From Deltaproteobacteria bacterium (lineage in GTDB: Bacteria; Desulfobacterota; Dissulfuribacteria; Dissulfuribacterales; UBA3076): a DNA stretch of 64,000 nucleotides. Under the pieces are notes generated by a model. It did no database searches and had not been told where the DNA came from. It worked only from the letters and a program-made list of their open reading frames with translations. The stretch covers positions 37,948-101,947 of the forward strand of contig JAGYNZ010000001.1 of the NCBI GenBank assembly GCA_018399745.1, in the 5' to 3' direction. Below, in pieces: positions 1-64,000 of the stretch; positions within the stretch are counted from its first letter, which is position 1; each line of letters opens with the position of its first letter. The position numbers were made by a program, and so were the translations under genes.

Positions 1-62
1 GAATTTCACTATCAAAATATAAGATCAACCGACTTAAAAATCTAAACTATTTTTTGTGAAGC

Positions 63-2018
63 ATGCCCATGTTTTATATAAATATAGAGAAACAAAACGA
101 ACTTACACAAAAACAGGTATCTGAGTTAAAGGCCATGTGGAATAGATGTGCCACGCGCATTGTTCTTTCCACGACTCTTGCAAAAAGCGGTCATCCGGGC
201 GGCTCTCTTTCTTCCCTGCACACAATGCTTGTCCTTTACAGCATAATTAAACATCGTCCGACGGAACCCCGCTGGCCAGACCGTGATCGGGTAGTCGTAA
301 GCATTGGGCATATCTCTCCGTGCGTCTACAGTGTACTCACTGAATTCGGCTATTTTTCAGAGGAAGATTTCCTTGCCGAATTCCGTCGTGCCGGTTCACC
401 CTGTGCTGGCCACGTAGAACAAAGCATGCCGGGAATTGAGTGGAATACTGGAAATTTAGGACAGGGACTTTCAGTAGGTACAGGCATATGTCTTGCTCAA
501 AATCTTCTTGGTCGGCCAGGCAAAACGATCGTCCTTATGGGTGACGGAGAACAGCAGAAAGGGCAGATAGCTGAAGCAAGACGTTTTGCAACAAAGTTCG
601 GACAGGGAAATCTGATAGGTATAGTCGACAGAAATCATCTTCAGATTGGAGGCTCTACTGAATTGGTCATGCCTGTGCGGGTAAGGGATGAATATACTGC
701 TGCGGGTTGGAATGTGTTGTATGTACCGGACGGCCATGATTTTCAAGCCATATTCAAGGCACTGAAGAGGACATGGTCAAATAACGGCCTTGTACCTGAC
801 CGCCCCACTGTCCTGATCACGCGTACCGTTATGGGAAAAGGTATCTCCTTTATGGAAAACAAAGCAAAGTATCATGGATCTCCATTGCCAGAGGAGGATG
901 CCGGGACAGCTTTGAGAGAACTAGGTCAAGATCAGGGCCTGCTTGAGATGTGGTTAAAGAACAGGGCGGAACACAAAATAAAAGGAATTAACAAAAAAGC
1001 AGAAATCAATTATCCATTTATTGATCCCGGAAAACCCATTGTCTACGGTACCGGGGACAAAACAGATTGCCGTTCTGCATATGGCGAGGCATTAAAGGAT
1101 CTAGCACAGAGAAACAATGTTTCTGGTTCTACCCCAAAGATTGTAGGATTTAGCTGTGATCTGGAAGAATCAGTAAAGATGCAGGGATTTCACAGCGTCT
1201 CCCCCAGAGCCTTCATAGAGACAGGAATACAAGAGCATCATGCAGCTACCTGCGCTGGAGCAGTAAGCAGGGAGGGAATGGTTACCTTCTTAAGCACCTT
1301 TGGTGTCTTTGCTTCGGCGGAGACTTATAACCAGCACCGCTTAAATGACCTCAATGAAACCCATCTTAAAATTGTATCTACTCACTTGGGACTAGACGTT
1401 GGAGAAGATGGCCCAACCCATCAAAGTATAGACTATGTTGGACTCTTCAATAACCTATTTGGCTTCTCCATATTCATGCCGGCAGATCCAAATCAAACTG
1501 ACAGGATAGTACGTTATGTAGCTACTAATCCCGGCAATGCTTTCGTGGGTATGGGAAGGTCCAAAATGTCAGTTATTACCACAAAGGATGGAAAGCCCTT
1601 TTATGATGCGGACTATGTGTTTCAGCCTGGGCGGGCCGACTGTTTGAGAAAGGGAGATCAGGCCACTTTTCTTACCTATGGCTCAGCCACATCTCAGGTT
1701 CTCAAAGCATGTTCAGTTCTTGACTCAGAGGGTCTGTCAGTAGGGGTGCTCAATATGGCCTCCCTCAAGCCCATAGATAAAAAATCAATACTGGAGGCAG
1801 CCAAGAAAGGACCCTTGATGACGGTTGAAGACCATATAGCCCATACTGGTTTGGGCGCCATGGTGGCGCAGGAACTTTTAATGGCAGGCGCACATCAGCA
1901 GCTCCTCACTATAGGTGTGACACACTATAGTTCTTCAGGTAAACCAGATGATCTGTATCGCCTTCAGCACCTCGATGCCGAAAGTCTTGTCAAAAAGGTG
2001 AAAGAACTATTATGTTAG
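63..2018 (+). CDS. tkt: Transketolase
   Basis: 651 aa; GHPGGSLS and HVE motifs, TPP-binding GDGE...N motif, GIQEH and GEDGPTHQ C-terminal motifs. Confidence 0.92.
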   Translation: MPMFYINIEKQNELTQKQVSELKAMWNRCATRIVLSTTLAKSGHPGGSLSSLHTMLVLYSIIKHRPTEPRWPDRDRVVVSIGHISPCVYSVLTEFGYFSEEDFLAEFRRAGSPCAGHVEQSMPGIEWNTGNLGQGLSVGTGICLAQNLLGRPGKTIVLMGDGEQQKGQIAEARRFATKFGQGNLIGIVDRNHLQIGGSTELVMPVRVRDEYTAAGWNVLYVPDGHDFQAIFKALKRTWSNNGLVPDRPTVLITRTVMGKGISFMENKAKYHGSPLPEEDAGTALRELGQDQGLLEMWLKNRAEHKIKGINKKAEINYPFIDPGKPIVYGTGDKTDCRSAYGEALKDLAQRNNVSGSTPKIVGFSCDLEESVKMQGFHSVSPRAFIETGIQEHHAATCAGAVSREGMVTFLSTFGVFASAETYNQHRLNDLNETHLKIVSTHLGLDVGEDGPTHQSIDYVGLFNNLFGFSIFMPADPNQTDRIVRYVATNPGNAFVGMGRSKMSVITTKDGKPFYDADYVFQPGRADCLRKGDQATFLTYGSATSQVLKACSVLDSEGLSVGVLNMASLKPIDKKSILEAAKKGPLMTVEDHIAHTGLGAMVAQELLMAGAHQQLLTIGVTHYSSSGKPDDLYRLQHLDAESLVKKVKELLC

Positions 2019-2420
2019 CTGGCAGAGGATGGACTTCGCTGACAGGAGAAACAGAATTTACAGGAGTTTTAAATTCTTTTCCTTTTGGTTATCTTGTCAT
2101 CAGAGACAAGCTATAGATATCTATCTATAGATCTCAACCATATCTGTATCACCAAACCTGAATCAAGATTATTATTATCATAGCCTGTTAAGAGGGCTGC
2201 GACCAATCTCTTCCTCACTCACTCATCGGGAACTCTCAATCCCTCCGTAATCCAATTATTTACGAACACTGGCATAGCCGGTAGCTTGTATATAGAAAAG
2301 CCTTAACATCTTAAATAATCTGGTCGATAAAAGCTTTAGAGCTTTAAATCCAGGAGTCTTGGTTGAGAGTTTACGCATCTTTGATACAAAATTGCTTTTT
2401 ATCTTTTGTGGAGTTTAACC

Positions 2421-2822
2421 GTGGCTGATCTCATACTGACCAAATCGGTCCTGGATAAAACCAAAATAGAGATAGAAAATGCCCTCATCAGGGCGGGCGT
2501 CAACACTGTTCTTCTCATTGACGAAGCAGGCAATGTTGTGACTGCTTGCAAGCATAAAAATTGCGATCTTGATACCACTTCTCTCGCTGCACTGGCAGCA
2601 GCAAACTTTGGTGTCACTGCTCAAATTGCAAAGCTGATAGGAGAAGATGATTTTGCACTCCTGTTCCACAAAGGGAAAAAAGATAGCATACACTTTGCAC
2701 GAATAAGTAATGATTTAATTCTGGTAACAATATTTGGAGAAAATGTCTCTCTTGGCTTGGTAAGATTAAGGGTCGCACAATTGGCAAAAACCATAGAAAA
2801 GGCATTTGCCCAAATTAATTAA
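2421..2822 (+). CDS. mglB: Roadblock/LC7 protein, MglB-like GTPase-activating protein
   Basis: LAALAAANF, FHKGKKDSIH and LGLVRL motifs; directly upstream of mglA. Start moved to GTG at 2421, preceded by GGAG. Confidence 0.88.
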   Translation: MADLILTKSVLDKTKIEIENALIRAGVNTVLLIDEAGNVVTACKHKNCDLDTTSLAALAAANFGVTAQIAKLIGEDDFALLFHKGKKDSIHFARISNDLILVTIFGENVSLGLVRLRVAQLAKTIEKAFAQIN

Positions 2823-2824
2823 CT

Positions 2825-3442
2825 ATGGCGCTAATAAATCTGAGCAAAAAAGAAATACACTGCAAGATAGTATACTACGGTCCCGGGCGATGCGGTAAGA
2901 CCACAAATTTGCTCTATATATACAATGCAATGAATAATCAGGCCCGAAGCAAAATGCTGACTATTGAGACAAAAGGTGAAAGGACACTTTTTTTTGACCT
3001 TCTTCCCTTAAATCTGGGGAAAATAAATGGCTTTAATATAAGGATTCAGCTTTACACGGTACCAGGCCAAATCATTTATAAGGCTACCAGGAAACTGGTC
3101 CTTAAGGGGGTTGATGGTCTGGTTTTTGTTGCTGACAGTCTTAAAGTACGTCAGGCGAAAAATATGGAAAGTCTCCAAGATCTACACCACAATCTCCTTG
3201 ACTACAATCTAAACACAGAAGAAATCCCAATCATTTTGCAATTCAACAAACGTGATCTTGTAAATACAACCATACCGACGTTGACTAAAGAAGAACTTGA
3301 AATAGATCTGAACAGCGAACTTAATACAAAGGTTTTTGAAGCAGCGGCTATTAAAGGGATAGGGGTCTTTGAAACCCTGAAAGAAATAAGTAAAAGGACT
3401 ATCCAATATGTGGCAACAAAGCATCTTTCAATAAATCATTAA
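2825..3442 (+). CDS. mglA: MglA-family small GTPase
   Basis: KIVYYGPGRCGKTTN (P-loop), ERTLFFD, LYTVPGQ, NKRDL and EAAAIKG motifs. Confidence 0.93.
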   Translation: MALINLSKKEIHCKIVYYGPGRCGKTTNLLYIYNAMNNQARSKMLTIETKGERTLFFDLLPLNLGKINGFNIRIQLYTVPGQIIYKATRKLVLKGVDGLVFVADSLKVRQAKNMESLQDLHHNLLDYNLNTEEIPIILQFNKRDLVNTTIPTLTKEELEIDLNSELNTKVFEAAAIKGIGVFETLKEISKRTIQYVATKHLSINH

Positions 3443-3541
3443 AAATATATTCTCAGGTTGTAAACCTCTATACTCTTTGATCGGTGAGAATAATCAGTCG
3501 GGTTATTTATTAAAACATACAATACAGAAGGAGAACAAACC

Positions 3542-5194
3542 ATGGATCAGACAAAGAAAAATCCTGATCCCGAAGACTTCGCTAGAAACGTAGAAAGTAC
3601 TATTGACGAACTGTTTTGTGTATCACGACAGATAGAAATAGACCCTTTAACTAATGAAGTTAAGGATTTATCCCAAGATAAAACAGATAAGGAGCAGGGA
3701 TTTCAGGTTCTAGACCAAGGGAAAAAGCACTCTGAAGAAATCAAGCTTTCAGATACCATAGAGACGGAAGAACCTGCTAAACAGATAGAAAATTCCATTA
3801 ACGAAAAGATATTGGAATCAGGTTCAAATTTGGAGCTTGAAGAAAAAGATACTAAAGATGTAAATTTGGAACAACAGTTCAGCCAACTCAACCAACTGTT
3901 GTTGACCTTGGAGTGGGAGGTCGACCAGAAACAAGCGGTATCAGCTAAAAACCTGGTAGAGACAATACGGAAAAATCCAGAGATAGAGGCAGACCAAAAA
4001 CTTCAAGAACTGCTGAATCTTATGACAAAACTCCTTGAAGGGATAGCGGATCATCCTGAAAAAATGCCTACTTTCAGCCCCGAGGTCCTGAAAAGAGGTC
4101 TTGACACCTTTAAAAATCTTGTCTGGAATGAAGGACAGGACCCAAACACTAAAAATGAGGCCTTTAGATCCGTAAAAAAAGAACTTGAATCAGCTATAGA
4201 CATGGATGTATCTGAAATTGGCCACCAAGTATCCGGTAAGGCGGTTTCAGAACACCTGATTGAAGTGGACGATACACTTGATTCAGCTAAAGAACATGAG
4301 GCACAAAATAACGCCCAAAAAGAGAAATCCTCCAATCACCAGGGAGATATCAATAGTTCCATTTCAGAGATAAACATACAAGAAAAAGCGGCGGCCATTG
4401 AGCCGGAGTTCCCTGAACACTTGGTGCTTTTACGTGCAGTCAAATCCCATATCAAAATCCTTGATGACTGCATAAAATACATCCTACCAGTTGAAAAGCT
4501 CCTTGCCCAAACTCAGGGGATGGAAAAACTGCATCATTTTCAGCGAAATATTAAAAACAGGCTTGAAGAACAAAAAAAGATATTGGAAAATGCATTAACG
4601 GGCGATTATGAACCATCTTCTAATATGAGTAATTATGCTGCTCAACGGATTGAAGATATTACCGTAGAAATTGACAAAGCAAAAACGCCCCCGGTGATCA
4701 CTCCCTGCCCCTGGAATGAACTTTTGACTGGCCAATGGAATCAAAAACAAGTTGCATTTATACCTGAACATGTCGCATTTGCAGGGCCGCTCCCCTTTTG
4801 GACAAAAAAAGGACTTAAAAATTCAAAGACATTTAAATTAAAAAAACTCGGGACCTGGCCATGGACAAAAATCCAGCCATTGATGCATGGGAAATTGTCA
4901 AATCAGAAAGAATCAGAGCTTATAAAGCTCGAATTTCCCATACTACAAAAATCGATTTCAACTTCCAACCACTCTCAGTCCTCAGACCCGACCGTATTAA
5001 TCCTATCCAACGAGAATAAAGGACTTGTTCTCATGCTGGACTCTCCGTTAAAAACCATTTCTATAACTCCTGAGTATTCCTGGAAACCATCCACAAAGAA
5101 AGAAGGACAATGGGTTGGCAATCTGATTATAGACAACAAACAAATATACGTGGCAACGATGGAAAGCCTTTTAAATACACTGCCTAATGAATAA
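3542..5194 (+). CDS. Hypothetical protein: acidic/helical N-terminal part, possible degenerate CheW-like C-terminal domain
   Basis: 550-aa ORF with AAGGAG RBS; overlaps the next gene by 8 nt. The CheW resemblance (beta-rich end, GLVLMLDSP...GNLIIDNKQIYVATMESLL) is by eye only. Confidence 0.8.
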   Translation: MDQTKKNPDPEDFARNVESTIDELFCVSRQIEIDPLTNEVKDLSQDKTDKEQGFQVLDQGKKHSEEIKLSDTIETEEPAKQIENSINEKILESGSNLELEEKDTKDVNLEQQFSQLNQLLLTLEWEVDQKQAVSAKNLVETIRKNPEIEADQKLQELLNLMTKLLEGIADHPEKMPTFSPEVLKRGLDTFKNLVWNEGQDPNTKNEAFRSVKKELESAIDMDVSEIGHQVSGKAVSEHLIEVDDTLDSAKEHEAQNNAQKEKSSNHQGDINSSISEINIQEKAAAIEPEFPEHLVLLRAVKSHIKILDDCIKYILPVEKLLAQTQGMEKLHHFQRNIKNRLEEQKKILENALTGDYEPSSNMSNYAAQRIEDITVEIDKAKTPPVITPCPWNELLTGQWNQKQVAFIPEHVAFAGPLPFWTKKGLKNSKTFKLKKLGTWPWTKIQPLMHGKLSNQKESELIKLEFPILQKSISTSNHSQSSDPTVLILSNENKGLVLMLDSPLKTISITPEYSWKPSTKKEGQWVGNLIIDNKQIYVATMESLLNTLPNE

Positions 5195-7544
5195 TACTTC
5201 AACTGCAAACAATTTAAAATCCATGCTGGCGGAAGCCGATCTTTATTATAGTCAAGGTCTTAATGAAGAGGCCCGCATTATCTGTCTAAAACTTCTGCAA
5301 ATGACCGATGATAAATCTAATCCTGTCCGTAGTGAAATAGAATCCCGCCTGAAAAAACTTCAGTTCGAGGGTATGGGGACGGTACAATCAGGAGAGATAA
5401 ATTTCACCGCCAGCCTTGAAGATCTTAAACCTGAAGACCTCAAAGAATATCAGGACAATAAGTTCAGTAGTTGTATAGGTCTCATAGATACCGGCTTTTA
5501 TTTGGAGGCCATAGAAGAATTAAAAACCTTACTTCAAGCAGAATACAGACCAGGGGTAACTCGAGCAAAAATCGGAGAATCATATCTACAGGTAGATATG
5601 CCCTTTGAGGCACTTGAATATTTAGAAAAAGCGCTTGAGGATACGGAACTGTCCAAAGAAGAAAGGCTGGATGTACTATATCAGCTAGCACTCACCCATG
5701 AGCGAACCGGTGCGATGCCTAAGGCTATTGAGGCTCTTGAGCAAATCATCCGCCTTGATCCTGCATTTAGAAATGCCAAACAGAGGCTTGAGGGCCTTTC
5801 CCAAACTGCTCAGGAGTATGGCCGTTTCTATTATCTGATTCGCAATCAGTCCATCTCCAAGGAACAGCTTAGCAGGACCAAAGAACTGGCCAAACAAGGG
5901 AAAAAATCCATAGAAAGTATTCTGCTAAACCAGTTTGGCGTAGACAAAATGGAACTCGGCCGCTCACTTAGCGAATATTACCGATGCCCCTTTGTGGAAT
6001 TTGACGAACTGGAAGTAGGAAGCACGCCTTCTTGCGTACGCGGTATCAAAGAACACTTTTTCAGGACCAATTCCTGTGCACCTATTCGCGAAAAAGCAGG
6101 GACCCTTATAGTTGCATTAGATAACCCCCATGATCTGGCAAAGACAGACAATATTAGAAGGGTCCTTAAGGCCAAAAATTTCCAGTTTGCGGTAGCACTG
6201 AAGGAAGATATCAACAGATTCATAGACTATTTCTATGGAAAATATTCTGCAGAAGGATCTGATGATGATGTATTTGAGCAACTGGAACTGGTTGAAGAGG
6301 ATACGGAATTCGAGGAAGAAGATGATAGCTTAGCATCGGAAGCGGATAGTGTAGTAGTCCAGATAGCCAATAAAACTATAGAAGATGCCTTTCAGCGCAG
6401 GGCCTCCGATATACACATTGAAAGCCTGACAGGCAAAAGGGGTGCCCTGGTCCGTTTCAGGATTGATGGCGATTGCATGCGCTATCAGACTATCCCGTAT
6501 AACTATAAGCGAGGCCTATTGTCCAGAATCAAGATCATGTCTAACCTTGACATCGCCGAAAAACGACTGCCCCAGGACGGAAAAATAAAATTCAAGACTC
6601 GATCTGGCAAGCCCCTGGAACTGCGCGTAGCCACACTTCCTACGACGGAAGGCAATGAAGATGTCGTACTGAGGTTACTGACCTCTTCTGATGCTATGCC
6701 AATTGATCGCATAGGGCTCCTTGATCAAAACCTTAGTCAACTAAAGCAGCTTCTGCAATTGCCGTATGGGCTTATATTGGCAGTCGGTCCTACCGGATCA
6801 GGAAAAACAACGAGCCTGCATTCTGCGCTTGGCTATATAAATCGACCTGAGAAAAAAATCTGGACAGCCGAAGATCCTGTAGAAATCATGCAGGAGGGAT
6901 TGCGCCAGGTACAGGTAAAACCCCACATTGGCCTTACCTTTGCTCGGGTTCTCAGGGCCTTTTTAAGGGCTGATCCGGATGTAATAATGGTAGGCGAAAC
7001 GCGAGATGAAGAGACTGCTATAACAGCAATAGAGGCATCCCTTACCGGGCATTTAGTCTTTTCAACCCTTCATACCAATTCCGCCCCTGAGACAGTTACA
7101 AGGCTTTTAGGGATGGGAATGGACCCATTCAACTTTGCTGACGCCCTTTTAGGCGTCTTGGCACAAAGGCTTGTGAAAAGACTTTGCCCCAAGTGTCGTG
7201 AGGCATATCAGCCTGATGACAACGAAAAAAAACATATTTTACACGAATACGGATTTCATCCAACTCATCCTCTAGAACTGTCAAAGCTCAATGAAACAAC
7301 ACTTTATAGGCCCAAGGGCTGCCAATATTGCAACAGGACCGGTTTCAGAGGCAGGCTTGCGATCCACGAACTACTCATATCCGATGACGGTCTTAAAAAA
7401 CTTATACAAGAGAAAAGGCCAGTGGGAGAGATACGGGAGTATGTAATGAACCAGGGAATGTTTACCCTGAAACAAGACGGTATACAAAAGGTATTAAACG
7501 GAGAAACAGATCTCAAGCAGATTAAAGCAGCCTGCATAAGGTAA
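5187..7544 (+). CDS. PilB/GspE-family secretion/pilus ATPase with N-terminal TPR repeats
   Basis: Walker A GPTGSGKTT, Asp box TAEDPVE, Walker B DPDVIMVGETRD, His box STLHTNSAP, CPKC...CQYC Zn site; TPR-like helices at about aa 85-205. Confidence 0.92.
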   Translation: MNNTSTANNLKSMLAEADLYYSQGLNEEARIICLKLLQMTDDKSNPVRSEIESRLKKLQFEGMGTVQSGEINFTASLEDLKPEDLKEYQDNKFSSCIGLIDTGFYLEAIEELKTLLQAEYRPGVTRAKIGESYLQVDMPFEALEYLEKALEDTELSKEERLDVLYQLALTHERTGAMPKAIEALEQIIRLDPAFRNAKQRLEGLSQTAQEYGRFYYLIRNQSISKEQLSRTKELAKQGKKSIESILLNQFGVDKMELGRSLSEYYRCPFVEFDELEVGSTPSCVRGIKEHFFRTNSCAPIREKAGTLIVALDNPHDLAKTDNIRRVLKAKNFQFAVALKEDINRFIDYFYGKYSAEGSDDDVFEQLELVEEDTEFEEEDDSLASEADSVVVQIANKTIEDAFQRRASDIHIESLTGKRGALVRFRIDGDCMRYQTIPYNYKRGLLSRIKIMSNLDIAEKRLPQDGKIKFKTRSGKPLELRVATLPTTEGNEDVVLRLLTSSDAMPIDRIGLLDQNLSQLKQLLQLPYGLILAVGPTGSGKTTSLHSALGYINRPEKKIWTAEDPVEIMQEGLRQVQVKPHIGLTFARVLRAFLRADPDVIMVGETRDEETAITAIEASLTGHLVFSTLHTNSAPETVTRLLGMGMDPFNFADALLGVLAQRLVKRLCPKCREAYQPDDNEKKHILHEYGFHPTHPLELSKLNETTLYRPKGCQYCNRTGFRGRLAIHELLISDDGLKKLIQEKRPVGEIREYVMNQGMFTLKQDGIQKVLNGETDLKQIKAACIR

Positions 7545-7600
7545 AGTAAATACCCACAGTTTTATAGTTTACCAAAAATTACCCATACAAAAATTGAAAA

Positions 7601-8158
7601 TCATGTTAAAGGACATTTGGCCAGAGGACTGTATATAGGTCCCTGTGGAGTCAGCCGGCTTTTGTATACTGTTACTTCTTTTACTGTGAAAGGCTCAAAT
7701 AGGATCTCATCTTTTAGAAATACTTCAAGAAGTCTTAAAAGTCTGTGTGAAGAGCGAACCCGGCCTACAGTCACATGAGACCTGAACGTACGTTCTTCCC
7801 GTGGAAAGCCCTTTTCCTCCAAAGCTGTTTCAATACTGTTTTGCAGCCTGCGCATAAGGTCTGTTTTGCTTCCGATTCCTATCCATAGTACTCGAGGTCG
7901 TCTGAGATTTGGAAAGACGCCTGTACTGTTTAAAAACAAAGGAAAGCCCCTATAAAGGCAACAGACCTCTTTGCAGGCAGCTATGACATTTTCAGTGCTT
8001 GATTCCTGTATTTCACCCAAAAATTTGAGTGTAAGATGCATATTGGATGGATAGATCCACCTCACATCCGCCTTTGTAGACTTCCACCGGCCCTGATGTG
8101 CTTCAAGTATCTTGCGCTGTGTACTAGGCAGGTCTATTGCAATGAAAGTACGTACCAT
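7601..8158 (-). CDS. thpR: RNA 2',3'-cyclic phosphodiesterase (2'-5' RNA ligase family)
   Basis: MVRTFIAID start; two HxT motifs (HLTL, HVTV). Confidence 0.92.
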   Translation of the reverse strand: MVRTFIAIDLPSTQRKILEAHQGRWKSTKADVRWIYPSNMHLTLKFLGEIQESSTENVIAACKEVCCLYRGFPLFLNSTGVFPNLRRPRVLWIGIGSKTDLMRRLQNSIETALEEKGFPREERTFRSHVTVGRVRSSHRLLRLLEVFLKDEILFEPFTVKEVTVYKSRLTPQGPIYSPLAKCPLT

Positions 8159-9386
8159 AACTTAAATGCAGCCTCAGCTCATCAAGAGCGGTTTCCGCTG
8201 CCAAAATTTGTATCATGTGTCTTGTTCCAGTAAATTGGAATCGTTCGGCTACCGTTCGTTTAGGAGTTGATAAAGCAATATAAACTGTGCCCACAGGTTT
8301 TTGCGTAGTACCTCCGGATGGACCGGCAACGCCGGTAATAGCAAGGCTATAGCCAGTACCGGCCAAGCCTTTTACACCATCTGCCATTTCCATGGCAGCC
8401 CGGGAACTCACCGCGCCATAGAGAGATAATGTCTTGGACGAGACCCCGAGAAAATCTTCCTTCGATTTGTTGCTATAGGTGATTACTCCCCCCTCAAACC
8501 ACCCGGAACTTCCAGGAATGCTGGTCACACGTTGGCTTACCAGACCTCCTGTACAGGACTCCGAAAGGGAAAGAACACCTCCTTTTTCTAACAGAAGTCT
8601 GCCTACTACCTCCTCAAGAGTTTCCTGATTGACAGCAACTACATGTCTGCCCAGCAGTTGTTCTATGGTGTTACAGGCCATATGAAAAATTTCGGCAACT
8701 TTCCCTGAATCCCGGCCCTTTACAGTGGCAGTTACATTAACTTCTGGAAAATTAGGGTAATAACCAATGCTCAAGCCATCCTGGCTGGATTCAAGCTTTT
8801 CAAAAAGGCTGTTTATCTCTGTTTCTGATAGACCAAATACCTTGAAGGTCTGCTGCCTAATATATATTTTTTCGGAAACAAATCTGTTAAGCATGGGGAT
8901 AACCCTGTTTATTAGATGATCTTCCAACTCCTTGGGTACCCCAGGCAGAAAAAAAAGAGGAATGTCTTGGTGGATTAAAAGATATCCTGCAGCACGACCC
9001 TCAGGATTCAAAACTTCAGCACCTTCAGGTAACCATGCCAACTTTTCCCGCAAAAAAACAGAATTAGCAGACCTCTGTTTCGCCCGCCTGATCTTCTCTA
9101 AAATCATCTCATTCAAGACCTGAGGACGTCCCAATGCCTTAGATGTAACCTCGTTTGTTATATCATCGGTAGTAGGACCGAGTCCGCCGGTAATTATAAC
9201 GTATCTTGATCTCTTTATTGCTGCCAGCAGGCATTCTTCAATATCATCAGGGTTATCACCAATGGATGTTATACGGGTTACTTGACAGCCAGCAGTAAAA
9301 AGCTTATTAGCCGCAAAGCTGGCAGTGGTATTTAATACCTTGCCAGATACAAGTTCATCTCCTATAGCAATAATCTCACCATGCAT
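8124..9386 (-). CDS. cinA: CinA protein (molybdopterin-binding/MCF domain plus PncC NMN deamidase domain)
   Basis: AIGDELVSG, TGGLGPTTDDIT, LPGVP, SESCTGG and TGVAGPSGG motifs. Confidence 0.92.
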   Translation of the reverse strand: MHGEIIAIGDELVSGKVLNTTASFAANKLFTAGCQVTRITSIGDNPDDIEECLLAAIKRSRYVIITGGLGPTTDDITNEVTSKALGRPQVLNEMILEKIRRAKQRSANSVFLREKLAWLPEGAEVLNPEGRAAGYLLIHQDIPLFFLPGVPKELEDHLINRVIPMLNRFVSEKIYIRQQTFKVFGLSETEINSLFEKLESSQDGLSIGYYPNFPEVNVTATVKGRDSGKVAEIFHMACNTIEQLLGRHVVAVNQETLEEVVGRLLLEKGGVLSLSESCTGGLVSQRVTSIPGSSGWFEGGVITYSNKSKEDFLGVSSKTLSLYGAVSSRAAMEMADGVKGLAGTGYSLAITGVAGPSGGTTQKPVGTVYIALSTPKRTVAERFQFTGTRHMIQILAAETALDELRLHLSYGTYFHCNRPA

Positions 9387-9543
9387 GATTGATTACCCTT
9401 GAGAACCTAAAAATTTGGCATCTTTATATAAAACAAAAAAATATAAATGTTTACTTAAGTGCCTAAAGTTAAGGGAAAAAACATTCATATTATTAACAGT
9501 CCAAGATTGTAGCATTTCCTGTCTTTAGCTCATTTGAGGCATT

Positions 9544-10023
9544 TTAGAAGCTTAAATTCCACAGTCTCCATACCAAATTTGCCATAATACCGGCTGCAAC
9601 ATCATCGAGAACAATACCCCATCCCCCGTGGATAGATCTATCTATATACCTGATTGGAAAAGGCTTCCATATGTCAAAAAAACGAAAAGCCAAAAAAGCA
9701 ATTATAACCAAAGAAGGTTCAAGAGGAGCGCCTGCAAGAGCTATCGCCATGCCGACTATTTCATCTAACACTATTTGAGATGGATCTCTGTTTTCCAGTA
9801 AAAGCTCTGCCCTGCCGGAAATCCATACAGATATCAAGACAACAAATCCAAGAGAACATATTTCCAGAAAAATTGGAAGATTGCTGAGAAGCCAGTGAAG
9901 AAGGATACCAAGGAGACTTCCGAAAGTGCCAGGGGCAAGGGGAATCAACCCCAGAAATAGTCCACTTGCCAAAAATAGAACTGATCTATCTTTGAAATTC
10001 AAGGTCTTTGTCGCCACTCGCAA
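9544..10023 (-). CDS. pgpA: Phosphatidylglycerophosphatase A
   Basis: APGTFGS, DPSQIVLDEIVG, FRFFDIWKP and DDVAAG motifs. Confidence 0.93.
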   Translation of the reverse strand: MRVATKTLNFKDRSVLFLASGLFLGLIPLAPGTFGSLLGILLHWLLSNLPIFLEICSLGFVVLISVWISGRAELLLENRDPSQIVLDEIVGMAIALAGAPLEPSLVIIAFLAFRFFDIWKPFPIRYIDRSIHGGWGIVLDDVAAGIMANLVWRLWNLSF

Positions 10024-10032
10024 AAGCTAAAA

Positions 10033-11250
10033 TTAACTGTTGCCAGTTGAATCTTTCGGTACGACTGATCCTTCTTCATATGTGAAATTTTCAACCGATA
10101 TCTGGTTCACAGACTGATAAACCTTACTTAAAGGGACATTAAACCGGCGTGCCACCTCTTTGCATGCCTCATACTCAGGAGAAATTATGGACTGCCCATC
10201 AGGCCTTGTGATCAATTTGGCTCGCACATTTCCCCAATTAGTTGGAACCATGCCATTGCTTCTAGGCAAAATGTACCGAAAGCACCTGTTCAGACGTACG
10301 CCTGAAGTAGTAGATTCCTCAAAGAGGATCTTACTGAGATTATATTCATGACCAGGTTTTGCTAAGACTGTAATTTCAATACCTGGACGATTTTTTTTCA
10401 TATGTATTGGACACATTACAACGTCCAGGGCACCTGCAGCAAATAAGCATTCTATAAGATATTCATACCACTCAGGGTTCATATCATCTATATAGCTCTT
10501 TAATTCTACTACAACCCGTCTCTTTTCCGATGTCTGGGCTTCACCGAGCCAGATACGAAGGAGGTTGGGCCATTGGAGAAGATCCCCTGAACCAGCGCCG
10601 TATCCGATTTTTTCCACTTTCATCTCGGGAAAGGTGCTGAAATGATCTGTCAGAACCTTTATCAAGGCACTTCCAGTTGGTGTAACAAGTTCCCATTCTC
10701 CATCTACTCCATAAGTAGGCACATTTTTTAGCAAATCAGCACAGGCAGGAGCAGGCAGAGGCAGTCTGCCGTGTTCACAATTTATCCATCCTCTGGTTAC
10801 AGGAATAGGAGAACAGTAAATCTTTCCAACAGAAAAATAGTTTAAACCGCTAATGGTCCCCAGAATATCCACCAATGTATCTGCAGCTCCGATTTCATGA
10901 AAATGGACCTCTTCCAATGAACAGCCGTGTACCTTGGCCTCTGCATGCGCAAGGCTATAAAACACCTTTAGCGAAGGTCGAATTATTTCAGGTCGCAAAT
11001 CAGATCTTTCAAGAATTGCTTCCACGTCATGAAGATTCCTGAATGGCTGTAGACCAGATGTGGAGACCCTGACTTGAATACCCTTTATCCCTTTCCTTTT
11101 CGTTTCCTGGATCTCAACTGATGTATTCTTAAGACCCAATCTCTCTGGTAGAGATATTAATTCCTCCTCAGGCCATCCTGCATCAATAAGCGCCCCTAAA
11201 AACATATCTCCGCTGATCCCGGAAAAACAATCAAGGAAGGCTTGCCTCAT
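10033..11250 (-). CDS. larC: Nickel pincer cofactor biosynthesis protein LarC
   Basis: DCFSGISGDMFLGAL, VHFHEIGAAD, HGRLPLPAPA, IGYGAG and MKKNRPG motifs. Confidence 0.9.
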   Translation of the reverse strand: MRQAFLDCFSGISGDMFLGALIDAGWPEEELISLPERLGLKNTSVEIQETKRKGIKGIQVRVSTSGLQPFRNLHDVEAILERSDLRPEIIRPSLKVFYSLAHAEAKVHGCSLEEVHFHEIGAADTLVDILGTISGLNYFSVGKIYCSPIPVTRGWINCEHGRLPLPAPACADLLKNVPTYGVDGEWELVTPTGSALIKVLTDHFSTFPEMKVEKIGYGAGSGDLLQWPNLLRIWLGEAQTSEKRRVVVELKSYIDDMNPEWYEYLIECLFAAGALDVVMCPIHMKKNRPGIEITVLAKPGHEYNLSKILFEESTTSGVRLNRCFRYILPRSNGMVPTNWGNVRAKLITRPDGQSIISPEYEACKEVARRFNVPLSKVYQSVNQISVENFTYEEGSVVPKDSTGNS

Positions 11251-11270
11251 TTATGTTACTCCTTAAGGTT

Positions 11271-11560
11271 CTATATCTTCAAATACCAAAGGCCTAAACT
11301 GATTAAACCGAAAAAAGCAATTGCAGATTTTATCGTAATACGAAATATGGAATAAGCAAAACCTGTCCATTTCTCAAACAGATAGCGCCGGATAAAACTC
11401 TTTGCCTCTGCGGAAAAAGGAAATATTAGGAGATGAAGGACCTGCGGTTAAGATAAAGGAGAAAGGCGCCAAATTACCCTGAGAAAGAACATATTCTCGT
11501 ACGGATTCTCTATTATTAAAATGCATCTAACAGACCAAACCGGCTGGAACATGGCTCATA
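11271..11560 (-). pseudogene. Eroded TVP38/TMEM64 (DedA/SNARE-associated family) membrane-protein gene remnant
   Basis: Manual translation gives NRESVREYVLSQGNLAPFSFIL, a frameshift, then QVLHLLIFPFSAEAKSFIRRYLFEKWTGFAYSIFRITIKSAIAF. This matches the family pattern as I recall it (QILQVVIAPIPGEATGFIGGYLFG.W.GFLYSTIGLTLGS.LAF). In-frame TAG at 11529-11527; 5' boundary approximate. Confidence 0.6.
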
Positions 11561-11648
11561 ACTCTAAATCCATCATAACTGAGGGATAAAAATCAAAATA
11601 AGAATAACAAACTCCTGGAACTTGAGCTATAAACACAATGAACTATAT

Positions 11649-13274
11649 TCACCTTTCCTTTTGACACTTTTGAACAATTGTATCTCTCCGCCAGTTCCAG
11701 TCATCTTTGTAAGGATAGTCTATTGTGTAGTGCCCCCCGCGGCTCTCCTTTCGCTTGCTGGCTGAGATAATGATAAGCTCCGCAACCTGTGCAAGATTCC
11801 TCAGTTCTATAAAATCCCTGGTTAGGATATATTCCCAGTAATGCTGCTGGATCTCTTTAAGAATAGGCGAAAGGCTCTGTCTGGCCAATTTAAGTCTTTT
11901 TGTGCTACGGACAATGCCGACATAGTTCCACATGAGACGTCTAATTACATCCCAATTGTGAGATACAAGAATAGCCTCCTTTAAATCCACAGCTCCCCGG
12001 GTTTCCCAGGGAGGCACCGGGGGAAATAATTTCTTCTTCAAATCAGAAAACACCTCACTGATTTTGAGAAAAGCCCGGTGAGACATTACCAGAGCTTCAA
12101 GAAGGGAGTTTGACGCAAGACGATTAGCACCATGCAGACCGGTACATGCAGCCTCTCCTGATGCGAAAAGACCTCCAAGATCTGTTTCCCCATAGCTGTC
12201 GGTAACCACCCCTCCACACATGTAATGAGCCGCCGGCACAACCGGTATCGGCTCTTTTGTAATATCGATACCAAAGCCTAGACAAGTCTCATAGATATTT
12301 GGAAACCGCTCTCGAACGAAATCAGCAGAACGATAACTAATGTCCAGATATACACAATCCTTTCCACTATTCTTTAATTCAGTATCTATTGCCCTGGCGA
12401 CTATATCTCTTCCCGAAAGTTCCTTCTGTTTAGCATCATATTTTTCCATAAAGGGCCTGTATTCAGGGTCCAACAGCCTAGCGCCCTCTCCTCTAAGAGC
12501 TTCTGATATAAGAAAGTTTTTTGCCTTGGGATGATAAAGACACGTGGGGTGAAACTGCACAAATTCCAGATTGGCGATTCTGGCTCCGGCACGGTATGCT
12601 GCAGCTACGCCATCACCTGTGGCCACATCAGGATTACTGGTATATAGATAAACCTTGCCGGATCCACCCGTGGCAAGCACTGTAATTGGGGCGAGAAAAG
12701 TGTGAATCTCACCTGTTGCTACTTCCAGCAAATAAGCCCCCAGACAACGTTCCTTTTTTATGCTGCTGGGTGAATATGACTTGATCATGCTTTCAATAAT
12801 AAGGTCAACTGCAACATAGTCTTCAAAGACCTTAACAGAAGGCAGGCTGCCGACGCTATCCATCAACACCTTCTGAACAGATCGCCCGGTATAATCTCCA
12901 ACATGCACTATACGGCGCCTGGAGTGTTCACCTTCCTTTCCCAGATCCAGCATGTCAGAATTCGGTTCCCTATTAAATTCCAATCCAAGCCTTTCTAATT
13001 CCCTTATATGATCAGGGGCTTGGCTGACTATCATCTCTACTATATCTTCATGACACAGACCATCACCTGCGCGCTGAGTATCCTGTTGGTGCAGGTCAAA
13101 ATTATCATCACTGCCGAAAACACAGGCTATTCCTCCCTGGGCCAAACTCGTAGCTGTATCGGATGCGGCCTTTTTTGTAACTACCGTTACATGGCCCAGC
13201 GGGGCAAGTTTTATTGCGAGACACAGCCCAGCTATGCCGCTCCCTATAATCAAAAAATCAGTTTTGAACTGCAT
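11649..13274 (-). CDS. nadB: L-aspartate oxidase
   Basis: IGSGIAGL FAD motif, AQGGIA, EGEHSRRRIVH, QFHPT, HYMCGG, GLHGANRLASNSLLE and ESRGGH motifs. Confidence 0.95.
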   Translation of the reverse strand: MQFKTDFLIIGSGIAGLCLAIKLAPLGHVTVVTKKAASDTATSLAQGGIACVFGSDDNFDLHQQDTQRAGDGLCHEDIVEMIVSQAPDHIRELERLGLEFNREPNSDMLDLGKEGEHSRRRIVHVGDYTGRSVQKVLMDSVGSLPSVKVFEDYVAVDLIIESMIKSYSPSSIKKERCLGAYLLEVATGEIHTFLAPITVLATGGSGKVYLYTSNPDVATGDGVAAAYRAGARIANLEFVQFHPTCLYHPKAKNFLISEALRGEGARLLDPEYRPFMEKYDAKQKELSGRDIVARAIDTELKNSGKDCVYLDISYRSADFVRERFPNIYETCLGFGIDITKEPIPVVPAAHYMCGGVVTDSYGETDLGGLFASGEAACTGLHGANRLASNSLLEALVMSHRAFLKISEVFSDLKKKLFPPVPPWETRGAVDLKEAILVSHNWDVIRRLMWNYVGIVRSTKRLKLARQSLSPILKEIQQHYWEYILTRDFIELRNLAQVAELIIISASKRKESRGGHYTIDYPYKDDWNWRRDTIVQKCQKER

Positions 13275-13848
13275 ATAGACAGATCCTTTGGTTTTCTATA
13301 TCAATGGAACCTCTGAAGACCCAAAGACTGCTGAAAATCGCCTGACAAATTTTTGAGGAAAAAGCCAATATGATACTTCAACATTATTCAGGGGTCATGG
13401 CCCTTGATTCAATGGGAAACATGAAATATTATCTTAGTCCTCAAAGATAGTTTAGACCATTATTTCAATCTTACAGGTGTTGGGCAGTGCATTACAGCAG
13501 ATCTGCAATAAAGTTACGACTCCTGAAGATATAATGTAGGTCTACGATACAACAGTTTATGGGAGACCGCCATGTTAACTGCCTAAATAAACCCACAGTA
13601 TACGGTGTCTGACAAATTGTTCCAAAGGGAGATTTTCAATTTTCTCGAGGGACTACACGCGAACAAAATACCATTTTGAGGTATCCAGCCCAACCATAAA
13701 ACGAGGCTCTTTAACCGGAATAGTAGCTAAAAAAAACTAAATTTTTAGTAGTTCCATCCCATCTATTAATATTAGCCATGCCCAAGGCACACATCAGAAC
13801 TTTACAACTTTAGCGCTTTTACTTAAAACCCGATTTAAAAGATACCAA

Positions 13849-15282
13849 TCAATCCCCTGCCTTATAAAAGGCAGCAAACGCTTTATATGTCATCAACAGA
13901 TCAGTCTTATGTGCAATCTCAAACGGGGAGTGCATATTAAGCAAAGGAGGTCCTACGTCGACAATGTCTAGACCTCGCTGGGCTAGGTATTTGGCTACGG
14001 TACCTCCTCCGCCTTCGTCAACTTTTCCTAGCTCTCCCGCTTGCCAAACGACCTTTTCCTCGTTCCAGACACGCCTCAACCAGTTAACATATTCAGCATG
14101 AGCATCATTTGCTGAATACTTTCCCCCTGAACCAGTATATTTCGTCAAGCAGACCCCGTGCCCGATCAGCGCATCATTATGTTCTTCATGGACTTCTTTA
14201 TAATCAGGATCCATGCCCGCCGTAACATCTGCCGAAATGGCCTTGGACGCAATAAGCATTCGTACGAGGCTATCTGCCTCGATTTGAAGCCCGCCGTTTC
14301 GCATGAGATCATACAATACCGCCTCAAAAAAACTGGATTTGGCCCCTGTATTTCCGTCACTACCTATCTCCTCCTTGTCCAGAAACAGAGCAACTGAAGT
14401 AATTTGGGGTTCCTCAAGTTCAAGAATGGAACAAAGAGAGGCATATGCACAAGATCTATCATCCTGCCCGTAGGCACCTATAAAGGCCCCGTCAAGGCCG
14501 ACATCCCTTGGATCACCTGCAGGAACAATTTCAAATTCCGCACTTATTAGATCCTCTTCCACTAGGCCGTATCTTTCGTTCAGAATCCTCAAAATGCGTA
14601 ATTTTACGCCATCCTTAAGGTCCTCAGGACCTAAAAGAGGTAAACCCCCTATCAACACATTAAGCTTCTCTGCAGGGATGGCCTCTGAAATCTTTTTCTC
14701 ACCCTGCACCTTGCGGGAGAGATGTGGCAAAAGATCATTTATTATAAGCACAGGATCATCAGGATTTTCACCAAGCTCAACATGAATTACTTTTCCGTCC
14801 CCTTTCAGTGCCAACCCATGGATAGCGAGAGGGCGGGCTACCCAGTGAAATTTCTTGATCCCTCCGTAATAATGCGTCTTCAAAAAGGCCATTTCCAGAT
14901 CTTCATAGATGGGATTTTGCTTCAGGTCCAAACGGGGTGCGTCTATATGTGAAGCAATAATCCTGACACCATTACTGACAGGTGCCTTTCCTGTTACAGC
15001 CAGAGCAACTGCCTTTCCTCTGAAGTTCCATAAAATCCGACTGGAACCGGGGCCGGCCTGTTCAACCGGCACAAAACCCTTCTCCTGCGCCATGTTTACA
15101 ATAATGTTAACAGACTCTCGTTCGGTCTTTGCCTTACCTATAAAGTCTTTATACCTGTCTGCATACAAAAAAGCCCTTTTCCGGTCTTTGGCCGTAAGCT
15201 GGGGCCAAACAGGCCTCCGGCTGCGACACAGGCCCTTTTCAAGGCGTTTACAATCGGTTTTAGAAAAACGCTTTTCATTCAT
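13849..15282 (-). CDS. M18-family aminopeptidase
   Basis: SHIDAPRLD, YYGGIKK, GQDDRSC, DKEEIGS and NMHSPFE motifs; ATGA overlap with the upstream gene. Confidence 0.9.
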   Translation of the reverse strand: MNEKRFSKTDCKRLEKGLCRSRRPVWPQLTAKDRKRAFLYADRYKDFIGKAKTERESVNIIVNMAQEKGFVPVEQAGPGSSRILWNFRGKAVALAVTGKAPVSNGVRIIASHIDAPRLDLKQNPIYEDLEMAFLKTHYYGGIKKFHWVARPLAIHGLALKGDGKVIHVELGENPDDPVLIINDLLPHLSRKVQGEKKISEAIPAEKLNVLIGGLPLLGPEDLKDGVKLRILRILNERYGLVEEDLISAEFEIVPAGDPRDVGLDGAFIGAYGQDDRSCAYASLCSILELEEPQITSVALFLDKEEIGSDGNTGAKSSFFEAVLYDLMRNGGLQIEADSLVRMLIASKAISADVTAGMDPDYKEVHEEHNDALIGHGVCLTKYTGSGGKYSANDAHAEYVNWLRRVWNEEKVVWQAGELGKVDEGGGGTVAKYLAQRGLDIVDVGPPLLNMHSPFEIAHKTDLLMTYKAFAAFYKAGD

Positions 15283-17201
15283 TTTCTTTTCCTCATTCTG
15301 GGCCTAAAAGGTACGACCTTGTCTTTTTTTGAACAGGCTCTTTCTTTTTCTTTGGATTTTACTATAGGTAAAAGCGGTCGTACCCTATCACACTTCACAC
15401 CGCCCTTTTTACAGATATCAAAAATTCCTTCGATCTGGCTGTTTGATGCCGACATTATAGCCACAAAGGCTCTTTGAATTCCATATCTTTTAGCAATTTC
15501 CGGTATGTCTTCCCTGGCCCCCAAGACCTTGATACCATGTATTATCTGGCTTTTTTTCGCTGGATCGTCATCAATAAAACCCACGGGCAAATAATCATGA
15601 TTTGAATTGTGCCTGAGCTCCCTCAGAAACAGATCACCGCCATCTCCTGCCCCAACTATTAGTATGGGTATTGAATTACTACGTTCAGCCTGCAGGCTGA
15701 AATATTCCTTAAATAATCGCATAAGTAAACGGACGCCACCTATCATTACCAAGGTCAACAGGGCATCATTCAGGAAAAGAACCCTGGAATAACCCTCAAA
15801 ACGGTAAATATATAAAAGCGATCCAACAATAATTAAGGAACTAACCACAACTGCCTTAAAAATCTGCCACATATCTCCAATACTCACATAGCGCCATTGA
15901 CCTTTATACAGCCCAAAGATCCAGAAAAAACATAGCTTTATAGGTATGAGCAAAGGAAGAGATTTTTCTATAAGTTGTTGATTCCACAAATTAATAACAC
16001 CATCGTATCGAAGAAGATAAGAAGTCAGATAGGCGATTGTTATAAGCACAGTGTCTACCGCTGCCTGGAGAATCTGCTTCTTGTTAAGTATTTGGGATAA
16101 AAGTGAGGAGCCTCGAAATTTGGTATATGAATTCCCTGCCTTGCTATTATAGACAGTGCCATTCAAGTGTGTAAGAAATGTCCCGAAAAATAAAGAAATT
16201 ACCGCTATCACACTCAACATAACCAAAAGACCCTGGGCACTCTGGTATGATAGATATAATGCCAAGGCCGATATACTTCCAGCCCACGCCATTAGGGTTA
16301 ACACAGTCCTTTTTTCTGAATATCCCAGCAAAACCATGCGATGCGAGGTATGATCACGTCCCCCTTTAGAAATAGGTCGTCCGGTCTGGACCCTGGTAAA
16401 GGATACAAGTGCGGTGTCAAAGAGTGGTATGATCAGAACGGCTACAGGGACCACCAGTACCAGTACCAAACTAGTAACTCCAGTGTAAACTCCGGATGCC
16501 GTACTAGATAGCCCCGACGTCCAAGTACCTGTTACGGTCAAACCTGCCAGAAGAAAGCCCAAGAAGAGACTTCCGCAATCTCCCATAAATATTTTAGCGG
16601 GATTAAAGTTGTATATCCAGAATCCAGCCGTAGCACCTGCAAGGAGAATAGCCGGCAGACCTAATATAATAGGACCTCCGAGTTGGCTATAAACCCAAAG
16701 CGAACAGGCAGCTATAAACGAAATGCCGGCCGCCAGACCATCCATGTTGTCAAGAATATTGACTGCATTTGTAATAGCTACGAACCAAAAAAGTGTTAGA
16801 ATTATAGATGCGGCCGGATGCCCAAGTCCTTGTATTCTGACTCCACCGGCAACAATCAGAGCAGATATGATTAATTGCGCTATAAATTTGCTTTGAGGCG
16901 ATAAATCGTGGATATCATCAATCAACCCCAACAAAAACATGGCACTTGCTCCGAGAATCAAGATAAGCATGGGAAATGGAATTTCCCCTAAAAACAAATT
17001 GGGAAGCATAAAAGAAAAAAATAACGCAATACCTCCCAAAAGGGCGGTTGGACGCCTATGCCAGCGGTCCTCTCTGGGCTGAGCCACAAAACCAATGCGT
17101 TTTGAAAACCATATCACGCATGGAATAAGGAACGCACTGAGCCCGAAGGAGTAAAGAAAAAAAAGGCCTGCATCAAGAAGGGTAATCGACATGGAATACA
17201 A
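15279..17201 (-). CDS. MraY/WecA-type polyprenyl-phosphate sugar-1-phosphate transferase fused to a CapD/WcaJ-type membrane plus CoA-binding-like (Rossmann) domain
   Basis: GLIDDIHDLSP, NAVNILDNMDGL, FMGDCG and DHTSHR motifs in the N-terminal half; about 4 TM helices then LIVGAGDGG...VGFIDDDPAK in the C-terminal half. Confidence 0.85.
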   Translation of the reverse strand: MYSMSITLLDAGLFFLYSFGLSAFLIPCVIWFSKRIGFVAQPREDRWHRRPTALLGGIALFFSFMLPNLFLGEIPFPMLILILGASAMFLLGLIDDIHDLSPQSKFIAQLIISALIVAGGVRIQGLGHPAASIILTLFWFVAITNAVNILDNMDGLAAGISFIAACSLWVYSQLGGPIILGLPAILLAGATAGFWIYNFNPAKIFMGDCGSLFLGFLLAGLTVTGTWTSGLSSTASGVYTGVTSLVLVLVVPVAVLIIPLFDTALVSFTRVQTGRPISKGGRDHTSHRMVLLGYSEKRTVLTLMAWAGSISALALYLSYQSAQGLLVMLSVIAVISLFFGTFLTHLNGTVYNSKAGNSYTKFRGSSLLSQILNKKQILQAAVDTVLITIAYLTSYLLRYDGVINLWNQQLIEKSLPLLIPIKLCFFWIFGLYKGQWRYVSIGDMWQIFKAVVVSSLIIVGSLLYIYRFEGYSRVLFLNDALLTLVMIGGVRLLMRLFKEYFSLQAERSNSIPILIVGAGDGGDLFLRELRHNSNHDYLPVGFIDDDPAKKSQIIHGIKVLGAREDIPEIAKRYGIQRAFVAIMSASNSQIEGIFDICKKGGVKCDRVRPLLPIVKSKEKERACSKKDKVVPFRPRMRKRK

Positions 17202-17421
17202 TTATTATATTAATTTCGTATTTTTTGGATAAATGTCTTTAAGTTAATTGGGGTTAAAGTATCGCTACGTACTATCTATTCAGAACTTGATCGAAAACCC
17301 TGTTTTACGATTAAATATTTGAATCAATTACAATAACATATAGTTTTTAAGAAATTTGATTATGGCCATTTTTATTAATCACGCTGAAAGCATACAACAC
17401 AATTTTAGGCACTCAGTCATT

Positions 17422-18393
17422 CTAAATAATCGAACGAAAATATTCTGTGGTCTTTTCAAGAATCGTATCAAAAGGAGTTTGTGGCACAAAATCTATTAAG
17501 TTATTGAGTTTTTCAGATGAAGGGACCCTGCGCATCATGTCTTCAAAGTCTTTGCCGTAGACTTTTTCATAAGGGATATAGATTATTTCCGACTTACTCC
17601 CAACAAGAGACTTAATACGCTTGGCAAGCTCTGATATAGAAATCTCCTCTGTGCCTCCTATATTTATTACCTCACCATATGCCTCTTCACACTCCATAAG
17701 CCTGCATATGGACTCTACTACATCTGCAACATAAGTAAATGTCCGAGTCTGTTGGCCATCACCATAAACTGTAATAGGTTCATCCCTCAGGGCTTGCTGA
17801 ATTAACCTAGGTACCACCATTCCATAGAGACCTGTCTGCCTGGGTCCTATTGTATTAAAGCAACGAAATACAGCTACGCTTAGCTTTTTGGTACGATGAT
17901 ATGCAAGCGCAGCAAACTCATCTATAAGCTTCGAGGCCGCATAGCTCCATCGCATGGTAGTAGGAGGACCATAAATTAAATTATCATCCTCTTTCAGAGG
18001 GGCGTGCATGTGTTTCCCATAGACTTCTGAACTTGACGCTATCAGTATTTTTTTCTTGTGCTTGTTAGCAAGATTAAGAACAATTTCAGTCCCGCAGATA
18101 TTAGTTTCGATAGAGGAAAGTGGATTTTCTACGACATATTTGACACCTACAGCAGCAGCAAGATGGACAATCACTTCACACCGTTGAACAAGACTATCCA
18201 TCCTCTCCTTGTTCAGGATAGTGTCATTTATATATTGAAACCTTGAATTGCTTAGCAAATGGATTATATTTTCAAAAAAACCGGTGGAAAGATCATCTAT
18301 AGCTGAAACATATTCTCCTCTGGAAACAAGGTGATCACATAAATGAGATCCGATAAAACCGGCTCCGCCGGTCACTAAAATATTCATTTGCAT
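17422..18393 (-). CDS. NAD-dependent nucleotide-sugar epimerase/dehydratase (extended SDR)
   Basis: TGGAGFIGSHL, HLAAAVG, SSSEVYG and YAASK (YxxxK) motifs. Confidence 0.92.
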   Translation of the reverse strand: MQMNILVTGGAGFIGSHLCDHLVSRGEYVSAIDDLSTGFFENIIHLLSNSRFQYINDTILNKERMDSLVQRCEVIVHLAAAVGVKYVVENPLSSIETNICGTEIVLNLANKHKKKILIASSSEVYGKHMHAPLKEDDNLIYGPPTTMRWSYAASKLIDEFAALAYHRTKKLSVAVFRCFNTIGPRQTGLYGMVVPRLIQQALRDEPITVYGDGQQTRTFTYVADVVESICRLMECEEAYGEVINIGGTEEISISELAKRIKSLVGSKSEIIYIPYEKVYGKDFEDMMRRVPSSEKLNNLIDFVPQTPFDTILEKTTEYFRSII

Positions 18394-18466
18394 ATATCTC
18401 CGAGTACTGGTTTTACCTTTTTATCTATAATGTTTAAAAAAATCAAGGAATAACAGGAGAAAAATC

Positions 18467-20968
18467 CTAATCGGAACAGAATACTCCCTCCCAGGATTCA
18501 AGGGCCATAACATCAAGCTTTTGCCACATCCAAACGTCCAAAGCGGCAGCTTCTTCCAAAACAGTTCTTGCTTCATTATTATCCTTTCCGTAATAAGGAA
18601 ATAATCGGAGCTGTTTTATTTTGCAGCAAGTCCTGTACATTAATTTTTGTGCAGAATCTGCCCTACCCCTGCTCTCATAGATCCGTGCCAGACGTTCATA
18701 GCCGGGCCAGTATGTATCGTGTCTCTTCAAGAATGTACGCCACATCATAATCGCTTCGGAAAAATTTTTGAAATGTTCGTAGGACAAAGCAAGCAGTAAG
18801 GGACATGCTTCACCTTCCATTTCACAGAATGGAGAACTAAGAATCTCCTTGGGCGGCAACAAATTCTCGCTGCATACAAATCCATCCAAGTAGGCTCCAG
18901 GAGCCTGAATCACCCTCCCATTTGTTACAAATATTGGAACAAACTTTTCATTATCGCCATTGAGTGAAAGGTCTATGAACCCGATTCCTGTTATTATTTC
19001 TAAACCTCGTGCCTCTGCATCAGCCTCATGTCCCAAGCCATAGGCCTCAAAATTGAACCATCTGCCTCTATGTGCTTCTAAATGATTCGGTGCTTCTTGA
19101 ATTATTTTTCCATAAATATCGAGTGCTTCTTCATATCTTCCTGACAAGCCGTGGGCATATGCCTCGCACAGCCGTCTCTTTTCTTCTCCCCACTGCCAAT
19201 TATTGTCTACATGGATTGAAAAAAGCGATTCAATCGCTAATTCCGCCCTAGCCATGTTAAGAAGCAGATAGACCCGCTTTAATTTAAGCCTCGCCGAAGA
19301 AGGATAAACAGATAGGGCATCTTCAAGCAAAGCAACCGCATCTTCCCACATATTCCTCTCAAGATATCGATTGAACATCATGTCAACAGACCAAAGGGAC
19401 CTACTCTCAGACCAACAAAACCTTAACACCCTTTCAGCTATATCCTGTCGACCGAGACCCACAAGCAGTTTGACTCCGGCCTGTAGAAGGTCTTTCCTCT
19501 TTTCAGCTTGGGCAGCCAAAGCAAGCAAGGCGTCTTCATATAAGCGAAAACCCCTCTGAGTACTGATATAACCGATCGACGTGACAAGAGAAACGTATGA
19601 TGACAATATATCATCATCCTTAAAAAATACACCCTCACTATCTAAAAGCTCTTCAACTCTTTCTGCGTCTCCATTCCCTAAATCGACATTCAGCAGGAGT
19701 TCTCTTCCCTTGATATAATTTTCCAGCTTATTGCGCATATCATCAGTAATGAGAAGGTTTGCCTGATCAAAATTTTCTATCTCTAAAAATAATTTAGCCA
19801 AATGCATAGTAATAGCTGGACCGGGTTCAAGGAATAAGAGTTGCTTATAAATGGAAATGGCTGGTGTAAGGAGCTGAAGGCACTCATACGTGCGAGCCAT
19901 AAACATCAACCCCTTTTTATTGTCTGGTTCTTCTTTCAGTAAAATTCTAAATGTATCAAGGGCCTTGAGATAATTATGCGAGGCAAAATACAAACGCCCA
20001 GCAGTTGCCAAAAGATTTTTATCAAGCACTTTTGGATGATTATGTTTCAAATCCTCGATGACTTTGATTGCTGACTGGACATCTTCTTCCATTAAATATA
20101 AGGAAACGAGCTCATTAACACCCCATATAAGATTATCTGGCTGAGCTTCTCCCTCATTATCACTGGAAAGTGCCACAAACCTCTCAAGTATTGTGGTGGA
20201 CTTATCTCGATCTCCCACAGCTAAAAGGGCCTCTGCATAGTTAGCCAAAAAGTCTGTGTCATCTTCATATTGAGGTAATAATTTTTTGAAGAGAGGTAAG
20301 GCCTTCTTTGCTTTTTTTATACGAAGAAGACCACAGGCCAGATCAAACTCAAGGTCTTTTCGGTCAGGTTCTATGGCCAAAGCCTTTATGAGATATTTTA
20401 TAGACTCATTAAACCTTTTTTGGGATTTAAGACAGCGGGCAAGACTCTCTATAATATTCACCAGGGTCAACTCTTCAGTTATATCAAACAATTCATTCTT
20501 GGCTATGTGGAAGTCTTTTCCCCTGAGACTAAGTTCTTCCACCAAATTTTTATATATGGCAATAGCTTTATCACACTGACCTGAACAACTTAGAAGTTTT
20601 GCTAAAATGAATAATGCCTGAATATCATCGGGCTTGGCCTCAACGACACGCTCAAATTCAAGTATGGCTTGACTTTCTTTATTTAACTGGATTAAAACTA
20701 AACCCAATTCCCACCTGGCTTCTACAAGACCTTGGCGATCTTTTAACAATTCTCTGTAAAGGGCTGCGGCACCATCAAGTTCATTTTTCTTCACCATCTC
20801 TCTCGCTTCATCCCAAACCAACTGCCAGGAAGGGAAAATCGCCTCATAAGTTGCCTGAATCCTTGCATTTGGTATTTTATTTTGAGAAATTTTCACAAAA
20901 TCCTGCCCATTAGCAGGCGAAGCTAAAATAATGAAATATAAAAAAAAGCCTATAAGAAGGTCCCTCAT
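18467..20968 (-). CDS. Large secreted TPR-repeat protein
   Basis: Hydrophobic signal peptide (MRDLLIGFFLYFIILASPANG) and many TPR-like helix pairs. ATG at 20968 follows AGGA; the ORF track starts at 20986. Confidence 0.82.
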   Translation of the reverse strand: MRDLLIGFFLYFIILASPANGQDFVKISQNKIPNARIQATYEAIFPSWQLVWDEAREMVKKNELDGAAALYRELLKDRQGLVEARWELGLVLIQLNKESQAILEFERVVEAKPDDIQALFILAKLLSCSGQCDKAIAIYKNLVEELSLRGKDFHIAKNELFDITEELTLVNIIESLARCLKSQKRFNESIKYLIKALAIEPDRKDLEFDLACGLLRIKKAKKALPLFKKLLPQYEDDTDFLANYAEALLAVGDRDKSTTILERFVALSSDNEGEAQPDNLIWGVNELVSLYLMEEDVQSAIKVIEDLKHNHPKVLDKNLLATAGRLYFASHNYLKALDTFRILLKEEPDNKKGLMFMARTYECLQLLTPAISIYKQLLFLEPGPAITMHLAKLFLEIENFDQANLLITDDMRNKLENYIKGRELLLNVDLGNGDAERVEELLDSEGVFFKDDDILSSYVSLVTSIGYISTQRGFRLYEDALLALAAQAEKRKDLLQAGVKLLVGLGRQDIAERVLRFCWSESRSLWSVDMMFNRYLERNMWEDAVALLEDALSVYPSSARLKLKRVYLLLNMARAELAIESLFSIHVDNNWQWGEEKRRLCEAYAHGLSGRYEEALDIYGKIIQEAPNHLEAHRGRWFNFEAYGLGHEADAEARGLEIITGIGFIDLSLNGDNEKFVPIFVTNGRVIQAPGAYLDGFVCSENLLPPKEILSSPFCEMEGEACPLLLALSYEHFKNFSEAIMMWRTFLKRHDTYWPGYERLARIYESRGRADSAQKLMYRTCCKIKQLRLFPYYGKDNNEARTVLEEAAALDVWMWQKLDVMALESWEGVFCSD

Positions 20969-21368
20969 ATTAGTCCTGTTACACAATAGCTACGTTGAAT
21001 AAGGATTGCGACAACTAAAACTGATATTATAGTAATATATTTATAAAAGACACTTGCAAAATACTAGATCTTGTTCTAAGGGTCTGTCAAAAAAATAGAG
21101 GGCCTTGATTGTCGTTTAGGCCATCCAAACTTAGATATTTGGATAAAAGGTGGGGAATGACTTTAAAATTCTTCATGATTTGGGATTCTTTGTTTGATTA
21201 TCCTGCAGTTTAACATAGTATTGGCCGAAACGATGATAAAGGCCTAAATTGTACAGGATTTTTGACTTCCTGTTATACTGAAAAGCAAGGAGCTCGATTT
21301 TAAAAATTTGAGTGCAATACACTACCCACTTATTCATATTATGCTAACTTTTAACTGGAGAATATAGA

Positions 21369-21632
21369 ATGGCCAGAATAACAATAGAAGATTGCCTGAA
21401 AAATTTGCCTAACCGTTTCGCATTAGTACACCTTGCGATTGAGAGGGTGAAACAATTGCGCAAGGGCGCCCAGCCCCTGGTAAAATGTAAAAACAGGGAA
21501 GTAGTCTTGGCATTGAGAGAAATTGCCCAAGATAAAGTAAAATTTGAAAACCTGGAAGAATTGGCCCGAGAGGCAGAAGAAGAACGAATTTTTCAAGCAT
21601 TACAGACAGATATTAATCAAGCAGAAGGTTAA
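21369..21632 (+). CDS. rpoZ: RNA polymerase omega subunit
   Basis: [10 protein letters not shown]...NRFALVHLA...ALREIA; GGAG RBS. Confidence 0.95.
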
Positions 21633-21657
21633 AAAGTACCGCTTTTAGGCATTATCA

Positions 21658-22797
21658 ATGAAAAAAGACTACTACGAGATTTTGGAGGTCTCACGAGATT
21701 GCTCATCAGAAGAACTGAAAAGAGCTTATCGGAAGCTGGCCTTAAAATATCATCCTGATAAAAACCAGGGTGATAAAGACGCGGAGGAACACTTTAAAGA
21801 GGCGGCAGAAGCCTATGAAGTGCTCAGAGATCCTCAGAAAAGGCAGACCTATGACCTTTATGGTTACGAAGGAATAGCCGGGACAGGCTTCAGAGGTTTT
21901 TCCGGACCGCAAGACATATTCAGTAATTTTAGTGACCTGTTTGAAGACCTGTTCGGTTTTTCTGCCATGCACCAAAAATCTGGCACATCCATGGGGCCAG
22001 AGGCGGGAGCAGATCTAAGATATGACCTTGAAGTGTCATTTGAAGATGCTGCCAGAGGTACTGAGACTGAAATAGAGATAATTCGTCTTGAGTCTTGTTC
22101 CGTATGCAAGGGAACAGGTATGGCCTCCGGAAGCCGCCCTGCTACCTGTCCTACCTGCCGGGGAAGAGGTCAAATAATAAGGTCGGAAGGATTTTTCAGG
22201 ATTTCATCCATTTGTCCACATTGTTCGGGAAGCGGAACAATCATCACAGACCCCTGCCAGGCATGTCAAGGTAAGGGGAGACTTCGAGAACGACACAAGG
22301 TGAAAGTACATATTCCGGCAGGGGTAGATACAGGCTCAAGGTTAAGACTAAAAAGAGAGGGTGAGGCTGGTCTCAGGCACGGCCCCAGGGGGGATCTCTA
22401 TATAGTAATCCATGTAAAACCCCATGACCTTTTTGAACGTCATGGTAATGACATATACTTACGCCTTCCTGTTTCTATTGTACAGGCGGCCATGGGGGAC
22501 GAAGTTGAAATATCAACTCTGGATGGACCCCGTAATCTAAAAATTCCGGCAGAAACCCAGACTGGAGATCACTTTAGGCTGAAAGGACTTGGCATTCCAG
22601 ATCTAAGAGGATTTGGATCCGGAGATCAGATAATTGAAGTTGCTGTTGTAACACCAACAAAATTGACAGAACGCCAACGCACGCTGCTTCAGGAATTTGC
22701 TGATATCGAAAAAGAAAAAAAAGAAGGGGGTTTCTTTCGTAAACTTTTTAAACGATCCGAGGCACATGGGCACTCCAGTCATGAGAGGACATCTTGA
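21658..22797 (+). CDS. dnaJ: Chaperone DnaJ
   Basis: J domain with HPD, G/F region, four CxxCxGxG repeats. Confidence 0.96.
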
Positions 22798-23279
22798 GCA
22801 TAAACTCCTTTTCTCATCTCAATAAGAAGGGGCAAGCCCAAATGGTGGACATAAGCTCAAAAGCTACGACTCAAAGGGAAGCAGTTGCTTCAGGGCAGGT
22901 AATAATAGGACCTGATGCCTTTAATCTTCTTGTTGACAGTAAAATCTTAAAAGGCGATGTTCTAGCTGTTGCCCGGATAGCAGGTATCATGGCCGCTAAA
23001 AAAGTGGGAAGCATGATCCCCCTTTGTCATCCTTTAACATTACAAAACATAGAGATTGACTTTACTCCAAACACAGAGAAAAATGCCATAGAAATTTTGG
23101 CACGAGCAAAAGCAAAAGGCTCTACTGGCGCAGAAATGGAAGTACTAACGGCAGTTTCAATTGCTGCCTTAACCATTTATGATATGTGCAAGTCAATAGA
23201 AAAAAATATAACTATTGAAAAAATACAATTAAATTACAAAACCGGCGGAAAGAGCGGAACCTGGAAAAGAAAAATCTGA
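22794..23279 (+). CDS. moaC: Cyclic pyranopterin monophosphate synthase
   Basis: QMVDIS, KGDVL, IPLCHPL, EMEVLTA and YDMCK motifs; TTG start overlaps the dnaJ stop. Confidence 0.94.
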
Positions 23280-23292
23280 GGAGAATATCAGA

Positions 23293-23655
23293 ATGAAACA
23301 GGAACAACTGGAGTATTTTCGAGGCCTACTCCAGAAAAAACTCGATGATCTTTTAGGTGAAGCGGACAAGACACTGGAAGAGATGACTGACATGGACAAT
23401 CACTTTCCCGACCCGACAGATCGGGCGTCCGCAGAGTCTGATCGCAGTTTTGAGCTGCGTATTCGAGATAGGGAAAGAAAGCTAATAAAAAAGATCGATA
23501 AGGCCTTAGAAAGGATCGAAAATGGGACTTACGGCATCTGTGAAGATTGTGGTGAAGAAATAGGGATTAAACGGCTCACGGCCAGACCTGTCACGACCCG
23601 TTGCATTGAGTGCAAGTCCAAGCAAGAAAAAGAGGAAAAGGCCAAAGGCATATAA
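23293..23655 (+). CDS. dksA: RNA polymerase-binding protein DksA
   Basis: Coiled-coil tip DPTDRA; four-Cys Zn finger CEDC...CIEC. Confidence 0.93.
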   Translation: MKQEQLEYFRGLLQKKLDDLLGEADKTLEEMTDMDNHFPDPTDRASAESDRSFELRIRDRERKLIKKIDKALERIENGTYGICEDCGEEIGIKRLTARPVTTRCIECKSKQEKEEKAKGI

Positions 23656-25823
23656 TGCTGCAGTTAAACATTGCTTTTCTTTGGCATATGCATCAACCTC
23701 TTTATCTTGACCCGATATGGGATCGTTTTGCGATGCCATGGGTCAGACTCCATTCTGTAAAGGCATACTCTGACATGATAGCATGTCTGGACTCCAGACC
23801 TGAGGCAAAAGTAACTTTCAACCTTGTTCCATCACTTATTTTCCAAATTCTTTCTTATACACAAGGCAAAATCGACGGCTTTTTGGAATTGAGTCGTCGC
23901 CCTGCCGTCGAGCTTTCGCCTCCAGAGCAGGAGTTCATCCTGACACATTTTTTCAGCTGCCGATGGCCCACTATGGTAGAGCCCTATAAGAGATATCTGC
24001 ATCTGCTGGAGTTGCGAGGAAGGGACTTTAGGCCATCAAATTTCTCCCAAGTGAGAAAGAAATTCTCAACACAAGACTATTTAGACCTTCAGGTATGGTT
24101 TAATCTCACCTGGGTCGGTTTTTCCTCGAGAAGTCACCCCTTGATAAGTTCTCTTTTTAAAAAAGGGCGCCAGTTCAGCGAAGAAGAAAAGATGGATCTC
24201 CTAGAATTTCATCTTGAACTCATGAAAGGCCTCGTCTCCCGTTATAGTTCGAAATGGATCGAAGGACAGATAGAGATCAGCGCTAGCCCATTCTATCATC
24301 CTATTTTACCCCTGCTAATCGATACGGATCTGGGGAAAAGACCCAGACCGGAGGCCAAGCTCCCTCTGCGCTTTACTTGCCCAGAAGACGCCAGAACACA
24401 ACTGGAAAGAGGCAAACATTACTGTAAGGAAGTCTTAGGGAAAAATCCTTTAGGACTCTGGCCATCGGAAGGCTCCGTTTCCCCTGAGCTTATCCCTATC
24501 ATTGAAGAGGTCGGATTCTCCTGGGCAGCAACAGATGAAGCCATCCTTTACAATTCACTTGAGAAAGTCGAATCCCAAAGTCTATTCCAGCCTTATAAAG
24601 TGGAAATAAACGGCTGTCGCACGGACATGGTCTTTCGACACCGTAAGCTGTCAGATCTAATAGGTTTCGTTTATCAGAAAAATCATCCTCAGGCTGCAAT
24701 TACTGATTTTGTCTCCAGACTAAAAGAAATCTGTAATGGACTTCAGAGAATGGATCGTCCCCCTTTCGTTGCTATAATCTTGGATGGGGAAAATCCATGG
24801 GAGTATTACCAAGACGGTGGCGAATCCTTCCTGACGGGCCTATACGATGCAATTATCAAAGAACCAACGCTTAAACTTGTGACCATTGGACAATATCTCG
24901 AAAACCATCCGCCGACATTCACCCTGCCGAGGCTATATACAGGTTCTTGGATAAATCATGATTTCGGCATCTGGATCGGTGGACAGGACGAGAACAAGGC
25001 GTGGGAGGCCCTTGGTCGTGCCAGAAAGGCCATCGACAATGCTAAAAAACAGGGAAACATTTCTGAAGACGTCGTGAACATGGCCATGGAATCCATTTTT
25101 GTTGCTGAAGGAAGTGACTGGTTCTGGTGGTATGGAGACAAATTTAAGACGGATTATGCGTATGAATTTGACCGCCTCTTTCGAACTCATCTCAAAAAAG
25201 TCTATAATAGCCTTAATATGACAGTTCCTGATGAATTGCTGAATCCGATCAGGGCTCCAAGACAGGCAGCATCTACCAATGAACCAACGTGTTTTATACA
25301 CCCTCAAATTGATGGACGATTGAGCTATTTTGGTGAGTGGAGAGGTGCAGGATCAATTACCTTGGGGAACGACGGGGGAGCCATGCATTTTGGAGCGAGT
25401 TCACTGGCTGAGATTACCTATGGCTTTGATCTTGAGTCTTTTTACATTAGGATAGATACCAGAGAGGGGGGCTTTGATGCCTGGGATCCTGATTCCGTCC
25501 TCAAGATAACCATCTCATCTGAGGTTGTAATAATTATCGACTTGATCATCAGAGGATTTATGGGCTCTCTTGACGAAAAAATCAGGCTTTTGAAAAACGG
25601 AAAGCCCTTTATTTTTCACGAAACAGGAGCAAGGTGCGCTGTAAATAAACTGGTAGAAATGGCAATACCTTTCGCACTGCTGGACTCCAGCCCCAAAGAT
25701 GAATTAACCTTCTATGTTGAAATAATACAAAATAAATTAGTTAGAGATAGGTTCCCTCGGGAAGGCTATATAATGGTTAAAGTGCCGGATAAGGACTTTG
25801 AACGCAGGCTTTGGCTGGTTTGA
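23655..25823 (+). CDS. Glycoside hydrolase family 57 (amylopullulanase-like)
   Basis: WHMHQP, GLWPSEGSVS, ILDGENPWE and AEGSDWFWW motifs. Start placed at the ATG overlapping the dksA TAA (TAATG). Confidence 0.9.
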   Translation: MLQLNIAFLWHMHQPLYLDPIWDRFAMPWVRLHSVKAYSDMIACLDSRPEAKVTFNLVPSLIFQILSYTQGKIDGFLELSRRPAVELSPPEQEFILTHFFSCRWPTMVEPYKRYLHLLELRGRDFRPSNFSQVRKKFSTQDYLDLQVWFNLTWVGFSSRSHPLISSLFKKGRQFSEEEKMDLLEFHLELMKGLVSRYSSKWIEGQIEISASPFYHPILPLLIDTDLGKRPRPEAKLPLRFTCPEDARTQLERGKHYCKEVLGKNPLGLWPSEGSVSPELIPIIEEVGFSWAATDEAILYNSLEKVESQSLFQPYKVEINGCRTDMVFRHRKLSDLIGFVYQKNHPQAAITDFVSRLKEICNGLQRMDRPPFVAIILDGENPWEYYQDGGESFLTGLYDAIIKEPTLKLVTIGQYLENHPPTFTLPRLYTGSWINHDFGIWIGGQDENKAWEALGRARKAIDNAKKQGNISEDVVNMAMESIFVAEGSDWFWWYGDKFKTDYAYEFDRLFRTHLKKVYNSLNMTVPDELLNPIRAPRQAASTNEPTCFIHPQIDGRLSYFGEWRGAGSITLGNDGGAMHFGASSLAEITYGFDLESFYIRIDTREGGFDAWDPDSVLKITISSEVVIIIDLIIRGFMGSLDEKIRLLKNGKPFIFHETGARCAVNKLVEMAIPFALLDSSPKDELTFYVEIIQNKLVRDRFPREGYIMVKVPDKDFERRLWLV

Positions 25824-25833
25824 GGAATTAGTA

Positions 25834-26835
25834 ATGCCTGAACTACGCAGGGATACAATTATAGGCCGGTGGGTTATTATCGCCAAAGAAAGGGGACAAC
25901 GCCCATACGATTTCGTCATTGAAAAAGACAAGACCAAAGGAGGGTTCTGTCCTTTATGCCCTGGGAATGAACATACTACCCCGCCTGAAGTTCTGGCCTA
26001 TGGACGGCCACACTATTCACCAAATGGACCAGGTTGGACCCTGAGGGTAGTCCCGAACAAGTTTCCCGCACTAGTTATAGAAGGAGATCTTAATAAACGG
26101 GGTGAAGGTATCTATGATAAAATGAATGGCATCGGTGCACATGAAGTTATAATAGATACTCCTAGACATGACGAAACCATCCCCACCATGTCTCATGAAC
26201 AGCTTATTCAGACCTTTTGGGCCTATAGGGACCGAATACTTGATTTGGCGCAGGACTCCCGTTTTCGCTATATAATAATTTTCAAAAATTTCGGCCGGGC
26301 CGCAGGTGCCTCTTTAGAACACTCTCATTCTCAGCTTATTGCTCTTCCTATTGTACCTCACCGTATACAAGAAGAGATCCAAAGCAGTTTACATTATTAT
26401 GAATTTAAGGAACGCTGTATCTTTTGCGATATCATACGTCAGGAGAAATCTCAAGACATAAGAATAGTATGTGAAAACAAGAATTTTATCACAATTTGTC
26501 CCTTTGCTCCCCGCTCACCTTTTGAGATGTGGTTGATGCCTAAGGAGCATCAGTCTTCTTATGTTTCCATGGACGATAATCAATTTCATTTATTGACTGA
26601 CCTATTTCTGGAGACAATGCAACGACTCAACAAAGCCCTGCCGGAAGTCCCTTATAATTATATGTTGCACACGGCTCCATTACTCAGCCCTTTCTTGCAA
26701 CACTATCACTGGCATATAGAAATAATGCCCAAAGTGACAACTATAGCGGGATTTGAGTGGAGTACCGGATTTTATATCAATCCCACCCCGCCCGAAGAGT
26801 CCGCTCAGTTTCTTAAAGAAATCACTTTAGAATAA
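25834..26835 (+). CDS. galT: Galactose-1-phosphate uridylyltransferase family (GalT/HIT-like)
   Basis: MPELRRD, CPLCPGNE, NKFPAL, HEVII and GASLEHSHSQ motifs; GAGG RBS before ATG 25834. Confidence 0.9.
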   Translation: MPELRRDTIIGRWVIIAKERGQRPYDFVIEKDKTKGGFCPLCPGNEHTTPPEVLAYGRPHYSPNGPGWTLRVVPNKFPALVIEGDLNKRGEGIYDKMNGIGAHEVIIDTPRHDETIPTMSHEQLIQTFWAYRDRILDLAQDSRFRYIIIFKNFGRAAGASLEHSHSQLIALPIVPHRIQEEIQSSLHYYEFKERCIFCDIIRQEKSQDIRIVCENKNFITICPFAPRSPFEMWLMPKEHQSSYVSMDDNQFHLLTDLFLETMQRLNKALPEVPYNYMLHTAPLLSPFLQHYHWHIEIMPKVTTIAGFEWSTGFYINPTPPEESAQFLKEITLE

Positions 26836-26913
26836 TGGAGTACTAATAACTGTATTAAATTGCTCGATGATCAACATCCAATATCAATAATAAGCAATCA
26901 AAAAAGGTGATCC

Positions 26914-27273
26914 ATGAATAAAGAAAAAATACTCATAGTTGATGATGAAGAGAGTATTCATCTCCTTTACAAGGAAGAGTTGGAAGAAGAAGGCTATGAA
27001 GTCTACTCGGCGATGAGTGGAGAAGACGCCCTTAAAGTATTTGATGCTCAGGAACCGGATCTCGTCATCTTAGATATCAATATGCCCGGTATGGACGGCA
27101 TAGAGGTACTCCGTCAAATGAAACAGAAAAAACCCCGGGTGCCTGTTATCTTGAGTTCTGCTTATCCTGAATATAAACAGGATCTGGCATCGTGGGCCTC
27201 GGATGACTATATAGTCAAATCTTTTAACTTAGACGATCTCAAATCCTCTGTTCGTAGAAATTTAACCAAATGA
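26914..27273 (+). CDS. Stand-alone response regulator (receiver domain only)
   Basis: ILIVDDE, ILDINMPGMDG, SSA and YIVK motifs. Confidence 0.92.
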   Translation: MNKEKILIVDDEESIHLLYKEELEEEGYEVYSAMSGEDALKVFDAQEPDLVILDINMPGMDGIEVLRQMKQKKPRVPVILSSAYPEYKQDLASWASDDYIVKSFNLDDLKSSVRRNLTK

Positions 27274-28761
27274 AGCGGAAAAACGAGAATTTGGCCCAGA
27301 AGCTAAGGAAACTGATTTTCTTAATGGTTCTTGCATCTTTGATGTTGTCACCTTAAATATCACTGTCTGAGAACCCGAATTGCCTGAAACGTATATATTG
27401 ACTCCATATTTCTTTTTTAAAAGCGGTAAAATATGAAGGCTGGGATCTTTATCTAAAGGGGTATTCAGAGCCTTTCCGTTGTGGCTGATACGGAGGACCA
27501 AGTCTTCATCCTCTTTAAAAGTTTGAATCGACATCCACATATTGTCAAGAGTTGCCATCTGCTTCATCAGAACTAGACACAGAGCTAAAAATGCATTGGC
27601 CCACTCTGAATAATTTCCATACAGTAGAGGGAGGTCAGGAAATAAAGATACCTGCTTGTTTATCTTTCTGAAAAAGAAATGGAGATCTAAAATTCTTAGC
27701 TCATCTTCTATCATACTGTTCAAGGAAAACGGCACCACTGCTCCTATTGTCTCATTTTTTCTTCTAAGAGCAATGGCCCAACAAAATTCGGTTATTTGAC
27801 CTGTTATGATCTGAATTGATTTGATATCAGCGACCCAATCCTTTATCTGTGTTTCATCTATGGGAATTTCACATCTGGATATTTTTTGAGCCATAAGATC
27901 TAAACGCCCAATTATGGCAGATAAAGGATTTGCAATATCCTCAAGGAGATCATCGAACAGTTGGCCAAAAATCAAATGCCTGTACTGTTGCCACAGGGTC
28001 TCTTCCCTAGCTTTCTCCCTATCCTGTAATAGATGTAGTGCAGTGACATCACGATTGCGCAAAAGCAGACCTATTGTATCCCCACCAGGGCCAATTAAAG
28101 GCAAAATCCAGATATTATAATATTTATTATGACAATTCGGATCACTTAACCACGGCAAGTTGCAAGGGAAAGAGCTTATTCTAACGTCTTCTTTATCAAT
28201 CATTGCCTTATCGAACAGTTCTTTAAAAGAAGCCTCTCCTTTCGAACCCTTATATAGTGAGCAAATCTCTGCAAAATTTTTTCCACGGAGTTCTTTAGGA
28301 TCTCTTGGCAGGCAAAATGGCTGATTAATGTTGGAAAAAACAATATTAAGCTTGGAATCAAAGATCAGAATTCCATCATCCAGACTATCTAAAAGATATT
28401 GAAAATAAATTAAATGACTGAGTTCAGTCTCAAGACCTTTAACCAGATCAGAAATAGAAAAAGGCCAATTAGTTGCATCTTCAAAGGCTATTCCACTTCT
28501 AAATTTGCCTTTATCTTTTTTAACCCACTTAATTTGCCCTTTCACAATATAATCGTTACCAGGGCCTTTTTCACCAGGCCCGAGAGTCACGGTCTCATGA
28601 TGACGCACAGGGATGTCAGACTTAATCTGTATGCCGTACGGACTCAAATCAGTTGAAACTGCACTGATAGCAGTTCCAAGGGCTTCTGTTTCTAAGCACA
28701 GAGAAACATTTAGCGGTATTCGTAAAAATCGACGCCGCTCTTTGTGGACTCCTTGTTGCAC
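27262..28761 (-). CDS. PilZ-PAS-degenerate histidine kinase-like protein
   Basis: PilZ motifs RRRFLR and DLSPYG; PAS start LLDSLDDGILIFD; HisKA-like GQLFDDLLEDIANPL with no His; eroded HATPase. GTG start with AAGGAG RBS. Confidence 0.8.
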   Translation of the reverse strand: MQQGVHKERRRFLRIPLNVSLCLETEALGTAISAVSTDLSPYGIQIKSDIPVRHHETVTLGPGEKGPGNDYIVKGQIKWVKKDKGKFRSGIAFEDATNWPFSISDLVKGLETELSHLIYFQYLLDSLDDGILIFDSKLNIVFSNINQPFCLPRDPKELRGKNFAEICSLYKGSKGEASFKELFDKAMIDKEDVRISSFPCNLPWLSDPNCHNKYYNIWILPLIGPGGDTIGLLLRNRDVTALHLLQDREKAREETLWQQYRHLIFGQLFDDLLEDIANPLSAIIGRLDLMAQKISRCEIPIDETQIKDWVADIKSIQIITGQITEFCWAIALRRKNETIGAVVPFSLNSMIEDELRILDLHFFFRKINKQVSLFPDLPLLYGNYSEWANAFLALCLVLMKQMATLDNMWMSIQTFKEDEDLVLRISHNGKALNTPLDKDPSLHILPLLKKKYGVNIYVSGNSGSQTVIFKVTTSKMQEPLRKSVSLASGPNSRFSASFG

Positions 28762-28818
28762 AGAGTCTCCTTATGGAAAAATTGTTATATTTAGAAAAAA
28801 CTTAACGAGTAATTTAAC

Positions 28819-28834
28819 TGCAAATAAGGTACCA
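28819..28834 (-). promoter_or_regulatory. Sigma54 (-24/-12) promoter upstream of the PilZ gene
   Basis: Minus strand TGGTAC-CTTAT-TTGCA, exact GG-N10-GC spacing, 58 nt before the start codon. Confidence 0.7.
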
Positions 28835-28893
28835 AAATAAAAAAAATTTATATTCAACATTCGGGAGTACAAACTAATATTTAAGCATCTTTA

Positions 28894-28945
28894 ATGATAA
28901 TGAGAAAAGCTTTTCCATTTATAGAAAAGCTTTTCTCATTATCAT
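28894..28945. repeat. Perfect 22-bp inverted repeat containing two GAAAAGCTTTTC palindromes; candidate enhancer (UAS)
   Basis: ATGATAATGAGAAAAGCTTTTC-catttata-GAAAAGCTTTTCTCATTATCAT; no U-tract on either side. Confidence 0.9.
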
Positions 28946-28970
28946 CGTTACTATTGCCAAATATCAAAAA

Positions 28971-30056
28971 TCATGAGAATGGTTCCAGTTCTTTGGGCAA
29001 CGTTAGCTCCAAGCTATCGTCAGATGAATCTCTGGCCGACACTTCTACCCCAAAATCCTTTATCTTATAAAGAAGTGCCTTGTAACTTATTTGGAGTAAT
29101 TGAGCAGCCTGTTTGCGATTACCATTAGTCCGCCTTATGGCCTCTTCTATTACGGCCTTCTCTATACGAGCCAGACTTTTTTTTCGGATTTCCTTTAAAG
29201 ACGGGAACTTTATTTGCATTTCATGTCTACAGTTATCTAGTACGGAATTTATCAGAGATTCATCCGGCATCCATACTTCAGCAACAGATCGATCTTCCGA
29301 CATTTTTTGGCCCTTGGACCTAAGGATCTCTTCTTCGAGCAAATCAGCGTCCTCCAGGACTATCAACCTCCTCACATAGTTTTCAAGCTCCCTTATATTC
29401 CCAGGCCAATGATATTCCGCAAATACCTTTTCAAGCTTACTGGGTATATCAATTACTCCACACTTGGACATGCCTTTGTACTTTCGAATAAAGTGTTCAA
29501 TAAGATATGAAATATCTTCCTTTCTGTCCCGAAGCGGGGGAACCACTATCTTTATAATATTGATTCGGTAATAGAAATCTTCTCGAAACCTACCTGTACT
29601 TACATCTTCCTCAAGATTGTGATTAGTAACGGATATCACCCAGGTATTGACATGAATATTCCTCACCCCGCCTACACGAGCAAATTCTGAATCCTGTAAT
29701 ACCTGTAAAAGTTTGGCCTGCAGTGCGACGGGCATATCGCCAATTTCGTCTAGTAGTATGGTCCCCTTGTTAGCCAATTCAAACTTTCCGGGCTTTGGCT
29801 GTACCGCCCCGGTAAATGCACCACGCTCATAACCGAATAGCTCGCTCTCAAGAAGCTCGCTTGGCAGTGCAGCACAATTAACCTTGACGAGAGGATGCTC
29901 CCGACGATAAGAAAGCTGGTGCAGTGTACGGGCAACCAGTTCTTTGCCTACACCGCTTTCTCCGCAAATAAGGACATTTAAATCGGTGTCCACTACCTGG
30001 TTTATCAGATCCTTGATGCGCCTTATCGGTGGGCTATTGCCAATCATTAAGTTCAT
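28971..30056 (-). CDS. Sigma54-dependent activator (bEBP) lacking an N-terminal regulatory domain
   Basis: GESGVGKE, GAFTGA, ILLDEIGD, WPGNIREL and a Fis-type HTH; only about 4 aa precede IGNSP, with in-frame TAA TAA just upstream. Confidence 0.9.
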   Translation of the reverse strand: MNLMIGNSPPIRRIKDLINQVVDTDLNVLICGESGVGKELVARTLHQLSYRREHPLVKVNCAALPSELLESELFGYERGAFTGAVQPKPGKFELANKGTILLDEIGDMPVALQAKLLQVLQDSEFARVGGVRNIHVNTWVISVTNHNLEEDVSTGRFREDFYYRINIIKIVVPPLRDRKEDISYLIEHFIRKYKGMSKCGVIDIPSKLEKVFAEYHWPGNIRELENYVRRLIVLEDADLLEEEILRSKGQKMSEDRSVAEVWMPDESLINSVLDNCRHEMQIKFPSLKEIRKKSLARIEKAVIEEAIRRTNGNRKQAAQLLQISYKALLYKIKDFGVEVSARDSSDDSLELTLPKELEPFS

Positions 30057-30354
30057 TTATTATTTGACTCGAGGGAAAATACCCTTGACTGAAAAATATT
30101 AACTGTAAAATCACTTTAACCTTAGCAAGAAGGCTAATCAAAATCAACAAGGCCGCTATTTTTATATTGTATTCAAATTAAAGAATATCTTGTTTCGTTC
30201 TCTTTAAATGATTATAAATAACCTTGATTAGAGGAGTTGAGGAACTATAGTTAAAGGAATAAGTATTATTTTCTTCAATTCGCAATTCATAAAACAATTA
30301 CTTCAGGAAAATTTTGTATATCAATAATACATCAATAAAATCTCGGGAAAAGAA

Positions 30355-31317
30355 TTGTCTGAATTTTTAGAATCATCTGACAACCAAATAAATTTGATCC
30401 CCAAAAAACTGTCACAAAAGCCACAAGAGCTCCTAATTGTTGACGACGATCCTGCTATAAGAAGTTTGCTGACAGAATTTCTTTCCCGTTTGGGGCACCG
30501 ATGTCGTTCAGCGGTTGACGGTCTGGAGGCCATGTCATTGTTAAAACAGTCCCCCAGCACGATCGTAATCACTGACTTCCAGATGCCCAGAATGGATGGA
30601 ATGGAGCTTATTCTAAAAATCAAAAAACTCTGGCCTGAAACCGACGTAATAGCAATAACAGGATATGTTCGAGACTTTAATTACACCGACGTTATTAAAG
30701 CCGGGGCATCTGACTTCATTCAAAAACCCTTTCACCTTGACGAGTTAGAGGCCAAACTCAACAGAATAACTATAGAACGTGGATATAGGACCCTGCTGCA
30801 AAGACTTTCTACAAGAGATGTCCTCACAGATCTATACAACAGACGCTTTCTCGACCAAAAACTTGAAGAGGAGGCCCAAAGAGCCACCCGGCAAAATTAT
30901 TTTCTGTATCTAATTATATTAGACCTGGATAATTTCAAAGAACTAAATGACACCTTGGGGCATCAGGCAGGAGACAAAATACTCCAGCGCTTAGCTGAGA
31001 TTTTGAGTAATTCCATCAGGAGTAATGTTGATATTCCATTTCGCTATGGAGGAGATGAATTTGCTGTAATGATTCCCCAGGCCGACACGGAGCAGGTAAA
31101 CCAGATAGCAGAACGTATACAAAGCAATTACATGAATGAAGATATTGGCAAAACTTCACTTAGCATTGGTATCTCCCGTTTTAGGAGAACAAACAAGAGT
31201 TTGCGAGAAGATATCAACAATTTTATACGTGAAGCCGATAACTCAATGTATGCTGCAAAAAAAACAGGGGGTAATAAAATAATATTTAACGAAGAAATTA
31301 AAACGGTGGGTTCTTGA
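30355..31317 (+). CDS. Response regulator-diguanylate cyclase (REC-GGDEF)
   Basis: LIVDDD, ITDFQMP, DLDNFKELNDTLGHQAGD and RYGGDEF motifs. Confidence 0.93.
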   Translation: MSEFLESSDNQINLIPKKLSQKPQELLIVDDDPAIRSLLTEFLSRLGHRCRSAVDGLEAMSLLKQSPSTIVITDFQMPRMDGMELILKIKKLWPETDVIAITGYVRDFNYTDVIKAGASDFIQKPFHLDELEAKLNRITIERGYRTLLQRLSTRDVLTDLYNRRFLDQKLEEEAQRATRQNYFLYLIILDLDNFKELNDTLGHQAGDKILQRLAEILSNSIRSNVDIPFRYGGDEFAVMIPQADTEQVNQIAERIQSNYMNEDIGKTSLSIGISRFRRTNKSLREDINNFIREADNSMYAAKKTGGNKIIFNEEIKTVGS

Positions 31318-31329
31318 TCACAGGGCCTG

Positions 31330-32373
31330 CTAATTAATAAATACCCTTTCGTAATCCTTAAAGGCTTCGATTGTTCGACCAGCACCTTGCACTACAGTTA
31401 TAAGTGGATCACTTGTAAGGTGAAAAGCGAGATCAGTCCTTAAACCCAAGAATTGGGCAATACCTCTAAGCAAGGCCCCACCTCCTGTCAATGTTATACC
31501 GTTGGCCCTTATGGAGGCTCTAATATCCTCAGACAAAAGCCCAAAGACACCCTCTATCATATTGGCGATTGCATTTAGCGGCTTTTCCAGAACAGGTCTC
31601 AGTTCTCGAGGATTAATTACAGACGTTACCGGTAACCCTCGCAGAAAATGCTTTCCTCTCACATTATATTCTTGATCCAATCCCTTTTCATCATCCCAGA
31701 CCGATCCTATGTCCCACTTGATAGTCTCCGCAGTAGTCAAGCCAACCACTAGATTATGTTCTTCGGCCAACCAGCGAACAATGGCGTCGTCAAATTCGTC
31801 CCCTGCCACCCGTATTGTCTCGGAATGTAAATAAGACCACTTGGCTATCACCGCCAACTCGGTTGTCCCACCACCTATATCAAGCACCATCTGAGGCTCT
31901 TCTCCATGGATAGGGAGACCTGCACCTATAGCAGCAGCCATGGTTTCTTCCAGTAAAAAGATTTTTTTGGCCCCGGCCTCATAAGCTGCCTCAAGTACAG
32001 CCCGTCTCTCCACCTGGGTGATATTAGAAGGAAGGGAAATTACTATTCTCGGTGAAAAGATACCCTTTCGTTCTTGTGCACGGTTCAGAAAGACTTTTAT
32101 TAACTGACTCACTGCATCAAAGTCCTGTATGATTCCATCCTTCATAGGACGCACAGCCCTGATACCCTCAGGAGTCCTGCCCAGATACTTTTTTGCGGCA
32201 AGCCCCACCTCAATTACCCGGTCGTTAATTGAATATGCAATTACAGTGGGTTCATTCAGGACCACACCCCCCCTTTGAATATAAATAAGGGTGTTGGCAG
32301 TACCCAAATCCATTGCCAGGTCCTGTTTTATCATGTTTTTAAGGTTTTTAAGCACCACGTAATCTCCAATCAC
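31330..32373 (-). CDS. mreB: MreB-family actin homologue (divergent solo paralogue)
   Basis: MDLGTANT, RPMKDG, AAAIGAGLP, DIGGGTTE, AGDEFD and LTGGGALL motifs; no mreC/mreD adjacent. Start may be ATG at 32334. Confidence 0.88.
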   Translation of the reverse strand: MIGDYVVLKNLKNMIKQDLAMDLGTANTLIYIQRGGVVLNEPTVIAYSINDRVIEVGLAAKKYLGRTPEGIRAVRPMKDGIIQDFDAVSQLIKVFLNRAQERKGIFSPRIVISLPSNITQVERRAVLEAAYEAGAKKIFLLEETMAAAIGAGLPIHGEEPQMVLDIGGGTTELAVIAKWSYLHSETIRVAGDEFDDAIVRWLAEEHNLVVGLTTAETIKWDIGSVWDDEKGLDQEYNVRGKHFLRGLPVTSVINPRELRPVLEKPLNAIANMIEGVFGLLSEDIRASIRANGITLTGGGALLRGIAQFLGLRTDLAFHLTSDPLITVVQGAGRTIEAFKDYERVFIN

Positions 32374-32508
32374 TAGTAATTTTAATGTAAAATTTAATTT
32401 GCGGCGTTACTTCGATTTCCTGGCGCCAATACATTTCATTCGGACAAGTCGAGTAACCGCGACCTGTGCAGATGAATACACCTTGTATCTGGAACATTTT
32501 GAGCAAAA

Positions 32509-33420
32509 TCACATTTCCTGTTTTATTGCAGTATAATCATTAATAACTCGATCAAGAGAAAACACCAGGAGTTCGGCAAGTCCTTCGGGCCAGCCTGAAA
32601 AGTCTGCATCTCCCGTAAGTATCCACACCAATGTACCTGCTTCAATTGGCTGAAGGAGTCCTATCAAAACCGGGCCTCTTTCAAAAGGCTCACCAGGCCA
32701 TAAAAAATACGACTTGTGCTTATCCGCTCCATAACGATTATTAAGCATCAAGTGCTTTCTGTATTTCAATAGCCAACCGACAAGACCTTTTTCCACATTA
32801 AAATACTGACCTTCGAGTCTGATGTCTTTTGGTAGTCCAGTTGTAGCCTTAATTATAAAAACCTTCTTATGCATTTCATGAAAGGCCACAAAACCACTTT
32901 TAAGCCCTAACAATACTTTCAAACTTAACAAAATATGCCCTACTTTTCCTGAAAGGCCATGATGCCATTGGTTCCAACGACGATAAAACTGGAGTTCACG
33001 ATAAGTTTTCCCGGAAAACCATAAATCAGCAGCTATTATTGCACAATCTTCTAAAATACGTTGTTTCTTTTCAGGAAAAGAATAACGATTCTTGCTATCG
33101 ACCATCAAAACCCCTTCACCGCGGAGTAAAGGGGCTGCCAGAAATGCCTTTATACCAACATCTTTGCTGTAAATACCAAGGGTCCGGGTATCTCTATCGA
33201 AATGGGTTGCGTGCAACCTTTTCCCCTCCCTTGCAACCCAGCCTATAAGCCCTTGGCCAACCTCTATACTACATTCAGGCACTATATAGGGACTGAGACT
33301 CTCCCATGCCATCAAATGGAGAGCGTCATTCCCTTGATGACTGCGGACAAACAGGGCAGTCGTGAAGGAATCAAAGACGTTTGCAACCAACCGGACTAAA
33401 TGCTCAAGAGAAGCAGGCAT
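32509..33420 (-). CDS. GAF-domain protein
   Basis: GQGLIGWVAREG...IKAFLAAPL...GVLMVDSK pattern; second GAF-like half (KGLVGWLL). Start moved to ATG 33420. Confidence 0.78.
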   Translation of the reverse strand: MPASLEHLVRLVANVFDSFTTALFVRSHQGNDALHLMAWESLSPYIVPECSIEVGQGLIGWVAREGKRLHATHFDRDTRTLGIYSKDVGIKAFLAAPLLRGEGVLMVDSKNRYSFPEKKQRILEDCAIIAADLWFSGKTYRELQFYRRWNQWHHGLSGKVGHILLSLKVLLGLKSGFVAFHEMHKKVFIIKATTGLPKDIRLEGQYFNVEKGLVGWLLKYRKHLMLNNRYGADKHKSYFLWPGEPFERGPVLIGLLQPIEAGTLVWILTGDADFSGWPEGLAELLVFSLDRVINDYTAIKQEM

Positions 33421-34507
33421 AAATAGCAGGACCATATGGCGCGGTAAGCACACCTAACTCGGTGATTATGGCGGTTACAAGATGGTGAGGAGTTATATCA
33501 AACACAGGATTATGAACTTTCACACCCGTGGCGGCAATCTGTTTCCCGGCAAAAGTGGTAATTTCTCCAGGCCCACGCTCTTCTATTGGGATCTGATCTC
33601 CAGAATGAATAAATGGATCAATAGTGGAAACGGGAGCAGCTACATAAAAAGGGATATTATTAGCTCTGGCAAGTTCAGCTACAGCATAGGTGCCGATCTT
33701 GTTGGCAACATCACCATTAGCTGCAATTCGATCGGCCCCAACCACCACAGACTTGATCAGCCCCTTTTGCATCAAAAAACCAGCAGCTCCGTCCACAACC
33801 AGAGTAACTGCAATACCGTCCTTTATAAGCTCCCAAGACGTAAGCCTGGCGCCCTGAAGCCAAGGGCGGGTCTCGTCTGCAATAACATTAATCTCCTTGC
33901 CTCTGGAAACGGCAGCTCTGATAACTCCAAGGGCCGTTCCATATCCTCCGGTAGCAAGGCCTCCTGCATTACAATGAGTAAGCACGCCGCCGGTTTCAGG
34001 TAAAAGGGCCTGGCCATAAAATCCTATGGAGAGGTTGGCCTTTACATCTTCTGTCCAAATAGAAATAGCCTCCTTTTCCAAAATGGACGTGAGATTGCAT
34101 GGACTCATCTTATAATGTTTGCGCGCAAGCTTTTCCAGCCTTTCCACCGCCCACTTCAAGTTCGCTGCCGTGGGCCTGGCCTGAAGCATGAAAGCTGCTT
34201 TCTCCAGCCATTCTTCTACAAATTGGCCCTTATTTTTATCCTTGAGTCCATGAGCGGCCAAAACCATACCAAAGGCAGCCGTGATACCTATGGCCGGTGC
34301 TCCTCTAACCACCATATCCCTTATAGCCTGCTCCACATCTTCCGCAGATCTATAGGCAAACCATGTCTCCTCATGAGGTAACTGCCTCTGGTCTAACAAA
34401 TAAAGAATGTGCTTTACCCAACTGAGCGGCACTACAGACGTGTTGCCCCTGCTTCTAAGCATGCTTAATGGTAAGCCGTATTTTTCTGGTGCACCAATGT
34501 CTTTCAT
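33404..34507 (-). CDS. mtnA: S-methyl-5-thioribose-1-phosphate isomerase
   Basis: MVVRGAPAIG, ARPTAANL, LTHCNAGGLAT, DETRP, GADRIAANGDVANKIGTY and FDITP motifs; true start may be ATG 34462. Confidence 0.93.
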   Translation of the reverse strand: MKDIGAPEKYGLPLSMLRSRGNTSVVPLSWVKHILYLLDQRQLPHEETWFAYRSAEDVEQAIRDMVVRGAPAIGITAAFGMVLAAHGLKDKNKGQFVEEWLEKAAFMLQARPTAANLKWAVERLEKLARKHYKMSPCNLTSILEKEAISIWTEDVKANLSIGFYGQALLPETGGVLTHCNAGGLATGGYGTALGVIRAAVSRGKEINVIADETRPWLQGARLTSWELIKDGIAVTLVVDGAAGFLMQKGLIKSVVVGADRIAANGDVANKIGTYAVAELARANNIPFYVAAPVSTIDPFIHSGDQIPIEERGPGEITTFAGKQIAATGVKVHNPVFDITPHHLVTAIITELGVLTAPYGPAIYACFS

Positions 34508-34558
34508 GCGTCAACCTCATGTTCCGCTACAGACAAAGGGGAAATGGAATAATTACTT

Positions 34559-35989
34559 TCATATGCCCAAAGCCTTTCGCAACAGCTCGTTTACTTTTTG
34601 GGGATTTGCCTGTCCCTTTGTCTCTTTCATGACCTGCCCAACTAAAAAACCCAGGACCCTAGTCTTTCCGTCTTTGCACTTTTCCACCTCTTTTGGATGG
34701 GCCTCCACTATCTGATTAACCACTGTACTTATGGTTGACTCGTCATTCACCTGTGCAACGCCCTGTTCTTCCACAATTTCTTTAGGACTCTTTTGGGAAT
34801 CATATGCCTGCTCAAGGATATCTTTTGCCATCTTGCCGCTAATAGTGCCATCCTCTATAAGATTGAGCAATTCAGCCAAGTCGGCAGGAGATATGGGGCT
34901 GGTGTCAATTTCCCGATCCTCCTGTTTCAGAAGGCGAAACAGTTCTACCATTACCCAGTTGCTAACAATCTTGGGGTTGGGGAAAAGTACTACGCACTCC
35001 TCAAAATAATCAGCCAGTGGCTTTGAAGCGGTGATAACCCTCGCGTCATAGTCTGAAAGACCGTATTGTTCCTTAAGACGAGCGCACTTTACATCAGGCA
35101 GTTCAGGCAGTTCTGTCTTCACGCTGTCTATCCAGGCATTATCAATTTCAACCGGCACCAAATCAGGATCAGGAAAATATCGATAATCATGGGCCTCTTC
35201 TTTACCTCTCATTGTGACTGTTATAACTTTAGCCGTATCCCAAAGGCGAGTCTCCTGCTCTATCTCATGACCATCCAGTAAAAGGGCTGTCTGACGCCTT
35301 ATCTCAAACTCCAATGCCTTCTGCACATTACGAAAAGAGTTCATATTTTTAAGTTCCGTCCTGACGCCGAAGCCTTCCTGACCTATTGGTCTCAAGGAAA
35401 TATTGGCATCACAGCGCAGGCTGCCCTCTTCCATATTGCCGTCACTGATCTCTAAATAACGGACCTGCTGCCTCACTCTCTTAAGATATAAAGCAGCCTC
35501 TTCGGGGCTTCGAATGTCAGGCTCGCTTACAATCTCGATCAAAGGCACACCTGCCCTATTAAGATCCACATAGCTAACCGGCCTGTTTTCATCATGTATC
35601 AATTTACCCGCATCTTCTTCTAAATGAATGCGGGTAATACCGATTCTTTTTTTATGTCCATTTATAGCGATTTCAACCCAACCACGTTCAGCGAGAGGAA
35701 GATCATATTGAGAAATCTGATAGCCCTTGGGAAGATCGGGATAAAAATAGTGCTTTCTGGCAAAAACGCTGAAAGGGGCTATTTCGCAATTTGTAGCTAG
35801 TGCCATTTTAATGGCAAATTCCACAACTTTTCTGTTAAGCACAGGGAGAACGCCCGGCATTCCCATACATATCGGACATGAATGCGTATTAGGTGACGCA
35901 CCAAAAGTAGTTGAACAGGGACAAAAAATCTTTGTTTCAGTCTGCAACTGGACATGGACCTCAAGACCTATTACCGCCTCATATTCCAT
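34559..35989 (-). CDS. gatB: Asp/Glu-tRNA amidotransferase subunit B
   Basis: [39 protein letters not shown] and YRYFPDPDL motifs. Confidence 0.97.
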
Positions 35990-36280
35990 AAACCAAACTC
36001 CTTCACAACAACTACATATTCACCTCGAAACATCATTAGGCTAACACGCCATTCCATCTCAATCAACAGAAACACAGCTCCAGGCAGTCTACAAAACAGC
36101 AGTATAATTTTTGATAAATGATTCCATTAAAAAGACAAAGCTACTTCGTTGCTTAAATTTTCCTGTTACTGTGACACACGACAACTATTTTTTTATTCTA
36201 AAATAAATTAACGCCTTGCATCTTTGGTCTTTTGCAAAATCACGTTTTATGAATTTTTGTAACGAAATCATAAAATTAAT

Positions 36281-36314
36281 AAAAAAGCAGCTACATCACA
36301 TTTGACATAGCTGC
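36281..36314 (-). terminator. Intrinsic terminator after the 91-aa gene
   Basis: Minus strand GCAGCTATGTCA-AATG-TGATGTAGCTGC-TTTTTT: 12-bp stem with two G:U pairs, then a U6 tract. Confidence 0.8.
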
Positions 36315-36344
36315 ATTTATACTTCCAGATATAGCTTGCTAATG

Positions 36345-36620
36345 CTAAGACTTCTTGCGCCTTCCCTTAGGCTTTGTCTTGGCTGCCTCTTTTGGCTCAA
36401 TCCCTTCTTCTTCCAGAAATTTAAGAATTGGATTGGGCCGACGCACAGTCTTCTTCGGTAAATCTATATGTTTCCTGAGTTCACTGACAATCTTTGACAC
36501 CTGGAACCTACTGATACCAAGCTTGTCGGCTATATCGGAAGCCGTCATTTCAGCATAATGATTATGCACATATCGTACGTCATCTACATTATACGGCCTG
36601 CTTCTCTTTCTTCCAGTCAT
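36345..36620 (-). CDS. Small basic HTH-type protein
   Basis: 91 aa; GAAAGGAG RBS; HTH-like TASDIADKLGISRFQVSKIV; Lys/Arg-rich tail; own terminator. Confidence 0.82.
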   Translation of the reverse strand: MTGRKRSRPYNVDDVRYVHNHYAEMTASDIADKLGISRFQVSKIVSELRKHIDLPKKTVRRPNPILKFLEEEGIEPKEAAKTKPKGRRKKS

Positions 36621-36987
36621 GATAAACTCCTTTCTAGTTTATTGAAATATCAATATATATTTATTGTATAGTAATTTCTATTCCTTCCCCAATTACGTCA
36701 AAGGGAATTGTGAATTTAGAAATTGAGGCATTTTTTCTCAATTTAGACGCAGAAAAAAACCGATCAATAAATTCAATAATACAAGTACAAAAAGAAGCAT
36801 AGCTTGTCAATAGCTATAAAATTGTACAAACTAAAGATAAATCCTGGCTTAAGACAGTAAAGATACCCAAGAATCATAAAGATGATCACTGAAAAATGCT
36901 AAAAAGCAGAAAATTAGAAATTGAGATTCATTATAAAATCATCGTATTTAAACAAATGCTCTATCAATTATTAAGACATAAGATGCA

Positions 36988-37706
36988 TTAAATTTGTAGT
37001 ATGGAGATAGAATTTAAGATCGAATAAGATGTGAGATCAAAATAGGTAGAGATGATGCTAATATAACCCGATTCAAGGCAACAACATAGGCAGTATTGCC
37101 TTTATAGATTGTCAAGGTCTCACTACTGGTTTGCCGATTATATTATATTACTCATTCGAATTACATGTCTACCAAGTAGTTCCACAAGGCGTGAAATTCC
37201 CTATCTAGTTACTTTCACCCGATATTTGATCACAAGATAAAGAAAAAGATATTAACAAAACCGCTACTCTGAATGAGAGATCCAATTAATCGGGCTATCC
37301 AACAAGCCTTTTGCAAATTTAGCAGCAAAGCAAAAGTCAGGTTCTTGTTATGTATCCAAGAAACAGCAGCTGACTTTATCCCAAATATAGTTGCTTCTAT
37401 AACAGCACAAACTATCCCTCCATACAGGATTTTTATACTGAGCTTAGTACCCTGGTTTATTCCCGAAATACCAGATCAATTAGGTTCTTAATCGACTCAT
37501 GCGCTAAAAGCCTAAGACAGTCTATTAGGTTACCACCAGGGCCGAGTTCAAAGTGGATCTCACATGACAATTACATAACAAATTATACTATGTTCGCCAT
37601 CCGCAGCAGCAACAACAAACGATTCATGGTCATCCTTAAAAACTTCATAAAGCTGATACAATCCATGATCACAGGTAGTGTCATCATTTGCAAGAAAGAT
37701 ATTTAA
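36988..37706 (-). pseudogene. surE: Degraded surE (5'/3'-nucleotidase) pseudogene
   Basis: Manual translation recovers SurE blocks in order across several frameshifts and stops: LNIFLANDD..GLYQLYEVF..VVAAADGEHS; GGNLIDCLRLL..IDLV; SGINQG..ILYGGIVCAVIEATIFGIKSAAVS; VKVTR*G; ESGYISI..YFDLTSY. Span about 240 codons. Confidence 0.8.
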
Positions 37707-37730
37707 ATCTCACCAGCCGCTTCTCAGCAC

Positions 37731-37886
37731 TTATTTTGACAGTCCTTTCTCAAAGTTTTTGCCCTTTTCCTTTCTATACCGTGGATCAAGCATACCTGTC
37801 CTGGTTAGGGCATAAGCAATCCATTGTATACAGGCGACCTCTTGATATATCAATCCAGCAATTAGCACTTTCTCTGTTTTCACCAT
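37731..37886 (-). CDS. Possible 51-aa ORF coupled to the nfnB stop
   Basis: ATGGTGA overlap with the nfnB TGA; MVKTEKVLIAGLIYQEVACIQWIAYALTRTGMLDPRYRKEKGKNFEKGLSK; family not recognised. Confidence 0.3.
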   Translation of the reverse strand: MVKTEKVLIAGLIYQEVACIQWIAYALTRTGMLDPRYRKEKGKNFEKGLSK

Positions 37887-39286
37887 CCCCATGTAAGGTA
37901 ATGATGTATTGAATCAGAGGCCTTTCTGCCCGCCCCCATGGCCAAAATGACCGTCGCCTGGCCAGTGACGATATCCCCCCCGGCCCATACGCCTCTCTTC
38001 GTGGTCTTGCCTGTCTGAAGATCTGCCACTATATAACCCCACTTATTGGTTTTCAGATCTTCGGTTGACCCGGGCAAAAGAGGGTTGGCGCCTGCGCCAA
38101 CAGCAATAATCGCCAGGTCGCACTCCATCTTGAACTCGGAGCCTTCTACAGGTAAAGGACGCCGTCGTCCTGATTCGTCGGGTTCACCCAATTTCATTCG
38201 GAGACACTCTATACCTGTCAGACGGGCCTTTTCATCACCCAGGAACCTGGTAGGTGCTGTGAGCAGAAAGAACTCAACACCCTCCTCTTCTGCGTGATGA
38301 GTCTCAGCAAATCGAGCAGGCATTTCATCCCTGGATCTGCGGTAAACGATGCGCACTCTATCAGCACCCAGACGCATGGCAGTACGTGCGGAATCCATTG
38401 CCACATTTCCCGCCCCGAATACAGCCACATTTTTACCTCTGACAATAGGGGTATCGTATTCAGGGAACATGTATGCCTTCATCAGATTGGCCCGGGTCAG
38501 ATACTCGTTTGCTGAATATATACCGGAAAGATTCATACCGGGGACACTTATAAAGGCAGGCAGACCCGCCCCGACTCCTATAAAGACGGCGTCAAACCCA
38601 TCTCTTGTGAGAAGCTCGTTAACTGTACGGATATTCCCAATAACAGAATCGAGCTCTATCTCTACACCCATTCTAAACAGAAAATCGATTTCTGCCTCAA
38701 CTATAGACTTGGGAAGACGAAATTCAGGAATGCCATAAAAGAGGACCCCTCCCGGCTTGTGCAGGGCCTCGAATATGACTACATCATGTCCCAATCTGAC
38801 AAGATCACCTGCCACAGTCAGACCGGAAGGTCCGCTGCCAACCACGGCAACCCTTTTGCCGGTAGACGAGGCCTTTTCTGGCAACTCGATCAGGTTGTTA
38901 TCCCTTTCGTAGTCAGCGCAGAAACGTTCCAGATTGCCGATAGCAACGGGATCACCCTTTTTGCCTAGAATACATCCGGATTCACACTGAATCTCTTGAG
39001 GACATACCCGGCCGGTTACGGCGGGCAGGGCATTTTTCTCCTTGACCGTCCTTGCCGCTGCGGCAAAATCACCCTTTGCTATAAGTGATAAGAATTTCGG
39101 GATGTTTACCTGAACCGGGCAACCACTCATACAACCCGGCTTCTTGCAATTAAGGCAGCGTTTCGCTTCTTTGACAGCCGCTTCAGGGGAATAACCATAC
39201 GGGACCTCTTCGAAATTTCTTACCCTCAACTCAGGTAATTGCTCCGGCATGTGTTGTCGGGAACTCTTTTTGTCCTCGTTTTTCAT
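37880..39286 (-). CDS. nfnB: NfnB/GltD-like NADPH-dependent Fe-S flavoprotein (Nfn large subunit)
   Basis: EAKRCLNC..CMSGCP, GRVCPQE..CE, VGSGPSGL, YGIPEFRLP, FGAGNVAMD and AGGDIVTG motifs; no glutamate synthase large subunit nearby. Confidence 0.85.
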   Translation of the reverse strand: MKNEDKKSSRQHMPEQLPELRVRNFEEVPYGYSPEAAVKEAKRCLNCKKPGCMSGCPVQVNIPKFLSLIAKGDFAAAARTVKEKNALPAVTGRVCPQEIQCESGCILGKKGDPVAIGNLERFCADYERDNNLIELPEKASSTGKRVAVVGSGPSGLTVAGDLVRLGHDVVIFEALHKPGGVLFYGIPEFRLPKSIVEAEIDFLFRMGVEIELDSVIGNIRTVNELLTRDGFDAVFIGVGAGLPAFISVPGMNLSGIYSANEYLTRANLMKAYMFPEYDTPIVRGKNVAVFGAGNVAMDSARTAMRLGADRVRIVYRRSRDEMPARFAETHHAEEEGVEFFLLTAPTRFLGDEKARLTGIECLRMKLGEPDESGRRRPLPVEGSEFKMECDLAIIAVGAGANPLLPGSTEDLKTNKWGYIVADLQTGKTTKRGVWAGGDIVTGQATVILAMGAGRKASDSIHHYLTWGW

Positions 39287-39309
39287 GGAATTCTCTTTCT
39301 GAACATACT

Positions 39310-40128
39310 TTATCTATAGGTTTGATAGGCCATTGCCTCTTCTTTGAGATATAACGATTTTCTTGCGAAGAGCTCTTGCCAGTCAACCTCGTGCCCGTCA
39401 AATTCAGGACCATCTACACATGCGAATTTTGTATTTCCTTTTACTGTCACACGGCAACACCCGCACATGCCTGTACCATCTACCATAATTGGATTAAGGG
39501 CAACGAGTGTCTTGATTTTATGAGACCTGGTTACATTGGAACATTTCATCATCATAAATGTACAGCCAATAAAATAACTCTGATCAATCTTTTCACCAGC
39601 GTCAATCAGTTTGGTAAGGACCTTCTGAACACTGCCCTTCATCCCCTTTGAACCATCGAATGTACTGACAATTAAACGATCAGAGAATTCTTTCAGGGAA
39701 TCCTCCATATACAGGAGATATGCGCTTCGGGCCTCTATGATGGAGATCACTCTGTTCCCTGCCTCTTTCATGGCCCGTGCAATAGGAAAAATGGCCCCGA
39801 TGCCGTAACAGCCTCCTCCAAGAATAACTGTACCCAGCTTATCTATACTTGTCGGTATACCAAGCGGCCCTGCCACACTATACAGCTTACCCCCACTTTG
39901 AATCCTGGCCATCTTGGCTGTTGATATACCCACTTCGAGAAAAAAAATGGAAATCGTCCCCTTTTCCCTGTCCCAGTCCGATATGGTAAAAGGGACCCGT
40001 TCTCCGGTTTCATCCGGCATAATTATCACGAATTGACCCGGTTTTGCCTTATCTGCGACACCAGGCGCCTTTATCACCATAAGGTGGATATTCGGTACAA
40101 TCTCATCTCTCCGGATAACTTCGTACAT
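39310..40128 (-). CDS. nfnA: NfnA/PyrK-like FAD/NAD-binding [2Fe-2S] protein (Nfn small subunit)
   Basis: KPGQFVI, GERVPFTI, GPLG and DGTGMCGCCRV..KFACVDGPEFD motifs; ATG at 40128 follows GGAGG at the end of the upstream gene. Confidence 0.85.
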   Translation of the reverse strand: MYEVIRRDEIVPNIHLMVIKAPGVADKAKPGQFVIIMPDETGERVPFTISDWDREKGTISIFFLEVGISTAKMARIQSGGKLYSVAGPLGIPTSIDKLGTVILGGGCYGIGAIFPIARAMKEAGNRVISIIEARSAYLLYMEDSLKEFSDRLIVSTFDGSKGMKGSVQKVLTKLIDAGEKIDQSYFIGCTFMMMKCSNVTRSHKIKTLVALNPIMVDGTGMCGCCRVTVKGNTKFACVDGPEFDGHEVDWQELFARKSLYLKEEAMAYQTYR

Positions 40129-40129
40129 C

Positions 40130-42505
40130 TTATCCTCCAAGGACTCTTTCATAGAAAAGCTTAAGGTCATGTACCTTTTCAGTTATGTCAATACCTCGAT
40201 AATATAGAGAATATAGAGGCATCTCCTCAGAGACAACATCACTCTTCTTCCACATCAGCTCTTCCACAGGGGTCAGTGCAAACTTCGCCAAAGGTCTTGG
40301 AGACCAGATCCCATGTCCGGAAATGAGGGGATTGACTCTGCAGATTTCATCAAACACCTCCTCAGCACTTGTAAATCCAAAGCCTGCGACCTTCATCTTT
40401 TCGGCTATCAGACATATAATTTTCCAGTCGGGCAAGGCCATACCTACCGGCTTTACCACAGCAGCAAGACGCTGTACCCTTCGCTCCAGAGAAGTAATGG
40501 TCCCATCTTCTTCCGTGAAAGCCACAGACGGAAAAACTACATCGGCTATCTCAAAAAGCGGTGATGGATAAATTCCGTGAAGAACTATAAAATCGACTTG
40601 TGACAGATGGGTCTTGTCAGGTATCGACCCACTGGTTATATAGAGGGCCTTCAGAGCACCTTTGCCGGCTGCCCTGATCATCTCCGAATAGCTGACTCCC
40701 GGCTCTGCAGGTAACTTTGCAGACCACGCCTCTTCTAGTTCTGACACGGCATCTTTGTCAGAGACATCTCGATAGCCAGGCAGGAAATTAGGGAGGGCCC
40801 CCATATCTCCTGCTCCCTGCTCGTTGCCTGCGATTCTCAAAGGTATAAGGCCTAAATGGCTGCCCCTTAAGAGGAGTATATTAAAGAGCAAATAGATGAC
40901 CTGTTGCGGATTACTACTTTCGAGAATCTTTGATCCATAGAGGATGCATCCTCTCTTTGACTTTAGGATCTGGGATGCAAGCTCCATTACTCTATCCACG
41001 GAAAGGCCGCAAGGCGCTATAGTCTCTTCTAAATCCATATCATGGAGAGACCTCTTGAGACTTTCAAACCCATTACATCGACTAGCTACAAAATCCTTGT
41101 CGAAGGCCTCCCTGTCCACAAGTATCTTCAGAATACCGGAAAGAAGAGGCAGATATCCGGATGGTTGAACGGGAACTAAATTGTCGACCATCCTTAAAAT
41201 TATATCATTCTCTGGACCTATCAGACAGACAGTTGCCCCCTGTCTTCTTGCTTTATTGATACTTACTGTGAGGACGGGATGTGAAGTTAGTATATCCGCA
41301 CCTAGTATTATAATCCAATCTGCGCTCTCGATATCTTCAATGGTTCCTGTTCCGGCTCCCACACCTAGGCACCGCACATGTGCATCTATTACTGGGCCTG
41401 AAAAAGCAGAGGCTATATCTATATTGTTCGTGCCCATTCCGACGCGAGCGAATTTTTGCAGCAGATAGGCTGCTTCGTTCGTCAGAAATGGTGAAGCCAC
41501 AAAACCCACTTCCTTTGGAGAATAACGACCTAATCTTTTTGCAACTAGCTCAGCCGCCTCTTCCCAGCCTGCTGGGACCAGTCTCCCTTCCTTTCTGATC
41601 AGTGGATACTTAAGGCGCTCGGCATCGTTGACTAAAGCCGGGATGCAAAAACGCCCTTTCACACAGGCCTGCCCGTGATTGGCCGGACCCTCTTCATCTG
41701 GTCTGGCAGCCATCACCTTCTCCCATTTCGCCTCCAATTTCAGTCTGCATCCAACACTACACAAGGCACAGGTGGTGGTTACCTCTCTTTCCGGAAGACC
41801 ATGCCACTTACTCCCCCTGGCAGACAGAGCACCTGTTGGGCATACGTCTACACAGGCGCCACAGAATCTACATCCCCCATCGAGATAAGATTTGCCAAAG
41901 GCAGTACCTATCTTTGTATCGTGCCCACGCTTTGTAAAAGCAATAGCCCCGATCCCTCTTACCTCCTGGCATACCCGCACACAGCGCCCACATAAAATAC
42001 AGAGGTTATAATCACGATCAAAAAAGGGATCTTCTCTCTCCATCGGAAGACCCTTATATTTAAAAGGTATTCTTATCTCCTTAAGTCCCAGATATTCTGT
42101 TACCTTTCTCAATTCACAGCGATCACGGGCGGGGCAAAAAGTGCAGCCTGTCACCCTCCCGGATTTTGGGGGACATATATAGTATTTTGCGCAGAGTTCT
42201 TTTTGATCACACATGAGACAGGAATTAGGATGCTCCGAGAGGATAAGTTCCAAAACATTTTTTCTCAGATTATGGAGTTCCTTATCCTCTGTGATGACCT
42301 TCATCCCTTCGGCAGCAGGCGTAGTACAGGCAGGGGGAAATCCACGCATATGCTCAATCTTTACCAGACACAACCGGCACGCCCCAAATGGAAAAAGCTC
42401 CTTATGAGCGCAAAGTGAGGGAATATAGATTCCATTATCTCTGGCAACTTCAAGAACAGTTGCCCCTTCTCTGAATTCTACCTCTTTGCCGTTAATAGTC
42501 AGCAT
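40130..42505 (-). CDS. NuoG/FdhF-like Fe-S subunit with a molybdopterin-oxidoreductase fold lacking the catalytic Cys/Sec
   Basis: [2Fe-2S] C..GACRLC..C; HPNSCLMC; 2x[4Fe-4S] CILCGRCVRVC and CRFCGACVDVCP; CALCSVGC..CVKG. NNIDIASAFSG stands where FDH has NNxDxCARxC/UH; no C-terminal molybdopterin-dinucleotide-binding domain. Confidence 0.85.
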   Translation of the reverse strand: MLTINGKEVEFREGATVLEVARDNGIYIPSLCAHKELFPFGACRLCLVKIEHMRGFPPACTTPAAEGMKVITEDKELHNLRKNVLELILSEHPNSCLMCDQKELCAKYYICPPKSGRVTGCTFCPARDRCELRKVTEYLGLKEIRIPFKYKGLPMEREDPFFDRDYNLCILCGRCVRVCQEVRGIGAIAFTKRGHDTKIGTAFGKSYLDGGCRFCGACVDVCPTGALSARGSKWHGLPEREVTTTCALCSVGCRLKLEAKWEKVMAARPDEEGPANHGQACVKGRFCIPALVNDAERLKYPLIRKEGRLVPAGWEEAAELVAKRLGRYSPKEVGFVASPFLTNEAAYLLQKFARVGMGTNNIDIASAFSGPVIDAHVRCLGVGAGTGTIEDIESADWIIILGADILTSHPVLTVSINKARRQGATVCLIGPENDIILRMVDNLVPVQPSGYLPLLSGILKILVDREAFDKDFVASRCNGFESLKRSLHDMDLEETIAPCGLSVDRVMELASQILKSKRGCILYGSKILESSNPQQVIYLLFNILLLRGSHLGLIPLRIAGNEQGAGDMGALPNFLPGYRDVSDKDAVSELEEAWSAKLPAEPGVSYSEMIRAAGKGALKALYITSGSIPDKTHLSQVDFIVLHGIYPSPLFEIADVVFPSVAFTEEDGTITSLERRVQRLAAVVKPVGMALPDWKIICLIAEKMKVAGFGFTSAEEVFDEICRVNPLISGHGIWSPRPLAKFALTPVEELMWKKSDVVSEEMPLYSLYYRGIDITEKVHDLKLFYERVLGG

Positions 42506-44393
42506 TAGTCATTTCCCTTTCTGATTTCCTGAAACCGGTTACCTTCTCCACTGCCCCTATCTTGGGTGGACATACCTGGTAACATGTGCCACACTTTACA
42601 CACAGGGATTGATCTATAACGTGTAATTCTTTCTTTTTGCCGTTAATGGCGCCTACAGGACATTTCTTCTTACATATTCCACAGCCCACGCATTTTTCAG
42701 AAATTACGTATTTGATCAGGTCTTTGCATACCAGAGCCGGACAGCTCTTATCTCTTATATGGGCCTCATATTCATCCCGGAAATAGCGCAAAGTAGTCAA
42801 GACTGGATTAGGGGCCGTCTGGCCCAGTCCACAGAGTGAGGCATTACGAATCGTGACGGCAAGCTCCGCTAAGCGATCAAGATCTTCTTCCTCCCCTTGA
42901 CCCGACTTGATTCTTTCTAATATGTCGAGCATTACCTTTGTCCCGATCCGACAGGGAGAACATTTTCCGCACGATTCTGCCTGGGTGAAAGAAAGAAAAT
43001 AACTGGCAATGTCTACCATACAGGTATCCTCGTCCATGACAATCATTCCACCTGAGCCCATCATTGCACCCATTTCAAGCAGACGGTCAAAATCAACCGG
43101 CGTGTCAATCAATTCACTTGGTAAGCAACCTCCGGCAGGTCCGCCAGTTTGAACCGCCTTAAGGGCCTTGTCGTCTTGAATTCCTCTGCCACACCCATAG
43201 ATGATATCGCGAAAAGTGGTGCCCATCGGAACCTCTACCAATCCGGTATTCTTTACGTTTCCTACAACAGAGAATATCGTGGTTCCTGGACTCTTTTCCG
43301 TGCCAAGGCTGGTAAACCAATCAACGCCGTTCTTAATAATCAATGAGACATTTGCCCAGGTCTTTACGTTATTGATAACGGTCGGTCTTCCCCACACACC
43401 AGAGACCGCAGGAAAAGGCGGCCTGGGTCTGGGCATACCTCTCTTACCCATTATAGATGCCATTAGGGCAGTTTCCTCTCCACAGACGAATGCACCCGCG
43501 CCCATCTTGATCTTTATGTTAAAATCGAAACCACTGCCTAAGATATTCTTACCTAAAAATCCGTATTCTTCAGCCTTTTTGATCGCTATACTGAGATGTT
43601 GAACAGCCAGAGGGTACTCAGCACGCACATAAACATATCCTTCACTGGCACCAATAGCGTAAGCTCCTATAATCATGCCTTCCAGTATGCAATGTGGATC
43701 ACCTTCCATAAGGCTACGATCCATAAATGCTCCAGGGTCACCTTCGTCCCCATTGGCTATAACATACTTGGTGTCAGTCGCTACATTCCGACAAAATTTC
43801 CATTTTGCACCTGTAGGGAAACCGCCACCACCCCTTCCCCTTAATCCTGAGTCAGAAATCATTTCTATGATCTCTTGAGAGGTCATAGAACTTAATGCCT
43901 TGCAAAGAGCTGTGTAACCTCCTTCAACTATATAGTCATCAATGCTCGCTGGATTGATCTTTCCGGTGCGACCGAAAACGTTTCGTACCTGCTTTTTAAA
44001 AAATGGTATATCTGATTCGTATCTAATCTTTTCTTTGGTCTCCGGGTCCTCGTACAACAACCTATCTATAATGATGCCATTGGCAAGGGTCTCAGACACT
44101 ATTTCTGGTATATCCGCAGGCTTTAACTTTTGATAGAAGATATTTTTGGGTCCCACGGCCATCAGCGGACCTTTCTCGCAAAAACCACGACAGCCAACTT
44201 TTTTAATTTCAACTTTATCATCCAATCCCTGTCTGGTTAATTCTTTACCAAGCACGTCAATCACTTGCATCGCTCCACTGGCACGACAGCCAGTAGAAGA
44301 ACATACTCTGACAACTGTTTTTTGGCGGTCTATGGCCTGTATAAGACTATTTCTTAATTCCTCTAAGGCAAAAACAGAATTAATCTTCTTCAT
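42492..44393 (-). CDS. HydB/NuoF-like NADH-binding subunit
   Basis: N-terminal thioredoxin-like Fe-S domain, GLRGRGGGGFP, NGDEGDPGAFMDR, GAGAFVCGEETAL, ESCGKCSPCRIG, H..C....C segment and C-terminal 2x[4Fe-4S]; start ATG 44393. Confidence 0.92.
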   Translation of the reverse strand: MKKINSVFALEELRNSLIQAIDRQKTVVRVCSSTGCRASGAMQVIDVLGKELTRQGLDDKVEIKKVGCRGFCEKGPLMAVGPKNIFYQKLKPADIPEIVSETLANGIIIDRLLYEDPETKEKIRYESDIPFFKKQVRNVFGRTGKINPASIDDYIVEGGYTALCKALSSMTSQEIIEMISDSGLRGRGGGGFPTGAKWKFCRNVATDTKYVIANGDEGDPGAFMDRSLMEGDPHCILEGMIIGAYAIGASEGYVYVRAEYPLAVQHLSIAIKKAEEYGFLGKNILGSGFDFNIKIKMGAGAFVCGEETALMASIMGKRGMPRPRPPFPAVSGVWGRPTVINNVKTWANVSLIIKNGVDWFTSLGTEKSPGTTIFSVVGNVKNTGLVEVPMGTTFRDIIYGCGRGIQDDKALKAVQTGGPAGGCLPSELIDTPVDFDRLLEMGAMMGSGGMIVMDEDTCMVDIASYFLSFTQAESCGKCSPCRIGTKVMLDILERIKSGQGEEEDLDRLAELAVTIRNASLCGLGQTAPNPVLTTLRYFRDEYEAHIRDKSCPALVCKDLIKYVISEKCVGCGICKKKCPVGAINGKKKELHVIDQSLCVKCGTCYQVCPPKIGAVEKVTGFRKSEREMTNADY

Positions 44394-44862
44394 CTTCTGC
44401 TCCTGCTTTTTCTTTAGCATACTTTGATAGAATCTTTTTCAGCTTAATAGGAGAAAAATTGCCATAATATTCATCATCAACTGTGACAAGTGGTGCCAAG
44501 GCACAGGCACCCAGACAATTGACGGTTTCCAGGCCAAACCGATAGTCGAAGGTGATTTCACCTTCATCTATTCCAAGTATTTTTTTTATGTGCATTAAAT
44601 TCAAGGAATTTCCTCTTACATGACAGGCCGTGCCGACGCATACCTTGATTAAATGATCTCCTGGTTTGGTAAATCTGAACTGGGCGTAAAAGGTTGCCAC
44701 TCCATAGATTTCATGTTCTGATATCTTGACGTCTTTGGCGATAGCGGCAACAGCCTCTTCGGAAATATATCCGCATTCTCTCTGCACATCTTGGAGTATT
44801 GGAATCAGACTCCCCTTCTCCCCTTCATGGGATTTAATTATCTTCTCGATTGTCTTCTGCAT
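44380..44862 (-). CDS. HydC/NuoE-like [2Fe-2S] subunit
   Basis: LIPILQDVQ, GVATFYAQF, CVGTACHVRG and CLGACALAP motifs; start ATG 44862 (ORF track 44892). Confidence 0.92.
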   Translation of the reverse strand: MQKTIEKIIKSHEGEKGSLIPILQDVQRECGYISEEAVAAIAKDVKISEHEIYGVATFYAQFRFTKPGDHLIKVCVGTACHVRGNSLNLMHIKKILGIDEGEITFDYRFGLETVNCLGACALAPLVTVDDEYYGNFSPIKLKKILSKYAKEKAGAEDEED

Positions 44863-44986
44863 GATATCAATACCTTTGCTGGCATTCTGCAATAACCCGA
44901 TGTATCCACCTGATCCTTTAGCCGAACAGCCAGACGAATAATATTCTCGAAAGTTCCCCTAAAGATGAAATATTGCATATGGATGG

Positions 44987-46159
44987 TTAGTCTCCGACTG
45001 GTGGAAAACACAGCGTTTTGCCCGTACACAATATTTCAAGTTTGTTTTCATCTATTATAAAACCCAATCCCTGTCCTCTTATAATTTCAGCTATACCACT
45101 AAAACCAAAAGAAAAATTCTCCGATGTTATATTTTGGGAAAGTAGATAACTATCATAAGAGCCATCAACATACATTGCCTTCGGAAGAATAGATGCTGCA
45201 ACCCGGCCTACGGCAGAAAGAATTCCAGTTTCCCCAACGTGGCATCCAACTTGATACTGAAGTCCTCCTCTTTCTGCAATTTCAGCCAGCTCTAAAATTT
45301 TAAGCAGTCCCCCGTTCTTTGAAAGCCGCAGATTGATCATATGGTAACTTCTCCTTTCCACCATAGATTCTATATCACTCACGGTAAGGGCGGATTCATC
45401 TGCTACAAATTTAAAATCCAGGTTCTCTGGATCCTTAAGAAAATAGAATATTTCCTCTCTATGTCTGCCAAAAGGCTCTTCAACCAAAAATATTCCATAT
45501 TTGCGACATAATTTAAGACATGCGAGTGCTATATCTAATGACCAGGAGGCATTAGCATCGACCCTTAAATCAAAATCTGGTCCCAGTTTTTCTCGTGACA
45601 GCCTAAATATTTTTTCATTGTAATCTAAATCAGTTCCGACCTTGATCCTTATATGACGAATATTTGCCCTTTCATACCTATCCAGAAAATATTCCGCTAC
45701 TGATAAGGGAAGAATAGGAAGAATTCCACCATACTGAATCGATTGTTTGGCAGGTCTTTTCTTTAATACATCATAGATATCCTCTCCTGAAGTATGACAA
45801 AATATGTCCAGCAATGCTGTTTCCGCTGCACATAGCAAAGGAAGTTCATGCGATTTGAGCGGCAGGAAATTAAAATATTCCTTTACTTCTTTCCAAGAAA
45901 TATCCTTTTCCAAAAGGGGTTTAAAAATTTTTGTCATGATTTTTTTGGCATTTTCCAGTAAGCAATCATTTCCACCGATTTCGCCTGATACATAATCTCG
46001 TATAATAGCTTCACCGAATCCCCTTTTACCTTGACCCTCAATTTTGAGAATCAGGGAATCAGAAAAGGATCGGGATGCCATTGCATGAGTAAAATCCATC
46101 TTGAATGGGATTTTTAATGCGTAGAGTTCTGCTTTTTCAAGCTTTACATGTTGCGTCAT
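44987..46159 (-). CDS. Enolase-superfamily protein (muconate cycloisomerase/dipeptide epimerase subgroup)
   Basis: GFGEA, RIKVG, RVDAN, VEEPF, ADES and GCHVGET motifs; start ATG 46159. Confidence 0.85.
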   Translation of the reverse strand: MTQHVKLEKAELYALKIPFKMDFTHAMASRSFSDSLILKIEGQGKRGFGEAIIRDYVSGEIGGNDCLLENAKKIMTKIFKPLLEKDISWKEVKEYFNFLPLKSHELPLLCAAETALLDIFCHTSGEDIYDVLKKRPAKQSIQYGGILPILPLSVAEYFLDRYERANIRHIRIKVGTDLDYNEKIFRLSREKLGPDFDLRVDANASWSLDIALACLKLCRKYGIFLVEEPFGRHREEIFYFLKDPENLDFKFVADESALTVSDIESMVERRSYHMINLRLSKNGGLLKILELAEIAERGGLQYQVGCHVGETGILSAVGRVAASILPKAMYVDGSYDSYLLSQNITSENFSFGFSGIAEIIRGQGLGFIIDENKLEILCTGKTLCFPPVGD

Positions 46160-46285
46160 AATTATTGATAACTTACTGTAATAAAAATATCCTATCAACA
46201 GATATTCGATTTTGTGAACTTAGGTGTTAAAATCATTAGTTACTGCTTAACTACGGAAAGACATCATCTTTCTTAGATTATAAAA

Positions 46286-46690
46286 ATGTACAATCGTAGC
46301 CTTTTAAAGTATAATATTAATTTAGAACCAATTCTTGTATCCGTCCTGATCATTAGCTGTTTCTTATTATCAAAACACCTGTTAATCCCGCATCAAAAGG
46401 AAGCGATTCAAGCACCCCTGAAAACAGAAACTATTGCAAACAATACACAAAATTCTCATAATGCAAAGGAGTTGCTCTTTTTTCGTCCCATGGATATAAA
46501 CAGTGCGTCTTTAGAGGAACTGACCCTGCTTCCCGGAATAGGCGAGGTTAATGCCTGCAGAATTGTTGAATTTCGCCAGGGTATTGGTTTTTTTCTCTCT
46601 ATTGATGAACTTGACACCATAGATAGTCCCCTGAATCCGAAACTATTGAAGGCTATAGCCCCATATCTGGCTGTTGATTTTGATTGCTAA
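46286..46690 (+). CDS. ComEA-like helix-hairpin-helix protein
   Basis: N-terminal TM segment; MDINSASLEELTLLPGIGEVNACRIVEFR motif. Confidence 0.82.
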   Translation: MYNRSLLKYNINLEPILVSVLIISCFLLSKHLLIPHQKEAIQAPLKTETIANNTQNSHNAKELLFFRPMDINSASLEELTLLPGIGEVNACRIVEFRQGIGFFLSIDELDTIDSPLNPKLLKAIAPYLAVDFDC

Positions 46691-47459
46691 TACCCATAGT
46701 CCATCAGCCCACATACTTGCCATGGCCGGCAAGGGCGGTACCGGAAAAACCACTCTCAGTGCTCTCCTGATCAGATATCTTGTGGAGAAAGGAATGACTC
46801 CTGTATTGGCGGTGGATGCCGATGCTAATGAAAATCTTAATGAGCTTGTCGGCCTTTCAGTTAAGACCAGCCTGGGAGATATAAAAGAAAGGATGAAGAC
46901 AGATACGCCTCCCGGAATGGCCAAAAAAGACTATATGGAGATGTATATAAATCAGGCCATTATAGAGACCAAAGGTTTTGACCTGCTGGTCATGGGTCAG
47001 CCCGAAGGTCCTGGATGCTACTGTATGGCCAATACGATCTTGGCACAAGTAATAGAGGGGCTGGCCAGGAATTACCATTATCTCATAGTCGACAATGAGG
47101 CGGGAATGGAACATTTGAGCCGCATGAATCTCCGGGACATACATACTTTATTTGTTGTGTCTGACCCTTCAATCCGGGGGATAGTCACAGCAGCACGCAT
47201 AGCTGATCTTACCAAGGCATTAAAAGTAGAAGTAAAAAATAAAGTGCTCGTAGTAAACAGGGGGCCAAAGGACCTGCCGAAAGCGCTGGAAGAACAGATA
47301 CGGGAGGTTGTACAAAAAACCGATCTTTTGTTTGGAGAATGTATTCCGACAAGCGAGGATATTCTCCAAAGTGAACTCCAGCAGGAATCTCTGCTGAAGC
47401 TATCAGCTAAAACCGAAATAGTACAGATAATAACACGTTTTTTTGACAAATTTTTATAA
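46674..47459 (+). CDS. cooC: CooC/AcsF-type nickel-insertion ATPase
   Basis: GKGGTGKT, VDADANENL, EGPGCYC (CxC) and DNEAGMEH motifs. Confidence 0.88.
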   Translation: MILIANTHSPSAHILAMAGKGGTGKTTLSALLIRYLVEKGMTPVLAVDADANENLNELVGLSVKTSLGDIKERMKTDTPPGMAKKDYMEMYINQAIIETKGFDLLVMGQPEGPGCYCMANTILAQVIEGLARNYHYLIVDNEAGMEHLSRMNLRDIHTLFVVSDPSIRGIVTAARIADLTKALKVEVKNKVLVVNRGPKDLPKALEEQIREVVQKTDLLFGECIPTSEDILQSELQQESLLKLSAKTEIVQIITRFFDKFL

Positions 47460-47475
47460 TTTTTTGGTAGACACT

Positions 47476-50226
47476 TCAAATATTTGCATTTTTCTGGTTC
47501 AGGACCTGCTGCACCTTCCTGACTAACTCGCCTATTTTAAAAGGCTTGCTGACACAATGAAGATCATCAATTATTGATGCCTCATACATTTCATTATCTG
47601 GATTATGGCCGCTGCAGAATAAAACCTTGATATCAGAATTGATCTCTTTGAGCTTTTCATAGGTTTCCTTGCCCCCCATCCTTGGCATACATATATCCAA
47701 GAGCACAAGATCAACGTCGTGTTCAAATGCCCTGTAGACATGCAAGGCCTCGAGACCGTCTTGTGCAAGCAACACACTGTAACCATAAACGGAAAGGACC
47801 TCCCTCGTCAGATCCCTGACAACTTCTTCATCGTCAACCACCAAGATGGTCTCTGATCCACTCACCTCCTGACTTTTTGAAGATTCTTTGACTGATTCTG
47901 TAACGGAATCCATCACCGGGAAAAAGATCTTAAAGGTGCTTCCTTGTCCCTTTTCACTTTCAATTTGAATACACCCCTTACTGCTTTTCACAATCCCGTA
48001 AGTCATTGGAAGCCCAAGCCCCGAGCCCTTGCCCACTTCTTTGGTTGTGTAAAAAGGATCAAATATCCGGTCCATCACCTCCTTTTCCATGCCAGTCCCG
48101 GTATCACTGATGTCTATGCAAATAAAACGATCAGGATGGTCGGTATAATCCGGACAAAGGGCATGGACTTCTTTGTATTCGACTTCACTCGTGGCCAACG
48201 AAAGAGTACCTCCATCTGGCATCGCGTCCAGGGCATTAAGGCATATATTTAGAACGGCCTGCTGGACTTGTGTGGGATCACACTTAATAAAAGGAAGATT
48301 TTCCTGAAGAGAAAGTCTTATCTCAATATTCTTGGGTAAAGAGCTTTTCATGAGTTCTGTGGTTTCATGAACAATCTCATTGACCGCTGATGCACTGGAT
48401 GGTCCGGACTGACTGCCGCGGCTGAAGGCCAAAAGTTTTGCCACCAAGTCAGCAGCCCTCAGGCTGGACTGCTCTATAATATCTGCATAGCGACCTATAT
48501 CGGAATCCGGCCCAATTTTCAGCTTTAGGAGATTTGTATAACCCAGAACACCAGTAAGTATATTATTGAAGTCATGTGCGATACCACTGGCCATAGTCCC
48601 TATGGATTCAAGCTTTTGAGACTGCAATAATTGGTTTTCAAGGTATTTTTTTTCCGTTAAGTCAGTCAACATGGCCAGGCAGCCGCTATACTGATCGTCT
48701 GTCATGATGGGAACGCTGCTGATCAGAACATTAACAGGTTCATTTGACTTCGACTGCAATACAACCTCTTCCTTGGCGGTTTTCCCCCTCTTATTCTCCA
48801 TAAGTATTTGAAGAAGCATCTTTTTCCCCTCTTTGTTTACGAGATTATAAACGCTTTGATTTATCAGGTGCTTATAGCCGAGCATTTTCTTCAAATGACA
48901 GTTTGAAAAATTGATCACTCCTTTGTCATCCAAAATCCAGATACCCTCGTTGACATTCTCTACAATCTCGCGATACTTGCGCTCTGAGTCTTCAAGTCTC
49001 TTGTAAAGGCCTGCATTCTCAAGGGCCATGGCAATTTGGTTGGCAAAACTGGTAAGAAAATCCTTGTCGATTTCCGCAACAAAATTCTGATCATTTTTAT
49101 TGTCTCCCAGCATGATACCGACCAACCGGCCCTTAACAATCATAGGCACCAGAATAAAGGCCTTTGGCTTCAACTTCCTTAAAAGAGGATTTTGGAAATT
49201 AAGGGACATTGCTCCCACATCTTTTATCAGGACAGACTTTTTTTCTCTGGCAGTACGGGCAATAATATTGTCCTTTTTATCCAGGGGTATTTGATAACCC
49301 TTAAGATCTGTGAAGGTTCCTGATTCCACTCCCACTGCATGAATAAGAATCAGGCTGTTTTTGTCTTCATCAAACAGGAATATGCCTGCTCTATCGAGGT
49401 GAGCAATATTCAAGAGCCTTTTGAGTATCAATTCCAGAAGCTCTTCCAGCTTGAGTGTGGAAAGAATTGCAGCGCTGCACTCATTAATGGTAGTAAGTTG
49501 ATTCACCTTTTGCTGCAGGTCCTGATTTAGTTGATGGATCTGATTATATTTTTCTCTGAGGATTTCCTTATCCCTCTCAAGCTCCTTTCTGCTGTCTTTG
49601 AATACCTTCCATGGCGTGTATATCATATGATAAAAATCTTTGAATCTGTTCTGACTATCCCACTGGAGATGGTATTCGCAGTATTCGTCTCCTTTGAAAA
49701 AACATTTGGTCTCTTCCAAACGGCTGGGAGGAAGGCCCCAGATCGTTGGAATCGCCTGATAAATACCTTTATTCATAAGACAAAAATCACGACTGAGGGG
49801 AACATCCTTTGACCAGATAAGACGTATTACGGCGTTATTCCGAGAAGAACTGAGCAGTTCTATCCTTTTGGTCTTGTTGAAATGGTCATTTACCTTTTGG
49901 GTATGCTTTATTCCCTTGGCCGGACTGCCAAAGGCATAGATTATAATCCTCTGTATATATCCCAGACGCTGCCTCAATACGGAATTAAAACCTATCTCGT
50001 AGGCTGCATTATCGTCGCCCAAAATTCTCTTGGCCCTATTATAAAGCTGAATCATTACGGTAGATGAAACCCAGTTATTCAGATCAGAAAGAAATGCCTT
50101 TAGATCGGATATCCCTGCCAATTCCGGCCCTAAATCATTAAATAGCTCATCTGATTTTCCAGGCTCCATCTCCTCGACATACTGAATGACGGCAAGAGAA
50201 TTAATACAACTATTGTGTTTATCCAT
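47476..50226 (-). CDS. Hybrid sensor histidine kinase (V4R-like N-terminus, GAF, PAS, HisKA, HATPase, REC)
   Basis: H-box GIAHDFNNIL, N box, DTGTGM, IFDPFYTTK, GSGLGL, REC LLDICMP; V4R-like ETKCFFKGDEYCEY. Confidence 0.92.
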   Translation of the reverse strand: MDKHNSCINSLAVIQYVEEMEPGKSDELFNDLGPELAGISDLKAFLSDLNNWVSSTVMIQLYNRAKRILGDDNAAYEIGFNSVLRQRLGYIQRIIIYAFGSPAKGIKHTQKVNDHFNKTKRIELLSSSRNNAVIRLIWSKDVPLSRDFCLMNKGIYQAIPTIWGLPPSRLEETKCFFKGDEYCEYHLQWDSQNRFKDFYHMIYTPWKVFKDSRKELERDKEILREKYNQIHQLNQDLQQKVNQLTTINECSAAILSTLKLEELLELILKRLLNIAHLDRAGIFLFDEDKNSLILIHAVGVESGTFTDLKGYQIPLDKKDNIIARTAREKKSVLIKDVGAMSLNFQNPLLRKLKPKAFILVPMIVKGRLVGIMLGDNKNDQNFVAEIDKDFLTSFANQIAMALENAGLYKRLEDSERKYREIVENVNEGIWILDDKGVINFSNCHLKKMLGYKHLINQSVYNLVNKEGKKMLLQILMENKRGKTAKEEVVLQSKSNEPVNVLISSVPIMTDDQYSGCLAMLTDLTEKKYLENQLLQSQKLESIGTMASGIAHDFNNILTGVLGYTNLLKLKIGPDSDIGRYADIIEQSSLRAADLVAKLLAFSRGSQSGPSSASAVNEIVHETTELMKSSLPKNIEIRLSLQENLPFIKCDPTQVQQAVLNICLNALDAMPDGGTLSLATSEVEYKEVHALCPDYTDHPDRFICIDISDTGTGMEKEVMDRIFDPFYTTKEVGKGSGLGLPMTYGIVKSSKGCIQIESEKGQGSTFKIFFPVMDSVTESVKESSKSQEVSGSETILVVDDEEVVRDLTREVLSVYGYSVLLAQDGLEALHVYRAFEHDVDLVLLDICMPRMGGKETYEKLKEINSDIKVLFCSGHNPDNEMYEASIIDDLHCVSKPFKIGELVRKVQQVLNQKNANI

Positions 50227-50304
50227 CTGGTATCATTCCGATGTCAATTTTCTAATGCATTCAAGTCAAAAACCAGACACTAGTATAGCTTTTAATTAAT
50301 AAAG

Positions 50305-50394
50305 TGATAATCGCGAGCATTACGAAAACATTCTCATGACGCAGTGTGCAAACCTTATTGAGATTGCTTCGTTGCCTCGCTCCTTGCAATGACA
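50305..50394. repeat. Degenerate palindromic REP/RPE-like element
   Basis: Right arm TGAGATTGCTTCGTTGCCTCGCTCCTTGCAATGACA resembles the widespread GATTGCTTCG...CGCAATGAC element; left arm eroded; single copy in the window. Confidence 0.55.
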
Positions 50395-50587
50395 GCATAA
50401 AGACTCCCTTGAAACACAATGCCAACAGAACATAACAAGACATTTCAGACAAAGGCATATTCTTTTACACGTTACAATTTAAAATTGCTTTACTTATTAA
50501 AATTAATTGATAAATAAATTATAAGTTATTTTAGCTTATTCATTATTTTCGAGCAAGTTACATATCGCTAGTGCCAGCATAACAGAA

Positions 50588-50603
50588 CGGCATTAATTTT
50601 GCG
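50588..50603 (+). promoter_or_regulatory. Candidate sigma54 promoter upstream of the acyltransferase gene
   Basis: CGGCAT-TAATT-TTGCG, exact GG-N10-GC spacing, 130 nt before the ATG. Confidence 0.45.
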
Positions 50604-50732
50604 TATGTATAAGAATCAGTAAGGTCAGCCTGAAGTCGACCTGTTAATCTGTTTCTTAATATTGTTTTTCCTCTGGTATAAAAAAACCTGTTTCTCATAA
50701 TATTAAAAGAACAATGCAAAAAGGATGACATA

Positions 50733-51719
50733 ATGTACGGAATACCTAATGTTACAAGTCTTGGTTTAAGTCAGTTCTTTCAACTTTCCTTTAATGTAAA
50801 ATTAGCTCGGTTGTCACCATTCATGTTTCTTCGCGTCTATCTCTATCTACTTGGTTTTTTATACTTCTCCTTAAAATGGGCTGATAGAAAAAGAATAATA
50901 CTTTGCCAAAACTATGTATTGAAGCTTAATCTCAAAAAACACGTGTCTTATCTGGACTCGATCAAGACCTTTCTGGGCGTTTTTGATCATTACTTTGAAA
51001 AATTAATAATGGCCCACAGGCCCTTATCAGAGATGATTGATTTTTTGCGTCTCAATTTACACATCAACAACAAGGATTATTTAGACAAAATCAAAAAAAC
51101 AGGAAAAGGGTGCATCTTTGTTACCGGACACTTTGGGGCAGTAGAATTTCTTCCGCTTTCATTGGCCATGAACGGCTATAAGATAGCATTAATATGTCGA
51201 TTCAAAACAAAAAAACTAAAAGAGGAACTTATAAAAAGGGCGAAAAAGTTTGATGTCATATTGATAGATGCCAATGAACCTAAAGTGTTATTTAGGGCGC
51301 TTCAAGCCATAAAGAGTGGAAGAATACTAATAACCGAATGCGACGAATTCTCACAATGGCGCCCATACCAGGATAAGCGGATCTCAGTCTTCGGCCACAG
51401 TATGCCACAGGACAAGACACTGGACTTTTTATATAACAGGGCAAAAGTGCCTGCACTCATGGGAATTATGAGGCGCGGGAAAGATGGCTTTACGTTATGT
51501 ATTGATTCCCTTGCAGATGGTAGTAAAGATGAATCTTTGGCTATCATGGCATGGAAAAAGCTTGAAGGCTATATACTCAACTATCCCCAACAGTGGTATC
51601 AATGGAAAGATGCTGCAATAGCACTGTCTGAGCACATTGTTCAGAATAAAAATAAAGATCCCCGTAAGGAGAAGTCAATACCCTCCAAATGCCCTGTTCT
51701 ATCTCCCAATTTTTCATAA
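50733..51719 (+). CDS. Lysophospholipid/lipid A acyltransferase family protein
   Basis: TGHFGAVEFL (HxxxxE) motif, LITECDE, terminal YPQQWYQW. Confidence 0.8.
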   Translation: MYGIPNVTSLGLSQFFQLSFNVKLARLSPFMFLRVYLYLLGFLYFSLKWADRKRIILCQNYVLKLNLKKHVSYLDSIKTFLGVFDHYFEKLIMAHRPLSEMIDFLRLNLHINNKDYLDKIKKTGKGCIFVTGHFGAVEFLPLSLAMNGYKIALICRFKTKKLKEELIKRAKKFDVILIDANEPKVLFRALQAIKSGRILITECDEFSQWRPYQDKRISVFGHSMPQDKTLDFLYNRAKVPALMGIMRRGKDGFTLCIDSLADGSKDESLAIMAWKKLEGYILNYPQQWYQWKDAAIALSEHIVQNKNKDPRKEKSIPSKCPVLSPNFS

Positions 51720-51823
51720 GGACATGTGGCTTAAGGATTCTTTTTTATGTACTTTCTATCCCATGAACCTATGAATAATTAGTGAGGTTGTGGAAAACCA
51801 GTCAGTTCTGTCCGCACCCCTCA

Positions 51824-53068
51824 CTAAAACCTGTAATGCAGACTAAAGGCCAATGAATGAGTCCTCTGTTTATAATCTCCGTTGGCCCTGAACTGTTCGG
51901 GCAAATTGGGCATTATCTTGTTGTCTTTTTCACGCTCCTCGCCATATATGAAGTTATAAGCAATTCCCAGGACCGTCTTATTTCCAAGCTTCCAGTCCAG
52001 ACCGCCCGTTAATATATGGCGGTCACCGTCAGGCTGCTGTGGATCAACGGTTGAATCAGGCATGGGGGCTTCATCGAAAATGTATCCCACCCTGAAGGTG
52101 TAATGGTCAGACATCCTGTATTTAACCCCGAACCTGTAAGCAAAAACATCTTCCCACTTCTTGGGTTGAATAGATGAATACTGCCCGTTTACCGAATCTT
52201 TGAAATTGATTTTTAATTCATCATAAGTAGACCAGCCTGTCCACGTAACATCAAATTCCAAGGTCCACTTGTTGTCCGGCTTAAAGGAAACTCCTGCGGT
52301 AAGTGAGGGAGGAAGGTCCAGATCGCCTTCACCCTTTGTATCCGGAAAAACACTTTTTAATGGATCAGGCACGTCGAATTTTGCCTCTCCATGATCAAAG
52401 CTCAATTTTATTTCACTCCTGTAAGACATGCCCAACTGCCAGGAATCATTCAAGTGATATAAAAAGCCAAGATTGTAACCATAACCCCACGTATCGTCAG
52501 TAAGTTTCGACTCGCCGTCAGGATAAGGCATAAGTGGAAGTTTCTTTTTGAGTTCAAGGTCGGCCCACAGGACATTTAATCCCGCGGAAACAGACAGGTC
52601 CCCTTTTTTGAAGGCCAGATTAGGATTAATATTAAATGTCTGTAAACTGGAGTAGGTGCCAAGATAGCGTCCTTCCCAATCTCCATTCCATACTGTCGAA
52701 AGCCCAAAAGGAGAAAAGACTCCGAGTCCAAAATAGATTTGAGGTGATATCTGTTGAGTCAGATACGCATACGGCGGTGTATGGATCCTGGCGACGGTTG
52801 CCTCGTCCTGGTTGTCTGGGCCGTCATATGTGAGCCTGGGCGCTATAAATGTCGAGCCGAGATACGCCTGGCTCCCATCGAGTTGCACTATGCCTGCCGG
52901 ATTGAAAAATACTGCGGATGGATCATCTGCCTGAGCCACAAAGGCATTTCCCTGACCCATGGCACCGGTTCCTTGCTGTAGTATTGAGAAGCCAGCACTG
53001 TGGGCAAGGCCTGCTGAAACAGCTAAAAGAAGTATAAGAAATTTAATAGTTACCAGTCTTTTACACAT
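51824..53068 (-). CDS. OmpP1/FadL-family outer-membrane transporter
   Basis: Signal peptide, AGFSILQQG, DDPSAVFFNPAG, GVFSPFGL, PDGDR and C-terminal Phe. Confidence 0.92.
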   Translation of the reverse strand: MCKRLVTIKFLILLLAVSAGLAHSAGFSILQQGTGAMGQGNAFVAQADDPSAVFFNPAGIVQLDGSQAYLGSTFIAPRLTYDGPDNQDEATVARIHTPPYAYLTQQISPQIYFGLGVFSPFGLSTVWNGDWEGRYLGTYSSLQTFNINPNLAFKKGDLSVSAGLNVLWADLELKKKLPLMPYPDGESKLTDDTWGYGYNLGFLYHLNDSWQLGMSYRSEIKLSFDHGEAKFDVPDPLKSVFPDTKGEGDLDLPPSLTAGVSFKPDNKWTLEFDVTWTGWSTYDELKINFKDSVNGQYSSIQPKKWEDVFAYRFGVKYRMSDHYTFRVGYIFDEAPMPDSTVDPQQPDGDRHILTGGLDWKLGNKTVLGIAYNFIYGEEREKDNKIMPNLPEQFRANGDYKQRTHSLAFSLHYRF

Positions 53069-53360
53069 TAAACAAACTCCTCATGAATTGTCAAACTGCT
53101 TGACTGAGTCATTTAATAATTGATTTCGCTGAAAGATTTAATCTGTAACATTGTACGAGCTCTGAAAGCCTAACTGAAAAACGTAATGCCTGTGGTATTC
53201 ATGCCGCTTCGGCCACTTCTTCGCTGAGTTTTCGTCTCCACTGCCATTACAGAAAGCTCCTCTTACAGAAGCCACTCCATATAATTATAAATTCGCCACT
53301 TTTCCCCAAGGTCATTAGAGATTTATATTTTCCTTAATGGCCGGATCGAGTCAAGTCTTT

Positions 53361-53623
53361 TTATCTTTCTCTTTTTGATTCCTTCTTGCGTCCCAGTCGA
53401 TAAGCCCTGTGTATTACACTGCCCATTATGACATCTGCCAAGATAGGATTCTCAAACCCAAGCCCTCTTTGGACTCCTGTCTCAAACCATTGGCAGCTTT
53501 GGAGACCTCCGCTGAATTCGGAGATATACCATGGCGGAGTACGATGAAACTGCTCCCGCCCAAGGCTGAATTCAGATCAAAGGCATCGGATAATAAATTG
53601 GCAATACCGGAAAAATGCCGCAT
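53361..53623 (-). pseudogene. Possible frameshifted or decayed gene remnant of unknown family
   Basis: Start-less 71-codon frame (53576-53361) SEFSLGREQFHRTPPWYISEFSGG...GFENPILADVIMGSVIHRAYRLGRKKESKRER*, overlapped upstream by an ATG frame starting at 53623. Confidence 0.3.
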
Positions 53624-53644
53624 TATTTATGGTGAAATTGTGTC

Positions 53645-53674
53645 TTGACAGTAGGGTCCAATTTCTTTTAACTT
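53645..53674 (+). promoter_or_regulatory. Candidate sigma70 promoter for the moxR-bat operon
   Basis: TTGACA-N18-TAACTT. Confidence 0.4.
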
Positions 53675-53873
53675 TCTAGCGATTGATATGTGAACGATAC
53701 CCACGGATTTGAGGACAAAACCGCCAGGCCTTAATCAACCACCCGCACCAAATAGCCAAGGACTAAATTCCCTGTTCCTTTATTTTAAATGAGATAATGA
53801 GGAATTTTTCCCTTGAAAATTCAATTTTGTAAAAGGCCAAATAAGAATTTAAAGACAAAACAGGAATGAATCA

Positions 53874-54854
53874 ATGGATATACAGGCAATTACTCAAAGG
53901 GTCGAAAAGGAAAGCTTGGTTCTCCGGCAGATACTGAGCGAAATAGAAAGGGTCGTAGTAGGTCAGAGAAACCTCATGGAAAGGATGTTAATAGGCCTCT
54001 TGTGTAATGGCCACTTGCTCTTGGAGGGCCTGCCGGGTCTGGCCAAGACAACGGCCGTCAAAACACTGGCAGCGACTATTCGAACAACATTTCAAAGAAT
54101 CCAGTTTACCCCTGACCTGCTGCCTGCCGACATCCTTGGAACTCAGATCTACCGGCCTGACAGTGCCTCTTTTGAAATCAAGAAGGGCCCTATATTCCAT
54201 AACATTATCCTGGCAGATGAGATCAATCGGGCACCGGCCAAGGTTCAGAGTGCCCTCCTCGAGGCCATGCAGGAACAGCAGGTAACCATCGGGGAGACCA
54301 CCTTTCCGCTTGAAAGCCCTTTTCTGGTCCTTGCCACCCAAAATCCCATTGAGCAAGAGGGGACCTATCCCCTTCCAGAGGCCCAGATTGACCGCTTTAT
54401 GCTCAAGATCAAGGTGGGTTATCCGTCGGCTGAGGAAGAAAAAGAAATAATGCAGCGGGTTAACAGGAGGCCTGTGGAAGAACCTCATGGAGTGGTTGAC
54501 ATGTCACAAATTGAATCTGCCAGGGAGATCATGCGGTCGATCCATATGGAAGAAAAAATTGTCGACTATATCGTGCGCATTTCCATGGCCACTCGTAACC
54601 CTGAAGATTTCGGCCTCGAGTTGGGGCCGATGATCAGCTACGGTGCCTCACCCAGGGCCTCAATATGGCTTGGGCAGGCATCGACCGCCCATGCGTTCCT
54701 GAACGGCCGTGGTTTTGTGATTCCGCAAGATGTAAAATCCATGGCCCCTGACGTGCTTCGACACCGAATCATCCTCAGCTATGAGGCAGAAGCTGAAGGA
54801 CAGAGCACCGATGACCTGATAAAGATTTTGCTGGAACGCATAGAGGTCCCCTGA
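53874..54854 (+). CDS. MoxR-family AAA+ ATPase
   Basis: LEGLPGLAKT, RIQFTPDLLPAD, LADEINRAPAKVQSALLEAM, NPIEQEGTYPLPEAQIDRF and GASPRA motifs. Confidence 0.96.
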   Translation: MDIQAITQRVEKESLVLRQILSEIERVVVGQRNLMERMLIGLLCNGHLLLEGLPGLAKTTAVKTLAATIRTTFQRIQFTPDLLPADILGTQIYRPDSASFEIKKGPIFHNIILADEINRAPAKVQSALLEAMQEQQVTIGETTFPLESPFLVLATQNPIEQEGTYPLPEAQIDRFMLKIKVGYPSAEEEKEIMQRVNRRPVEEPHGVVDMSQIESAREIMRSIHMEEKIVDYIVRISMATRNPEDFGLELGPMISYGASPRASIWLGQASTAHAFLNGRGFVIPQDVKSMAPDVLRHRIILSYEAEAEGQSTDDLIKILLERIEVP

Positions 54855-54855
54855 G

Positions 54856-55731
54856 ATGATTCCGGAAGAAGTCTTAAAAAAGATTCAAAGATTTCATTTC
54901 AAGACCAGGTACATGGCCAGTGACATATTTGCGGGCCAGTATGAAAGCGCTTTTAAGGGCCGTGGGATTGAATTTGCCGAGGTCAGGGAATACCAGCCGG
55001 GTGATGATATACGGAGCATTGACTGGAACGTCTCCGCCCGCTTCGGCCATCCGTTTGTAAAGGTCTTTCATGAAGAAAGGGAACTTACTATCATATTGCT
55101 GTTAGATCTTTCAGGCTCTCACCTGTTCGGGACCAGAAAAGAATTCAAGAGAGAACTCTTGGCCACTGTCGCCGGAATGTTAGCCTTTCTGGCCATACGG
55201 ACTAATGACAAGGTCGGCGCCATTCTTTTCAGCTCCAAGGTGGAAAAATTTATCCCGCCCCAGAAAGGTCCATCCCATGTATGGAGGCTTATTAAAGAGA
55301 TATTTACATATAAACCGCAAGACCTGACCACCAACCTGGAGACTGTTCTCATCTATTTAAACCGGGTCATGCGGCGTCATGCGATTGTATTTTTGATATC
55401 CGATTGCATGGATACAGGCTTTGAAAAATCCTTGAGAATGACTGCAAAAAAGCATGACCTTACAATCATTCGACTTTGTGACCCTGCGGAAAAGGAACTG
55501 CCCAATGTCGGCTTTGCTACACTCAGGGATCCAGAGACCGGGCAGGTGGCAATGTTTAATACGGGGAGCAAGGTACTCAGGGAAAAATGGCTGAATTACA
55601 GAAAAGAAGAGGACGCTAAATTGTATGATTTGATCAAAAAGTCAGGGGTTGCTCTGGTGGACTTGTCTACAGATGGACCGCTAGTCGAACCTTTGGCGCG
55701 CCTCTTTGATACAAGGAGCAGGCGATCGTAG
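54856..55731 (+). CDS. DUF58 protein (vWA-like)
   Basis: GRGIEFAEVREYQPGDDIRSIDWNV, DLSGS and FLISD motifs. Confidence 0.93.
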   Translation: MIPEEVLKKIQRFHFKTRYMASDIFAGQYESAFKGRGIEFAEVREYQPGDDIRSIDWNVSARFGHPFVKVFHEERELTIILLLDLSGSHLFGTRKEFKRELLATVAGMLAFLAIRTNDKVGAILFSSKVEKFIPPQKGPSHVWRLIKEIFTYKPQDLTTNLETVLIYLNRVMRRHAIVFLISDCMDTGFEKSLRMTAKKHDLTIIRLCDPAEKELPNVGFATLRDPETGQVAMFNTGSKVLREKWLNYRKEEDAKLYDLIKKSGVALVDLSTDGPLVEPLARLFDTRSRRS

Positions 55732-55738
55732 AAACTAT

Positions 55739-55786
55739 TCAACGCAGAAAAAACGGGGTTTCTTAAATATCAGCATTCTGCGTTGA
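55739..55786. repeat. 11-bp inverted repeat within the operon
   Basis: TCAACGCAGAA (55739-55749) and TTCTGCGTTGA (55776-55786). Confidence 0.7.
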
Positions 55787-55803
55787 GCAGTCTTTTCGAA
55801 TAA

Positions 55804-56751
55804 ATGAGAAATATTTTTAAGATTATCTATCCCTTGATCGCTGTACTGTGGCCCTGCATTATCCAGCCTGTCACTTTGTGGTCCAAGGATGACATTCAGA
55901 ACTTCGGCCCTGGATTAAACGCAACTATTGAACAGGATTCGGCCAGGGTTGGAGACATTGTGGAACTCCGCTTCGAGTATAGGCTTCCTGAAGGGGCAAA
56001 TCTTCCGCAAGAGTCAAAAATCAAAGGCATCGAAGGCCTAGCCCCTGTAGGTCGCCATGCAGAGCCCGGCCTGATCAGGATCCGATTCCTGATCGATACC
56101 CTGGGTATATGGAAGACAGGAGCGCTCTCCCTCAGCTATATTGATGAAAAAGGTAACAGTAAGGTACTTACCGCTGATCCGGTCTCCTTGACCGTAACTT
56201 CCAACCTGGGTGATAGACCTGCAGAGGGTGAACTGAAGCCTATTCAGGACATTATCCCGACAAGTCCAATATGGTTAAAGTACCTTCCGTGGGCAGCCGG
56301 AGTGTCTGGTGTCTTACTAATAATATCAGCACTGTTCTGGTGGTACAAAGAGGGAAGCAGAGGAAAACCCCTGGTCATTTCCCAGATCCCTGCGCACATC
56401 AGGGCAAAAAAAGAAATCGAAGAACTGGAGGCCCAAAGACTCTTTGAAAAAGGAAACGTCAAGAATTTCTATTTTCTCTTCTCTGAGATCCTGAGACGAT
56501 ATCTGGCATCGCTAAGGGGATTTCCAGCCGTGGAATTAACCACTGAAGAAATCGCCCGCTGTATTGAGAGTGAACAGGACAGAAGGCTTTTGACTCTATT
56601 GCGGCAGGCCGATCTGGTCAAGTTTGGGGACAGGGTACCTTTGCCTGCAAAAAAAGAGGAGGAGGTAAAAACCGCACTTTCCTACATCCAGGAGACCAGC
56701 CCGGTTCCAGAAACCGGTCAGGGAAAGGATCTGTCAAGGAGAACGGATTAA
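55804..56751 (+). CDS. Bat-operon membrane protein (between DUF58 and batA)
   Basis: Signal peptide, Ig-like region, LKPIQDI, single TM, then TTEEI...ADLVKF; typical position in the operon. Confidence 0.8.
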   Translation: MRNIFKIIYPLIAVLWPCIIQPVTLWSKDDIQNFGPGLNATIEQDSARVGDIVELRFEYRLPEGANLPQESKIKGIEGLAPVGRHAEPGLIRIRFLIDTLGIWKTGALSLSYIDEKGNSKVLTADPVSLTVTSNLGDRPAEGELKPIQDIIPTSPIWLKYLPWAAGVSGVLLIISALFWWYKEGSRGKPLVISQIPAHIRAKKEIEELEAQRLFEKGNVKNFYFLFSEILRRYLASLRGFPAVELTTEEIARCIESEQDRRLLTLLRQADLVKFGDRVPLPAKKEEEVKTALSYIQETSPVPETGQGKDLSRRTD

Positions 56752-57746
56752 TGATGTTCAGATTTGCCTATCCACTGCTACTGATGCTGCTGTTAGTAGT
56801 GGCAGGATGGCTCTTCTTTGGCTTGCGAAAAAGGCCGCCGAGTATAACATATTCCATGACCTCCCAAATGGTGAGGCTTGCCGGAGGCAGCAGCCGTTTC
56901 CTTGGAAAGGTCCCCATGGCCCTGAGGATGTGTTGTCTTGTTTTGTTGGTATTGGCCGCGGCACGACCTCAACTGTACAATGTGTCCCGTGAAATCCGTT
57001 CCCCTGGCGTGGATATGGTACTCTGTTTGGATACATCCGGTTCTATGCAGGCGCTGGATTTCAAGCTGGATGGAAAACCAGTATCCAGACTTACGGCTGT
57101 AAAGAAAGTGGTAAGCGAATTCATCAAGAAGAGGGAGACAGACAGGATAGGTCTGGTTGTCTTCGGAGAAGAGGCCTTTACGCAATCCCCTCTTACTGCA
57201 GACAAAGGACTGCTTCTGGGATTGATAGACAAAATGGAGGTCGGCATGGCCGGAGACCGAACCGACATCGGCTCTGCTATCGCTATTGGAGGCAAGAGGT
57301 TAAAGGACCTGAAGGCAAAATCCAAGATACTGATCCTCCTTACGGATGGAGTGCATAACGCAGGCAATCTCACACCGGAACAGGCTGCGGAGGCGGTACG
57401 TACACTTGGTATCAAGGTTTATGCAATCGCTGTGGGAGGAGAGGGCCTGGCCCCGTTCAAAGTCAAGACGCCTTTTGGTACACGCATTATTCAACAAAGG
57501 GTCGAACTGGATGAGAAAACACTGAAAAAAGTCGCGAAAACAGGAGGTGGAAGATATTTCAAGGCCGCGGATACCAAACAACTGGATGAGATATATGACA
57601 TGATAGACAAAGAAGAGAAGACGAATGTTAAAATTAAGGAATTCTTCCATTTTAAAGAGCTTTATGCATATTTTCTGGTCTCTGCAATTATTCTGCTGGG
57701 TATGGAAATCTTTTTGAGGATTACGTTCTTAAGGAAGATCCCATGA
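56751..57746 (+). CDS. batA: vWA-domain protein BatA
   Basis: N-terminal MFRFAYP, LAAARPQ, MIDAS DTSGSM, DRIGLVVF and LTDG motifs. Confidence 0.9.
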   Translation: MMFRFAYPLLLMLLLVVAGWLFFGLRKRPPSITYSMTSQMVRLAGGSSRFLGKVPMALRMCCLVLLVLAAARPQLYNVSREIRSPGVDMVLCLDTSGSMQALDFKLDGKPVSRLTAVKKVVSEFIKKRETDRIGLVVFGEEAFTQSPLTADKGLLLGLIDKMEVGMAGDRTDIGSAIAIGGKRLKDLKAKSKILILLTDGVHNAGNLTPEQAAEAVRTLGIKVYAIAVGGEGLAPFKVKTPFGTRIIQQRVELDEKTLKKVAKTGGGRYFKAADTKQLDEIYDMIDKEEKTNVKIKEFFHFKELYAYFLVSAIILLGMEIFLRITFLRKIP

Positions 57747-58753
57747 CATTTGCCAATTTATGGATACTCCATTTTCTCTGGTTCCTGCCCCTGGTGACCA
57801 TAGTCCTTGTTGTCTACAGCAGGCAAAAGAAAAAGGCCATGGAACGATTTGCCGATCGCGAACTCTTGTTCCGGTTGACAGGAGAGGTCCAGAAAGGGAA
57901 ACGAATTTTAAAGGTGTTTCTCTTACTGGGCACCTTTGGCTTAATGGTCCTTGCATTGGCAGGACCCCGTTGGGGCAGCCATTTTCAGGAAGTCAGACAA
58001 AAAGGTGTAGACGTCATGATAGCGGTAGATGTCTCACCCAGCATGCTGGTGGAAGATGTTAAACCGAATCGGCTTGAACGGGCCAGACGTGAGATCATCG
58101 ACTTTCTGAAGATAATTCAAGGGGATCGGGTGGGTCTCGTGGCCTTTTCAGGTGCCGCCTTTATCCAATGTCCCCTGACTCTGGACTATGCCGCACTTGA
58201 AATGTTTCTTAATGCACTCCAACCGGACCTGATTCCGGTTCCAGGCACTGATCTGGGAGAGGCGATTAAAATTGCCCTTTCATCTTTTGACTTCAAGGCA
58301 GAGACAGACAAGGTGATCTTACTCATAACAGACGGAGAGGACAACGAGGGCCAGGGATTCATAGCGGCGCGAGAGGCGAAGGAAAAGGGGATCAAGATCT
58401 TTGTCTTCGGTATGGGAGAGACTTCCGGCGGACCGGTCCCCGCCGGTGAGGGGAAGGTGGGTTTCAAAAAAGACAAGTATGGAAAACTCATTTTGTCCAA
58501 GCTCGAGGAAGATGATCTGAAAAAGATAGCTTCCATAACCGGGGGGGCCTATGTCCGATCCGTGGCCGGCGATCTTGACCTGGACCTGCTCTACTTCGAG
58601 GGAATCAGGTCCTTGACAGATGCAAAGACCCTAAAGAGCCGTAAAATCCGGGTATTTGAAGAACGTTTTATGTTTTTTGTATTGGCCGCATTTATGTTCT
58701 TGCTACTTGAGGGTTCGATATCTGAAAGAAAGTCCCTGGAAAGGCCTTCTTGA
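57743..58753 (+). CDS. batB: vWA-domain protein BatB
   Basis: ALAGPRWG, DVSPSM, KPNRLERA, QCPLTLDY and ITDGED motifs. Confidence 0.9.
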   Translation: MTFANLWILHFLWFLPLVTIVLVVYSRQKKKAMERFADRELLFRLTGEVQKGKRILKVFLLLGTFGLMVLALAGPRWGSHFQEVRQKGVDVMIAVDVSPSMLVEDVKPNRLERARREIIDFLKIIQGDRVGLVAFSGAAFIQCPLTLDYAALEMFLNALQPDLIPVPGTDLGEAIKIALSSFDFKAETDKVILLITDGEDNEGQGFIAAREAKEKGIKIFVFGMGETSGGPVPAGEGKVGFKKDKYGKLILSKLEEDDLKKIASITGGAYVRSVAGDLDLDLLYFEGIRSLTDAKTLKSRKIRVFEERFMFFVLAAFMFLLLEGSISERKSLERPS

Positions 58754-58765
58754 CAGGAGAAACAA

Positions 58766-59587
58766 TTGTTCAAATACATTGAGATCCCAACACTCCTTTT
58801 CTTACTTATTTCCTCCACCATGGCACTGGCTGTGGAGGACCCTGATGAATTATACCGGCTGGGGCGTTTCGCTGAGGCTGAAAAGGCCTATACGCAACTG
58901 GATATGGATCATCCTAAGGATATTCGCTTTCGCTACAACAGGGCATGTGCCGCCTATCAAAATGCAGATTACAAGGGGGCATCGGCAGCCTTTTCAAGTG
59001 TGCTGAGAAGGGCAAAAGATAACGAGACCCGTTTCAAAACCGCTTACAACCTTGGAAACACTGCGTTTAAGCAGGGCGATTTTGCATCCGCCGTGGCCTA
59101 TTACAAACAGGCAATAAGTTATAATCCCGAAAACCGGGATGCCGCATATAATCTGGAGCTGGCCCTGATGCAACTGGAAAAACAGAAAGAAAATCAGACT
59201 AAGGACCCAGAAAAACAGCCGGGTGAGGGGTGTTCTCAACCACAAGACAGGGAGGACAGCTCCAGAGAAAGTGAGGATAAAAAAGGTTCAGAAAAGGAGT
59301 CACAAGATAAAACGCCCGAGCAAAAATCAGCTCAAGGCCAGGATCAACAGGACCAAAAAAACCCTTCAGAGGCTGAAGACCCCGCAGGTGAACACAACCG
59401 GCCTCAGGCCATGTCAGATAAAAAAGATGCAGGAGGGGATAAAAAAGACGGACAGGCTATGTCTGCAATCGACAGAAAGAAGGCCGAATCCCTGCTTAAC
59501 AATCTCAAGGAGGATCGCTCCGGTTTTATGCGTTCTCAGGTCCCGCAAGACAAAAGATACGGCGTACAATCAGGAAAGGACTGGTAA
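58766..59587 (+). CDS. batC: TPR protein BatC
   Basis: YNLGN TPR, YNLELAL, Q/E/K-rich linker, terminal KDW. Confidence 0.88.
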   Translation: MFKYIEIPTLLFLLISSTMALAVEDPDELYRLGRFAEAEKAYTQLDMDHPKDIRFRYNRACAAYQNADYKGASAAFSSVLRRAKDNETRFKTAYNLGNTAFKQGDFASAVAYYKQAISYNPENRDAAYNLELALMQLEKQKENQTKDPEKQPGEGCSQPQDREDSSRESEDKKGSEKESQDKTPEQKSAQGQDQQDQKNPSEAEDPAGEHNRPQAMSDKKDAGGDKKDGQAMSAIDRKKAESLLNNLKEDRSGFMRSQVPQDKRYGVQSGKDW

Positions 59588-59588
59588 G

Positions 59589-61340
59589 ATGAAAAGGTCT
59601 ATTCTCCTGCTGCTGGCGCTCTTTCAATTCATGCTGTTCTCCTGCCCTGCCAGAGGCGATGTATCCGTATCTATTAGGGTTGATAGAGAAAAAGCCACTA
59701 TTGCGGATTCAATAGGCATGGTTGTCAGCATAACAGGGGCAGGGGAAAGTGACTCTCCACCTGTTTTTAAGGATATGGAAGACTTCCATATCACTCAGGG
59801 CGGAACCTCAAGCCGATTTGAGGTCATCAATGGCCAGGTCAATTCGAGGATCGACTATTCATTTCTTTTACAGCCAAAAAAGACAGGGACCTTTGAGATA
59901 GGACCTGTAGAGATCAGGGTTGATGGGAAGGCTTACAGAAGCAACAAAACCACATTGACAGTTGTCAAACGGTCTCAGCCCAACGGTATGGATCAAGGTC
60001 CTGTTTTTCTCACTGCAGGGCTCTCATCCACAGAGGTATATGAGGAAGAGCAGTTGATCTATACACTGAAGCTACATCATCAAACCATGGTCAGCAACAT
60101 ATCTCTGGACCTTCCTGAGGCAGAATATCTGACCTTCAGACAGCTGGGAAAACCCGTTGAATATCGGAGTTTTTATAATGGCCAATCTTATAATGTTATA
60201 GAGATACGATATGTCCTGATACCTCCCAAAAAGGGAATCTACATAATCGAACCCTCAAAAATGGAAATGATCGTTACCCAATCCGAAAGCCGGTCACGCA
60301 GGGGCCTTTTTGATGACCCCTTTTTTTCTTTTTCCACAGGGCGGCCCAGAACATTGGCCAGTGAACCCCTGGAACTTCGTGTGCTTCCACTGCCGGATAC
60401 GGGAAAACCATCTGACTTCAGCGGTCTGGTGGGGAGCTTTAATATCACTTCTAAACTGGAGCCTGATAGGTTAAAGGTCGGAGAATCGGCCACGATGACA
60501 ATCGTGGTGAATGGCCGGGGAAATACCAATCGTATACCGGACCTAAAATGGCCTGAACCTGAACATATAAAGGTCTATGCCGATGAGCCCGTCCTGGAGA
60601 TCAGGGAAGATGCAGAAGGACTGTCCGGCTCAAAGACCATGAAGTGGGCGCTGGTGTCTGAAAAGGAAGGGCGCTACAAGATACATCCCCTCTCGCTCAG
60701 CTTCTTTGATACAGAGAAACTTCAATATCAGAAAATAAAGACCCCGTTCCTTTCTATTAACGTCCTGCCCGGCAAGACGAAACAGATTCAGGCCTCTTCG
60801 GGTCATTCAAACGGACAGAATATTAAAGGCCCTGCAAAAAAGTCGGTCAAAGAACTGGGACATGACATTCTGCCGATCCATACGTCCATACAAGGCCTGG
60901 GAAAAGGTCCACTTATAAGCCCTGGAGGCATTGTTTTCTGGTTTATTTTCATTGGGCCGTTTTTTATCTATGCCATAGCCTTCCTTGGTCTGAAAATTGG
61001 CAAAAGATCCGATACATTCAATACTACGTTAAAGGCCAAAAAGGCGGCCAGGAAATGTATCAGAAGATGCCGGCAGGATGAAACCAGTTCGATCGATTTG
61101 ACTCTATATTTCAGGAATTATTTAAACGAACGGTTCGGCCTTTCCCTTGGTTCCATGACCTCGATAGAGGCGGCTGAAATCCTAAAATCAAGGGGTGTCA
61201 GCCATAATACTGCACAGGAAATACAGAATATTTTAAAAGGACTTGAAGATGCTATTTATACCGGTAAGGGACACAATGTCTGCCCGCTTGGAGAAGACAT
61301 CTCTCAACTGGTCAGGCAAGTTGAAAAGGAAATCCAGTGA
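59589..61340 (+). CDS. batD: BatD-family protein
   Basis: Signal peptide from ATG 59589 (the ORF track start 59223 overlaps batC); SSRFEVINGQ, FSGLVGSF; C-terminal TM. Confidence 0.87.
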   Translation: MKRSILLLLALFQFMLFSCPARGDVSVSIRVDREKATIADSIGMVVSITGAGESDSPPVFKDMEDFHITQGGTSSRFEVINGQVNSRIDYSFLLQPKKTGTFEIGPVEIRVDGKAYRSNKTTLTVVKRSQPNGMDQGPVFLTAGLSSTEVYEEEQLIYTLKLHHQTMVSNISLDLPEAEYLTFRQLGKPVEYRSFYNGQSYNVIEIRYVLIPPKKGIYIIEPSKMEMIVTQSESRSRRGLFDDPFFSFSTGRPRTLASEPLELRVLPLPDTGKPSDFSGLVGSFNITSKLEPDRLKVGESATMTIVVNGRGNTNRIPDLKWPEPEHIKVYADEPVLEIREDAEGLSGSKTMKWALVSEKEGRYKIHPLSLSFFDTEKLQYQKIKTPFLSINVLPGKTKQIQASSGHSNGQNIKGPAKKSVKELGHDILPIHTSIQGLGKGPLISPGGIVFWFIFIGPFFIYAIAFLGLKIGKRSDTFNTTLKAKKAARKCIRRCRQDETSSIDLTLYFRNYLNERFGLSLGSMTSIEAAEILKSRGVSHNTAQEIQNILKGLEDAIYTGKGHNVCPLGEDISQLVRQVEKEIQ

Positions 61341-62110
61341 AAAGCTTTATATGTCTGAGCATGCACATTTTTTTCATTATCTGTTTTCCAGGGCCAGGTA
61401 TCATAGCCTTTCAAGCCAGCGAATCAGAGGAACTATTCTTTAGTTCAAATCAGGCATACAGCCAGGGCCGCTTCCAGGAAGCAATAGACGGATATGAACA
61501 GCTGCTTCGGTCCGGCCACAAGTATGGAACACTTTATTACAACCTCGGAAATGCCTACTTTCGTTTGGACCAGCTCGGCCGCGCCATTCTGAATTATGAA
61601 CGCGCCCGTCTTCTGATGCCCGGAGATGCGGACCTGAATTTTAATCTCAACCATGCCAGAGATAAGACCCACGATGCGGTTTCCGAATCACCAAACCTCG
61701 TCGGCATGACCTTTTTTTGGCTTAATGACCTGAGTCTTGGTAACCTGTTAAGAATTTTCGCCTTCTTAAACCTCCTGTTCTGGACAGTCCTTCTGCTAAG
61801 GCTTTTTTTCAAGTTTGAGTTGACCTACTATGCCTCTATTGTCTCCCTGATTTTATGGATTATCGCGGGCACATCTTTCGGACTGAAATTCTACCAGTTA
61901 AATACGGATAACCGTGCCGTTATACTCGAACACAAAGTAAATATCCTTGCCGGTCCTGATATAAGCGACACAGTGCTTTTTAATCTTCATGCAGGGACTA
62001 TTGTACATCATGAAAGGTCGGAAGATGGCTGGTCTCTGATCAGCCTGCCGGATAAAAAGAGGGGCTGGGTAAGGGCAGGGGCTATGGAATCTGTAGTAAT
62101 CCAGGATTAA
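61337..62110 (+). CDS. batE: TPR/SH3 protein BatE
   Basis: YYNLGNAYFR, PGDADLNFNL, 2 TM helices, GPD...LHAG...GWV. Confidence 0.88.
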   Translation: MKSFICLSMHIFFIICFPGPGIIAFQASESEELFFSSNQAYSQGRFQEAIDGYEQLLRSGHKYGTLYYNLGNAYFRLDQLGRAILNYERARLLMPGDADLNFNLNHARDKTHDAVSESPNLVGMTFFWLNDLSLGNLLRIFAFLNLLFWTVLLLRLFFKFELTYYASIVSLILWIIAGTSFGLKFYQLNTDNRAVILEHKVNILAGPDISDTVLFNLHAGTIVHHERSEDGWSLISLPDKKRGWVRAGAMESVVIQD

Positions 62111-62169
62111 AATAAGACCCTTGTGCTCTGTACCTGTGCAGCTTTGTTTGTGAATATGGCAGCCCCCCC

Positions 62170-63843
62170 TTACTCATATGCACCGGGTTCCGCCTCGCTA
62201 CCTGTATCTCTTGAGTCGGCATATACCAGAAAGTGCTCCCGATACGCCCCGAAACGGGGTGAAAAGCCGATTGATTCCAAATGTTCAATGTTCTTTTCAT
62301 ATAGCACCGACACCTCTTTGGGGCCAAGTCCTTTTGATACATGATAATCAAGGACCCTGTTATAGACTCTTGATCCCGCTGCCTCATGGATTCGAGTAAT
62401 CGCGAACTTATCAGGTTTTTTCCACACAGACGAACCTTCTGATAAAACAAATTTACCCTTAGACAGTGCGTGTATGTAGTCTCTGTTTTTATCGAGAAAA
62501 TTCAAGGTTCCAAAAAATTCTGCCTCTGTCTCGGTAGGAAAACCAAACATTATGAATATCAGGTTCATTATACCTGCATGGGTGGCATTCTGAAGGACCT
62601 TTTCCGCCTCTTTGATCTTTGTCCCTTTTCTCATGAGATTCAGGACCCGCTGGCTGGCCGATTCCACGCCCCACATGATCACACGCCCCCCGGAGCGGTG
62701 AATCAGTTTGAGCAAACCGGCATTGAATTCTTTTACGGGTTTGGCATATGCTGCATAGGAAATTTCTATTCCTTCATTAATCAATGCCCGTGCCAGTTCC
62801 ATGAACCGGTCCGGTGGAATCATCTCATCATAAAAATTAAAAAATGATACTTCATAATTAGCTTTTAGACGCATTATCTGCTTCATGCATTCCTTAATAT
62901 CAAGCTCACGATATAGTAAGTAAGAATGATGATGCGTACAGAATGTGCATCTTCCCCAGGGGCATCCCCTTGAACTCAAGAAAGGCAGGACCACCTCAGG
63001 TCCTATATACCTGTCCAGTGGAAAGTCACTGAAATCAGGCCCAGGTATTCGATCCAGGTCATAAATAATACAGGGCGGATTTGTTCTGACCTCCTGATCT
63101 CTGATATATATAAGATTAGGTACCTCGGCCAGGTCTTTCTCATCTTGAACCATGCAAAGATTGAGCAAGGCCTCCTCCCCTTCACCTGGAATAAGAAAAT
63201 CAACATATTGACCGAATTCCAACTGCTTTGTCATGTCCTTGGTACTGAAGACCCAAGGCTCTTTAAAAAGCCTCTCCGGGCAACACATGACCCCGAGTCT
63301 GGCCCCGCCTAAAACAACCTTTATCTGCCTTTTCTCTTTAATCAAAGCGGCCATGAGCAGGGCAAAAACCGTCTGGCTGTTGAAAAGGACTGAAAGACCC
63401 AGCATGTGCGGACCATAATCCAGGACCTGATCGGCTAAATCCTCGAAGAATATCCTCACCCTGTCGGGCACAGAGAGTCCCATTAAATGCCTTTTGGCCA
63501 TTTCAGACATGAATGCATTAAGAATGTTTTCAAAGCTCAAAAAAATCGTGGTAAAATGATGGTATGACTTTAGGTCGAATTTCTCCTTTATGCCATATTT
63601 CAGAAAATTCACCGCCTGGTCGATCTTTCGGGCTGTGGTCTCCTCATCCCAGTCATAGAGACGAATTTTAAAATTCCCCTTACTTAAATCATTCAGTATT
63701 CTATCGTAGTAAAAGAAATTTAGGTCAAAGACCCTTACATCAATACCCGGCGAATTTTTCTTCAGATATGACAACAGGACGGCAGGCCCAAGAGGAGGGC
63801 TTGCAGGCCTCATGCAGGGCGGTGAGACAATGGCCAGTTTCAG
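62170..63843 (-). CDS. B12-binding-domain radical SAM protein
   Basis: GLSVLF...VVLGGA (cobalamin-binding-like), GEGE, SRGCPWGRCTFC, GVESAS and FGFPTET motifs. Start may be CTG at 63843 (KLAIVSPP) rather than ATG 63813. Confidence 0.87.
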   Translation of the reverse strand: MKLAIVSPPCMRPASPPLGPAVLLSYLKKNSPGIDVRVFDLNFFYYDRILNDLSKGNFKIRLYDWDEETTARKIDQAVNFLKYGIKEKFDLKSYHHFTTIFLSFENILNAFMSEMAKRHLMGLSVPDRVRIFFEDLADQVLDYGPHMLGLSVLFNSQTVFALLMAALIKEKRQIKVVLGGARLGVMCCPERLFKEPWVFSTKDMTKQLEFGQYVDFLIPGEGEEALLNLCMVQDEKDLAEVPNLIYIRDQEVRTNPPCIIYDLDRIPGPDFSDFPLDRYIGPEVVLPFLSSRGCPWGRCTFCTHHHSYLLYRELDIKECMKQIMRLKANYEVSFFNFYDEMIPPDRFMELARALINEGIEISYAAYAKPVKEFNAGLLKLIHRSGGRVIMWGVESASQRVLNLMRKGTKIKEAEKVLQNATHAGIMNLIFIMFGFPTETEAEFFGTLNFLDKNRDYIHALSKGKFVLSEGSSVWKKPDKFAITRIHEAAGSRVYNRVLDYHVSKGLGPKEVSVLYEKNIEHLESIGFSPRFGAYREHFLVYADSRDTGSEAEPGAYE

Positions 63844-64000
63844 TTCGACACCTCTTAGATTAAAATATTTTAGAATGATTCAGCTAAAAATACCCTGCCA
63901 GCGGCATTGCTTCGATTTTCCAGCTACCGCTGCATATACCAGGCATTTCTCATTCCTGAAAATTTTGCACCTTGTCTCAGGCCTTTTGGACGAAATCATG

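What the first reader, a model, noticed from the sequence alone, without database searches (positions are those of the whole stretch)
5187..7544. PilB/GspE ATPase with an N-terminal TPR module in place of an intact MshEN c-di-GMP motif
Seen: about 200 extra N-terminal residues with TPR helices ending LYQLALTHERTG..A..ALEQIIRLDPAFRNAKQRL; all ATPase motifs and the Zn site are intact. The MshEN-position sequence (RFYYLIRNQSISKEQL) lacks the RLGxxL...G consensus. Inference: input comes from a protein partner through the TPR rather than from c-di-GMP. The TPR resembles, from recall, the C-terminal TPRs of SgmX-like proteins.
Basis: partly seen in the sequence, partly recalled or inferred. Interest (0 to 1): 0.68.

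Follow-up and report, generated by a model that had tools for sequence, protein, structure and literature searches.

The report
MglA-linked pilus motor with TPR head
This gene encodes a type IV pilus assembly ATPase with a fused TPR protein-docking module and a degraded c-di-GMP site, and it always sits in one operon with the polarity GTPase pair MglB/MglA, which suggests a built-in version of the adaptor link that Myxococcus makes through a separate protein.

Summary
ORF 5187-7544 encodes a 785-aa PilB-family ATPase. All catalytic motifs and the Zn tetracysteine are invariant across 68 orthologues. About 205 extra N-terminal residues form a helical/TPR module. The MshEN c-di-GMP domain keeps its fold but fails every motif test: 12.6 bits against a 38-bit cut-off, and 0 of 68 orthologues match the published relaxed motif. 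A paralogue in the same genome passes both tests.

The gene is the last of a four-gene cassette: mglB, mglA, X (550 aa, CheW-like C-terminus), TPR-pilB. In all 61 related loci with enough upstream DNA, mglA and X are present, and mglB in 60. The family occurs in at least 116 Thermodesulfobacteriota species and forms one clade.

One complete relative genome encodes PilC and PilM, but its only strong PilB/GspE-type matches are a GspE and this protein. That points to the pilus extension motor.

Best reading: a pilus motor controlled by MglA/MglB/X through its TPR and remodelled MshEN head rather than by c-di-GMP.

The claimed specific resemblance to SgmX TPRs is not supported. No binding was tested. 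I found no description in the literature searched. I rate it a new variant of a known kind.

The parts
2406..2822 (+). mglB: Roadblock/LC7 GTPase-activating protein, 138 aa, TTG start
   Evidence: Pfam Robl_LC7 E 1.5e-10. NCBIfam MglB E 2e-14. 74.6 bits to M. xanthus MglB structures. Only copy in the genome.
2825..3442 (+). mglA: Ras-like polarity GTPase, 205 aa, with GPGRCGKTT, RTLFFD (intrinsic Arg finger) and LYTVPGQ
   Evidence: 207 bits over residues 1-193 to M. xanthus MglA and 193 bits to T. thermophilus MglA. Only copy in the genome.
3542..5194 (+). X: 550-aa protein with no family match; its stop overlaps the start of the ATPase gene by 8 nt
   Evidence: No Pfam or NCBIfam hit. Present in 61 of 61 loci between mglA and TPR-pilB. 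Evolves fast: 22-33% identity outside the near relatives.
3851..4201 (+). X residues 104-220: confident helical bundle with invariant W125 and E126
   Evidence: AF2 pLDDT about 90. Weak Foldseek similarity to CheA P1 (E 4e-3 to 9e-2, TM 0.47-0.72 normalised to the target). No conserved His, so it is not a phosphotransfer domain.
4412..4600 (+). X residues 291-353: long helical hairpin, the best conserved sequence block of X
   Evidence: AF2 helices 291-323 and 328-353, pLDDT about 90. Conservation profile.
4709..5176 (+). X residues 390-545: CheW/CheA-P5-like beta domain
   Evidence: Foldseek against PDB: CheW and CheA-P5, E 5e-4 to 3e-3, TM 0.55-0.61 normalised to the target. Pfam CheW does not match, and hhalign to the genome's own CheA is not significant.
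5187..7544 (+). TPR-PilB: 785-aa PilB-family ATPase
5187..5801 (+). N-terminal module, residues 1-205: three helices (4-60), a disordered linker (61-80), then three TPR-like helix pairs (82-190) and a capping helix
   Evidence: Pfam TPR_2/TPR_12. AF2 helices with pLDDT 75-91. Invariant E16, Y20, G24, L25, A29, L99, G103, A108, L115, E172 and L184.
5820..5984 (+). Remodelled MshEN_N (ND0) four-helix bundle, residues 212-266, in the position of the tandem c-di-GMP motifs
   Evidence: NF053729 gives 12.6 bits against a cut-off of 38. Relaxed motif matches 0 of 68. Family-conserved YGRFYYLIRN and KKSIESILLNQFG. AF2 shows one continuous helix 197-219 joining the TPR cap to MshEN helix 1.
5979..6239 (+). 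MshEN_C (ND1) alpha/beta sub-domain, residues 265-351
   Evidence: Pfam PF05157 E 1.3e-14. Aligned to Geobacter and Myxococcus PilB N-terminal domains.
6243..6335 (+). Acidic disordered linker, residues 353-383
   Evidence: AF2 pLDDT about 30-40.
6339..7523 (+). N2 plus C-terminal ATPase core, residues 385-779
   Evidence: Pfam T2SSE E 1e-118. Foldseek to Thermus PilF and Geobacter PilB cores, TM 0.83-0.86 normalised to the target, 42-44% identity.
6786..6812 (+). Walker A GPTGSGKTT (residues 534-542)
   Evidence: Invariant in 68 orthologues.
7185..7331 (+). Tetracysteine Zn site, CPKC (667-670) and CQYC (712-715)
   Evidence: All four Cys invariant in 68 orthologues.

Best explanation
The gene encodes the type IVa pilus extension ATPase of this lineage, or one of them. 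It forms a self-contained control module with the three genes upstream of it.

Shown:
- It is a catalytically intact PilB-clade ATPase.
- It has an N-terminal TPR module, and its MshEN c-di-GMP motifs are replaced by a different, conserved sequence.
- It is always encoded in one tight operon with mglB, mglA and X.

Inferred:
- MglA-GTP switches or localises the motor by docking on the TPR/remodelled MshEN head. It may do so directly, or through the CheW-like scaffold X.
- MglB, the GAP, turns this off.
- Pilus extension is therefore gated by the polarity GTPase and not by c-di-GMP.
- The predicted continuous helix from the TPR cap into MshEN helix 1 would pass a binding event rigidly to the N-terminal domain. 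In other PilBs that domain controls hexamer activity.
- In effect the SgmX-type TPR adaptor of Myxococcus is built into the motor.
For: ATPase identity:
- Pfam T2SSE E 1e-118.
- The best solved-structure match over the full PilB length is M. xanthus PilB at 388 bits, then Geobacter PilB at 376 bits. Both are higher than for the two other PilB-like paralogues in the genome.
- Catalytic and Zn residues are invariant.

Role as the pilus motor:
- The genome has pilMNOPQ, an orphan pilC, pilA, minor pilins with PilY1, and two pilT genes.
- The complete relative genome G039 has a GspF and an orphan PilC, plus PilM. Its only matches to PF00437 at E <= 1e-60 are a GspE inside a T2SS cluster and the TPR-PilB.
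- All TPR-PilBs form one short-branched clade (support 97/92), apart from GspE and the long-branched paralogues.

Link to MglA:
- Of 61 loci with enough upstream DNA, 61 carry mglA, 61 carry X and 60 carry mglB. Median gaps are 43 and 10 bp.
- The linkage persists in most relatives at about 40% identity.
- All 14 sampled genomes of the same order carry the family.
- mglA and mglB are single-copy in this genome and lie only here.

Pilus-regulator context:
- A REC-PATAN gene lies directly downstream in 22 of 58 loci.
- PilZ and REC-PATAN genes occur in the longer operons of distant relatives.
- PATAN regulators bind PilB1 in Synechocystis (10.1101/2021.06.11.447907).

Precedents:
- MglA-GTP binds the three C-terminal TPRs of SgmX, and SgmX is needed for polar PilB (PMC11580455, PMC7519303).
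- MglA binds the TPR protein Bd2492 in Bdellovibrio (PMC3983030).
- In Xanthomonas, a PilB N-terminal domain that lacks the c-di-GMP motifs binds a protein, PilZ (PMC8389850).

Loss of the c-di-GMP motif. A G11I change abolishes binding in MshE (PMC5013675).
Against: - No interaction was tested, and no complex could be modelled with these tools.
- The TPR module shows no specific similarity to SgmX.
- X sits between mglA and the ATPase and could be the only partner of either protein.
- In this genome two other PilB-like ATPases (contigs C9 and C78) could serve the single PilC. The PilB equivalog model scores 505.6, below its cut-off of 675.65.
- Two distant copies (L091 and L100) have no mglAB within 8 kb.
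- The AF2 inter-domain geometry is uncertain (pTM 0.45).
- The ATPase count for G039 used an E <= 1e-60 threshold.
Confidence: 0.55

Rival explanations
1. The TPR head does not bind MglA. It docks X (the CheW-like scaffold), a PATAN response regulator or a polar landmark. MglA/MglB then act upstream on X, so the GTPase reaches the motor only indirectly. This resembles Frz input to MglA and then SgmX in Myxococcus, but with X as the hub.
For: - X is as strictly conserved in the cassette as mglA (61 of 61), and its stop overlaps the ATPase start.
- X has three confident folded domains, including a CheW/P5-like one.
- The genome encodes MCP, CheW and CheA proteins that X could contact.
- PATAN-REC genes follow TPR-pilB in 22 of 58 loci.
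Against: - One relative (L094) has mglA directly abutting TPR-pilB with no X.
- Distant relatives replace X with other genes yet keep mglBA and TPR-PilB.
- The known MglA effectors in pilus control are TPR proteins (PMC11580455, PMC3983030).
Confidence: 0.25
2. The ATPase is not the pilus extension motor. It powers or regulates something else: a pseudopilus or secretion function for short Geobacter-type pilins, or a signalling role like that of M. xanthus PilB in exopolysaccharide control. One of the other paralogues would then extend the pili.
For: - The genome has four PilB/GspE ATPases but only two platform proteins.
- The pilin is a short 74-aa Geobacter-type precursor.
- The PilB equivalog cut-off is not reached.
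- No pilus structural gene lies in the cassette.
Against: - In G039 the TPR-PilB is the only candidate partner for PilC and PilM.
- It is the slowest-evolving and most PilB-like of the paralogues.
- Its neighbours in relatives are pilus regulators, PATAN and PilZ.
Confidence: 0.12
3. The remodelled MshEN domain still binds c-di-GMP or another nucleotide in a non-canonical way. The TPR then serves only for oligomerisation or polar anchoring.
For: - The 53-residue domain is still weakly recognisable: 20 of 22 members match NF053729 at E <= 1, best 1.2e-6.
- K-Y-G precedes motif I, and the hydrophobic pattern and terminal Gln are partly kept.
- The replacement residues are strongly conserved, which fits a ligand site.
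Against: - Both signature Gly positions are replaced (Phe or Tyr in motif I, Glu in motif II). G11I alone abolishes binding in MshE (PMC5013675).
- The relaxed motif matches 0 of 68.
- The AF2 model extends helix 1 upstream through the place where the nucleotide would sit.
Confidence: 0.08

Closest known systems
MglA-GTP / SgmX / PilB pathway of Myxococcus xanthus (with FrzS and SopA)
   Same: - MglA and MglB orthologues are present (207 and 75 bits to the M. xanthus proteins).
- A TPR module and a PilB-clade ATPase are present.
- In SgmX about three TPRs bind MglA-GTP, and SgmX brings PilB to the pole (PMC11580455).
   Different: - Here the TPR is part of PilB itself, about 3 repeats and not 14.
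- It shows no specific sequence similarity to SgmX.
- No SgmX match was found in 21 related genomes, though that search had no positive control.
- All the genes are in one operon with an extra CheW-like protein X.
- M. xanthus PilB keeps its c-di-GMP motifs.
MglA-Bd2492 (TPR) hub of Bdellovibrio bacteriovorus
   Same: A TPR protein is the direct MglA partner in control of type IV pili at one pole (PMC3983030).
   Different: - Bd2492 is a separate protein and an SgmX homologue.
- Bdellovibrio lacks MglB, whereas here MglB is conserved in the operon.
PilB-PilZ-FimX complex of Xanthomonas citri and Pseudomonas
   Same: The PilB N-terminal ND0/ND1 (MshEN-like) domain lacks the c-di-GMP motifs and works as a protein-docking site that controls the motor (PMC8389850).
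   Different: - The partner there is PilZ, with FimX as an indirect c-di-GMP sensor.
- There is no TPR fusion and no small GTPase.
MshE of Vibrio cholerae and PilF of Thermus thermophilus (c-di-GMP-binding MshEN/GSPII ATPases)
   Same: Same ATPase family and the same N-terminal domain fold. PilF also has an extended N-terminus.
   Different: - Those proteins bind c-di-GMP through the tandem 24-residue motif (PMC5013675, PMC11731258), which is not met here.
- The paralogue on contig C9 of this genome is the MshE/PilF-like one.
PATAN-CheY regulators binding PilB1 in Synechocystis
   Same: Regulator proteins act directly on the extension ATPase to set the direction of piliation. REC-PATAN genes flank TPR-pilB in many relatives.
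   Different: No PATAN gene lies next to the cassette in this window, and cyanobacterial PilB1 has no TPR.

Membership tests
PilB/GspE secretion ATPase superfamily (Pfam T2SSE PF00437) | Profile match above cut-off with Walker A, Walker B/Asp box and His box | tested here: met
   396.5 bits against a cut-off of 24.9. The motifs are invariant in 68 orthologues. The fold matches PilF and PilB cores at TM 0.83-0.86 normalised to the target.
PilB/GspE secretion ATPase superfamily (Pfam T2SSE PF00437) | Tetracysteine Zn-binding motif of the PilB/GspE branch | tested here: met
   C667, C670, C712 and C715 are invariant.
Type IVa pilus assembly ATPase PilB (NCBIfam TIGR02538 equivalog) | Score above the curated equivalog cut-off | tested here: not met
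   505.6 bits against a cut-off of 675.65. It is nevertheless the top-scoring model and aligns over profile positions 5-561. None of the four paralogues in the genome reaches the cut-off.
Type IVa pilus assembly ATPase PilB (function) | Works with PilC/PilM of a T4aP machine as the extension motor | tested here: inconclusive
   In the complete genome G039 it is the only non-GspE match to PF00437 at E <= 1e-60, beside an orphan PilC and a PilM. In this genome two other paralogues exist. No experiment was done.
MshEN c-di-GMP receptor domain | MshEN fold (Pfam PF05157) | tested here: met
   54.3 bits against a cut-off of 23.1, residues 265-351. AF2 predicts a four-helix bundle followed by an alpha/beta sub-domain.
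MshEN c-di-GMP receptor domain | Tandem 24-residue motif RLGxxhhxxGhhxxxxLxxxLxxQ (the relaxed pattern of Wang et al. 2016) | tested here: not met
   0 of 68 family members match, while the C9 paralogue matches twice. RLG is replaced by GRF, and RIG by SIE.
MshEN c-di-GMP receptor domain | NCBIfam NF053729 c-di-GMP_motif above 38 bits | tested here: not met
   12.6 bits, E 0.086. It was not listed at E <= 0.01 for the full protein. The C9 paralogue scores 153 bits.
MshEN c-di-GMP receptor domain | Binds c-di-GMP | not testable with these tools
   Needs ITC or DRaCALA on residues 1-375.
TPR repeat | TPR profile match and paired antiparallel helices | tested here: met
   TPR_2 scores 32.8 against 27, and TPR_12 scores 30.8 against 30.1. 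AF2 helix pairs are 82-102/105-117, 122-135/139-149 and 157-173/177-190.
MglA/MglB polarity module | MglA orthologue with the intrinsic Arg finger, TxxGQ and a P-loop, and an adjacent Roadblock GAP | tested here: met
   207 bits to M. xanthus MglA. RTLFFD, LYTVPGQ and GPGRCGKTT are visible in the alignment. MglB scores 74.6 bits.
SgmX-type MglA effector | Specific homology of the TPR module to SgmX | tested here: not met
   NF052243 matches 3 of 22 sequences, best E 3.5e-4, and is weaker than many unrelated TPR families. The nearest non-family hits that were checked are generic multi-TPR proteins.
SgmX-type MglA effector | Nucleotide-dependent binding of MglA-GTP | not testable with these tools
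   No complex prediction or assay was available.
CheW-like domain (for protein X) | Pfam CheW PF01584 match | tested here: not met
   No hit for 63 orthologues and none in the six-frame genome search. hhalign to the genome's own CheA gives probability 0.2%.
CheW-like domain (for protein X) | CheW/P5 double beta-barrel fold | tested here: inconclusive
   Foldseek to CheW and CheA-P5 gives E 5e-4 to 3e-3 and TM 0.55-0.61 normalised to the target, on an AF2 domain with pLDDT 80-94.

The most novel reading that the evidence does not exclude
A small Ras-like GTPase binds a secretion-superfamily ATPase directly. MglA-GTP docks on PilB's own TPR head and switches the hexamer on, with no SgmX-type adaptor. 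X, a kinase-less CheA-like scaffold (P1-like bundle, dimerisation hairpin, P5/CheW-like domain), plugs chemoreceptor arrays into the same motor. The four-gene cassette would then be a portable module running from chemosensing through polarity to the motor. It would also be a natural gene-fusion clue to the unknown step between SgmX and PilB in Myxococcus.
Probability: 0.3. Interest if true: 0.8.

Novelty: new variant of a known kind. Interest (0 to 1): 0.62.

Why it matters
How MglA and its TPR effector SgmX act on PilB is an open step in the best-studied bacterial polarity system. Published work states that the mechanism is unknown and that no direct SgmX-PilB or MglA-PilB contact has been detected (PMC11580455, PMC7519303).

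A lineage in which a TPR module is fused to PilB, and which keeps mglB and mglA in the same operon across at least 116 species, gives independent evolutionary evidence that the TPR adaptor and the motor work as one unit. It also offers a minimal four-protein system that could be reconstituted in vitro.

The family includes cultured strains, among them Desulfurivibrio dismutans AMeS2.

It shows too that c-di-GMP control of a PilB can be swapped for GTPase control while the MshEN fold is kept.

Tried and rejected
- SgmX-specific similarity: rejected.
- SgmX search in 21 related genomes found nothing, but the controls contained no known carrier, so this is uninformative.
- Pfam and NCBIfam on X and its 63 orthologues gave no family. 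hhalign of X against the genome's own CheA was not significant.
- Foldseek of the whole TPR-PilB model returned only ATPase cores and says nothing about the TPR.
- The promoter and terminator scan was at chance level.
- The idea that the degenerate motif is simple decay was rejected, because the replacement residues are conserved across the family.
- The idea that TPR-PilB is a recent, lineage-specific oddity was rejected. It forms one clade across many families of the phylum.
- Literature searches for MglA with PilB and Desulfobulb*, or for an N-terminal TPR on PilB, found no description. The survey of MglA gene neighbourhoods mentions only occasional PATAN neighbours (PMC4316618).

Full report
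**1. Observation**

ORF 5187-7544 (+) is open and encodes 785 aa. Pfam finds T2SSE at residues 385-779 (E 1e-118), MshEN PF05157 at 265-351 (54.3 bits) and TPR models at 128-200.

The NCBIfam PilB profile aligns its positions 5-561 to residues 216-782. A complete PilB is therefore preceded by about 210 extra residues.

A 68-orthologue alignment shows these as invariant: Walker A, the Asp/Walker B box, the His box, and the four Zn-binding cysteines C667, C670, C712 and C715.

AlphaFold2 with that alignment gives mean pLDDT 79 and pTM 0.45. It predicts:
- three N-terminal helices (4-60);
- a disordered linker (61-80);
- three TPR-like helix pairs (82-190);
- a capping helix that runs without a break (197-219) into the first helix of the MshEN four-helix bundle;
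- the alpha/beta MshEN_C sub-domain;
- a disordered acidic linker (353-383);
- the ATPase core.

The core superposes on Thermus PilF and Geobacter PilB (TM 0.83-0.86 normalised to the target, 42-44% identity).

**2. The c-di-GMP motif**

Wang et al. (PMC5013675) define two 24-residue motifs, RLGxxhhxxGhhxxxxLxxxLxxQ. They show that G11I abolishes binding in MshE.

Residues 212-266 read GRFYYLIRNQSISKEQL... and KKSIESILLNQFGVDKMELGRSLSEYY. In the alignment to M. xanthus PilB, R-L-G becomes G-R-F and R-I-G becomes S-I-E.

Three tests fail:
- The published relaxed pattern matches 0 of 68 family members.
- The NCBIfam c-di-GMP_motif model gives 12.6 bits against a cut-off of 38.
- That model is absent at E <= 0.01 for the full protein.

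The paralogue on contig C9 serves as an internal positive control. It matches the pattern and scores 153 bits.

The replacement residues are themselves conserved: G212, F214, Y215, L217, K240, L246, G258, E263. The domain has been remodelled, not left to decay.

Loss of these motifs is not new in itself. Xanthomonas and Pseudomonas PilB lack them, and there the domain binds PilZ (PMC8389850).

**3. Context in the window**

The gene is the last of four co-directional genes:
- mglB, 2406-2822;
- mglA, 2825-3442;
- X, 3542-5194, whose stop overlaps the ATPase start by 8 nt;
- TPR-pilB.

Upstream is a transketolase gene and a 388-bp gap. Downstream are convergent genes.

MglA scores 207 bits to M. 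xanthus MglA and carries the P-loop, the intrinsic arginine (RTLFFD) and TVPGQ. MglB scores 74.6 bits to M. xanthus MglB. Both genes are single-copy in the 2.65-Mb genome.

**4. Conservation of the cassette**

A search with the N-terminal 310 residues found relatives in 116 species genomes, and 80 loci were fetched. They include:
- SEEP-SRB2 MAGs;
- MAGs labelled Thermodesulfatator or Thermodesulfobacteriaceae;
- Desulfurivibrionaceae, including the cultured Desulfurivibrio dismutans AMeS2;
- other Desulfobulbia.

Of 61 loci with at least 3.4 kb upstream, 61 have mglA, 61 have X and 60 have mglB. All lie in the same order, with median gaps of 43 and 10 bp.

In an even sample of 401 genomes of the phylum, 29 carry the family. 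That count includes all 14 sampled genomes of the window's order.

I fetched 12 loci from that sample.
- Nine carry mglA on the same strand upstream, among them most of the relatives at about 40% identity. mglB was detected in seven of the nine; the other two loci end just beyond mglA.
- In some, X is replaced by a longer gene set. In L095 this comprises two unknowns, a Zn-ribbon/Cache/HAMP protein, an unknown, a REC-PATAN regulator and another unknown. A PilZ gene follows the ATPase.
- In one (L094), mglA directly abuts the ATPase gene.
- Two copies (L091, L100) have no mglAB within 8 kb.
- In L096, mglB and mglA are present but only the TPR part of the query matched.

In the Desulfobulbia branch a REC-PATAN gene follows TPR-pilB directly (22 of 58 loci).

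A tree of the ATPase cores puts all TPR-PilBs in one short-branched clade (support 97/92). They are separate from GspE and from the long-branched paralogues, so the fusion arose once.

**5. Which machine does it drive?**

The genome encodes:
- a T2SS cluster with its own GspE on contig C23;
- pilMNOPQ on C88;
- an orphan pilC on C11;
- a short Geobacter-type pilin on C4;
- minor pilins with PilY1 on C20;
- two pilT genes on C56;
- two further PilB-like ATPases, on C9 (many MshEN motifs) and C78 (TfpB-like).

The TPR-PilB is the paralogue most similar to the characterised M. xanthus and Geobacter PilBs. It scores 388/376 bits, against 338/350 for C9 and 346/366 for C78.

In the complete genome G039 the only PilB/GspE matches at E <= 1e-60 are a GspE inside a T2SS cluster and the TPR-PilB. 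That genome also has an orphan PilC and a PilM. There the TPR-PilB is the only candidate extension motor.

**6. Protein X**

X has no family match, either for itself or for 62 orthologues. It evolves fast. AF2 predicts three confident domains:
- a helical bundle (104-220);
- a helical hairpin (291-353);
- a beta domain (390-545).

Foldseek matches the beta domain to CheW and CheA-P5 (E 5e-4 to 3e-3). It matches the bundle weakly to CheA-P1.

Sequence-level comparison with the genome's own CheA is not significant. The CheW-like assignment therefore rests on predicted structure alone.

The genome does encode MCP, CheW and CheA proteins, and also a flagellar export gate.

**7. The SgmX claim**

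The TPR profile hits 18,047 proteins. The nearest non-family hits that I checked are generic multi-TPR proteins.

The NCBIfam SgmX model matches only 3 of 22 N-terminal sequences (best E 3.5e-4). It ranks behind MamA, PilW, Tgl, BatC, Ycf3 and LapB.

There is no specific relationship. The parallel with SgmX is functional only. SgmX uses three C-terminal TPRs to bind MglA-GTP and is needed for polar PilB by an unknown mechanism, with no direct contact to PilB detected (PMC11580455; PMC7519303). In Bdellovibrio, too, MglA binds a TPR protein (PMC3983030).

**8. Interpretation**

The most economical reading is a pilus extension motor whose regulatory head has exchanged c-di-GMP sensing for control by the MglA/MglB switch. 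Control would act directly on the TPR head or through X.

What is shown: the domain anatomy, the motif loss, the operon conservation, the clade structure and the sole-candidate argument in G039.

What is inferred: every protein contact, the direction of regulation, and the loss of nucleotide binding.

I found no description of this architecture or cassette in the searched literature. The main survey of MglA neighbourhoods reports only variable contexts with occasional PATAN genes (PMC4316618).

**9. Limits**

No complex modelling was available and no RNA data could be obtained. Many loci come from MAGs. AF2 inter-domain packing is uncertain. The SgmX-absence search lacked a positive control.

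Two earlier notes from this scan describe the same cassette and a CheW-like C-terminus for X. They agree with this report but are not independent evidence.

Noticed in passing
own genome, outside the window: G000:C27, 729-aa ORF covering 10887-11276 (+): The genome's CheA carries a canonical tandem MshEN c-di-GMP motif (KKLGEILVENGVIAQESVEESLKVVQANPQKKIGEALIDEGKVSSKQVSQALRKQ). It lies between the N-terminal region and the dimerisation/kinase part, so this CheA may bind c-di-GMP.
   Followed up: no
own genome, outside the window: G000:C9:35699-38146 (-): An 815-aa PilB-like paralogue has a long N-terminal array of MshEN c-di-GMP motifs (NF053729 153 bits). It lies next to a 949-aa ORF and sits on a very long branch in the ATPase tree.
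   Followed up: partly
window 3542-5194: Protein X looks like a CheA without a kinase: a P1-like bundle, a helical hairpin and a P5/CheW-like domain. It has no sequence-level family and has invariant W125 and E126.
   Followed up: partly
L059-L088, e.g. L070:10402-11073 (Desulfurivibrio dismutans): In the Desulfobulbia branch a REC-PATAN (DUF4388) response-regulator gene follows TPR-pilB directly, in 22 of 58 loci. In several loci of the other branch a PATAN-like gene lies about 3 kb upstream on the opposite strand.
   Followed up: partly
L095:1874-10991: A distant relative has a longer operon: mglB, mglA, two unknowns, a Zn-ribbon/Cache/HAMP protein, an unknown, REC-PATAN, an unknown, TPR-pilB, PilZ.
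   Followed up: partly
L094:3339-5886, and L091 / L100: In one relative, mglA abuts TPR-pilB with no X between them. Genome G338 has two TPR-PilB copies, one without mglAB nearby, and G077 has a copy without mglAB within 8 kb.
   Followed up: no
own genome, outside the window: G000:C4:61881-62535: A short Geobacter-type pilin (74-aa precursor, FTLVELMIVVAIIGILAAIAIPQF) is followed by a 131-aa ORF that resembles a PilA-N/PilA-C pair.
   Followed up: no
own genome, outside the window: G000:C78:75216-76955 (+): An orphan 579-aa ATPase scores best on the TfpB model (623 bits, below its cut-off of 850). No pilus or secretion genes lie nearby.
   Followed up: no

Follow-up and report, generated by a model that had tools for sequence, protein, structure and literature searches.

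The locus described here raises the question of whether a sigma-54 activator (bEBP) gene, two palindromes lying just beyond its 3' end and a -24/-12 promoter are joined in a single regulatory unit and, if they are, which gene that unit serves and what might control an activator that has no sensor domain. The features to which we refer, given throughout as positions in the 64,000-nt stretch of DNA that was analysed (the window), are as follows.

26914..27273, + strand: stand-alone receiver gene, convergent; shares 12 bp at its 3' end with the target gene
27262..28761, - strand: target gene, 499 aa; PilZ (8-96), PAS (124-243) and a DHp/CA-like pseudo-histidine kinase
28762..28808, - strand: predicted leader, 47 nt; Shine-Dalgarno AAGGAG at 28772-28767, GTG start at 28761
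28819..28834, - strand: predicted sigma-54 promoter TGGTACCTTATTTGCA; GG at 28833-28832, GC at 28821-28820, predicted start ~28808
28903..28916: putative proximal enhancer site GGAAAAGCTTTTCT (- strand reading), centre -101.5
28923..28936: putative distal enhancer site AGAAAAGCTTTTCT (- strand reading), centre -121.5
28894..28945: inverted repeat made of two identical palindromes and their flanks; a possible RNA or DNA hairpin
28971..30056, - strand: sensor-less sigma-54 activator, 361 aa; AAA+ with GAFTGA, lid, HTH_8 and a conserved C-terminal tail
30355..31317, + strand: REC-GGDEF diguanylate cyclase, divergent; a possible local source of c-di-GMP

A family of activators without a sensor domain

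The ATG of the activator gene is directly preceded by a TAA stop codon, and the open frame amounts to 361 aa. Pfam assigns Sigma54_activat (PF00158) to residues 4-170 (E 1.2e-66), AAA_lid_14 to residues 176-256 and HTH_8 to residues 295-335 (E 6.8e-13), with no domain match N-terminal to the AAA+ domain, and the motifs GESGVGKE (Walker A), LLDEIGD (Walker B) and ERGAFTGA are evident in the sequence itself. The protein therefore has the parts that define a bEBP, namely an AAA+ domain with Walker A and B motifs and a GAFTGA loop together with a C-terminal DNA-binding HTH, here of the Fis type, and the initial annotation, which had described a bEBP with GAFTGA and HTH intact and the N-terminal domain missing, is confirmed by both the Pfam assignments and the reading of motifs. 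Among the 16 full-scoring activator genes of the genome, which also carries rpoN, this gene alone is sensor-less; a 355-aa frame on contig C17 that might have been a second example is a frameshifted REC-containing activator.

An activator of this form could in principle have arisen by the truncation of a gene that once carried a receiver, and the initial annotation had asked for this reason whether the homologues also lack REC. All 31 orthologues begin at the AAA+ domain and share an invariant recognition helix, ISYKA; in those scored over residue 1 the open frame runs to 347-386 aa. The best 120 database homologues measure 334-405 aa and not one of them has a sensor domain in Pfam. By comparison of these sequences, the activator is to be regarded as a member of a truly sensor-less family and not as a truncation, and the sensor-less form as ancestral in that family. 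A 298-bp region upstream of the gene, considered as a degraded receiver, is conserved non-coding DNA, and the 100-aa ORF within it has no Pfam match.

The family is uncharacterised and distinct from those of PspF and HrpR/S. The activator scores 265.0 bits with the PspF model TIGR02974 (cut-off 443.55) and 209.9 with NF008622 (cut-off 529), and is not a PspF orthologue. The initial annotation had also counted FlgR among the domain-less types, a comparison that must be withdrawn: FlgR is described by NCBIfam as a response regulator, and it keeps its receiver domain.

A predicted enhancer and promoter serving one gene

The sequence upstream of the target gene has the form TGGTAC-N5-TTGCA, that is, a GG-N10-GC element with TTGCA/T in front of a gene, rpoN being present in the genome. 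Such an element with TTGCA/T was found at all 33 loci that hold both the activator and the target gene. Matches to the strict promoter consensus number 34 in the genome vs an estimated ~15 expected by chance, and the consensus alone is thus not rare. Its GG and GC dinucleotides would put the start of transcription near 28808, so that the inverted repeat spans -86 to -137 relative to the predicted start, the same interval, about 86-137 nt upstream, that had been proposed before our analysis. Within the leader, an AAGGAG[A/G]CTCTGTG block is conserved across the genus alignment.

Enhancers for bEBPs are tandem dyad-symmetric sites that lie about 80-150 bp upstream on the same helix face (PMC7057263); a distance of about 100-150 bp is also given. 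The inverted repeat contains a 12-mer palindrome, GAAAAGCTTTTC, at 28904-28915 and again at 28924-28935, which gives tandem dyad-symmetric sites 20 bp apart (start to start), on the same helix face and within 80-150 bp upstream. Three copies of GAAAAGCTTTTC were counted in the genome (2.65 Mb, 45.5% GC) vs ~0.2 estimated by chance; the third is within a coding region on contig C11, and the genome scan that had been recommended for the palindrome returned one tandem pair in the whole genome, at this locus. Alignment by eye gave no convincing WATCAA-N4-TTR match for an IHF site between enhancer and promoter, where there is only an A/T-rich tract.

The arrangement is conserved well beyond the window. 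At each of the 32 evaluable orthologous loci, which span activator identities of 55-100% and target identities of 27-100%, two RGAAAA-N2-TTTTCY sites precede the -12 GC, at distances of 89-93 and 109-115 bp. Apart from these, just one offset passes the reporting threshold of 8%, namely 23 bp, where 12% of the loci have a weak A/T tract. Promoter and start codon are 54 to 292 bp apart, depending on the locus, while the spacing of enhancer and promoter stays constant to within 2-3 bp. Where insertions of ~150 bp, 220 bp or 1.4 kb have come between the activator stop codon and the sites, the sites remain with the target promoter, and the same is true of loci whose activator gene lies on a different contig. 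In the genus, all 15 genomes with the gene pair have the tandem motif exactly once, none of the 3 genomes without the pair has it, and the reversed-pattern control gave 0. The activator and pseudokinase genes occur together (37 vs 38 of 61 relatives), the single mismatch being at a contig end.

These observations support a reading of the palindromes as enhancer sites for the -24/-12 promoter that precedes the PilZ-pseudokinase gene. The earlier suggestion that the activator drives this gene likewise gains comparative support from the fixed geometry at 32 of 32 loci, from the way in which the sites follow the promoter and from the tracking of the gene pair by the motif. A larger regulon was not apparent, as no second tandem site exists in the window's genome or in any genus genome, and on the strength of these scans the promoter of the adjacent gene is taken to be the only one served.

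We therefore describe the activator, enhancer and promoter as being, probably, wired as a conventional sigma-54 unit. In such a unit the activator would be made from its own, probably sigma-70-type, promoter, and its dimers would bind the two 14-bp palindromes RGAAAA-N2-TTTTCY, two helical turns apart with centres at about -101.5 and -121.5. The activator would then assemble into an active ring and might loop across the A/T-rich spacer, and its hydrolysis of ATP would open the sigma-54 closed complex at TGGTAC-N5-TTGCA. The sole promoter to be served in this way would be that of the adjacent PilZ-PAS-pseudo-histidine kinase gene, which is monocistronic. A conserved block upstream of the activator gene has a sigma-70-like appearance, and neither an RGAAAA-N2-TTTTCY site nor a GG-N10-GC element, either of which might have indicated autoregulation, was found upstream of that gene. 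With a geometry that is fixed to 2-3 bp across a bacterial order, the locus is a very clean instance in nature of sigma-54 control with a single activator, a single enhancer and a single promoter, and the unit could be rebuilt directly in a laboratory strain of E. coli.

The inverted repeat considered as an RNA element

The repeat might instead function mainly at the RNA level, as an intrinsic terminator or a 3' stabiliser of the activator mRNA, and not as an enhancer that binds protein. The stem begins 25 nt past the activator stop codon; its arms (28894-28918 and 28921-28945, 25 nt) are 96% complementary and, folded as RNA, the repeat is very stable (-40.4 kcal/mol, z = -8.5). Within the genus the hairpin is strong at 12 of 14 loci (z -5 to -13.6), most of the genus relatives have a T-rich tract, TTATTTTGTT, after the stem, and the changes seen in the flanks keep the stem paired in the window and at loci L003 and L004. 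In distant relatives, however, the two sites differ from each other and at most loci fold no better than shuffled sequences (z -0.4 to -3), and yet the position of the sites is kept. Furthermore, the sites accompany the target promoter and not the activator 3' end when insertions or relocation have parted the two, and the stem in the window itself has no T-tract after it and is not flagged by a terminator scan. On this evidence, a role that is mainly that of an RNA element is extremely unlikely.

The long, perfect hairpin is specific to the genus; it results from two identical palindromes standing side by side. The description of the repeat in the initial annotation needs to be divided: the two palindromes 20 bp apart stand as reported, but conservation does not extend to the "perfect 22-bp" inverted repeat, whose strength is confined to the genus. 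Since most genus relatives combine a strong hairpin with a T-rich tract, the sites might also contribute to termination in that group; we consider such a secondary function, and with it a dual role for the repeat, to be rather unlikely. A search of Rfam with the palindrome gave only sub-threshold matches to eukaryotic miRNA hairpins, which we treat as artefacts of any long hairpin, and no c-di-GMP riboswitch.

The target protein

The PilZ domain of the target protein (PF07238, E 3.9e-6) has both of the motifs that mark c-di-GMP receptors of this type, RxxxR (R10xxxR14) and DxSxxG (D38-L-S-P-Y-G43), and the residues R10, R14, D38 and G43 are invariant among 15 homologues. Farther along the chain Pfam gives no HisKA or HATPase_c match, and fold comparison finds the DHp-CA fold of histidine kinases, with NifL (9qq6_A, E 7.7e-12) and DivL (4q20) among the matches. 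The phospho-accepting His is replaced, the H-box position (LLEDIANPL) being Glu or Asp in 15 of 15 members, the G1 box reads HNGKA and the G2 box is absent; the protein thus lacks the marks of a histidine kinase (phospho-accepting His, G1 and G2 boxes). The only visible target of this activator family is a protein in which a receptor for c-di-GMP is joined to a dead histidine kinase.

Possible modes of control of the activator

We suggest, tentatively, that the activator may be controlled in trans, and that its own target would be the best candidate for the controlling partner, acting in the manner of NifL or PspA with c-di-GMP as input through the PilZ domain. Carried to its full extent, this proposal has the PilZ-PAS-pseudokinase as a c-di-GMP-gated, NifL-like partner that would bind the activator and set its activity, while the activator drives the partner's gene, so that a feedback loop would be closed through a single sigma-54 promoter; the full loop is possible but somewhat unlikely. 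The idea of feedback draws on analogy with NifL, PspA and HrpV and on the strict co-occurrence of the activator and pseudokinase genes, and such co-occurrence is also explained by a plain relationship between regulator and target. An arrangement in which the wiring is as described above, the activator is constitutive and controlled only by its own amount and the PilZ-pseudokinase is purely an output is likewise a possibility, though one that we place on the unlikely side. The AAA+ and DNA-binding portions of an activator are often active when isolated, as in the cases of PspF and NtrC1. No ribosome-binding site is obvious in front of the activator gene, which would point to a low amount of protein, limited by expression, and in Thermodesulfatator the orthologous activator is present with no pseudokinase neighbor within the 9 kb examined. 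Constitutive activity is harder to reconcile with the joint gain and loss of the activator and the pseudokinase, with the NifL-like fold of the target and with the extension of the pairing, in another class, to a pseudokinase homologue that is PilZ-less; moreover, the characterised sensor-less activators cited here, PspF and HrpR/S, have a trans-acting partner (PMC7057263).

Two other candidates for the source of control are suggested by the neighborhood, in which Pfam recognizes PilZ-PAS, REC-GGDEF, REC, GalT-like and GH57 genes. The stand-alone receiver might be the detached receiver of the activator (a "split NtrC"), exerting control in trans by phosphorylation. AtoC and NtrC receiver domains are among its best NCBIfam matches, a stand-alone receiver gene adjoins sensor-less activator homologues in several other lineages and the neighborhood of activator, receiver, GalT and GH57 is kept even in Thermodesulfatator. 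This receiver is, however, present at 74-99% identity in 58 of the 61 relatives, including genomes that have no activator, and invariably comes after the GalT-like and GH57 genes, on the opposite strand; its primary partner must therefore be something else, and a split receiver is quite unlikely. Alternatively, c-di-GMP might be sensed by the activator's AAA+ domain itself, in the manner of FleQ, a notion encouraged by the richness of the locus in c-di-GMP genes and by a comparison with solved structures, in which FleQ is the top match across both the AAA+ and the HTH region (E 4e-76). For FleQ, the c-di-GMP residues R144 (of LFRS), R185 and N186 are named in papers, and E330 and R334 belong to an ExxxR motif. 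By our reading of the alignment, only R185 is kept in the activator, where R144 aligns with N2 at the start of the protein and N186, E330 and R334 are replaced by T, H and K, respectively; a c-di-GMP-binding AAA+ domain of the FleQ type is not evident, and direct sensing is very unlikely.

DivL of Caulobacter crescentus is a PAS pseudo-histidine kinase without the phospho-accepting His that reads a single-domain receiver, DivK, by binding. The resemblance to the locus under study lies in fold and gene order: the fold matches obtained for the target protein include DivL, and the target gene is directly adjoined by the gene for a highly conserved single-domain receiver. DivL lacks a PilZ domain and is not known to be linked to sigma-54.

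Comparison with known sigma-54 systems

One of the known systems closest to the locus is the phage shock response of Escherichia coli, where PspF also consists of an AAA+ domain and HTH only and acts through tandem upstream sites at a sigma-54 promoter. The operon that PspF activates begins with pspA, whose product inhibits PspF (PMC7057263), and this is the same loop that we propose, tentatively, for the PilZ-pseudokinase and its activator. In place of a PspA/IM30 coiled-coil protein the target here is a PilZ-PAS-pseudokinase, and no Pfam match to PspA was found among the 10 neighboring genes scanned. In Pseudomonas syringae, the sensor-less activators HrpR and HrpS are controlled in trans by a small partner protein, HrpV (PMC7057263), but they form an obligate pair of paralogues whereas the activator described here is the product of a single gene with no tandem paralogue.

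NifL of Azotobacter vinelandii combines PAS with a histidine-kinase-like transmitter and does not phosphorylate its partner, the sigma-54 activator NifA, which it blocks by stoichiometric binding (PMC12998190). The target protein has NifL among its fold matches, and its phospho-accepting His, replaced by Glu or Asp, would fit a partner of this kind; its input would be through PilZ (c-di-GMP), and its binding to a partner is putative. NifA, in contrast to our activator, keeps a GAF sensor domain, and nifL is co-transcribed with nifA and is not a target of NifA. FleQ of Pseudomonas aeruginosa is a sigma-54 activator that is tied to c-di-GMP and is controlled in trans by the antiactivator FleN (PMC8528422). 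Although it is the closest solved structure to the activator by sequence, FleQ has an N-terminal REC-like domain and itself binds c-di-GMP.

If feedback by the target were to be left aside, what remains would be a well-supported but ordinary promoter annotation. If the feedback is real, it would constitute a new route from c-di-GMP to sigma-54 transcription, in trans through PilZ as opposed to direct binding as in FleQ, and PilZ proteins might be viewed as a general trans-acting sensor module for sigma-54 activators. Seep-SRB2 is uncultured and lives in syntrophy with anaerobic methanotrophs (PMC10553843); the loop, which would operate in these sulfate-reducing partners of methane-oxidising archaea, would also be the first regulatory circuit to be elucidated for the group. 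Within the library of papers that was searched, there was none on PilZ control of a sigma-54 activator, on a PilZ-pseudokinase or on c-di-GMP in Seep-SRB2. The REC-GGDEF gene, from which c-di-GMP might be supplied locally, is the divergent neighbor in about half of the relatives examined.

Features of the locus and its probable enhancer-promoter unit

The sensor-less sigma-54 activator gene is followed, 209 bp past its stop codon, by the next gene on the same strand, which encodes the PilZ-PAS pseudo-histidine kinase referred to here as the target. The features of the locus are:

28971..30056 (-), activator ORF, 361 aa
28894-28918 and 28921-28945, arms of the inverted repeat, 25 nt, 96% complementary
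28904-28915 and 28924-28935, 12-mer GAAAAGCTTTTC, within the inverted-repeat arms
28834..28819 (-), predicted sigma-54 promoter TGGTACCTTATTTGCA
27262..28761 (-), target gene, 499 aa
26914-27273 (+), stand-alone receiver gene, 119 aa

The coordinates and distances that the initial annotation had assigned to the repeat, the sites and the promoter were correct on rechecking. With the C of GC taken as -12, transcription is predicted to start near 28808, the two site centres lie at -101.5 and -121.5, and the predicted leader is 47 nt long, with AAGGAG 5 nt 5' of the GTG at 28761. The 12-mer GAAAAGCTTTTC has only three copies in the 2.65-Mb genome, the third of them within a coding region, and the tandem RGAAAA-N2-TTTTCY pair is the single one in that genome. 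A leader block conserved in the genus, ACATGACAGTTTTTCCA (28775-28795, - strand, about +14 to +34), includes a half-site-like TTTTCC sequence just 5' of the ribosome-binding site.

Orthologous loci were gathered from the related genomes, and the spacers between activator and target genes were oriented alike. A GG-N10-GC element with TTGCA/T is present in all 33 loci that have both genes. When offsets of 20-150 bp were scanned for site matches with 0-3 mismatches (reporting threshold, 8% of loci), the best RGAAAA-N2-TTTTCY matches fell 89-93 and 109-115 bp 5' of the -12 GC in 32 of 32 evaluable loci. These positions stay fixed down to 55% identity of the activator and 27% identity of the target, and the enhancer-to-promoter distance varies by 2-3 bp, whereas that from promoter to start codon ranges from 54 to 292 bp. 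The one further offset above the threshold, 23 bp, was that of a weak A/T tract present in 12% of loci, which is not kept outside the genus. In genus relatives it is an A5-6-N2-T4 tract at about 28838-28851 (- strand), just 5' of -24, as for example GAAAAAGATTTTGT (two mismatches to the site consensus), 23 bp 5' of the -12 GC; it could represent a third, weaker site, a bend or simply A/T-rich DNA.

Insertions and rearrangements provide three natural experiments that distinguish an enhancer of the downstream promoter from a 3' element of the activator gene. In loci L013, L007 and L037 the stop codon is separated from the sites by insertions of about 150 bp, 220 bp and 1.4 kb, respectively, and the sites remain with the promoter. 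In one related genome (G053) the activator gene is on a separate contig, and the target gene keeps TGGCATTATATTTGCA; the two upstream sites are there too, at 92 and 111 bp. In a Thermosulfuriphilus genome an epimerase gene separates the activator from a pseudokinase homologue, 5' of which lie one site and a sigma-54-like promoter. Among 18 genus genomes scanned, the tandem pattern occurs exactly once, always at this locus, in all 15 that have the gene pair and not at all in the 3 without it; a reversed-pattern control gave no match in any of the 18. Orthologues of the activator (56-100% identity) and of the target are found in 37 and 38, respectively, of 61 relatives, the lone mismatch being due to a contig whose end lies just before the target gene. 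In addition, the recognition helix of the activator, ISYKA, is invariant in orthologues and agrees with the conserved GGAAAA half-site. Given this tracking of the motif, the gene co-occurrence and the invariant helix, the sites are by far most likely to be bound by the adjacent activator. These findings also point to a single-promoter regulon. Comparative evidence strongly supports the proposal of the initial annotation that sites and promoter form an enhancer-promoter unit and that the adjacent sensor-less activator serves it.

The same-genus relatives in public records are Seep-SRB2 genomes (E20, FWG174, UBA3076 and Meg19_1012_Bin_147). Seep-SRB2, whose members live in syntrophy with anaerobic methanotrophic archaea (PMC10553843), is the GTDB genus UBA3076 of the order Dissulfuribacterales. 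An element of about 150-220 bp, beginning CATCCTTCACGACAAGTCAAAAGTAGTT(T/C)ACACTTT..., is inserted at three places of the locus in three genus genomes: the inter-gene spacer (L007), the PilZ-gene leader (L012) and 5' of the activator gene (L056/G002). A second palindromic element (..GTTCACAGGGTACCGC.. / AACCGTTCACGGGTTCAAAG..) is found in L013, G013 and G016. Both resemble small, MITE-like mobile repeats that are active in Seep-SRB2 genomes.

A sensor-less family of activators

Pfam assigns to the activator a sigma-54 interaction domain (residues 4-170, E 1.2e-66), an AAA+ lid (176-256) and a Fis-type HTH_8 (295-335), and no domain N-terminal of the first of these; the Walker A (GESGVGKE) and Walker B (LLDEIGD) motifs are intact, as is GAFTGA. 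A TAA stop immediately precedes the ATG, and the entire open frame amounts to 361 aa. The 298 bp 5' of the gene are conserved non-coding DNA, common to a divergent REC-GGDEF gene, and a search of them for a domain remnant found none.

It had been considered that homologues might all carry REC, making this protein a truncation; that is false. The best 120 database homologues, from a search whose length range admitted receiver-containing activators of about 450 aa, are all 334-405 aa long, with AAA+, lid and HTH as their only Pfam domains. The orthologues have open frames of 347-386 aa where the match extends to residue 1, and all 31 that were extracted lack REC and start with M-x-x-[IM][IV]G-x-S at the beginning of the AAA+ domain. 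The family is therefore truly sensor-less. The activator falls under every NCBIfam equivalog cut-off, that of PspF included (265 bits vs 443.55), and the family is a new one, neither PspF nor HrpR/S.

The genome of the window has rpoN and 16 full-scoring sigma-54 activator genes. The sole other short one is a frameshifted copy with REC, and the activator is therefore the only sensor-less one in the genome. That other gene (contig C17:12974-14285, REC-AAA+-HTH), split into ORFs of 346 and 139 aa, adjoins small toxin-antitoxin-like genes and represents a pseudogene or else an error of assembly.

In most sigma-54 activators nothing follows the HTH. All orthologues of this activator have a conserved tail beyond it (residues about 336-361; 28971-29051, - strand), which reads S-L-E-L-K-L-P-K-E-L-E-x-F in the genus and h-x-h-x-h-P in more distant orthologues, and, in the linker between lid and HTH, the motif W-x-P-D-E-S-L-I-N-S-V, which is likewise conserved; tail and motif may be docking sites for a partner. 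Distant sensor-less homologues of 344 aa (about 53% identity), on metagenome contigs L050 and L051, adjoin a divergent stand-alone PilZ gene (110 aa) and lie 5' of polysaccharide-export genes (Poly_export, Wzz) and a second activator; the first activator gene is followed by a sigma-54 promoter.

The inverted repeat

The inverted repeat folds far better than shuffled sequences in 12 of 14 genus loci (z -5 to -13.6). The difference between one site and the other removes this advantage in most of the distant loci (z -0.4 to -3), and the hairpin itself is not conserved. A long inverted repeat is the inevitable result of placing two identical palindromes next to each other, and the pair seems to undergo concerted evolution within the genus: in L012 the sequence of both sites is GAAAAATTTTTC, the 6-bp spacer is found in either orientation (ATAAAT or ATTTAT) across different genomes, and compensating flank changes occur in the window, L003 and L004. 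Such concerted evolution would fit template switching within the quasi-palindrome. It may also reflect a secondary role of the hairpin as a terminator, which is possible since TTATTTTGTT lies 3' of the stem in most genus relatives; in the window, however, TTATTTTGTT is absent after the stem and a terminator scan does not flag the hairpin.

The target protein and control of the activator

The target gene is monocistronic, and its last 12 bp overlap the 3' end of the convergent receiver gene. The protein it encodes has PilZ (8-96) and PAS (124-243) domains by Pfam, and both c-di-GMP-binding motifs, R10xxxR14 and D38-L-S-P-Y-G43, in which R10, R14, D38 and G43 do not vary among 15 homologues. Pfam finds neither HisKA nor HATPase_c in the C-terminal half, but an AlphaFold model (mean pLDDT 74.7) matches PAS-DHp-CA histidine kinases; its hits include DivL (4q20), a pseudokinase, and NifL as present in the NifL-NifA complex (9qq6_A, E 7.7e-12). 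Every member has Glu or Asp at the H-box position (LLEDIANPL), the G1 box reads HNGKA and there is no G2 box. These features make the protein a PilZ-PAS pseudo-histidine kinase, in agreement with the initial annotation.

As a sigma-54 switch the unit is of a conventional type; its novelty lies in the activator family, in that family's single PilZ-PAS pseudokinase target and, besides these, in the possible control of a sigma-54 activator by c-di-GMP in trans. Although FleQ is its closest solved structure, the activator is unlikely to bind c-di-GMP directly as FleQ does: R185 is the one FleQ binding residue that it retains.

The characterised sensor-less activators considered here are controlled in trans, PspF by PspA and HrpS by HrpV (PMC7057263), and in the Psp system the inhibitor is a product of the activated operon. 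NifL, a protein with PAS and kinase-like domains, inhibits a sigma-54 activator by binding alone (PMC12998190). The target protein is the remaining candidate for controller of the activator, and feedback by the pseudokinase on the activator is a plausible but tentative proposal, somewhat less likely than not. The pairing also occurs in another class, where the homologue is without PilZ (hhalign probability 97%, E 4.9e-11), which suggests an old activator-pseudokinase partnership to which PilZ may have been added later. Against feedback, the Thermodesulfatator activator has no pseudokinase neighbour in the 9 kb examined, and a plain relation of regulator to target would also account for the co-occurrence of activator and target. 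A literature search found no paper on a PilZ protein acting on a sigma-54 activator, and none tying c-di-GMP, PilZ or sigma-54 to Seep-SRB2.

The stand-alone receiver might also have been the activator's detached receiver domain, controlling it in trans: it resembles NtrC/AtoC-type receivers, and stand-alone receivers accompany sensor-less homologues in other lineages. However, it is unusually well conserved: 58 of 61 relatives have it, at 74-99% identity, genomes without the activator among them, and it is always 3' of GalT-like/DUF4921 and GH57 genes, convergent with whatever comes next. It is therefore not a dedicated detached domain; it may have a role in regulating the metabolism of glycogen or sugars, or act with the pseudokinase much as DivK does with DivL.

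In the class Thermodesulfobacteria, the activator orthologue is followed by an NAD-dependent epimerase gene in both Thermosulfuriphilus (L082, 4001-7124) and Thermodesulfatator (L081, 4001-6422). In the former a sigma-54-like promoter comes next, and then a DHp-CA-like homologue of 307 aa that lacks PilZ; the latter, with no pseudokinase in the 9 kb examined, keeps the convergent receiver-GalT-GH57 block.

Follow-up and report, generated by a model that had tools for sequence, protein, structure and literature searches.

The five genes described here lie in the window (the whole 64,000-nucleotide stretch of DNA that was analysed) and most likely encode a single undescribed enzyme in which electron-bifurcating machines of two kinds, a HydBC/Bfu-type core and NfnAB, are joined via a dead formate-dehydrogenase scaffold. 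In its uncultured anaerobic host, the enzyme probably keeps NADH, NADPH and ferredoxin in balance, a task that falls to stand-alone NfnAB in sister species and, elsewhere, to Stn/NfnABC. The five products would assemble into one soluble iron-sulfur flavoprotein complex. Its core of HydBC/Bfu type would consist of BfuB and BfuC and contain FMN, clusters facing ferredoxin and a site for NAD(H), and BfuA*, the dead FdhA-like subunit, would serve solely as scaffold and Fe-S wire. A specialised NfnA would dock on the C-terminal side of BfuA*, at the former cap position, and hold a canonical NfnB which would provide the NADP(H) site. The net function would be a reversible exchange of electrons between NADPH, NADH and ferredoxin as the presumed substrates.

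Five co-oriented genes with overlapping or near-zero gaps had been noted at this position, and five minus-strand open reading frames are found there. Overlaps of 41 nt and 14 nt were observed at the bfuC/bfuB and bfuB/bfuA* junctions, while bfuA* (FdhA/NuoG-like) and nfnA overlap by up to 41 nt, or are separated by 1 nt if Met15 is the start of nfnA, and a 23-nt gap lies between nfnA and nfnB. From these overlaps and the conserved gene order we infer that the five genes are co-transcribed. Domains of all five proteins were assigned using Pfam and NCBIfam. The first gene, bfuC (44380..44862, minus strand), encodes a NuoE/HydC-like [2Fe-2S] subunit of 160 residues (PF01257 2Fe-2S_thioredx, E=1e-47). 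Its reading frame is open from TTG 44892 but ATG 44862 fits the N-termini of the homologues, which align from 'MQKTIEKI'.

The NuoF/HydB-like FMN/NAD(H) subunit encoded by bfuB (42492..44420, minus strand; 642 residues) contains the Complex1_51K and NADH_4Fe-4S domains. The original prediction that this subunit carries an N-terminal Fe-S domain and a C-terminal 2x[4Fe-4S] extension agrees with the domain searches, where a 2Fe-2S_thioredx domain was found at residues 31-110 (Cys40, 45, 77 and 81) and two Fer4 domains, forming the 2x[4Fe-4S] extra, at residues 571-620. The best full-length match of BfuB is the BfuB of the A. mobile NiFe-Bfu (7t2r_B, 1.3e-245), followed by HydB, the NfnB of NfnABC and StnB, whereas matches to the non-bifurcating Nqo1 and FdsB are confined to residues 146-559. 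By these features BfuB is of the bifurcating type.

The third gene, bfuA* (40130..42505, minus strand), encodes a cap-less FdhA/NuoG-like Fe-S scaffold of 791 residues with Fer2_4, NADH-G_4Fe-4S_3, Fer4_Nqo3, Molybdop_Fe4S4 and Molybdopterin domains, the last of these matched over its full length (PF00384, E=5e-47). PF01568 was not found in BfuA* by the Pfam/NCBIfam search. When aligned to R. capsulatus FdsA (6tg9_A), the Mo-ligand pair 'CH' is replaced with 'FS' and the alignment ends ahead of the cap domain. The former Mo/W-ligand site (41390..41416, minus strand) corresponds to residues 364-372, 'IASAFSGPV', which align with 'ARVCHSPTG' of FdsA; compared with 'HCARL[C/U]H' of the active relatives, Cys/Sec has become Phe and His has become Ser. 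Both the loss of the Mo ligand and the absence of cap domain IV are common to the whole BfuA* family. The third subunit had been predicted to be non-catalytic and this family-wide pattern of Phe-Ser for Cys-His without cap domain IV bears it out, so that BfuA*, judged by its residues, is catalytically dead. In the AF2 model, the MopB-like part (residues 240-750) was predicted with a pLDDT of about 90.

BfuA* falls within a dead clade that comprises 21 loci and is monophyletic (SH-aLRT 99), and the capped relatives closest to it are formate dehydrogenases of the Cys-His or Sec-His kind with the same gene order. The cassette is shown to descend from active FdhA-NuoEF-NfnAB clusters. Against the single-complex reading, clustering of the active FdhA-Bfu with NfnAB could stem from metabolic coupling via free NADH and ferredoxin rather than from contact. 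One may ask whether the FdhA-like subunit is still catalytic and, by means of an unusual ligand, turns over formate or some other MopB substrate, with NfnAB and BfuBC as its redox partners; the full-length PF00384 match and these closest relatives would favour this. It is very improbable, as BfuA* has neither the Cys/Sec ligand nor the His next to it and has lost cap domain IV, the sister fusions described below lack most of the MopB fold too, and a distinct Sec-type Fdh-Bfu is encoded on a different contig of the genome.

Several Cys sets of BfuA* are invariant across the family, namely C32/43/46/60, H92/C96/99/105, C121/124/130, C169/172/175/179, C212/215/218/222 and C246/249/253/281. An extra Cys motif (42113..42181, minus strand; residues 109-131, with C111, C121, C124 and C130) follows the His-ligated cluster motif, and its CxxCx5C spacing is that of the preceding HxxxCxxCx5C motif. 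The extra motif was found too in FdhA relatives without NfnAB; loss of its first cysteine is almost confined to partners of the variant NfnA, in a Cys-state correlation uncorrected for shared ancestry. A C-terminal tail motif, 'LYYRGIDITEKVHDLK' (40160..40207, minus strand; residues 767-782), stands where cap domain IV was, and its residues Y769, R770, G771, V778 and D780 are near-invariant across the cap-less family.

Conservation of the five-gene cluster, which was suggested as a check of the original prediction, extends across bacteria and archaea, with an identical order observed in Desulfobacterales (Desulfobacteraceae Eth-SRB1), Thermoplasmatales and Undinarchaeales. Metagenome loci were chosen solely by similarity to BfuA* and their neighbours were counted where the contig extends. 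NuoF was found upstream in 16 of 16 loci of the cap-less class, and NfnA and NfnB downstream in 14 of 14 and 12 of 12, respectively, where the contig reaches; the same count for NuoG/FdsA-like relatives gave none of seven. NuoEF and the variant NfnA accompany all 21 dead-site loci, which form one clade, and a dead-class locus lacking NfnA was not found among them (0/21).

More than 100 protein clusters from other phyla are BfuA::NfnA fusions of about 830 residues, encoded in operons with the order NuoE - BfuB - fusion - NfnB. The fusion point lies exactly at the tail motif of the window BfuA*, where the homologous 'TYFRGHRIDEKVPGLR' is immediately N-terminal to the NfnA domain. Most of the MopB fold is deleted in these fusions, and one example of a capped FdhA::NfnA fusion was also found. 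The AF2 model of one BfuA::NfnA fusion (pTM 0.86, pLDDT 87.8) is poor only in the linker and the extra-Cys loop.

The fourth gene, nfnA (39310..40170, minus strand), encodes an NfnS-like FAD/[2Fe-2S] subunit of 286 residues (NF004862/DHODB_Fe-S_bind; 1.9e-82 to Pfu NfnS 5jca_S). It retains ERVPFT, DGTGMCGCCRx10CV and the equivalent of Asn218, but GGGC121YGIG replaces GGGVGVA, IIE146ARS replaces LGAR(T/N), IGC203TFMM replaces (V/I)GP..MM and SDW66D replaces ADVD. The FdhA-linked NfnA lineage shows changes in three motifs of the NAD(H) site and has gained two cysteines, both invariant. Glu146, at the end of strand beta-2, might even favour NAD. All FdhA/BfuA-linked NfnA form one clade (SH-aLRT 97), with Pfu, Tma and the stand-alone NfnA of congeners outside and the window group sister to the fusions. 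This variant lineage was seen only beside, or fused with, FdhA/BfuA-like proteins.

[quoted passage not shown] It retains RCx2Cx4Cx3CPV, GRVCPQExQCx3C, the long N-terminus and both Arg190 (Pfu Arg201) and Arg325 (Pfu Arg333), and it groups within the stand-alone NfnB sequences rather than in a clade of its own. NfnB looks canonical, and of the full NfnA and NfnB pair that had been proposed, this half stands while NfnA, with its altered NAD(H)-site motifs, is non-canonical. Since NfnB has every feature of a self-sufficient bifurcating NfnL and is not phylogenetically separate, NfnAB could in principle act alone.

The genus itself offers a comparison. The congener locus reads enolase-like - nfnA - nfnB - gatB, while in the window genome and two others (G009 and G012) it reads enolase-like - bfuCBA* - nfnAB - gatB. 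The survey found the cassette only in three genomes, stand-alone nfnAB only in 13 and both in none, and the cassette is thereby shown to replace stand-alone nfnAB at the same chromosomal site. The original premise that NfnAB works with the HydBC/Bfu-type module via a non-catalytic NuoG/FdhA-like subunit is strongly supported by this replacement together with the conserved order, the fusions and the NfnA lineage.

A recombination patch of imported, mosaic sequence (43028..44625, minus strand) covers the 3' half of bfuC, including the codons for residues 81-160, and the first ~465 codons of bfuB. Nucleotide identity to the G009 orthologue is 38-70% inside the patch and 98-100% in its flanks; residues 466-642 of BfuB are 100% identical to G009 whereas residues 1-465 match best to another cap-less cluster (L035, 80%). 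The BfuBC pair has been exchanged by recombination, which counts against the single-complex reading. In pairwise-distance (mirror-tree) correlations, uncorrected for shared ancestry, BfuA*-NfnA was highest (0.75), with 0.48 for NfnA-NfnB and 0.11-0.31 for BfuBC versus NfnAB. The weak co-variation of BfuBC with NfnAB also counts against a single complex. Alternatively, the operon might hold two independent enzymes, a normal stand-alone NfnAB transhydrogenase and next to it a BfuCBA* module that is either a relic or works with some other, unlinked partner. The independent swap of BfuBC, the low co-variation, the canonical NfnB nested among stand-alone sequences and the NfnAB that acts alone at the same locus in sister species would all suit this arrangement, yet we consider it improbable. 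Where the A subunit is dead, only NfnAB could supply BfuABC with a third substrate, NfnA is missing from none of the 21 dead-class loci, the fusions are abundant, and the window NfnA, of a lineage seen only beside FdhA/BfuA-like genes, is only 50% identical to that of congeners. Nor would a relic have kept every Fe-S ligand invariant and stayed intact in both bacteria and archaea.

In our preferred route within the single complex, electrons would pass through NfnA ([2Fe-2S]/a-FAD) into the BfuA* chain. This putative route is the weakest step and is preferred because NfnA has diverged, fuses to BfuA and co-varies most with BfuA. A possible but less probable arrangement is a split Stn-like enzyme, where NfnB feeds NADPH electrons via Fe-S clusters to BfuA* without bifurcating, bifurcation occurs solely at BfuBC with 2:1:1 stoichiometry, and NfnA is a structural adaptor or a dead-end branch. 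A GltD/NfnL-type module serves a Bfu core in this way in Stn/NfnABC, StnC too has an inactive FdhF-like domain, and both the altered NAD(H)-site motifs of NfnA and P. furiosus NfnII, where an altered S subunit is able to turn off bifurcation, are consistent with it. However, Stn has no NfnA, the FAD and [2Fe-2S] ligands of NfnA are retained in the window and invariant in 100 fusions, NfnA has Asn and not the NfnII His, and NfnB retains Arg325, which is absent from non-bifurcating Fnor relatives.

More doubtful still is a single complex in which two bifurcation centres, the b-FAD of NfnB and the BfuBC flavobicluster, are both active and act in series, giving a non-canonical stoichiometry of 4 NADPH + 3 NAD+ + Fd-ox = 4 NADP+ + 3 NADH + Fd-red when it is the low-potential branch that supplies Bfu, or 4 NADPH + NAD+ + 3 Fd-ox = 4 NADP+ + NADH + 3 Fd-red if the high-potential branch does. 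The hallmarks of bifurcation are retained in both modules: NfnB has Arg190, Arg325 and the Glu-type cluster motif, NfnA the Asn that keeps S-FAD potentials uncrossed in NfnI, and BfuB the clusters at its N- and C-termini. For Bam-Bfu, too, a serial arrangement of two bifurcating modules has been proposed. The basis of these stoichiometries is arithmetic, though, and the 4:3:1 form is far from equilibrium at the quoted physiological potentials (NADH -280, NADPH -380 and Fd -500 mV). The homologous FAD in Stn lost bifurcation despite a similar-looking pocket, so sequence hallmarks are no proof of activity.

We found no publication or solved structure with a Bfu core, a dead FdhA-like subunit and NfnAB, and no PDB entry covers both the Bfu and NfnAB modules. 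A match to a characterised complex would have spoken against the original prediction, but none was found; the nearest, Stn/NfnABC (Nfn-Bfu, Type 1 Bfu), includes Sporomusa ovata StnABC (8oh5), Caldicellulosiruptor saccharolyticus NfnABC (9bov) and Thermococcus sibiricus NfnABC (9n5u). Like the cassette, these have a core made of a NuoE-like subunit and a NuoF-like one of bifurcating type, an Fe-S subunit that is NuoG-like and whose FdhF-like domain is inactive, and an FAD/2x[4Fe-4S] NADP(H) module of NfnL/GltD type, and the substrates expected are the same, but their GltD-like module is inserted within BfuA and they have no NfnA homologue. In the cassette, NfnB is separate, fully NfnL-like with Arg333 retained, and would be attached via an NfnS-type FAD/[2Fe-2S] subunit. 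Compared with NfnAB/NfnSL (T. maritima 4ylf, P. furiosus NfnI 5jca), all NfnB cluster, FAD and Arg motifs are kept, as are ERxPxT, the Asp/3Cys [2Fe-2S] motif and the NfnI Asn of NfnA, and nfnA lies upstream of nfnB; the window pair differs in not being stand-alone and in the altered glycine-rich, GAR and GP motifs and two new cysteines of NfnA. P. furiosus NfnII (5vj7) is likewise an NfnSL in which the NAD site of the S subunit is altered and the function has changed, although its blocking loop, Arg66 and His220 do not occur in the window NfnA. Geobacter sulfurreducens SfrAB, by description, consists of a NuoG/FdhA-like subunit and a GltD-like one for NADPH but has neither a NuoEF core nor NfnA. 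Fdh-Bfu, the Type 1 bifurcating formate dehydrogenase (Schut et al. 2022), shares the BfuC-BfuB-FdhA order, the Fe-S domains and common ancestry, whereas the cassette has no pterin ligand or cap and has added NfnAB as the only possible third-substrate module. For Bam-Bfu (benzoyl-CoA reductase class II), Schut et al. (2022) proposed that the Bfu module acts in series with another bifurcating flavin module to which it is unrelated. That module is of HdrA type and serves a tungsten benzoyl-CoA reductase, while the one proposed here is of NfnSL type and would serve NADP(H).

Five ORFs were found on the minus strand of window 37880-44892, namely a NuoE-like gene (bfuC, 44380-44862), a NuoF-like gene encoding 642 aa (bfuB, 42492-44420), an FdhA/NuoG-like gene encoding 791 aa (bfuA*, 40130-42505), nfnA (39310-40170) and nfnB (37880-39286). 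The ATG of bfuC at 44862 agrees with the N-termini of its homologues. The first three junctions in this cassette are overlaps (41, 14 and at most 41 nt), and nfnA and nfnB are separated by 23 nt. Every domain named in the original prediction was borne out by Pfam and NCBIfam. The flanks are unrelated in kind, with an enolase-superfamily gene upstream and gatB downstream past a 1.9-kb gap. Promoter and terminator scans gave signals at background level, no Rfam families were detected in window 30000-52000, and no RNA evidence was found for the locus, as the sequencing-run matches were DNA metagenomes only. We noticed in the AT-rich 1.9-kb gap between nfnB and gatB a 91-aa ORF with an HTH-like stretch ('MTASDIADKLGISRFQVSKIVSELRK'; 36345-36620, minus strand), which is followed by the strongest terminator-like hairpin of the region (36314-36287, a 12-bp stem and a T run).

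The third subunit, BfuA*, had been taken to be non-catalytic and our alignments agree with this. The Mo-ligand pair Cys-His ('ARVCHSPTG') of R. capsulatus FdsA (6tg9_A) aligns with 'IAS-AFSGPV' of BfuA*, which places Phe-Ser at the ligand position. Cap domain IV is absent, as the alignment stops at FdsA residue 762 of 958, and PF01568 was not detected in BfuA* by Pfam. Both the Cys/Sec and His ligands and the cap domain that characterise FdhA (MopB) proteins are therefore missing. The Fe-S ligand sets, which comprise a [2Fe-2S], a His-ligated [4Fe-4S], two ferredoxin-type [4Fe-4S] and a MopB-type [4Fe-4S] cluster, were all observed to be invariant across 32 family members. A tree of 89 FdhA-like proteins groups the 21 dead loci in a single clade (SH-aLRT 99) that is sister to active Sec-His and Cys-His enzymes. 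Since the dead forms are one clade, the loss of the active site is old and has been maintained by selection in both bacteria and archaea.

The NuoF-like subunit had been noted to carry additional Fe-S parts at both ends, and Pfam and the Cys motifs place both in BfuB: a thioredoxin-like [2Fe-2S] domain at the N-terminus and a pair of ferredoxin-type [4Fe-4S] motifs at the C-terminus. Together with the B1 [4Fe-4S] cluster of BfuB and the one [2Fe-2S] cluster of BfuC, these make up the cluster content of the Bfu family. Non-bifurcating NuoF/FdsB proteins do not have the extra N-terminal [2Fe-2S] and C-terminal 2x[4Fe-4S] parts (Schut et al. 2022), and the non-bifurcating Nqo1/FdsB align to BfuB residues 146-559 only. 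Full-length alignments were obtained with the characterised bifurcating BfuB/HydB/StnB subunits (7t2r_B at 1.3e-245, 7q4v_B, 8a6t_B, 9bov_B, 9n5u_B and 8oh5_B). A 1.6-kb mosaic patch at 43028-44625, which covers the 3' half of bfuC and bfuB codons 1-465, is 38-70% identical in nucleotides to G009, a cassette-carrying congener, while its flanks are 98-100% and the whole cassette 94% identical to G009. BfuB residues 466-642 share 100% identity with G009, and the best match of residues 1-465 (80%) comes from a different cap-less cluster, L035. The 'flavobicluster' region (FMN/NADH domain and adjacent 2Fe-2S parts) has thus been exchanged as one block. A second Bfu-type cluster, observed on another contig of the window genome (C45:26664-31318), consists of NuoE (48%), a BfuB-type NuoF (57%) and an FdhA with Sec (TGA; 36%) and presumably encodes a true bifurcating formate dehydrogenase.

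A protein search with BfuA* recovered a cap-less family of 745-817 aa with 61-96% identity in Desulfobacterales and 44-49% in Thermoplasmatota and Undinarchaeales; a scan of genome contigs with a single protein gave close relatives only. The check on conservation of the five-gene cluster came out in its favour, as the order NuoE - NuoF - cap-less FdhA-like - NfnA - NfnB is kept on three long contigs (Desulfobacterales, Thermoplasmatota and Undinarchaeales) and in metagenome loci. In 80 such loci, taken solely by similarity to BfuA* and with ORFs classed by BLASTP, NuoF lies upstream in 16/16 of the cap-less, tail-bearing cases and, where the contig permits, NfnA and NfnB lie downstream in 14/14 and 12/12 respectively. 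NuoG/FdsA-like relatives with a non-Bfu NuoF have NfnA/NfnB downstream in 0/7. Clusters of NuoE-NuoF-FdhA-NfnA-NfnB also hold the nearest capped, active FdhA relatives (Nitrospirota and Dehalococcoidia), and the window cassette is therefore a derived form of a formate-dehydrogenase/Bfu/Nfn assembly. Some active-FdhA clusters with extra fusion proteins hold two or three NfnB/GltD-type modules. As examples, a Fer2_4/Fer4 + GltD-like protein of ~730 aa lies between FdhA and NfnA in loci L028, L060, L068, L069, L072 and L086, and NuoF::GltD-like fusions of 1025-1046 aa were seen in L030, L042, L053, L063 and L070. In loci of Thermoplasmatales and Undinarchaeales (L025, L026/L027) the cassette adjoins glutamate dehydrogenase (ELFV_dehydrog), glutamine synthetase and PPDK-like genes, which hints that the archaeal cassette supplies NADPH for nitrogen assimilation.

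A tie between BfuA* and NfnA is also seen in fusion proteins. One capped FdhA (P0088, 1229 aa) is fused to NfnA, and a search with the NfnA part of this protein returned >100 clusters of proteins of about 826-855 aa from Dehalococcoidia, Planctomycetota, Hydrogenedentota and other groups. Each of these combines BfuA-type Fe-S domains and an NfnA domain with a MopB part that has shrunk to a remnant, and in the two gene contexts examined the order was NuoE - BfuB-type NuoF - fusion - NfnB. The C-terminal tail 'LYYRGIDITEKVHDLK' of BfuA* aligns with 'TYFRGHRIDEKVPGLR' of the fusions, a motif located 25-35 residues ahead of the NfnA domain. Because this tail motif precedes the fused NfnA, bfuA* and nfnA of the window, whose frames overlap, are the split form of the fusion protein. 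An AF2 model of one fusion (100 homologues) reached a pTM of 0.86 and a pLDDT of 87.8, the linker, the extra-Cys loop and the C-terminus being the only low-confidence parts. In a Foldseek fold search its C-terminal half matched Pfu NfnS (P. furiosus; TM 0.92) and its N-terminal half NuoG/FdsA/BfuA, while no PDB entry spanning both halves was found. The family is represented by split forms in Desulfobacterota, Thermoplasmatota and Undinarchaeota; in Planctomycetota, Chloroflexota and Hydrogenedentota its members are fused.

The original prediction of a full NfnA and NfnB pair holds in that both are present and NfnB is complete, but NfnA is non-canonical, with altered motifs in its NAD(H) domain. 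NfnB is 57% identical to T. maritima NfnB, lies directly downstream of nfnA and has the NfnSL cluster motifs RCx2Cx4Cx3CPV (residues 43-58) and GRVCPQExQCx3C (92-105). It also has Arg190 and Arg325 (Pfu Arg201 and Arg333) and keeps the long N-terminus, where residue 8 of the query aligns to residue 3 of 4ylf_B. In the Nfn literature the cluster motifs, Arg201, Arg333 and the long N-terminus distinguish NfnB from its non-bifurcating Fnor relatives. The stand-alone NfnB of the congeners nests within the cassette clade in the NfnB tree, and the idea that the cassette NfnB is a specialised lineage was therefore rejected.

NfnA retains its FAD/[2Fe-2S] motifs, ERVPFT at 57-62 (ERxPxT) and DGTGMCGCCR...FACV at 231-252. 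It also keeps the Asn in whose place the inactive P. furiosus NfnII has His. An NfnII-like inactivation was dropped since NfnA has neither the blocking loop nor the Arg66 and His220 that mark NfnII. Three motifs of the NAD(H) domain are altered together when compared with Tma (T. maritima), Pfu NfnI and the stand-alone NfnA of the congeners: GGGVGVA becomes GGGC121YGIG, LGAR(T/N) becomes IIE146ARS and (V/I)GP..MM becomes IGC203TFMM. A further change converts ADVD to SDW66D. The two new Cys and the Glu were found to be invariant in 100 fusions. The FdhA/BfuA-linked NfnA all group in a single clade (SH-aLRT 97) that excludes the Pfu and Tma proteins, those of the congeners and NfnA-NfnB fusions. 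The NfnA adjoining Sec-type FdhA has canonical motifs and branches first within this clade, and in the variant clade the window group is sister to the fusions. The NfnA-NfnB pair is not a stand-alone heterodimer, as it always follows BfuCBA*/FdhA or is fused to it. Spearman correlations of pairwise distances, which ignore kinship, were highest for BfuA*-NfnA (0.75), followed by NfnA-NfnB (0.48) and BfuBC versus NfnAB (0.11-0.31). In loci L081, L093, L094, L100, L101, L103, L104, L107 and L077/78/84, an active Cys-His FdhA directly precedes the variant NfnA, with NfnB upstream and divergent and no NuoEF. These may represent a formate dehydrogenase coupled straight to the NfnSL pair, for example with formate replacing ferredoxin, and we found no published account of this arrangement.

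After the HxxxCxxCx5C motif of BfuA* comes an extra Cys motif, C-x9-11-CxxCx5C[E/D] (residues 109-131; window 42113-42181). Its CxxCx5C part is formed by C121, C124 and C130, and C111 brings the window protein to four Cys. The motif probably binds an additional Fe-S cluster; AF2 confidence is poor here (pLDDT 34-63). It is common in this FdhA clade and absent from R. capsulatus FdsA. A role as a specific NfnAB docking site was dropped because the motif is present in FdhA relatives without NfnAB, and the idea is further weakened by its absence from some NfnAB-linked FdhA. Loss of the first Cys is almost confined to partners of the variant NfnA: three Cys were observed in 19 and four in 21 of the split variant-NfnA loci, in 79 and 0 of the BfuA::NfnA fusions, in 0 and 8 of the proteins beside canonical NfnA, and in 1 and 14 of the loci without NfnA. 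This pattern is suggestive of an Fe-S site where BfuA* and NfnA meet, although shared ancestry confounds it and the BfuA* of the window has four Cys.

We infer that BfuBC, BfuA*, NfnA and NfnB form one complex with NADP(H) as third substrate, which would interconvert NADPH, NADH and ferredoxin. The sequences show a BfuBC core of the bifurcating type, a complete NfnB and an NfnA tied to BfuA*, and BfuA* would act as a wire only. In a Stn-like route, NfnB would merely inject electrons from NADPH with a stoichiometry of 2:1:1. Alternatively, the high-potential branch (b-FAD to the NfnA [2Fe-2S] to a-FAD) or the low-potential branch could be wired into BfuA*, and both of these routes would retain two bifurcation centres with stoichiometries of 4:1:3 and 4:3:1 respectively, as we calculate from the potentials given in Schut 2022. 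A route through NfnA is favoured because NfnA is fused, diverged and co-varies with BfuA*. It is less probable, and in our judgement rather unlikely, that the complex hard-wires two mechanistically different centres through NfnA, one being the crossed-potential FAD in NfnB and the other the FMN/Fe-S flavobicluster in BfuBC. In that case, what was once the NAD(H) pocket of NfnA, carrying the new Cys121 and Cys203, would face the extra Cys3-4 Fe-S site in BfuA* or help to ligate it. Such an enzyme would have a transhydrogenase 'gear ratio' of 4:3:1 or 4:1:3 as against 2:1:1, so that NADPH could be made with less ferredoxin or ferredoxin driven to much lower potential.

From its genes the cassette is predicted to work like Stn/NfnABC, the known three-subunit Nfn-Bfu enzymes, yet it falls outside their definition. 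Stn has a GltD/NfnL-like NADP(H) domain fused in BfuA, three subunits and no NfnA homologue (Stn paper), whereas BfuA* has no Fer4_20/Pyr_redox_2 (GltD) domain, NfnB has a gene of its own and NfnA is part of the cassette. The NfnSL pair is shared with NfnSL enzymes, but here it does not stand alone and has a non-canonical S subunit. Nfn-Bfu is listed solely as the fused Type 1 (Schut 2022), and recent structural papers stress NfnSL and NfnABC as unrelated alternatives. In the bifurcation field NfnSL and NfnABC/Stn are regarded as unrelated answers to a single task, with organisms reported to have one or the other. A hybrid of BfuBC, an FdhA-like protein and NfnSL was not described in the literature searched in full text (Schut 2022, NfnABC cryo-EM, Stn, Nfn reviews and Hydrogenedentota). 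The cassette and its large family would place both machines, NfnSL and NfnABC/Stn, within one predicted particle and offer a naturally occurring system in which to test whether coupling of two bifurcating centres is possible. They also illustrate modular enzyme evolution clearly, the steps being formate dehydrogenase, dead scaffold and fusion. The family genes, currently annotated as 'formate dehydrogenase' and 'glutamate synthase/sulfide dehydrogenase', can help in reading the NADPH/ferredoxin balance of many uncultured anaerobes.

Among 17 same-genus genomes the cassette was found in G009 and G012 only, and 13 other congeners have a single NfnB each (74-76% identity). The synteny matches exactly. 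The order without the cassette is HK - ParA - enolase-like - nfnA - nfnB - gatB - mtnA-like - GAF - mreB, and with it enolase-like - bfuC - bfuB - bfuA* - nfnA - nfnB - gatB. Flanking proteins of the window are 74-89% identical to those of the congeners while NfnA is only 50% identical, and window NfnA shares 73% identity with that of the cassette in Eth-SRB1 (Desulfobacteraceae). As no genome in the genus sample has both the cassette and a stand-alone nfnAB, and the window genome (a 2.65-Mb MAG) has no second NfnB, the cassette stands in for NfnAB. A sample of 401 genomes of the phylum gave a single clear orthologue (66%) and otherwise only two that are distant, and this patchy distribution suggests horizontal transfer. 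Species with plain nfnAB and species with the cassette, at the same locus in one genus, thus offer a ready comparison.
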